DNA of 13,285 bases from assembly GCA_034189805.1 (NCBI GenBank), contig JAXHUC010000042.1, positions 8,726-22,010 on the forward strand. The letters are read 5' to 3'. The notes beneath the pieces were generated by a model, which saw nothing but the letters and a program-made list of their open reading frames with translations, was not told where the DNA came from and made no database searches. This DNA comes from Cyanobacteriota bacterium (GTDB lineage Bacteria; Cyanobacteriota; Cyanobacteriia; Cyanobacteriales; Geitlerinemataceae). Made by a program: the position numbers and the translations under genes. Positions within the stretch are counted from its first letter, which is position 1; each line of letters begins with the position of its first letter. Shown here piece by piece: positions 1 through 13,285 of the stretch.

Positions 1-2
1 CC

Positions 3-350
3 CGGTATCGGTTAACATTGGCTGGGGATGCCGCATCGGACGCGCCGACAGAGGCGCAAATCCGCACTTGGATCGCTTCGATTCTCGATTGCAGTTCGAT
101 CGAAGTCGAACACACCACCAAGTCCGGGAAAAAGAAGCGGGTCAATCTGCGCGATCGCCTGTTCGAGCTGGAATTAGAGGAATTGGGTGAGGAAAGTTTC
201 CGCCTGGGATTTGTGGGCAGTTGTCGCAACGATGGGAATTTGTTGCGTCCGGCGCAAGTGGTTTACATGCTCGAGGAAGCCAGCAAGCGGGTGTTTTCAC
301 TGCTAAAGGTGCATCGAGAAGCGCTAATTCTGCAAGCCGATCTCGATTGA
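3..350 (+). CDS. 3' end of a gene that starts upstream of the window; tentatively a DUF2344/TIGR03936-type radical-SAM-linked protein
   Basis: The frame is open from the window edge (codons from nt 3: CGG TAT CGG TTA ACA TTG...) to TGA at 348-350. The track ORF simply begins at an internal TTG (18). The C-terminal sequence (...EVEHTTKSGKKKRVNLRDRLFELELEE...GSCRNDGNLLRPAQVVYMLEEA...) resembles, from memory, the C-terminal module of DUF2344 proteins, a family often encoded next to rne/rng. I cannot verify the family call here. Confidence 0.5.
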   Translation, partial: RYRLTLAGDAASDAPTEAQIRTWIASILDCSSIEVEHTTKSGKKKRVNLRDRLFELELEELGEESFRLGFVGSCRNDGNLLRPAQVVYMLEEASKRVFSLLKVHREALILQADLD

Positions 351-962
351 GAAAAAAGTTACCATCTAAATTGCAGATAACTCCCGCAAACGTGCTATGG
401 TAATAGTCAAAGTATTAACTCGCACACAGGCTAGTTAACACCAGACTTGACGACAACCTAATGTCTGCTTCAGAGTGCGAAGTCCCCTAAAGACGTTTCC
501 GGTACGGAGTCTGGGTCGAGCGCGAAAGTTCCGTATTGGAGACAAACGATCGGGGTCTCCTCTGGACGGACAAGGGCGGTACTTTTCTGTATTTACGCGC
601 CACTGTAGCGATCGAATGCAGAGTCGTTTTTTTAGATTAGAGGTTCACGAGTTAGCGATCCGATTTCCCTGTAGTGTTGCCCGCAGCACGAGTTAACCCC
701 AGATCCGAAATCTCGAAATCGAGTATTGAGGTGGGACTGGGAGACGAGCGAACCCTTCAACCCACGGGTGCGATTCCGACTGCGCTGCAATGCAACAACC
801 TATTTGAAGAGAAGATCGCCCCATCTTGGATTGCCCATCTTGGATTGACTGTCTCGATGCGATCGACAAAATTTTCGCCTATGTAGAGATTGACCCATTG
901 CTATGTGCCGGAGACGCACGCACCGCAGTGTCTCTCGCAAGATCGAGTTTTGAGGAAATTGA
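351..962 (+). promoter_or_regulatory. Long non-coding leader / 5' UTR region of rne
   Basis: A 612-nt gap with only short, compositionally odd ORFs. It contains stem-loops GGAGAC-N11-GTCTCC (538-560), TACGGA...TCCGTA (503-535) and GAGAC...GTCTC (911-934). It also has a T7 run (627-633), a perfect 14-nt tandem duplication (820-847) and the SD-like GAGGA (952-956) 6 nt before the ATG at 963. Cyanobacterial rne genes are known to have long autoregulatory 5' UTRs. Confidence 0.5.
371..401 (+). promoter_or_regulatory. Candidate rne promoter: -35 TTGCAG (371-376) and extended -10 TGcTATGGT (393-401)
   Basis: Hexamer matching by eye, with 19-nt spacing. This would give a leader of roughly 550 nt. 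No experimental support. Confidence 0.3.
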
Positions 963-2987
963 ATGCCCAAACAAATTATTATCGCAGAGCAGCATCGTAT
1001 CGCTGCGGTTTTTAGTGAAGATCAAATACAAGAGTTAGTCGTCGCCACCGGGTCTCACCAAGTCAGCGACATCTATCTGGGAGTGGTAGAAAACGTACTG
1101 CCCGGTATCGATGCGGCGTTTGTGAACATCGGCGATACCGAACGCAACGGATTCATGCACGTTACGGATTTAGGTCCGTTGCGCTTGAAGCGCTCGGCCG
1201 GTGCGATTACCGAACTCGTCGCCCCCCAACAAAAAGTGTTGGTGCAGGTGATGAAAGAACCCACCGGAACCAAAGGCCCTCGCCTGACGGGAAACGTGAC
1301 CCTTCCCGGCCGCTATCTGGTGTTGATGCCCTTCGGCAAAGGAGTTCACCTCTCCCGCCGCATTCTCCGAGAAGCAGAACGCAACCGACTGCGGGCGTTA
1401 GCCATTTTGGTCAAACCCGCCGGAATGGGATTGCTCGTGCGCACCGAAGCCGAGGGAGTGAGTGAAGATGCCATCATCGAAGACTTAGAATTTCTCCAGC
1501 GACGGTGGGAAAACATCCAAGAAGAAGCCAGTACCACTCGCGCCCCGGCGTTGCTCAACCGAGACGACGACTTCATCCAGCGGGTGCTACGGGATATGTA
1601 CACCACCGATGTCAACCGGATCGTCGCCGATTCCCATCGCGGGGTCAAACGAGTCAAACAACATCTGATTAACTGGAGTGGTGGCAAGAGTCCTCAAGGG
1701 GTGTCCATCGACCACCACAACGAGTCCCAAGCGATTTTAGACTACTTCCGGGTGAACGCGGCGATTCGAGAGGCTCTCAAACCCAGAGTCGATCTGCCTT
1801 CTGGGGGTTACGTGATTATCGAACCCACCGAAGCTTTAACCGTTATCGATGTCAACTCCGGATCGTTTACCCGATCGGCCACCGCCCGCGAAACCGTGTT
1901 GTGGACCAACTGCGAAGCGGCCACGGAAATCGCCCGCCAACTGCGGCTGCGCAATATTGCCGGCGTGATTATCGTAGACTTTATCGATATGGATTCCCGG
2001 CGCGACCAGCTTCAGGTGCTCGAACAATTCAACAAAGCCCTGCGCCAAGATAAAGCCCGACCGCAGATCGCCCAACTGTCGGAACTGGGTCTGGTGGAGT
2101 TGACCCGCAAGCGTCAGGGGCAAAATATTTACGAACTGTTCAGCCGTCCCTGTGCGGCTTGCAGCGGTTTGGGACATGTGGTCACCTTACCCGGCGATCC
2201 CGAATTCGATGCCGATGCCCAACATGCGGTAGAAGTGCGCAGCGTCGAACCGAGAACCCGCTTGCCCCTACCCGAACCGGTGAAAGAGAATCTAGAAGAG
2301 GCTGCCGAACTCGAGTCCTCGAACGATTTGCAAGAACTCGACTTAATCAACCATCCCAGCTATCAAGAACTCGGCGATGGGGGAGGCAATCGTCGCCGCC
2401 GCCGCCGTCGGATGGTCGTTCCCGAACCCGAGATCTCCAGTCGAGCCACCCCCTCCGATCCGATTCCCAAACCGACGACAGCCGAACCCGACTTTTCCGG
2501 GTCTCCCGATCTCGATCGCCGCAAAGAGCGAACCAAACTCGTCTCCCGCGAAATTGGCAAAACCGAGAGCGAACCGCCGGAAAAGGTGACGATCGAAATG
2601 AGCCAAGAAGAGCAAGACGTATACGCTCTGATGGGAATTTCACCGCTGGTTCGCCTCAATCGCACCCTGAAAAATCCTCGCAACGCGATCGTCTCGATCG
2701 TCGTTCCTGGAGAGAGCGCTAACGGCGAAACCCGCCACGAGGCGGCCCCGGACAACTCGGAAGAACCCCCGACGGCAACTGAAGAGCTGCCAGCGGACAC
2801 CGAAGAACCGATCGCCGAAACGGTTGAAATGCCCCGCGCCGTCGAATCCGAAGACGATCGAGAACAGATGACCCTGCCCTTAGTCAAATCCGTCGAAAGC
2901 GAACCGGAGGAAGAAGAACCCGCCCTAGAAGTGGCCAGCGCGAGTCCCAATCGCCGCCGCCGCCGCCGTTCCTCTGCCAGTGCCTGA
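963..2987 (+). CDS. rne: Ribonuclease E (cyanobacterial short form, 674 aa)
   Basis: N-terminal S1 domain (DIYLGVVENVLPGIDAAFVNIGDTERNGFMHVTDL). Catalytic motifs VIDVNSG (Asp codon 1848-1850) and IIVDFIDM (Asp codon 1977-1979). Zn-link CAACSGLG (2151-2174). The C-terminal half is disordered and acidic with Arg-rich boxes: GGGNRRRRRRRM, and a terminal NRRRRRRSSASA that matches the conserved cyanobacterial RRRRRRSSA nonapeptide. SD GAGGA lies upstream. Confidence 0.95.
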   Translation: MPKQIIIAEQHRIAAVFSEDQIQELVVATGSHQVSDIYLGVVENVLPGIDAAFVNIGDTERNGFMHVTDLGPLRLKRSAGAITELVAPQQKVLVQVMKEPTGTKGPRLTGNVTLPGRYLVLMPFGKGVHLSRRILREAERNRLRALAILVKPAGMGLLVRTEAEGVSEDAIIEDLEFLQRRWENIQEEASTTRAPALLNRDDDFIQRVLRDMYTTDVNRIVADSHRGVKRVKQHLINWSGGKSPQGVSIDHHNESQAILDYFRVNAAIREALKPRVDLPSGGYVIIEPTEALTVIDVNSGSFTRSATARETVLWTNCEAATEIARQLRLRNIAGVIIVDFIDMDSRRDQLQVLEQFNKALRQDKARPQIAQLSELGLVELTRKRQGQNIYELFSRPCAACSGLGHVVTLPGDPEFDADAQHAVEVRSVEPRTRLPLPEPVKENLEEAAELESSNDLQELDLINHPSYQELGDGGGNRRRRRRRMVVPEPEISSRATPSDPIPKPTTAEPDFSGSPDLDRRKERTKLVSREIGKTESEPPEKVTIEMSQEEQDVYALMGISPLVRLNRTLKNPRNAIVSIVVPGESANGETRHEAAPDNSEEPPTATEELPADTEEPIAETVEMPRAVESEDDREQMTLPLVKSVESEPEEEEPALEVASASPNRRRRRRSSASA

Positions 2988-3622
2988 TGGCTGCGATCGC
3001 CAAAAACCAAGCTGGGGAGGAGAACGATCGCTGGCGCGTTTTTCCTCCCGAGTGCGGTGTAGTTGCCGGGGTGGATGAAGTCGGACGCGGGGCGCTATTC
3101 GGTCCGGTGGTTGCCGCTGCTGTCGTCCTTTCCGCCGAGGCTCGAGAAGCACTGATGGTATTGGGCGTTCGAGATAGCAAAAAACTCAGTGCCCAGCGGC
3201 GGGAGAGCTTATCAAGTCAGATTCGGGATTTAGCGTGCGACTGTCAAGTGGGTGTTGCGACAGTCGCCGAAATCGATCGACTCAATATCTTACAAGCAAC
3301 GCTATTGGCAATGCGACGGGCGATCGAGCAGTTGAATCCCCCACCCGAATATTGCGCGATCGATGGCAATCGACCCGTGCCGAATTTATCCATCCCCCAA
3401 GAAACGATCGTCGGTGGCGATCGAACTTCGATCGAAATTGCCGCAGCCAGCATTGTTGCCAAAGTCTGGCGAGATAACTGGGTGGTGGCGGTTGCAGCCG
3501 AGTATCCCGAATACGATTTAGCTCGGAATAAGGGATATGGGACGGTTCGCCATCGAGAGGCTTTGCAACGTTACGGTGCGACTCGAGAACATCGGCAATC
3601 GTTTGCGCCTTGTCGGGTTTAG
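2987..3622 (+). CDS. rnhB: Ribonuclease HII
   Basis: VAGVDEVGRGALFGPVVAAAV carries the DEVGRG catalytic motif. Also present are ...IDGN...GGD..S..IAAASIVAKV..D and KGYG. The ATG overlaps the rne stop (TGATG, 2985-2989), which indicates translational coupling. The rne-rnhB operon arrangement is typical of cyanobacteria. Confidence 0.93.
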   Translation: MAAIAKNQAGEENDRWRVFPPECGVVAGVDEVGRGALFGPVVAAAVVLSAEAREALMVLGVRDSKKLSAQRRESLSSQIRDLACDCQVGVATVAEIDRLNILQATLLAMRRAIEQLNPPPEYCAIDGNRPVPNLSIPQETIVGGDRTSIEIAAASIVAKVWRDNWVVAVAAEYPEYDLARNKGYGTVRHREALQRYGATREHRQSFAPCRV

Positions 3623-3634
3623 GAATGGAGAGAT

Positions 3635-3681
3635 GGGGGAGAGTGAATGCAAAATTAAAAATTAAAAATGCAAAATTCTCC
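3635..3681. repeat. A-rich intergenic element, copy 1: GGGGGAGAGTGA-ATGCAAAATT-(AAAAATT)AAAA-ATGCAAAATT-CTCC
   Basis: Near-identical to 8071-8125 and partly to 9812-9843. It is followed by TCACCTCCC (3683-3691), the reverse complement of the GGGAGGTGA nonamer found at 8046-8072. That could pair with GGGAG(A)GTGA (3637-3646) to close a long-loop hairpin, and T-rich sequence follows. It lies between the convergent rnhB and the Rpn-like gene. Confidence 0.8.
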
Positions 3682-3725
3682 TTCACCTCCCTCATTTCTT
3701 TCTCAAATATCTATTCTTTGAATTC

Positions 3726-5009
3726 TCAACTCTCACTCGGATTTAAATTATTCTGACTGTTTCGATCTTCAGTTAACCAATCCATTAATCGATCGGAATT
3801 TTCAAATTCAAACATAGCCTTTCCAAGTTGTTCGAGCTGGTCGATCGGTAAGTTTTGAATTTGCTCTTCAATCGGAACCTCCAAACGACCGAATCGATGT
3901 TCGATTTGACCGATGAGTAACCGTTCCAATCCCTGACGAAAGCCCGTTTGAAATAGCCATTTTTCTAGATCGGCATCATTTTCAAAATCTAATAAGGCTT
4001 CGCTGAGTCCTTCAAGTTGTTCTAAAGATAAGTCACGAACTTGCTTTTCTAAGTTAGGACTGATGCTACCAAAACGATGCTTGAGCTGTCGCAAAACCGT
4101 GACGACAATTCCCAAGCCGATGCCCTGTTCGATGCCTTGTTCGATGCCTTGCTGAATGCCTTGAGCGATGCCCTGTTCGATGCCTTTTTCCATCCAACTC
4201 GTGACGATATCCATAATTCCTCTCCGTTCTTGTAATTGAAGTCGATCGAGTTCCGATTCAAAAATTTGTTCTTCAACTAAATTTAAAGGTAAATACGTAT
4301 CGATCAGTTTAGAAATAAGCTGCGATCGCTCGAACTTTAATCCTAAAGAAGCCAACAATCGCAAACATTCCACCTTAACCCTCGGACGCTCCTCCAGTTT
4401 CATTTGCATTTTTCCCATGAATGCCGCAGCAACGGGATTGGGCTGTTGGCGAAATTCTTGCCAATGCAATCGCGGTAAAGAAATCGAGACGAAGCTGAAT
4501 TCTAATACCTGGCGATCGGGAAACTTCACGCGATATCCATTGGTTTCTGAGGGGCGATCGCCCTCCTCTAAAAAGACGACAATCGGGTAAATGGGAATTC
4601 CATACCGGCGATCGAGTTCGACGACATCGTGAAACATCCGCCTGGCTAACCCCGTTCGATCGCTCAGATGATGTTCGACGCGAATGAAAAAGCAAGTCTG
4701 GCGATCTCGCAATCGCACTCGTGCCAGAAAATCCGTCTCATCCAATCGAGCGGCGACAGTACGACCGAACTCCTCGGGTTCCACAAAGGCGATCGACTCA
4801 CGATCGACTTCCCCCACTAAATGGGGTAAAAATAAAGCGATAAAGTCCCAGAAAAAGATAGATAGTAACTCATTGAGTAGGCGATCGCGTCCCTGACGTT
4901 GATTCAATCGATCTCTCCTTAGATGTAGACGATCCTCAAGGTAATTTTGCATGGGTCGGACATCCGGGCCAAACGCTCTCAACCTCGGGTTTTCCAAACC
5001 AACATTCAA
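3726..5009 (-). CDS. Rpn/YhgA-like PD-(D/E)XK (putative transposase-like nuclease) N-terminal region fused to two tandem DUF4351 modules
   Basis: The N-terminal half has the ...DFLARV...FFIRVEHH...RRMFHDVVELDRRYGIPIYPIVVFL pattern typical of cyanobacterial Rpn-family proteins. A (QGIE)n linker follows. Then come two homologous ~48-aa modules: VLRQLKHRFG...LSLEQLEGLSEALLDFENDADLEKWL (3954-4097) and LIGQIEHRFG...LPIDQLEQLGKAMFEFENSDRLMDWL (3774-3917), which match the DUF4351 signature. The start is uncertain: ATG 5009 or the in-frame ATG at 4952, with no clear SD at either. Confidence 0.7.
   Translation of the reverse strand: MNVGLENPRLRAFGPDVRPMQNYLEDRLHLRRDRLNQRQGRDRLLNELLSIFFWDFIALFLPHLVGEVDRESIAFVEPEEFGRTVAARLDETDFLARVRLRDRQTCFFIRVEHHLSDRTGLARRMFHDVVELDRRYGIPIYPIVVFLEEGDRPSETNGYRVKFPDRQVLEFSFVSISLPRLHWQEFRQQPNPVAAAFMGKMQMKLEERPRVKVECLRLLASLGLKFERSQLISKLIDTYLPLNLVEEQIFESELDRLQLQERRGIMDIVTSWMEKGIEQGIAQGIQQGIEQGIEQGIGLGIVVTVLRQLKHRFGSISPNLEKQVRDLSLEQLEGLSEALLDFENDADLEKWLFQTGFRQGLERLLIGQIEHRFGRLEVPIEEQIQNLPIDQLEQLGKAMFEFENSDRLMDWLTEDRNSQNNLNPSES
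4119..4190. repeat. In-frame 12-bp tandem repeat (6 units, GATGCCYTGYTC-like) encoding (E/Q)QGI repeats within the Rpn-like CDS
   Basis: Read directly: gatgccctgttc gatgccttgttc gatgccttgctg aatgccttgagc gatgccctgttc gatgcctttttc. On the - strand this encodes EKGIEQGIAQGIQQGIEQGIEQGI. Confidence 0.85.
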
Positions 5010-5021
5010 GCATAACCTAGA

Positions 5022-5148
5022 TGGGGATGTTCGGGGAGAGGGGGAGATGGGAGGACGCGGAGACGCGGAGAGGGGGGAAACGGAGGCAGGGGGAGAAACG
5101 GGAGAAACGGAGGCAGGGGGGGAAACGGGAGAAACGGGAGAATTGAGA
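5022..5148. repeat. Purine/G-rich tandem repeat tract in a divergent intergenic region
   Basis: The + strand is almost all G/A. It holds G-runs at 5023-5026, 5033-5036, 5040-5044 and 5049-5051. GGAGACGC-type octamers (approx 5052-5070) share GACGCGGAGAGGGGG with 8035-8049. Two 27-nt units, GAAACGGAGGCAGGGGG(A/G)GAAACGGGA (5077-5103 and 5104-5130), differ at 1 nt, and a partial third unit follows. Confidence 0.85.
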
Positions 5149-5218
5149 TATCGTTGAAAAACTCAGTGTTCGTTGCCTCTCAAGCCCCCGAAGCCTCTCC
5201 AGCTTCCCCATAATGGGT

Positions 5219-5264
5219 TTGATACACTACCAGAAAGAGTGTCTTGGGGTAACAATCAATAGGA
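5219..5264 (+). promoter_or_regulatory. Candidate extended -10 promoter (TGaTACACT, 5220-5228) and short leader of the CHAT gene
   Basis: TTGATACACTA (5219-5229) and AATCAAT (5254-5260) recur in the same order and spacing upstream of the methyltransferase gene (8828-8838, 8864-8870). TGnTAnAnT fits the extended -10 pattern. The predicted leader is about 30 nt. Confidence 0.4.
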
Positions 5265-8003
5265 ATGCAGCCTTACCGTCACCGCGATCGAACAGCCTGG
5301 ATTAGAGGTAAATTCTCGACCCTTCACGTTTGGATCGCTTCGTTTGCGATCGGTTTGCTATTCGTCTTGGGTTGGGGACTGTGGGTTCCAGCAGTTGGAG
5401 TTTCACCGGAGTGGTTAGGACATCGCCTCGAACAAGCTGTCTCCGTCGTCGAATCTGCTAGCGAATCTGCTGGCGAACCTTCACTGATGCAACAAGGTCT
5501 CGAACGCTATCATGCCGGGGATTGGCAAGGGGCGATCGAACTTTGGGAAAGCGCATTAGCCGAGGCCCCCGACGATGCTGTGGAACTGCTGAAATACTTA
5601 GCCCGCGCCTATCAAAAAGTGGGTCGGATCGATCGAGCCATTACCTATTTCGAGCGGGCGATCGCCAGCTACCGTCAAGCGGGAGAGTTTGCCCAGGTCG
5701 GACGCATTCTTACCGAACAGGCCCAAGCCTATAGTAGTTTGGGTCAGCACCAACGGGCGATCGCGATTTTGTGTGCGGAGTCTGCCGATCTCGATTGCCA
5801 ACCCGATAGCGCCATCGGTTTGGCCCGTGGGAGTGAGGATAAGTTGGGGATGGCTGCGGCTTTGGGTAGTTTGGGAAATACCTACGGGTTGCAAGGCAAG
5901 TATCCTCGGGCGATCGAGTATTTAGAAGCTAGTTTAGCCGTCGCACGGGACGCGGGGGCGCAACATTATATTCTCGCGGCACTCAACAGTTTGGGCAACG
6001 TATACGGCGGTTTGGCGAAGCGGGATTATCGTTACGCTCAATTTGCCCGTCAGGCGGCTGACGACGCAGCATTGCAAACGTTTCAAGACAATGCCCGAAA
6101 TTACGATCGCCTTGCGGTGGAATATTTTGAAGAGGCGATCGATTTAGCGGTGACTCTAGACGATGGGTTTGCTCGGGTGCGATCGCAACTCAACTCGATC
6201 CTCCCCTTGCTGCGATCGCAAACGGCCCAGACATCGGTCCAAGCCAGTCAGATTCTCGATCGGGCGCGCGTCACTCTCGACTCATTACCCGATTCCCGCG
6301 AAAAAGCCTACGCCACGATTAAGCTTGCCAGTTTTCTGCAACGGGTTCGAGCGCCTGACAGTCTTGTGGAAGGGATTCCCCTGTCTCAATGTCTCGATGC
6401 TGCCATTCCCAGCGAGGAAATTACCTTACTTGAAAAAGCCGTTTCCATTGCCCGCCACATTCGCGATCGGCAAGCGGAATCCTTTGCCCTGGGTCGGTTG
6501 GGTCACGTTTACGAATGTCGCCAAGAACCGGAAATTGCCCTGAATTTGACCCACCAAGCCCAACTCTACGCTATAACTCCCGACAGCCTGTACCTTTGGG
6601 AATGGCAAGCCGGCCGCCTGTTGGCCCAAATCGGCAAACCTCTCGAGGCGATCGAAGCTTACGAGCGATCGGTGGCCACCCTTAAAGGAATTCGGGGGGA
6701 TATGGCGCGAGCGGGACGCGAATTTCAACTCGACTTTCGCGATACTGTCGAGCCAGTGTACCGGGAGTTGACCCAACTGAGGCTGGAACGGGCAGATCGG
6801 GCGAGTGCCGAAGCCGAGGTACAAGCCAATCTCGAAGCGGCCGTCAATGCCCTCGACGAGTTGCGATTGGCGGAATTGCAGGATTATTTGGGGGATGAGT
6901 GCGAAATTCTCGATCGCGATCGGGGAACGCTCCCCTTAGATCGGCATACGGCGTTGTTGAGTTCGGTAATTTTTGCCGATCGCATTGCCGTTATCTTGAC
7001 GCGACCGGATGGCGAAGAAGGGTTTCGCTGGCAGCTTCATTGGGTGCGGGTGAATCGCCAAGAGGCGATCGAGATCGTCAACGACTTTCGCTTCAAACTC
7101 GAAAAGCGCTCCGATCTGGCCCATCGCTATCGAGACCGCGCCCAAGAGTTATACGATTGGTTGATTCGTCCCTTTGCCGAAGATTTAGCCGCCGCCGAGA
7201 TTACGACGTTGGTGTTTTTGCACGATGGCATCTTGCGCAGCATCCCGATGGCCGCTCTCTACGACGGCGAACGGTTTGCGATCGAGCAATACGCCATCGG
7301 CAATACACCCACCCTTTCCCTGGATGCTACGGAACCGTTGAGTTCCGAAAACCTGCAAATTTTGGCTTTTGGCTTAACACAACCCTCGGCGATCGAACCG
7401 CAAATCTTTTTTCCCCCTTTGGAAAACGTCCAGTCGGAAATCGAAGGCTTAAAACAGATCGTTCCTGGCAGTACCGGGTTGCTCGACGCAGAGTTTACCC
7501 TCGCCCGCCTCGAACGCGAACTCAACGAACGCGCCTACCCCGTATTGCATCTGGCCACCCACGCGCAGTTCGGCATCGACTCTCGCAAAACCTTTCTGGT
7601 GACGGGGGAGGTGAACCGGGAAAACGGGCAGGCTTATAACAAACCGCTGACCCTCAATCGACTCTACCAACTCATCCAGAGTACGGAAAATCGCGATCGC
7701 CCCTTGGAATTACTGACGCTCACCGCTTGCGAAACCGCCGTAGGAAGCGATCGCGATGCCCTGGGAATTGCTGGGGTTGCCTTGCAAGCCGGGGCGAGAA
7801 GCGCGTTGGCGACCCTGTGGCAAGTAGACGATCGCACCACGGCCGAAACCATCGTCCGCTTCTACCAATACCTGCGAGACGGGAAAAGCAAAGCCGAAGC
7901 CCTCCAAGCGACGCAAAAAGAATGGCTGAGCGATCGTACTTCCCGACGATATCGCCATCCCGGTTATTGGGCCCCGTTTGTTTCGATCGGGAATTGGCAG
8001 TAG
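5265..8003 (+). CDS. Membrane-anchored TPR-repeat / CHAT-domain (caspase-like clan CD) protease, 912 aa
   Basis: A basic N-terminus is followed by a hydrophobic helix, FSTLHVWIASFAIGLLFVLGWGLWVPAVGV (5313-5402). TPR-like repeats follow (WQGAIELWESAL..., YLARAYQKVGRIDRAITYFERAI..., LGSLGNTYGLQGKYPRAIEYLEASL..., LNSLGNVYGGL...). The C-terminal CHAT domain has the His in VLHLATHAQFG (codon 7560-7562) and the Cys in LLTLTACETAVG (codon 7728-7730), then ALATLWQVDD and HPGYWAPF, which are typical CHAT C-terminal motifs. Confidence 0.88.
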   Translation: MQPYRHRDRTAWIRGKFSTLHVWIASFAIGLLFVLGWGLWVPAVGVSPEWLGHRLEQAVSVVESASESAGEPSLMQQGLERYHAGDWQGAIELWESALAEAPDDAVELLKYLARAYQKVGRIDRAITYFERAIASYRQAGEFAQVGRILTEQAQAYSSLGQHQRAIAILCAESADLDCQPDSAIGLARGSEDKLGMAAALGSLGNTYGLQGKYPRAIEYLEASLAVARDAGAQHYILAALNSLGNVYGGLAKRDYRYAQFARQAADDAALQTFQDNARNYDRLAVEYFEEAIDLAVTLDDGFARVRSQLNSILPLLRSQTAQTSVQASQILDRARVTLDSLPDSREKAYATIKLASFLQRVRAPDSLVEGIPLSQCLDAAIPSEEITLLEKAVSIARHIRDRQAESFALGRLGHVYECRQEPEIALNLTHQAQLYAITPDSLYLWEWQAGRLLAQIGKPLEAIEAYERSVATLKGIRGDMARAGREFQLDFRDTVEPVYRELTQLRLERADRASAEAEVQANLEAAVNALDELRLAELQDYLGDECEILDRDRGTLPLDRHTALLSSVIFADRIAVILTRPDGEEGFRWQLHWVRVNRQEAIEIVNDFRFKLEKRSDLAHRYRDRAQELYDWLIRPFAEDLAAAEITTLVFLHDGILRSIPMAALYDGERFAIEQYAIGNTPTLSLDATEPLSSENLQILAFGLTQPSAIEPQIFFPPLENVQSEIEGLKQIVPGSTGLLDAEFTLARLERELNERAYPVLHLATHAQFGIDSRKTFLVTGEVNRENGQAYNKPLTLNRLYQLIQSTENRDRPLELLTLTACETAVGSDRDALGIAGVALQAGARSALATLWQVDDRTTAETIVRFYQYLRDGKSKAEALQATQKEWLSDRTSRRYRHPGYWAPFVSIGNWQ

Positions 8004-8005
8004 CT

Positions 8006-8072
8006 GGGGGACGCGGGGACGCGGGGACGCGGGGACGCGGAGAGGGGGAGGTGAGGGAGGTGAGGGAGGTGG
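8006..8072. repeat. G-rich short tandem repeats: (GGGGACGC)x4 (8007-8038) then (GGGAGGTGA)x3 (8046-8072); G-quadruplex consensus on the + strand
   Basis: Read directly. It starts 3 nt after the CHAT stop codon. G-runs of at least 4 lie at 8006-8010, 8015-8018, 8023-8026 and 8031-8034, separated by ACGC loops. Confidence 0.9.
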
Positions 8073-8125
8073 GGGAGAGTGAATGCAAAATTAAAAATTA
8101 AAAATTAAAAATGCAAAATTCTCCC
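8071..8125. repeat. A-rich intergenic element, copy 2 (one extra AAAAATT unit)
   Basis: GGGGGAGAGTGA-ATGCAAAATT(8083-8092)-AAAAATTAAAAATTAAAA-ATGCAAAATT(8111-8120)-CTCCC. GGGAGA (8073-8078) and TCTCCC (8120-8125) are inverted. It lies between the convergent CHAT and GH108 genes. Confidence 0.8.
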
Positions 8126-8164
8126 TTGTCCCCTTGTCACTTAACGGGTTCGATCCGCGCCAGC

Positions 8165-8710
8165 TTACAACATCCGAGAAAGTCGATCGAGCAAGTCCCG
8201 ATCGCGATTCAACCAACCCCGGAGAAATGCTTTCTGGGTGTCGTTTTCCCGAACGCGCTGATAGCGATAGAATATTCTCGCCCCGCAAACGGCCATGGCG
8301 ATCGCTTTGGGGTCTTCGGTTTCGAGCATTGACGGCTCGAATTTCGTCCCCACATCGAGTGCCAAAATTTCTTCGAGAAATAACAAGGCGTTATCGTGCC
8401 CGAAATTCACCGCCGTATCGAACATGCACAGTGCCAACGGGTACTTCATGTCATCGCAGTAGGCGGGTTTCCAGTACAGGTTGTAGTAAATGTCCATCAA
8501 CTCGTCGTCGGTGAGTTGCGCCACCGATTGCTGCGGAAGTTCTTTGCTAGTTCGGTAGCGATCGTAAACTGACTGAATCACCCCTTTCATCGTCTGACCC
8601 CCCAAATCGTCGGGATGATCGGACCAACCTCCTTCCCAACGCAGGGTAAATTCTAACGCCTTGAAAAAATTAATCGGTGGACTCAGCGGTTCCATATCAC
8701 TCGGTTTCAT
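8165..8710 (-). CDS. Glycoside hydrolase family 108-type N-acetylmuramidase (lysozyme-like; the PG_binding_3-like C-terminus is divergent)
   Basis: FFKALEFTLRWEGGWSDHPDDLGGQTMKGV matches the GH108 signature (hEGGyvndpxDpGGxTxxGI) with the catalytic Glu in EGG (codon 8633-8635). Downstream are LYWKP..CD.M...LALCMFDTAVNFG and RGWLNR motifs. The size is typical (181 aa). No N-terminal signal peptide is visible. Confidence 0.75.
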   Translation of the reverse strand: MKPSDMEPLSPPINFFKALEFTLRWEGGWSDHPDDLGGQTMKGVIQSVYDRYRTSKELPQQSVAQLTDDELMDIYYNLYWKPAYCDDMKYPLALCMFDTAVNFGHDNALLFLEEILALDVGTKFEPSMLETEDPKAIAMAVCGARIFYRYQRVRENDTQKAFLRGWLNRDRDLLDRLSRML

Positions 8711-8827
8711 CGGTACAGTTTGGTTACAGCTTTGATTTTGTACGTTAACTTAATTCTGGCGTAACTCCTGCGGTTCGGTCGTTGCAAGTGTGTCAGTTTT
8801 GGGTTTTGGAAAACGAGTCCCGGAACG

Positions 8828-8876
8828 TTGATACACTAGCGAAACGATCCCTATCTCCGAATTAATCAATCCATAT
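8828..8876 (+). promoter_or_regulatory. Candidate extended -10 promoter (TGaTACACT, 8829-8837) and leader of the methyltransferase gene
   Basis: It shares TTGATACACTA and AATCAAT with the CHAT upstream region at almost identical spacing (35 vs 36 nt between motif starts). Confidence 0.4.
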
Positions 8877-9824
8877 ATGAGCGATCGAACCAAACCCACT
8901 TGGGCCGGTGAAGACTTACTTTCTCGATGCATCAACCTGTTAATTGGCACCAAACCGATTTATCGAGTGATGAAACATCAGGCGCGACAAGTCCTGATTA
9001 AAACCGCTGAAAAAAAGGGAATTCCCTGGCGAAAAACCTGCCGGGAACTGGAGGCTTCTGGAGTTCAACAGACCTATGAGGCGATCGCCAATCCCGAGAT
9101 AACCTATCCCGACTACTATCGCGTTCCCTTCCACGCCTACGACGAGGGGAATTTGTGCTGGAAGGCGGCTTTTGAGGCGGAATCGGCCACGCAGTCGATG
9201 GCATTGCGGGTGTGGCCCCAAGAAAATCTCACCTGGGAAGCGGCACAAGAGAGATTGCGATCGAGCTTTCATCAAGTGCTGGCAAATTACCATCCCCAAC
9301 CCGCGCACGATATCCTCGATCTCGGCTGTTCCGTCGGTCTCTCCACCCTCGCCTTGCACCGCTACTATTCCCGCACCCAACAAACTCCCGTACGGACGGT
9401 GGGATTAGATTTATCGCCGTATATGCTTGCCGTTGCCAAAAAACGGGACGAAAAAGGAGAAATTGCCGAATGGCGGCATGGCAAAGCTGAAGACACCGGT
9501 TTTCCCGATGCCTCCTTCGATATCGTTACCCTGCAATTTGTCATCCACGAGTTGCCCCGCCACGCCACTCGCGGGATTTTCCAGGAAGTGCGGCGGATTC
9601 TGCGTCCTGGGGGTGTCATGGCGATCGTTGATAATAACCCCAAATCCCCGGTTATCCAGAACCTTCCCCCGGCATTGTTTGTCCTGATGAAGAGTACGGA
9701 ACCCTGGAGTGACGATTACTATACTTTTGATGTGGAAGCGGCGATGGCTGATGTGGGTTTTGAGGTTAAAGCCACCGTTGCCAGCGATCCGCGTCACCGG
9801 ACTATTGTTGGAATTAAAAATTAA
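8877..9824 (+). CDS. Class I SAM-dependent methyltransferase (Methyltransf_11/25-like), substrate unknown
   Basis: Motif I ILDLGCSVGLST (9312-9347), post-I VGLDLSPYML, motif II FDIVTLQFVIHEL, motif III LRPGGVMAIVD. An N-terminal ~100-aa extension (LIGTKPIYRVMKHQARQVLIKTAEKKGIPW) is seen in a cyanobacterial/plastid methyltransferase clade that I cannot name with confidence. Confidence 0.85.
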   Translation: MSDRTKPTWAGEDLLSRCINLLIGTKPIYRVMKHQARQVLIKTAEKKGIPWRKTCRELEASGVQQTYEAIANPEITYPDYYRVPFHAYDEGNLCWKAAFEAESATQSMALRVWPQENLTWEAAQERLRSSFHQVLANYHPQPAHDILDLGCSVGLSTLALHRYYSRTQQTPVRTVGLDLSPYMLAVAKKRDEKGEIAEWRHGKAEDTGFPDASFDIVTLQFVIHELPRHATRGIFQEVRRILRPGGVMAIVDNNPKSPVIQNLPPALFVLMKSTEPWSDDYYTFDVEAAMADVGFEVKATVASDPRHRTIVGIKN

Positions 9825-9843
9825 AAATTAAAAATGCAAAATT
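9812..9843. repeat. A-rich intergenic element, copy 3 (right half only), overlapping the methyltransferase stop codon
   Basis: AATT(AAAAATT)x2 AAAA-ATGCAAAATT (9834-9843). The last codons ATT AAA AAT TAA (9813-9824) lie inside the repeat. Confidence 0.7.
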
Positions 9844-9875
9844 AGTCAGGATTCGGGTTCCGTTTTAGATCCTGC

Positions 9876-9895
9876 TGGGGTAACAATCGGTAGGA
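9876..9895. repeat. Second copy of the 20-nt sequence that immediately precedes the CHAT start codon
   Basis: TGGGGTAACAATCGGTAGGA (9876-9895) vs TGGGGTAACAATCAATAGGA (5245-5264): 18 of 20 identical. Confidence 0.7.
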
Positions 9896-9930
9896 GCGGG
9901 TATGAGATTTAAATTTTGGGCAAGTCTCCT

Positions 9931-10170
9931 AAGATTTTGCTAAACCCGCCCTTACATCATTTTTCTTCGTATATGATACCTAAATATTTACCAATATTAT
10001 ACTTGATTTATGTTGATATTTTGATGGGTAAATTAAGAAAATTTTAGAAAAACCTTTCATTTCAAAATAGTGATTCACTACTTACCTTATAGAAATAAAA
10101 AAAGTGATTATAGCGTTTCTCAAATGGGTGAAGTATGACCAATGTAGGGGCGGGTTTAGCTAAAAATCTT
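9931..10170. mobile_element. MITE-like 240-bp insert: 26/28-nt terminal inverted repeats around an AT-rich core. Alternative reading: two adjacent copies of a dispersed GGGCGGGTTT hairpin repeat
   Basis: The left end is AAGATTTTGCTAAACCCGCCCTTACA (9931-9956). The reverse complement of the right end (10143-10170) is AAGATTTTTAGCTAAACCCGCCCCTACA. They differ by one 2-nt indel and one mismatch. The core (9957-10142) is conspicuously A+T-rich compared with the rest of the window and has no ORF of 60 aa or more. I see no obvious target-site duplication. Confidence 0.4.
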
Positions 10171-10204
10171 ACTATCACTGAGATTTGGAAATCAAAACCC
10201 GCCC
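10148..10204. repeat. Palindromic hairpin repeat: GGGCGGGTTT (10148-10157) / AAACCCGCCC (10195-10204), with inner pair AAATCT (10164-10169) / AGATTT (10181-10186)
   Basis: The pairing was read directly. A degenerate relative lies at 9893-9953 (GAGCGGGT...ACCCGCCC). GGGCGGGTTT...AAACCCGCCC hairpins resemble small dispersed repeats that I recall from filamentous cyanobacterial genomes. Confidence 0.6.
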
Positions 10205-10268
10205 TCGATTATGTACCTCGTTCAAGAGAGAATCGCTATATTTGAATAATTTGATTATTTTAGGGGGA

Positions 10269-10321
10269 GGTGGGCAGTTTTTTTAGAATATGAATAGGTT
10301 TGAGTAACTGAACTGCCCACC
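10269..10321 (-). terminator. Perfect 11-bp stem (GGTGGGCAGTT / AACTGCCCACC) with a 31-nt loop, just downstream of the 58-aa ORF; possible terminator or processing hairpin
   Basis: The arms lie at 10269-10279 and 10311-10321. The hairpin begins 7 nt after the TAA (10328-10330) of the - strand mini-ORF. There is no U-run after the stem on the - strand, so it is not a canonical intrinsic terminator. Confidence 0.3.
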
Positions 10322-10327
10322 CTACAA

Positions 10328-10504
10328 TTAGGACGATCGCATTTCCTCCTCCTCGGATTTCAAAAAGCTCCAGGCGAAGATAAAAGCGGAAATCAGCCAT
10401 GCAATGGGACTGGAAATAATGCCAATTTCAATCAGGGTAGCTAGGGTAAATTGGCTGGCGAGAATAATTTGCTTGCGGGTGCGTTTTTTGTCGATGAGTT
10501 GCAT
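10328..10504 (-). CDS. Small (58 aa) predicted membrane protein, below the ORF-track size cutoff
   Basis: Hand translation: MQLIDKKRTRKQIILASQFTLATLIEIGIISSPIAWLISAFIFAWSFLKSEEEEMRSS. It has a basic N-terminus, a ~35-residue hydrophobic core and an acidic tail. An in-frame TAA 33 nt upstream of the ATG means it cannot extend. No obvious SD. It is divergent from the STAND gene. Confidence 0.4.
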   Translation of the reverse strand: MQLIDKKRTRKQIILASQFTLATLIEIGIISSPIAWLISAFIFAWSFLKSEEEEMRSS

Positions 10505-10580
10505 TTGACTGTTGCGTTTTGGTTGGACATTTTTACGTTAGAAAATGGCAACCGCTCGCCTAGATCGAGTATGAGTTAGC

Positions 10581-10616
10581 TACAATCCAGTTAATGTCCA
10601 AGTTGCGTCCAACTTG
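10581..10616 (+). promoter_or_regulatory. Candidate -10 box TACAAT (10581-10586) followed by the perfect inverted repeat CAAGTTG-cgtc-CAACTTG (10599-10616); possible operator or leader hairpin of the HTH-STAND gene
   Basis: Read directly. It lies 42-59 nt upstream of the ATG at 10658, in the 153-bp divergent control region. No convincing -35. Confidence 0.3.
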
Positions 10617-10657
10617 CGATCGGGTGCATCATATAAAAAGTTCTCTGAAACAGCGGT

Positions 10658-13285
10658 ATGGCAGGCAACGCATCACGATCGCTCCAAGTTTCTCCAGAAA
10701 AGTTTCCCCTCATCGAAAAAGCACTGTTGCAATTTCCCTCAAAACGGGATTTGGCAGCGCAGTTGGGAATGTCGCCGAACACCGTTACCAATTTTTTTAA
10801 AGGTCGAAACGTACAACGTCAGAAGTTTCACCGGATTTGTAAAAAGCTCAAAGTGGACTGGCGGGAAGTTGCGGGGATTGCGGAAGTCGAGGAGAAAGAC
10901 AATTCGCAACCAGAGGCTACCCCAGAAACTCCCCTAGAAACAGAACCGATTCGGCAGATACCCCACAATATCCCCAGGGAAGGGAAGGCGGGATTTTTCG
11001 GACGGGAGGAGGAACTGGGGGAGTTGCGGCGACGGTTGCGCGAGGAGAAACAAGTTGCGATCGCAGCCGTTGCCGGAATGGGGGGTATGGGGAAAACGGA
11101 ACTCGCCGTTCGCTACGCACGCAAGTATCTTTCGGTATATCCCGGTGGGGTGTGCTGGATTGACTGTCGGGGAATCCCTGGGTTGCAAATCGTCGATTGG
11201 GTACGGGAAAAGTACCAGCTTGCACCACACGAAGAGTCTCAGTTGTCAGCACGGGAGGATTTGGCAGCACGAGTGCGATGGTGTTGGGACTACTTAGCCA
11301 GCCTCCCCACTCTGGTGGTTTTCGATGATGTCAGCCATTACTCGCAGCAGGTGGCGCAATATTTGCCGACGGATTCACTTCAAACCGGGGGAATTGAGGT
11401 GCTGCTGACGACGCGGTTGGATTTGGGAATCGAGCAGTTGTCGTTGAACGAGTTGCAGCCTCTGGCGGCGTTGGAGTTGCTGCGGGAAGTTTCGGTAAAG
11501 CAGGAGAAGGGGCAACTCGCGGGGATAGAACGGTTGGCGTGCGATGTGGCAACTCGGCAAGATGATGCCTCGGCGCTGTGCGAGTGGTTGGGATATTTGC
11601 CTTTGGGGTTGGAGTTAGCAGGGCGGTATTTGGCGCGGCAATCGGATTTGTCGTTTGGGAAGATGCTGGCGCGGTTGCAGAAGAAGGGGTTGGCGCACAA
11701 GGCGCTGATGGGGGATGAAACCACCGACCCCACTTGGACGCTAGCGGCAAAACGGGGAGTGGCAGCCGCGTTTGAGTTGAGTTGGGAAGGGTTGGATGAG
11801 AAAGCAAGAGTGCTGGGGTGTCAGTTGAGTTTGTACGCACCAGTGCGGTTGGGGTTTCTCTCTCGTGAAGTGTTAGAGGAGTGGCTGGAGGATGAAGATG
11901 CGGCAGAAGACTGGGTAGAGGCGAGAGGGGAACTGGAGAAACACCATTTGCTGCAAGCCGAAGATGGGGGATATCGGTTCCATCCCCTGATTCGGGAGTT
12001 TTTTGCCCTCAAGCGAGGAGAATATCCGGAGGCGGAGGAGTGGCAGCAGCAATTTATCGCGCAGATGGTGGCAGTGGCACGGAAAATTCCCGAGACACCG
12101 ACGCGAGCGGAGATTCAAAGCCTGGAACCGCAGATTCCTCATTTGGTGGAGGTGGCAGAGCGGTGGGTGGGGGAAGTTGACGATGAGGATGTGATTACGC
12201 TATTCACGCGGCTAGGTCGGTTTTATCAAGGTCAGGGATTCTACTCCCTCGCCGAACCTTGGTATAAAACTTGCCGAGATATGGTTTGCAAACGTCTGGG
12301 AAACAACCACCCCGATGTCGCCACCTCCCTCAACAACCTCGCCTCACTCTACTTTTCCCAAGGGCGGTACGAAGATGCCGAACCCCTTTACCTAGATGCC
12401 CTGGCACTGCGACGAAAACTCCTGGGAGAGAACCACCCCGATGTCGCCACCTCCCTCAACAACCTCGCCTCACTCTACTTTTCCCAAGGGCGGTACGAAG
12501 AAGCCGAACCCCTCCACCAAGATGCCCTGGCACTGCGACGAAAACTCCTGGGAGAGAACCACCCCGATGTCGCCACCTCCCTCAACAACCTCGCCTCACT
12601 CTACTTTTCCCAAGGGCGGTACGAAGAAGCCGAACCCCTTTACCAAGATGCCCTGACACTGATACGAAAACTCCTGGGAAACGAGCATCCCCATGTCGCC
12701 ACCTCCCTCAACAACCTCGCCTACCTCTACTCTTCCCAAGGGCGGTACGAAGATGCCGAACCCCTTTACCTAGATGCCCTGGCACTGCGACGAAAACTCC
12801 TCGGAGACAACCACCCCGATGTCGCCTCCTCCCTCAACAACCTCGCCGGACTCTACTCTTCCCAAGGGCGGTACGAGGATGCCGAACCCCTTTTACAAGA
12901 TGCCCTGGCACTGCGACGAGAACTCCTCGGGGACAACCATCCCGATGTCGCCTCCTCCCTCAACAACCTCGCCGAACTTTACCGTTCTCAAGGGCGGTAC
13001 GAGGATGCCGAACCCCTTTTACAAGATGCCCTGGCACTGTGGCGAAAACTCCTGGGAGAAGACCACCCCCATGTCGCCTCCTCCCTCAACAACCTCGCTG
13101 AACTCTACCGTTGCCAAGGGCGGTACGAAGATGCCGAACCCCTTTACCTAGATGCCCTGACACTGGTACGAAAACTCCTGGGAAACGAGCATCCCCATGT
13201 CGCCACCTCCCTCAACAACCTCGCCGGACTCTACAAATCCCAAGGGCGGTACGAAGATGCCGAACCCCTTTACCTAGATGCCCTG
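10658..13285 (+). CDS. HTH - NB-ARC (STAND/AP-ATPase) - TPR protein, NLR-like; 3' end lies beyond the window (876 codons visible)
   Basis: Absent from the supplied track because it has no stop in the window. Hand translation of + frame 2 gives TGA at 10646-10648, the first ATG at 10658, then an open frame to 13285. Motifs: HTH-like KRDLAAQLGMSPNTVTNFFKG (10742-10804); FFGREEELGELRRRL; P-loop GMGGMGKT (11075-11098); Walker B LVVFDDV (11312-11332); LLTTR (11402-11416); GYLPLGLE (11591-11614); FHPLIREF at the MHD-like position (11978-12001). Then come one degenerate and at least 8 canonical kinesin-light-chain-type TPRs (LGxxHPxVAxSLNNLAxLYxSQGRYExAEPLxxDALxLxRKL). Confidence 0.9.
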   Translation, partial: MAGNASRSLQVSPEKFPLIEKALLQFPSKRDLAAQLGMSPNTVTNFFKGRNVQRQKFHRICKKLKVDWREVAGIAEVEEKDNSQPEATPETPLETEPIRQIPHNIPREGKAGFFGREEELGELRRRLREEKQVAIAAVAGMGGMGKTELAVRYARKYLSVYPGGVCWIDCRGIPGLQIVDWVREKYQLAPHEESQLSAREDLAARVRWCWDYLASLPTLVVFDDVSHYSQQVAQYLPTDSLQTGGIEVLLTTRLDLGIEQLSLNELQPLAALELLREVSVKQEKGQLAGIERLACDVATRQDDASALCEWLGYLPLGLELAGRYLARQSDLSFGKMLARLQKKGLAHKALMGDETTDPTWTLAAKRGVAAAFELSWEGLDEKARVLGCQLSLYAPVRLGFLSREVLEEWLEDEDAAEDWVEARGELEKHHLLQAEDGGYRFHPLIREFFALKRGEYPEAEEWQQQFIAQMVAVARKIPETPTRAEIQSLEPQIPHLVEVAERWVGEVDDEDVITLFTRLGRFYQGQGFYSLAEPWYKTCRDMVCKRLGNNHPDVATSLNNLASLYFSQGRYEDAEPLYLDALALRRKLLGENHPDVATSLNNLASLYFSQGRYEEAEPLHQDALALRRKLLGENHPDVATSLNNLASLYFSQGRYEEAEPLYQDALTLIRKLLGNEHPHVATSLNNLAYLYSSQGRYEDAEPLYLDALALRRKLLGDNHPDVASSLNNLAGLYSSQGRYEDAEPLLQDALALRRELLGDNHPDVASSLNNLAELYRSQGRYEDAEPLLQDALALWRKLLGEDHPHVASSLNNLAELYRCQGRYEDAEPLYLDALTLVRKLLGNEHPHVATSLNNLAGLYKSQGRYEDAEPLYLDAL
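12296..13285 (+). repeat. Tandem array of 126-bp (42-codon) TPR-encoding units, 7 complete plus 1 partial, continuing past the window
   Basis: Unit boundaries are 12296, 12422, 12548, 12674, 12800, 12926, 13052 and 13178. Units 1-3 differ at 5-6 of 126 nt (counted by eye). The stretch 12394-12513 recurs perfectly at 12520-12639. Confidence 0.95.

Follow-up and report, generated by a model that had tools for sequence, protein, structure and literature searches.

Work on bacterial NLR-like STAND proteins has dealt mostly with immune effectors that carry enzymatic heads or with regulators of the MalT/AfsR type. Oligomerisation of MalT, driven by inducer and ATP, enables it to bind repeated promoter boxes cooperatively. 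AfsR binds direct repeats that overlap the −35 region with a spacing of roughly one helical turn. The antiviral STAND sensors (Avs1-5, bNACHT) bind phage proteins. MalT, GutR and AfsR are presented as STAND transcription factors (PMC13581612, PMC7159879), transcription regulation is the role in which bacterial STANDs are said to have been mainly studied (PMC7159879), and an HTH that takes the effector position in conflict systems of cyanobacteria "points to a transcriptional response" (PMC7159879, PMC8195603).

The window, namely the whole 13,285-nt stretch of DNA analysed here, ends in a STAND gene with such an HTH (Table 1). Translation of + frame 2 gives 876 codons without a stop, up to the last base at 13285, and an in-frame stop lies four codons before the ATG at 10658, with no other start between them. 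As noted in the sequence-only reading, the frame is missing from the ORF list; the ORF tool skips frames running off the end of the source. The TPR repeat continues up to the final base of the window, so the assembly has cut the gene short: its 3' end is missing because the contig stops within the repeats. The NCBI entry is an identical MAG protein (P0001), annotated as "tetratricopeptide repeat protein, partial". Searches of the window for Rfam families and tRNAs gave no matches.

Table 1. Features of the STAND locus in window coordinates (residues are those of the STAND protein)
Feature	Position (nt)	Strand	Basis or remark
58-aa small hairpin membrane-like protein gene, divergent	10328-10504	-	ORF; NCBI SWY16_11495
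Second TGTCCAA copy	10523-10529	-	Faces small ORF, 19-25 nt upstream of its start
Candidate operator, 2 x GTMCAASTT, 11-nt period, GTCCAAGTTGC GTCCAACTT	10596-10615	+	
HTH-NB-ARC-TPR STAND gene	10658-13285	+	Open frame; Pfam NB-ARC, TPR_10/12, HTH
Xre/Cro-C1-type HTH head, residues 11-72	10688-10873	+	HTH_3, AF2, Foldseek, PHROG
Pro/Glu-rich low-complexity linker, residues 73-112	10874-10993	+	Predicted disordered
NB-ARC NTPase with winged-helix region	10994-12007	+	Pfam, motif positions, AfsR structure match
Walker A GMGGMGKT, residues 140-147	11075-11098	+	
Walker B LVVFDDV, residues 219-225	11312-11332	+	
LLTTR (RNBS-B/sensor 1 TTR), residues 249-253	11402-11416	+	
GLPL-like GYLPLGLE, residues 312-319	11591-11614	+	
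MHD-like FHPLIREF in winged helix, residues 441-448	11978-12001	+	
TPR_10/TPR_12 array, 42-aa units, 7 full + 1 partial	12290-13285	+	Presumed sensor

The body of the protein is built as the sequence-only reading had described it. Specifically, every motif listed there is present in the same order, beginning with FFGREEEL at residues 113-120, and the expected Pfam families NB-ARC, TPR_10 and TPR_12 all match. NB-ARC scores 35.6 bits over residues 117-299 (cutoff 23.5). The NTPase motifs are intact and the NB-ARC module is complete, which places the protein in the NB-ARC (AP-ATPase) clade of STAND NTPases. TPR_12 matches in eight stretches (528.7 bits) and TPR_10 in nine (431.9 bits). At the DNA level, the array has a period of 126 nt, 7.9 copies and 90% matches, and runs to the last base of the window (TRF). 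The predicted count of at least eight KLC-type TPRs agrees with eight units in a 42-aa register, with a mean nucleotide identity of 0.889. Variation among the units is concentrated at unit positions 5, 6, 19, 22, 34, and 41. The pN/pS at the "hypervariable" positions is 2.35, a value that is descriptive only, because the positions were picked for being variable. Such near-identical units with focused variation resemble NLR sensors.

The N-terminal head follows a conserved SRSLxV strand. In a Pfam scan of the whole protein, HTH_31 reaches 24.7 bits, below its 27-bit cutoff. When the N-terminus is scanned alone, HTH_3 matches residues 28-70 barely over its cutoff (23.5 bits, cutoff 23), in the range where an HTH had been predicted (residues ~25-70), while HTH_26 stays below its cutoff (21.7 bits, cutoff 22). 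The heads of relatives pass the HTH_3 or HTH_26 cutoffs. The AlphaFold2 model of the head contains five helices (residues 13-23, 29-36, 40-48, 54-64, and 68-71) with pLDDT of 81-87. The Foldseek PDB matches, among those listed, are mostly Cro/C1/Xre-type HTH proteins (HipB, C.BclI, lambda cI, MBF1), with a probability near 1.0 but E-values of only 6e-3 to 0.1. PHROG matches of the head are transcriptional regulators. The HTH assignment is thus marginal by sequence, and the predicted fold supports a Cro/C1 type. The linker behind the head has pLDDT below 50 at residues 75-110 and 112-119 and varies in length and sequence among relatives.

A tight search with the head alignment recovered 22 genome loci and 7 metagenome loci. 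The same head is common to P0002, P0003, P0008, P0011, P0013, P0021, and P0037, and is found in cyanobacteria on NB-ARC, NACHT, AAA_35, and TRADD-N bodies; the proteins it heads include NB-ARC-WD40, NACHT-NCH2, AAA_16/nSTAND5, AAA_35, and TRADD-N-pentapeptide proteins. The head family is narrow and nearly always lies at the protein N-terminus (315 representatives with E<=1e-3 in a 1.84-billion-protein library). The module is also seen by itself in small proteins and repeated in tandem, although many of the short "stand-alone" matches stem from short contigs and could be fragmentary. A protein search with the head profile returned only proteins of at most 242 aa and missed its own full-length seeds, so it is no gauge of the stand-alone share. 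Full-length relatives, 794-833 aa in length, have TPRs at the C-terminus and no recorded LuxR domain; one relative (P0022) is annotated as "putative transcriptional regulator".

Comparison of two relatives defines a modular head swap. The HTH-headed protein of locus L002 and the EAD4-headed protein of locus L039 are 77% identical from the linker on and unrelated before it, so the boundary of the swap falls in the linker. Because an EAD4 head sits on a 77% identical NB-ARC body, the HTH occupies a swappable effector slot, in which it is exchangeable with the EAD4 adaptor. Among close relatives, the shared body is variously headed by HTH, EAD4, EAD10, CHAT or caspase. The family has the swappable heads by which NTP-dependent conflict systems (Kaur et al.) are recognised. 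Another abundant head on close paralogues, "MQWDEFL...LSPEQTAAF", has no Pfam match.

Upstream of the STAND gene, a pair of GTMCAASTT repeats lies 43-62 nt from the start codon, with a −10-like TATAAA (10632-10637) 16 nt beyond its end. These are the only two matches to GTMCAASTT in the window. The paired motif occurs four times in 310,669 bp, as compared with 0.32 times in shuffles, and all four pairs precede an HTH-headed gene by 51-62 nt (the window and three other loci). The heads at these loci are the closest to that of the query and are carried on both NB-ARC and NACHT bodies. Since the pair has the same place in four HTH-headed loci and is found nowhere else in 310 kb, we designate it a candidate operator. 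The upstream region can be aligned across loci. Consistent with the motif, an unbiased enrichment gave TGTCCAA (Bonferroni 1.2e-4) and ACAAGT (8e-3) as the top upstream k-mers. The window contains two copies of TGTCCAA on both strands together, both in the 153-nt intergenic region. Neither of the two divergent genes gave a promoter in a simple sigma-70 scan.

The strict pair is present in only 4 of ~28 non-redundant HTH-headed loci, the remainder having merely related cores or different repeats. Two of the HTH-headed loci (L002 and L033), with a different recognition helix, have another conserved upstream block in common. The pair was not found at the EAD4-, MQW-, short- or other-headed loci examined, and palindromes lie upstream of EAD4-headed relatives. 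The head may bind the GTMCAASTT repeats. The sequence-only reading had proposed that oligomerisation is read out transcriptionally; a positionally conserved candidate operator and the head swap now speak for it, with DNA binding and regulation being steps that we infer.

The divergent gene that shares this intergenic region had gone unseen in the sequence-only reading, and is the conserved partner of the STAND gene. It encodes a 58-aa protein (hypothetical in NCBI) whose N-terminus is basic and whose tail, ending in ...EMRSS, is acidic; in between, two hydrophobic helices flank a Gly/Ser/Pro turn. The AF2 model has helices at residues 3-26 and 33-57, with a pLDDT of 66. The protein has no Pfam or PHROG match. 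It and an ORF of L002 are reciprocal matches (E about 1e-5), and a word-indexed search yielded six relatives. An iterative search from L033 joins the window, L001, L002, L039, L041, and L004-6, and recovers nothing spurious. HMMs from L004-6 and from the window/L001/L002 missed each other and were bridged by the L033 sequence, through which alone L001 enters the family. The pN/pS of the small gene is 0.22 in frame, as compared with 0.79 and 1.61 out of frame, indicating that it is under purifying selection; it belongs to a so far unnamed family found alongside these STAND genes. The family is merely "hypothetical" in current annotation.

The small gene is also present beside EAD4-headed relatives that have no GTMCAASTT motif. 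Its expression therefore cannot in general hinge on this HTH, and instead of being a target of transcriptional control the protein may interact with the NB-ARC body. At other HTH-headed loci the small neighbours are of another kind (CyanoTRADDas_TM, RHH-like) or lacking. The 58-aa protein gives no local alignment with residues 1-120 of the STAND protein. An amyloid-signalling pair of the Bell/BASS type (Dyrka et al.) was considered and rejected; the two proteins have no motif in common and the STAND N-terminus is a folded HTH.

A TPR-CHAT gene (5265-8003), which had been taken as a meaningful neighbour, is located 2.6 kb from the STAND gene, with two unrelated genes, for a muramidase and a methyltransferase, in between, and is absent from the neighbourhoods of the relatives examined. 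Because of this distance and absence, it is not a partner of the STAND gene. The sequence-only reading thus holds for the architecture (Xre-type HTH, NB-ARC, KLC-type TPRs), including a five-helix N-terminal fold with Xre-type Foldseek matches at weak E-values, and fails for the CHAT partnership. The wider neighbourhood is variable and rich in toxin-antitoxin and mobile genes. PADLOC, suggested as a check for a defence system, returned a generic "TPR" match and a weak PDC-M71B match in the TPR region, and no defence-system model, antiviral STAND models included.

The best reading of the locus, to which we give an even chance, is that of an NLR-like STAND switch, a type known from filamentous cyanobacteria, which would bind the divergent promoter of its own gene. 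The near-identical TPR units would form the sensing surface, and the NB-ARC module would act as a nucleotide-dependent oligomerisation switch. The Cro/C1-type HTH head sits in the slot that is filled by CHAT, caspase or EAD domains in paralogues. Once clustered by activation, several heads would attach to the tandem GTMCAASTT repeats of the promoter region that the STAND gene shares with the small gene. The outcome would be control of the STAND gene and, probably, of the 58-aa hairpin protein, a conserved companion and plausible membrane-acting effector. The direction of regulation, the trigger, and a role in defence or programmed cell death are what we infer beyond this. With a candidate operator and a conserved small partner identified, the transcriptional output of an NLR-like sensor becomes testable by binding and reporter assays.

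The locus could also encode an ordinary physiological regulator of the AfsR/MalT type, whose TPRs sense a metabolite or partner protein and whose HTH turns on genes elsewhere in the genome (housekeeping, developmental or secondary-metabolite), with no role in conflict or death and with the small neighbour being incidental or one member of the regulon. In its favour are the top matches among solved structures (AfsR) and in NCBIfam (regulator and TPR families), the annotation of P0022, the lack of a PADLOC defence model, and the emphasis on regulation in PMC7159879. We nevertheless consider this rather unlikely. Specifically, the EAD4 swap and the CHAT- and caspase-headed sisters are the signature of a diversifying conflict system and not of a fixed regulon, the gene changes location among toxin-antitoxin and mobile genes, its repeats vary as in NLR sensors, and a conserved motif lies at its own promoter. 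In another alternative, the HTH does no more than tune how much sensor is made, like that of an antitoxin, and the output is post-translational, namely an NB-ARC oligomer that engages the hairpin protein, leading to membrane damage or changed localisation. Xre-type HTH domains are commonly autorepressors, as in type II toxin-antitoxin systems, the GTMCAASTT pair coincides in part with where the −35 region of the STAND promoter is expected, and the small gene follows the NB-ARC body under an HTH or an EAD4 head. Yet the second TGTCCAA faces the small gene, divergent genes are a classic layout for co-regulation, and the small protein and the STAND N-terminus have no common motif. In addition, where the same head is joined to a NACHT body (L004-6), the small gene beside it is of the same family, so the link between small gene and NB-ARC body is not exclusive. 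We regard autoregulation as the sole function of the HTH as unlikely.

It is very unlikely that the head is a homotypic adaptor, similar to EAD or Death-like domains, that recruits proteins with the same module and does not bind DNA. Sequence and fold group it with Cro/C1 DNA-binding domains, and a positionally conserved motif travels with it; its position in the slot used by EAD adaptors would suit an adaptor, as would the small stand-alone proteins and tandem arrays, although many stand-alone matches, being from short contigs, are perhaps fragments. The switch at its own promoter could be extended to a suicide or alarm cassette of two genes. Here the NLR-like receptor would respond through transcription: once the trigger is sensed, the oligomer would cluster Xre heads on the tandem GTMCAASTT repeats of the shared promoter and switch on the 58-aa protein as a holin- or type-I-toxin-like effector of a hitherto undescribed family, and head and operator would move as a unit between NB-ARC, NACHT, and TRADD-N bodies. 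This extension is speculative and rather improbable. If the cassette reading is true, the palindromes at EAD4 loci hint at unrecognised cis-regulatory partners of "adaptor" heads.

Among known systems, the closest in structure is AfsR (E 2.5e-7, residues 87-448). Similar to AfsR and the large SARPs of Streptomyces (PDB 8k60, 8jke), the protein has a DNA-binding head, NB-ARC, and C-terminal TPR_10/12. In AfsR the head is an OmpR-type winged helix with BTAD, whereas here it is a 60-residue Cro/C1 HTH. Pfam finds no Trans_reg_C or BTAD in the STAND protein, and NCBIfam AfsR scores 105 bits, far under its cutoff of 1430, so membership in SARP/AfsR was rejected. The cyanobacterial host, repeats near-identical at the DNA level, and the conserved small membrane-protein partner also set the locus apart. 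If the operator holds, its direct repeats overlapping the −35 region would match the layout of AfsR sites. MalT and the LAL (large ATP-binding LuxR-family) regulators similarly combine a STAND NTPase, a helical-repeat sensor, and an HTH output. Their HTH is C-terminal and LuxR-type, and their STAND clade is another one, whereas here a Cro/C1 HTH is N-terminal and full-length relatives, which show the C-terminus cut off in this protein, end in TPRs with no LuxR on record, so membership was rejected; TPR_MalT (103 bits, Pfam) matches only in the TPR array.

The FxSxx-COOH system consists of a radical-SAM enzyme and a precursor ending in FxSxx. Its TPR protein family NF040586 scores 286.8 bits (cutoff 300) and was rejected, there being no companion genes: among the seven window proteins scanned, neither a radical-SAM enzyme nor a match to the other FxSxx-system families was found. 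The antiviral STANDs (Avs1-5, bNACHT) have the same order of head, STAND NTPase, and repeat sensor, but their heads are nucleases, proteases, TIR and the like, whereas here the head is an HTH and no PADLOC model matches. Cyanobacterial fusions of Sigma70 region 4, NB-ARC, and TPR_MalT (PMC11119718) also place a DNA-binding head on NB-ARC, TPR or AAA_35 bodies, the HTH being of a different class; the "MQWDEFL...LSPEQTAAF" head without a Pfam match may be this Sigma70-region-4 head.

The conflict systems of Kaur et al. 2020/2021, as far as the searchable text of PMC7159879 and PMC8195603 goes, have AP-ATPase or NACHT bodies, repeat sensors, and variable effector or EAD heads, as found here. The HTH types named there are CRP-like and ECF-like, whereas here the HTH is Xre-type; that text does not describe an Xre head on NB-ARC-TPR, the operator, or the 55-80-aa hairpin family. 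The same Xre head also occurs on TRADD-N-pentapeptide proteins adjoining CyanoTRADDas_TM genes. An NLR-like sensor wired to gene expression, as the sequence-only reading put it, is no new concept and has precedents in MalT, GutR, and AfsR. Because STAND transcription factors and HTH-headed conflict systems have both been described, the locus is a variant rather than a new kind, standing between the immune effectors and the regulators as a member of a rapidly diversifying, conflict-system-like NB-ARC-TPR family, with a predicted DNA-binding head.

The STAND gene is open for 876 residues, stop-free up to the window's last base, and starts at ATG 10658, the first start codon to follow an in-frame stop that lies four codons before it. 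As the sequence-only reading had observed, it is missing from the ORF track, because the ORF listing leaves out ORFs running off an end; in NCBI the exact protein has an entry, named "tetratricopeptide repeat protein, partial". The motifs named in that reading are all present in the claimed order (see table), and the expected Pfam domains were recovered: NB-ARC scores 35.6 bits against a cutoff of 23.5, and TPR_12 and TPR_10 match very strongly over 8–9 stretches. The NB-ARC set of Walker A, Walker B, sensor and MHD-like motifs is intact. A 126-nt unit repeated in tandem (7.9 copies, 90% identity) makes up the TPR region and runs to base 13285, so the gene is cut by the assembly break within its own repeats. 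The eight 42-aa TPR units are 84–96% identical at the DNA level, and their amino-acid variation clusters at unit positions 5, 6, 19, 22, 34 and 41, with pN/pS of 2.35 at the variable positions vs 0.40, a contrast that is descriptive only because the positions were picked for variability. Fungal and bacterial NLR-like proteins likewise have highly conserved repeats with focused variation.

Coordinates of window features and of motifs in the STAND protein
Feature	Position	Strand	Remarks
427-aa protein	3726-5009	-	two DUF4351 matches; weak Rpn-family nuclease/transposase match
12-nt tandem repeat	4118-4190		within the 427-aa protein gene
G-rich micro-tandem repeats	5073-5142, 8007-8082		GGGAGAAAC upstream of TPR-CHAT gene; GGGGACGC x4 and GGGAGGTGA x4 downstream
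TPR-CHAT protease	5265-8003	+	912 aa; faint similarity to Csx29, E 0.006
Exact 32-nt AT-rich repeat	8089-8120, 9812-9843		AATTAAAAATTAAAAATTAAAAATGCAAAATT, two copies
GH108 muramidase	8165-8710	-	with peptidoglycan-binding domain
23-nt inverted repeat	9935-9957 / 10142-10164		91% complementary, 184 nt apart
Small ORF	10328-10504	-	58 aa; start 153 nt from STAND start codon
Candidate operator	10596-10615		GTCCAAGTTGC-GTCCAACTT; two GTMCAASTT copies, 11 nt apart
STAND gene	10658-13285	+	
FFGREEEL	residues 113-120		
Walker A GMGGMGKT	residues 140-147		
Walker B LVVFDDV	residues 219-225		
LLTTR	residues 249-253		
GYLPLGLE	residues 312-319		
FHPLIREF	residues 441-448		

The protein begins with an HTH head of the Cro/C1 (Xre) type, whose sequence scores are marginal. 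The Pfam HTH match anticipated earlier was obtained in part: the first 119 residues alone reach 23.5 bits for HTH_3 (cutoff 23; residues 28–70), whereas HTH_31 on the whole protein stays at 24.7 bits, under its cutoff of 27. The heads of relatives exceed the HTH_3 or HTH_26 cutoffs. The AlphaFold2 model, which used an alignment of six heads and stops at residue 119, contains five helices in residues 13–71 (pLDDT 81–87), followed by a linker (residues 75–119) with pLDDT <50. In agreement with the proposed fold, Xre-type HTH domains dominate the matches listed by Foldseek against the PDB (VanU, HipB, C.BclI, C.Esp1396I, lambda cI and MBF1/EDF1), with probabilities near 1 and E-values of only 6e-3 to 0.1.

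Residues 1–520, the non-repeat part, have >2000 relatives, nearly all in filamentous cyanobacteria. The NB-ARC-TPR body is shared among proteins with differing N-termini: the window-type HTH (P0002, P0003, P0008, P0011, P0013, P0021 and P0037), EAD4, EAD10, CHAT, caspase, a very common "MQWDEFL...LSPEQTAAF" module without a Pfam match, and some very short N-termini. Conversely, the window-type HTH head is found on several unlike bodies, namely NB-ARC-TPR, NB-ARC-WD40 (loci L008, L010), NACHT-NCH2 (L004, L005, L013, L022, L026), AAA_16/nSTAND5-type NTPases (L018, L024), AAA_35 (L012) and TRADD-N with pentapeptide repeats (L009, L011, L014, L020, L025). The head family is small, with only 315 proteins at E <= 1e-3 when 1.84 billion representatives were scanned exhaustively with HMMER, and the match begins nearly always within the target's first few residues. 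Among the best 147 of these 315, P-loops of the NACHT-like kind are commoner than NB-ARC-like ones; a few of the proteins are arrays of heads in tandem. P0209 and P0210 have two or three tandem heads (each starting GRSLQ/RSLRV...), then a non-NTPase tail. Direct evidence of a head swap comes from the HTH-headed L002 protein (P0013) and the L039 gene: identity is 77% from the linker onward ("YENLGRKGV...FIGRDEKLKELH"), through NB-ARC, and N-terminal of the linker the two are unrelated, the L039 head being EAD4 (E 3e-35).

The candidate operator lies in the 153-nt STAND/small-ORF intergenic region and ends 16 nt 5' of a −10-like TATAAA; a simple sigma-70 scan found no promoter in this region. 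GTMCAASTT has only these two matches in the window, both strands searched (0.28 expected), and 5 of 200 shuffles had at least two matches anywhere. The promoter-proximal DNA is alignable with that of L001, L004, L005 and L006, where the proteins are only ~43–54% identical, and the alignment has a conserved TGAAAY just 5' of the ATG. A search of 310,669 bp for the pair (<=1 mismatch per half, gap 1–3, both strands) returned four matches (local shuffles: mean 0.32, maximum 1), at −62 in the window, −62 in L001, −60 in L004 and −51 in L026. Each of the four precedes an HTH-headed gene, in sense orientation; the body is NB-ARC in two of these genes and NACHT in the other two, and these loci are those with heads most like the window's. 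The motif was not found at EAD4-headed L039 and L041 or at MQW-/short-headed L040 and L042. Judged from sequence, the candidate operator fits a binding site that would travel with the head.

In an unbiased k-mer test, the 120 nt preceding each of 28 non-redundant HTH-headed genes were set against 2006 background windows. The top 7-mer was TGTCCAA (7/28 vs 22/2006; Bonferroni p 1.2e-4) and the top 6-mer ACAAGT (9/28 vs 97/2006; Bonferroni p 8e-3). Both window copies of TGTCCAA are in the 153-nt intergenic region, one toward each gene. L002 and L033 have the recognition helix AYAT[VA]SKFF, vs MSPNTVTNFF, and share an upstream block that differs from the window's and contains TATATGCGTTT twice, ~21 nt apart; this block may be a different operator set for that head subtype. 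By eye, ~70 nt of this intergenic DNA (L002:7836-8000 / L033:4534-4640; Microcoleus vs Argonema) looks highly conserved, and the HTH domains look clearly more diverged than the block. At L003 (7890-8000) and L007 (upstream of 4697), from a metagenomic genome and Prochloron, a 12-nt unit, GTGACTGAGTTC, is repeated in 4–5 tandem copies immediately 5' of the HTH-NB-ARC-TPR gene. The divergent intergenic regions of L039 (1248-1399) and L041 (2832-3000), both EAD4-headed and both also with the small partner gene, contain TTTGGGGAT(N)CCCCAAA-like palindromes (e.g. L041 GTTTGGGGATTCCCCAAACTT, L039 GGTTTGGGGATGCCCAAAGC). These could be a head-specific cis-element of EAD4 loci, a surprising feature if EAD4 is an adaptor domain as presumed.

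The small ORF, a hypothetical protein in NCBI, has counterparts of 54–77 aa in the same divergent position in relatives, where wider neighbourhoods are unrelated. Self-matches aside, this ORF and the L002 ORF are each other's best match (E ~1e-5, among roughly 5000 six-frame segments). HMMs of L004-6 and of window/L001/L002 did not find each other; the L033 small ORF joins both groups, its best non-self matches being the same-position ORFs in L004 (E 2.8e-4), the L002 group (2.9e-4 to 1.4e-3) and L001 (4.4e-4). Starting from L033, iterative searching collected the window, L001, L002/36/37/38, L039, L041 and L004-6, with the next match at E >=0.18. Between L002 and L039, pN/pS is 0.22 in frame vs 0.79 and 1.61 in shifted frames, and the adjacent intergenic DNA barely aligns (~50% identity, 93 alignable columns). 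In the family, a basic N-terminus precedes two hydrophobic helices, which flank a conserved (N/S/P)(S/P/G)xxG turn, and the tail is acidic; AlphaFold2 places helices at 3–26 and 33–57 with modest confidence, and no Pfam or PHROG family matched. At other HTH-headed loci the divergent neighbour is a two-TM protein (L022/L026) or a 75-aa RHH-like protein, not a hairpin membrane protein (L003/L007). Beside the HTH-TRADD-N-pentapeptide genes it carries the CyanoTRADDas_TM two-TM domain (PF20712, 4e-18; L009:2200-2463 (-), L011:4509-4802 (-)), so HTH-headed proteins are repeatedly paired with small divergent membrane proteins that are unrelated to one another.

The neighbouring CHAT protease, to which the sequence-only reading pointed, is not a conserved partner: the TPR-CHAT gene is not conserved beside STAND relatives; nor is the GH108 gene. 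One copy of the 32-nt repeat begins 86 nt past the TPR-CHAT stop (8003), and the other overlaps a methyltransferase stop (9824). The G-rich repeats lie on both sides of the TPR-CHAT gene. The 23-nt inverted repeat resembles a miniature inverted-repeat element; the AT-rich gap in which it lies (GC 0.37) directly precedes the small ORF. The 427-aa protein gene, in a low-GC patch (0.41–0.44), is probably mobile-element-related and inserted beside RNase E (1030 bits vs the cyanobacterial RNase E model) / RNase HII.

The best-supported reading of the STAND gene product is a three-part STAND switch. The TPR array would sense a trigger, the NB-ARC module would turn sensing into oligomerisation, and the clustered HTH heads would bind tandem sites in the promoter region that the two divergent genes share, controlling their own STAND gene and, possibly, the small membrane protein. 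The candidate site falls across the expected −35 region of the STAND promoter, ~90–110 nt from the small gene's start codon; such a layout would allow autoregulation together with control of the divergent gene. A main rival holds that the HTH is purely autoregulatory and that the STAND body acts directly on the small protein. Since the small gene occurs beside EAD4-headed NB-ARC genes (L039, L041) and not only beside NB-ARC and NACHT genes with HTH heads, it goes with the STAND gene rather than specifically with the HTH.

Another main rival takes the head for a non-DNA-binding adaptor. Because the L002 and L039 heads differ on a 77% identical body, the HTH fills the effector/adaptor slot, which PMC7159879 and PMC8195603 describe for NTP-dependent conflict systems; the head's PHROG matches are transcriptional regulators. 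The protein could also be an ordinary AfsR/MalT-like physiological regulator, likewise a main rival. MalT, GutR and AfsR are established STAND transcription factors (PMC13581612, PMC7159879), and AfsR is the best solved-structure match of the STAND protein (E 2.5e-7), but AfsR's defining SARP head is absent from the window's protein.

No PADLOC model of a defence system matched the STAND protein, which drew just a generic TPR hit and a weak PDC-M71B hit in the TPR region. In the literature text searched, we found no description of this Xre-type head as a mobile module over NB-ARC, NACHT, AAA_35 and TRADD-N bodies, of this head's candidate operator, of an HTH/EAD4 swap on a 77% identical body, or of the hairpin small-protein family. 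The STAND locus is well suited to direct experimental test. In Nostoc punctiforme, a 167-aa co-directional gene (L042:2422-2925 (+)) lies 76 nt upstream of a short-N-terminus NB-ARC-TPR paralogue, a layout known from Bell/BASS amyloid-signalling pairs. For cyanobacterial conflict systems, HTH heads were already noted in the effector slot, CRP-like in PMC7159879 and ECF-like in PMC8195603, and PMC11119718 catalogues Sigma70-r4/NB-ARC fusions.

Follow-up and report, generated by a model that had tools for sequence, protein, structure and literature searches.

What does a run of nearly identical tetratricopeptide repeats (TPRs) at the end of a cyanobacterial gene do, and how have its units become so alike while a few positions in them differ? 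Such a run closes the window, i.e., the whole 13,285-nt stretch of DNA analyzed here. The original prediction saw in it a fast-evolving surface for ligand recognition. Our analysis supports this as far as it is testable, through the NLR-type host protein, the homogenization of the units, a site-specific excess of amino-acid change and the alignment of the changing sites with a ligand-binding groove. We consider the array to be the C-terminal sensor of an NLR-like STAND protein of an uncultured cyanobacterium, composed of an XRE-type helix-turn-helix (HTH), an NB-ARC and 42-residue TPRs of the kinesin light chain (KLC) type, and we give this whole explanation a probability of about 0.65. The coordinates of the features are collected in Table 1.

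Table 1. Features of the array-bearing gene in the window (positions count from the first base of the window)
Feature	Position	Strand	Basis or remark
HTH / NB-ARC / TPR (NLR-like STAND) partial CDS	10658..13285	+	876 codons, stop-free
XRE/Cro-C1-type helix-turn-helix, aa 28-70, presumed output module	10739..10867	+	Pfam, PDB profile search
NB-ARC NTPase core, aa 117-299	11006..11554	+	Pfam E=7.6e-9, 35.6 bits (cut-off 23.5)
Walker A GMGGMGKT, aa 140-147	11075-11098	+	NB-ARC motif
Walker B LVVFDD, aa 219-224	11312-11329	+	NB-ARC motif
Sensor-1 (TTR) LLTTR, aa 249-253	11402-11416	+	NB-ARC motif
GLPL-like GYLPLGL, aa 312-318	11591-11611	+	downstream of Pfam NB-ARC core
MHD-like FHPLI, aa 441-445	11978-11992	+	downstream of Pfam NB-ARC core
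Degenerate N-terminal capping TPR, aa 505-546, ahead of the homogeneous array	12170..12295	+	model, Pfam
TPR array: 7 full 126-nt (42-codon) units and an 8th truncated to 108 nt where the sequence stops	12296..13285	+	TRF, unit table, Pfam
Exact 120-nt direct duplication, one unit apart	12394..12639 (12394-12513 = 12520-12639)	+	longest exact repeat
Last 48 nt of the window, identical copy at 12356-12403	13238..13285	+	assembly stops here

The reading frame around the array is open from position 10649 up to the window end; an ATG lies at 10658. Its product is identical over 876 aa to the protein P0001 (NCBI MDY6938282.1), which is recorded as 'MAG: tetratricopeptide repeat protein, partial [Cyanobacteriota bacterium]' and comes from a 46,367-nt contig. 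This 'partial' protein stops at exactly base 13285. Therefore, the contig most likely ends within the array, which bears out the assembly hazard that had been foreseen. The array described earlier as eight consecutive 42-codon units is there, its last unit is incomplete, and eight is a lower bound for the unit number.

The gene has the tripartite layout of an NLR, with the HTH followed by the NB-ARC (aa 117-299 onward) and by TPRs from aa 505 to the end. When the N-terminus was scanned alone, it matched HTH_3 (25.1 bits; cut-off 23) and HTH_26 (23.1 bits; cut-off 22), and both models matched all six of the homologous N-termini. A PDB profile search with the N-terminus gave weak matches, mainly to helix-turn-helix DNA-binding proteins, among them HipB and other XRE-type regulators (E 0.015-0.04). 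The motif set of the NB-ARC (AP-ATPase) clade is complete in the protein, from Walker A, Walker B and sensor-1 to the GLPL and MHD-type motifs. The capping TPR, at whose first residue (aa 505) the Pfam TPR_NPHP3 match begins, was modeled by AlphaFold2 with helices at residues 5-21 and 25-43 preceding the first regular unit, and its sequence type is common to the window gene, its sister gene and the Nostoc orthologues. The flanking genes are housekeeping or unrelated (RNase E/G, RNase HII, methyltransferase), except for a TPR-CHAT gene 2.6 kb upstream. An Rfam scan of the AT-rich spacer and of the whole window returned no RNA element, and no upstream partner gene with a Bell domain or an amyloid motif was found. 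In relatives, the NB-ARC-TPR chassis carries varied N-termini, i.e., HTH, EAD4, CHAT or none. Such interchangeable N-termini are typical of conflict-system NLRs. Split pairs, in which the HTH-NB-ARC and the TPRs are separate genes, occur naturally in Microcoleus and related genomes.

The array itself is highly regular. TRF reported a single array at 12296-13285 with a period of 126, 7.9 copies, 90% matches, 0% indels and a score of 1497, in frame with the host ORF; the unit sequence is absent elsewhere in the window. Neighboring units differ as predicted at only 5 to 6 nt (six between units 1 and 2, five between units 2 and 3), and units 1 and 3 differ at seven. The perfect 120-nt repeat was likewise confirmed and is the most recent duplication or conversion tract. 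Amino-acid identity averages 87% among units 1-4 (168 aa) and 82% among all seven units, compared with the >85% over at least 100 residues used by Dyrka et al. 2014, whose exact procedure differs from our identity measure. Among 113 homologues (median 76%), the array takes 18th place in internal identity.

Each unit was modeled with a helix A at positions 6-21 and a helix B at 25-43 (position 43 being the first of the following unit), i.e., helices of 16 and 19 residues, and the pLDDT of the AlphaFold2 model of the TPRs was 93.3. The helix-packing residues L12, L15, A16, Y19, A28, A35 and L36 and a ladder of Asn13/Asn14 form a nearly invariant scaffold. Pfam TPR_10 and TPR_12 match the array with E values down to 1e-162, and nine stretches align to TPR_10 over positions 1-42 of 42. 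The period without indels, the extended helices A and B and the LNNLA...Y..QG.Y..A pattern are those of 42-residue KLC-type TPRs (42PR definition: PMC5642895). Two further readings of the repeat pattern were rejected. Alternative-frame ORFs within the array (12271-13101, 12396-12656 and 12774-13151) are by-products of the repeat and not genes. A four-unit higher-order period was also discarded, as a distance of 504 nt does not make units systematically more similar; only a junction block, which holds a 59-nt exact repeat, is common to units 3/4 and 7/8.

How did the units become so alike? The closest orthologue, sister gene L001, is 77-81% identical to the window gene in the non-repeat part, with 54-83% identity among its own units. 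The window units are 85-96% alike at the nucleotide level and were therefore amplified or homogenized recently. Correspondingly, pS is 0.11 within the array versus 0.42-0.71 to other genes, and the units are more alike within the array than between orthologues, the pattern by which Dyrka et al. 2014 recognized concerted evolution. Every window unit is closest to unit 3 or 4 of the sister gene, and 32 of the 105 informative site pairs within the array fail the four-gamete test. These observations agree with the predicted shuffling by unequal recombination: the units go back to one or two ancestral units, from which within-array unequal recombination or gene conversion recently generated or homogenized them.

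A search of proteins, GTDB species genomes, JGI metagenome contigs and protein clusters yielded no second copy of the window gene and no relative above 67% identity. Since no second allele was found, rapid change of the window array is something that we infer, from within-array and between-species sequence comparisons, rather than observe. P0002 and P0122, two near-identical versions of the sister gene, do not differ within the array; their 2 aa differences both lie outside it and are therefore uninformative on array variation. In the wider family, a distant homologue (37-38% identity) has four syntenic orthologues in Nostoc, with 3, 5, 5 and 9 units between identical caps.

The differences between units had been called mostly nonsynonymous. 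This holds by count; over the whole unit, however, pN and pS are nearly the same (0.109 and 0.105), and the signal lies in the clustering of the changes. At least 22 amino-acid changes fall within 13 of the 42 codons (P=0.008), and three codons carry at least three changes each (P=0.011). The residue sets given in the original prediction for positions 3-4, 7, 17, 20, 32-33 and 39 are all correct, and five further variable codons had been missed, namely 10 (T/S), 21 (S/C), 27 (D/E), 37 (A/T) and 41 (K/E). In the window, the eight predicted codons show a pN of 0.427 and a pS of 0.146, and the remaining 34 a pN/pS of 0.24.

The per-site comparison proposed at the outset was extended to eight other homogenized cyanobacterial arrays, including those of three finished genomes (Nostoc punctiforme PCC 73102, Anabaenopsis NIES-21 and Nostoc HK-01), and came out in favor of selection. 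The same eight window-defined codons gave a pN/pS of 1.9-4.8 in each of these arrays, and the remaining 34 codons 0.26-0.68. Codons 7, 10, 17, 20, 21 and 39 had values of 2-5 with bootstrap lower bounds above 1, all of these ratios being pairwise Nei-Gojobori counts on recombining, non-independent units and not estimates from a recombination-aware codon model. Across 107 homologues, within-protein variability peaks at positions 7, 10, 17, 20 and 39 and follows the window pattern (Spearman 0.71, p=1.4e-7). Positions 3-4, 27, 33, 37 and 41 vary in the window but are without family-wide selection; the helical wheel places 27, 37 and 41 on the outer face.

Where do the selected positions lie on the repeat? 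The KLC1 residues that contact JIP1 and TorsinA peptides (PMC6214655) align to unit positions 10, 13, 14, 17, 18, 20, 21, 25 and 39. Five of the six selected codons (10, 17, 20, 21 and 39, but not 7) are among them (P=0.0008), the groove being assigned by alignment to human KLC1 and an ideal helical wheel and not from model coordinates. Furthermore, the canonical concave TPR positions 2, 9, 12 and 13 (PMC1261162) correspond to unit positions 10, 17, 20 and 21 in the Pfam TPR_1 register. Amino-acid change is thus concentrated on a stripe of helix A (7, 10, 17, 20 and 21) and an inward stripe of helix B (32 and 39), where 7 and 32 are placed by the helical wheel and the others by KLC1 contacts. 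The wheel-derived outer face of helix B (26, 27, 30, 34, 37, 38 and 41) is not hypervariable, and its mean pN/pS is 0.63 versus 4.1 at the selected sites, so exposure alone is an unlikely explanation. The variable positions had been expected to face the concave side. By the alignment, this applies to 10, 17, 20, 21 and 39. Positions 3-4 and 33 are variable in the window and not family-wide. Positive selection on the concave face, as described by Dyrka et al. 2014, is therefore found here by pairwise counts and alignment-based mapping.

The likeness to KLC extends beyond the contact positions. The top Foldseek matches of the model are KLC1 and KLC2 TPR domains, in several cases complexed with cargo, and the array shares 40-50% sequence identity with KLC TPRs in a gapless 42-residue register (best sequence match E=1e-62). 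KLC1/KLC2 (PDB 3nf1, 3zfw, 6fuz and 6swu) are thus the best match in both sequence and fold, with the same Asn ladder and groove geometry. In contrast to the window protein, KLC is a eukaryotic motor adaptor with six diverged repeats in fixed number and without an NTPase. By analogy, the likeness is likely to tell the manner in which the groove binds peptides, and not the function of the bacterial protein.

An ordinary STAND transcription regulator of the MalT, AfsR or GutR kind, sensing an endogenous metabolite or partner, is the alternative that survives best, and we regard it as unlikely. The near-identical units would then be a neutral by-product of duplication and conversion, and the variable sites merely tolerant. 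A whole-unit pN/pS of about 1 suits such tolerance, but relaxed constraint cannot raise pN above pS, as seen at six codons across the eight other arrays; nor does it explain why the helix-B outer face stays at about 0.6 or why the selected codons coincide with ligand-contact positions. Like MalT, AfsR and GutR, the window protein does join a STAND NTPase to a DNA-binding domain and a TPR-like sensor, and its NB-ARC is generically similar to AfsR. However, the 105 bits scored against the AfsR model are far under the family cut-off of 1430, the HTH is of the XRE/Cro type where theirs is LuxR or SARP, and their sensors are not made of near-identical units. Membership in the AfsR/MalT-type regulator family was therefore rejected. 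The largely housekeeping neighbors and the lack of any defense-system model match would also suit an ordinary regulator, whereas the EAD4 and CHAT modules on the same chassis in relatives would not.

A very improbable alternative is that the array is a structural or oligomerization scaffold without a specific ligand, whose near-consensus units were selected for stability and whose variable sites are irrelevant surface. Consensus-like 42-residue TPRs are indeed stable solenoids, and PDB 4y6c and 4y6w (Podospora 42PR) are among the matches; the near invariance of the scaffold positions is in keeping with this as well. Selection for protein stability, however, leaves the identity at synonymous sites unexplained, as it does the confinement of pN/pS above 1 to groove positions, and the Asn13/Asn14 ladder aligns with the asparagine pairs by which KLC1 hydrogen-bonds the main chain of cargo peptides. 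Least probable of all is an artifact in which a short-read metagenome assembler collapsed or chimerized a more divergent array, or reads of several strains or paralogues: the sequence is a MAG whose contig most likely stops in the array, within 48 nt that recur there, and related loci are troubled in their arrays too (L005 and L006 break off inside them, N runs interrupt L004 and L009, and L014 has a frame change), but the frame is intact over 990 nt without indels, the longest exact repeat would be below the maximum k-mers that metagenome assemblers commonly use, which exceed 120 nt, equally homogeneous arrays exist in finished genomes (nine units in Nostoc punctiforme PCC 73102, and Anabaenopsis circularis NIES-21), and random chimerism would not yield variable positions that agree with 107 other proteins.

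Under the preferred reading as an NLR-like sensor, the backbone-binding groove would be the same in every unit, whereas the side chains that it presents would differ from unit to unit. Whenever units are duplicated, deleted or converted, these side-chain sets would be reshuffled, so that the specificity of the groove for a peptide or protein ligand could shift rapidly. As in other STAND/NLR proteins, a bound ligand would be expected to free the NB-ARC switch and lead to nucleotide-dependent oligomerization. The HTH domains, clustered in this way, would then bind DNA, and the output would be a transcriptional response and not a nuclease, protease or pore. The closest analogue for this proposed output is offered by MalT, AfsR and GutR, in which ligand-controlled oligomerization switches transcription. 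The biological setting would most likely be non-self recognition (phage or other invaders); the HTH output also fits an ordinary signal-sensing regulator. Tentatively, the protein might be an immune-type NLR with direct transcriptional output, where the shuffled groove recognizes variable peptides of phages, invaders or neighboring cells, and the NB-ARC oligomer clusters XRE-type HTHs, thereby switching on a defense or cell-fate program.

Conserved repeats with a few hypervariable positions have, as the original prediction pointed out, been described in fungal NLRs and noted in filamentous bacteria. In the TPRs of fungal NLRs, strong conservation between repeats goes together with positive selection at a few groove positions and with polymorphism in repeat number (Dyrka et al. 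2014, PMC4986451). The window gene resembles them in having 42-residue KLC-type TPRs after an NB-ARC, unit identity above 80%, concerted evolution and positive selection at a few concave positions modeled on kinesin light chain; repeat-number polymorphism is seen here in Nostoc orthologues of the family. In contrast to them, its host is a cyanobacterium, an XRE-type HTH replaces the lipase-like, HeLo or prion-forming domain, and the gene is not known to belong to an allelic series or to cause incompatibility. In bacterial NLRs, TPR and WD repeats with 80-90% unit identity have been proposed to diversify rapidly (Dyrka et al. 2020, bioRxiv 10.1101/2020.01.06.895854). From multicellular cyanobacteria and actinobacteria, NLR-like proteins with NB-ARC and TPRs have also been described by Kaur et al. 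2020/2021 (PMC7159879, PMC8195603), and the function of such bacterial proteins is still given as unknown in the literature. The window protein shares their architecture and taxonomic setting, and its relatives bear EAD4 or CHAT; it differs in its HTH N-terminus and in being without an amyloid (BASS) motif and an adjacent Bell-domain gene.

Avs/AVAST and bNACHT proteins are STAND NTPases whose C-terminal TPR-like sensors bind phage proteins directly, whereupon they oligomerize and activate an N-terminal effector (PMC13581612). Avs sensors are long, irregular and shape-complementary to conserved phage folds, whereas that of the window protein consists of near-identical units, and in place of an HTH the Avs proteins carry enzymatic effectors such as nucleases and proteases. 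A PADLOC scan of aa 1-546 returned 0 families, i.e., no match to a catalogued anti-phage STAND protein. Two other candidates were also rejected. As an FxSxx-COOH TPR protein (NCBIfam NF040586), the truncated protein scored 286.8 bits against a cut-off of 300, and the 10.6 kb upstream contain no Fxs-type genes. Mutagenesis as in the target of a diversity-generating retroelement was dismissed because no reverse transcriptase was present among the window ORFs scanned and the variable codons show no adenine bias, using all four bases (e.g., TCA/TAC/GGA/GAA and CGA/ATA/TGG/GTA).

Since the pattern is already described in fungal NLRs and noted in bacterial ones, the locus does not represent a new kind of system. 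It is a clear bacterial instance of what has been documented best for fungi, namely NLR sensors of near-identical repeats with shuffling and selection in the groove. Furthermore, it provides concrete, testable specificity positions (7, 10, 17, 20, 21 and 39) for cyanobacterial 42-residue TPR sensors, and within the same family unit number varies between syntenic Nostoc orthologues of a distant homologue. Near-identical arrays break short-read assemblies, unit counts from MAGs are untrustworthy, and the window gene is annotated as partial. If the immune-type reading is true, the protein would take a shortcut from receptor to promoter that is not described for the characterized bacterial NLR/Avs systems, and the split HTH-NB-ARC and TPR gene pairs of Microcoleus and its relatives would be swappable sensor cassettes.

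By Tandem Repeats Finder, positions 12296-13285 form a single strong array with a score of 1497: 7.9 copies of a 126-nt period, with 90% matches and free of indels. The array sits within an ORF that has no stop between 10649 and the window end. The most likely start of this NLR-like gene is the ATG at 10658. The original prediction of eight consecutive 42-codon TPR units holds for seven complete units, the eighth having 36 codons only. The near identity of the 126-bp units, with differences at a few codons, was confirmed by this search and by unit comparison; the seven full units differ pairwise at 5 to 19 of 126 nt. The 5-6 differences given for the neighbours among units 1-3 were found between units 1 and 2 (6) and units 2 and 3 (5); units 1 and 3 differ at 7 nt. 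The perfect 120-nt repeat (12394-12513 and 12520-12639) is real and is also the longest exact repeat, and the residue alternatives given for each variable position were all correct. Besides the eight codons singled out there (3-4, 7, 17, 20, 32-33 and 39), codons 10, 21, 27, 37 and 41 are variable too, and seven more carry synonymous changes only. No copy of the unit sequence was found elsewhere in the window; the last 48 nt of the array have a copy elsewhere within it. Within 11001-13000, GC skew is +0.32 across the NB-ARC region and drops to -0.18 across the array, probably because the repeated unit uses C-rich codons and not through any replication feature.

All 876 translated residues match those of NCBI record MDY6938282.1, a tetratricopeptide repeat protein deposited as partial, which lies on a 46,367-nt contig. 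The final base of the window is exactly where the deposited protein stops, so the contig almost certainly ends there too, with the assembly breaking inside the array. Therefore, the count of eight units is a lower bound (the array has at least 8) and the C-terminal cap is missing. Similar trouble is common in the arrays of the related loci examined: two contigs end there, two arrays contain N runs and one changes frame. These oddities, together with the mixed array of L010 (Table), look like array turnover combined with assembly difficulty, and the warning that such a repeat array is an assembly hazard was justified. At the other end of the protein, the HTH_3 and HTH_26 families found in the window gene were also matched by six of six homologous N-termini.

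Features of the window and of homologous loci (L numbers)
Feature	Locus	Position	Strand	Details
XRE/Cro-type helix-turn-helix	window gene	aa 28-70		HTH_3 and HTH_26 above Pfam cut-offs, N-terminus scanned alone
NB-ARC NTPase	window gene			Walker A, Walker B, TTR, GLPL-like and MHD-like motifs
Degenerate capping TPR	window gene	directly before array
Upstream genes	window			RNase E/G, RNase HII, DUF4351 protein, TPR-CHAT protein, GH108 lysozyme-like protein, methyltransferase
DUF4351-containing protein	window	3726-5009	-	in-frame tandem repeat 12-nt x6 at 4118-4190
27/9-nt repeat	window	5073-5142		upstream of CHAT gene start
TPR-CHAT gene	window	5265-8003	+	912 aa; TPRs N-terminal, CHAT (caspase-like) C-terminal
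Three distinct short tandem repeats, back to back	window	8007-8120		right after CHAT gene stop; GGGGACGC x4.2, GGGAGGTGA x4, AAAATTA x4.9
AT-rich spacer	window	9825-10657		830 nt, GC about 0.42; upstream of NLR-like gene
Split homologue	L017	5893-7206 and 7211-8353		by coordinates also L011, L012, L031, L032
ORF ahead of module-less homologue	L055	942-1496
ORF ahead of module-less homologue	L056	773-1231
ORF ahead of module-less homologue	L057	922-1425
ORF ahead of module-less homologue	L059	991-1428
ORF ahead of module-less homologue	L060	1038-1496
Contig end within array	L005, L006
N runs within array	L004, L009
Frame shift within array	L014	7369-7494		1 nt
Mixed array	L010	7243-8376		three protein-identical units beside four diverged ones

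At 67% amino-acid identity, the closest relative is P0002 (locus L001), which shares the HTH / NB-ARC / TPR layout; its seven units are followed by a C-terminal tail. Outside the repeats, the two genes are 77-81% identical in nucleotide sequence; identity is 54-83% among the L001 units and 85-96% among the window units. Furthermore, the best match of every window unit is L001 unit 3 or 4, and synonymous divergence is 0.11 inside the window array vs 0.42-0.71 to the units of other genes. One or two units therefore gave rise to the window array, by amplification or homogenisation, after the split from the L001 lineage. All four gametes occur at 32 of 105 informative site pairs, and the unit 3/4 junction recurs four units further on, at units 7/8, with 59 nt repeated exactly. 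Such a mosaic is expected from unequal crossing-over or gene conversion; recurrent mutation at hypervariable codons also contributes to the mosaic. Mutagenesis by a DGR was excluded, there being no reverse transcriptase among the scanned window ORFs and no adenine bias.

For the 113 homologues in which three or more units were detectable, mean between-unit identity has a median of 76% and the window array (82%) ranks 18th, values biased upward somewhat by a unit-detection HMM built on the window's own units. The homogeneity of the window array is thus not unusual for the family, whose arrays fall into a recently homogenised group (pS below about 0.2) and an old, diverged one (pS 0.45-0.75). 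Four Nostoc species carry a syntenic orthologue, with an NB-ARC region 37-38% identical to the window protein; among themselves, the four loci are about 94% identical in NB-ARC where listed and 88-91% in the flanks. These orthologues contain 3, 5, 5 and 9 units, with N- and C-terminal caps common to all, which shows that unit number changes within the protein family, as seen in Nostoc and not in the window gene itself.

Measured as pairwise Nei-Gojobori counts, which here and below are indicative for recombining units and not a formal test, whole-unit pN (0.109) is about equal to pS (0.105) in the window. At least 22 amino-acid changes are nevertheless confined to 13 of the 42 codons (P=0.008), with four states each at codons 17, 20 and 39. 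The claim that changes are mostly nonsynonymous is true by count. For the eight codons originally chosen, pN is 0.427 vs pS 0.146, the other 34 having pN/pS 0.24, a contrast that is circular, as these codons were picked for their variability. The codon set was therefore tested on other data. Across 107 homologous cyanobacterial NB-ARC-TPR proteins, within-protein variability is highest at positions 7, 10, 17, 20 and 39, with smaller peaks at 21, 32, 37, 40 and 41, and the profile correlates with that of the window (Spearman 0.71, p=1.4e-7). At the DNA level, the out-of-sample set comprised eight other homogenised arrays, three of them from the finished genomes of Nostoc punctiforme PCC 73102, Anabaenopsis circularis NIES-21 and Nostoc sp. 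HK-01. The window-defined codon set had pN/pS of 1.9-4.8 in all eight, the remaining codons 0.26-0.68. Codon by codon, pN/pS was 2.2-5.1 at 7, 10, 17, 20, 21 and 39, with bootstrap lower bounds above 1. Of the original set, 7, 17, 20 and 39 were thus raised, 32 only mildly (1.5), and 3-4 and 33 not at all family-wide.

In the AlphaFold2 model of residues 505-876, which is confident (pLDDT 93.3), each unit has a loop (positions 2-5), helix A (6-21) and helix B (25-43). By structure, the model is most similar to TPR domains of kinesin light chain, several of which were determined in complex with cargo peptides, and the sequence alignment to KLC1 has no gaps across four repeats. Groove positions were assigned by homology to KLC1 and not from the model coordinates, using the KLC1 residues that contact JIP1 and TorsinA peptides (eLife structure paper, PMC6214655), with KLC1 numbering checked against 23 residues named in two papers. 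The contacts correspond to unit positions 10, 13, 14, 17, 18, 20, 21, 25 and 39. Positions 13 and 14 form an invariant Asn-Asn pair; in KLC1, the equivalent pair makes hydrogen bonds to the main chain of the peptide. Contact positions account for five of the six codons selected across the family (10, 17, 20, 21 and 39; hypergeometric P=0.0008) and, if only the window is considered, for 5 of its 13 variable codons (P=0.08). In the Pfam TPR_1 register, canonical position n equals unit position n+8, and unit positions 10, 17, 20 and 21 are canonical 2, 9, 12 and 13, described as concave, ligand-binding and hypervariable (Magliery and Regan, PMC1261162). An ideal helical wheel puts position 7 next to 14 and 21, and 32 between contact residues 25 and 39; 27, 37 and 41 occupy the opposite outer face and 33 the flank. 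In the window, outer-face and flank sites show binary changes only, mostly conservative (D/E, A/T, K/E; L/Q at 33), and groove sites three or four states of a radical kind (S/Y/G/E, F/S/R/K, R/I/W/V, Y/H/L). Solvent exposure by itself is unlikely to explain this pattern, because family-wide mean pN/pS is 0.63 at outer-face helix-B positions vs 4.1 at the selected sites.

If the protein were a housekeeping STAND transcription regulator whose repeats had been homogenised neutrally, the HTH and the genomic context would be explained, but pN > pS at contact positions would not. Were the array a pure stability scaffold, neither the synonymous-site identity nor the groove-specific variation would be accounted for. 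That the near identity is an assembly artefact is unlikely, as the reading frame is intact through the array, finished genomes hold equally homogeneous arrays and the positional pattern of variation is family-wide. The selection pattern and the KLC1 contact mapping suggest that the original reading of the array as a fast-evolving ligand-recognition surface is essentially right.

The TPR-CHAT gene is encoded on the strand of the NLR-like gene, 2.6 kb ahead of it, and CHAT occurs within the same polypeptide in some NB-ARC homologues (P0041, P0111). A functional link between the two genes is possible; operon structure gives it no support. The DUF4351 gene stretch is low in GC (0.43 vs about 0.55 elsewhere), and its protein has a weak PADLOC match to a 'putative invertase' model. 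The AT-rich spacer is presumably a regulatory region and holds no small partner ORF (none of at least 60 aa); an Rfam scan of the whole window gave no family match.

Among relatives, the NB-ARC-TPR chassis carries an XRE HTH, Effector-associated domain 4, CHAT or no N-terminal module; NLR-like conflict proteins are typically modular in this way. The homologue is split into two adjacent ORFs in Microcoleus and related genomes: the HTH-NB-ARC ORF ends (TAA) just past the MHD-like motif and a 380-aa TPR ORF begins 4 nt on. Therefore, NOD and sensor are separate neighbouring genes in these genomes. Homologues without an N-terminal module each have a 145-184 aa ORF ahead; those of L055, L056, L057, L059 and L060 are mutually homologous, begin with a hydrophobic helix (MVEPLTAAVIVSLFFSEA...) and may be a separately encoded Bell-like membrane effector. 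Some module-less loci are adjoined by ParDE, HicA and MazE toxin-antitoxin genes. No ORF of the kind that precedes these homologues was found in the window.

In the window gene, an NB-ARC switch and an HTH are attached to a recently homogenised solenoid, in which the scaffolds are identical and the groove-lining side chains vary between units. By analogy with STAND/NLR proteins and KLC-type TPRs, the groove would bind an extended peptide or protein surface, the Asn ladder gripping the ligand backbone and positions 7, 10, 17, 20, 21, 32 and 39 determining specificity; gain, loss and conversion of units would reshuffle the specificity sets. Ligand binding would free NB-ARC for nucleotide-dependent oligomerisation, and the HTH domains, once clustered, would bind DNA. 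No PADLOC defence-system model matched aa 1-546 of the window protein; considering the selection pattern and the conflict-system modules of the family, recognition of non-self is plausible.

Among described systems, the nearest are fungal NB-ARC/TPR NLRs whose repeats are highly conserved; repeat-number polymorphism and concave-face positive selection, modelled on KLC2, have been reported for them (PMC4986451). The literature thus agrees with the original prediction that near-identical repeats with few variable positions are known in fungal NLRs. It agrees likewise for bacteria, where TPR and WD repeats of NLRs are 80-90% identical internally and may diversify in the same way (Dyrka et al. 2020, bioRxiv 10.1101/2020.01.06.895854). 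In those structural and evolutionary features that could be examined, the window gene appears to conform to the fungal pattern. What it adds to that pattern is modest: an XRE-type HTH output and an explicit list of specificity positions.
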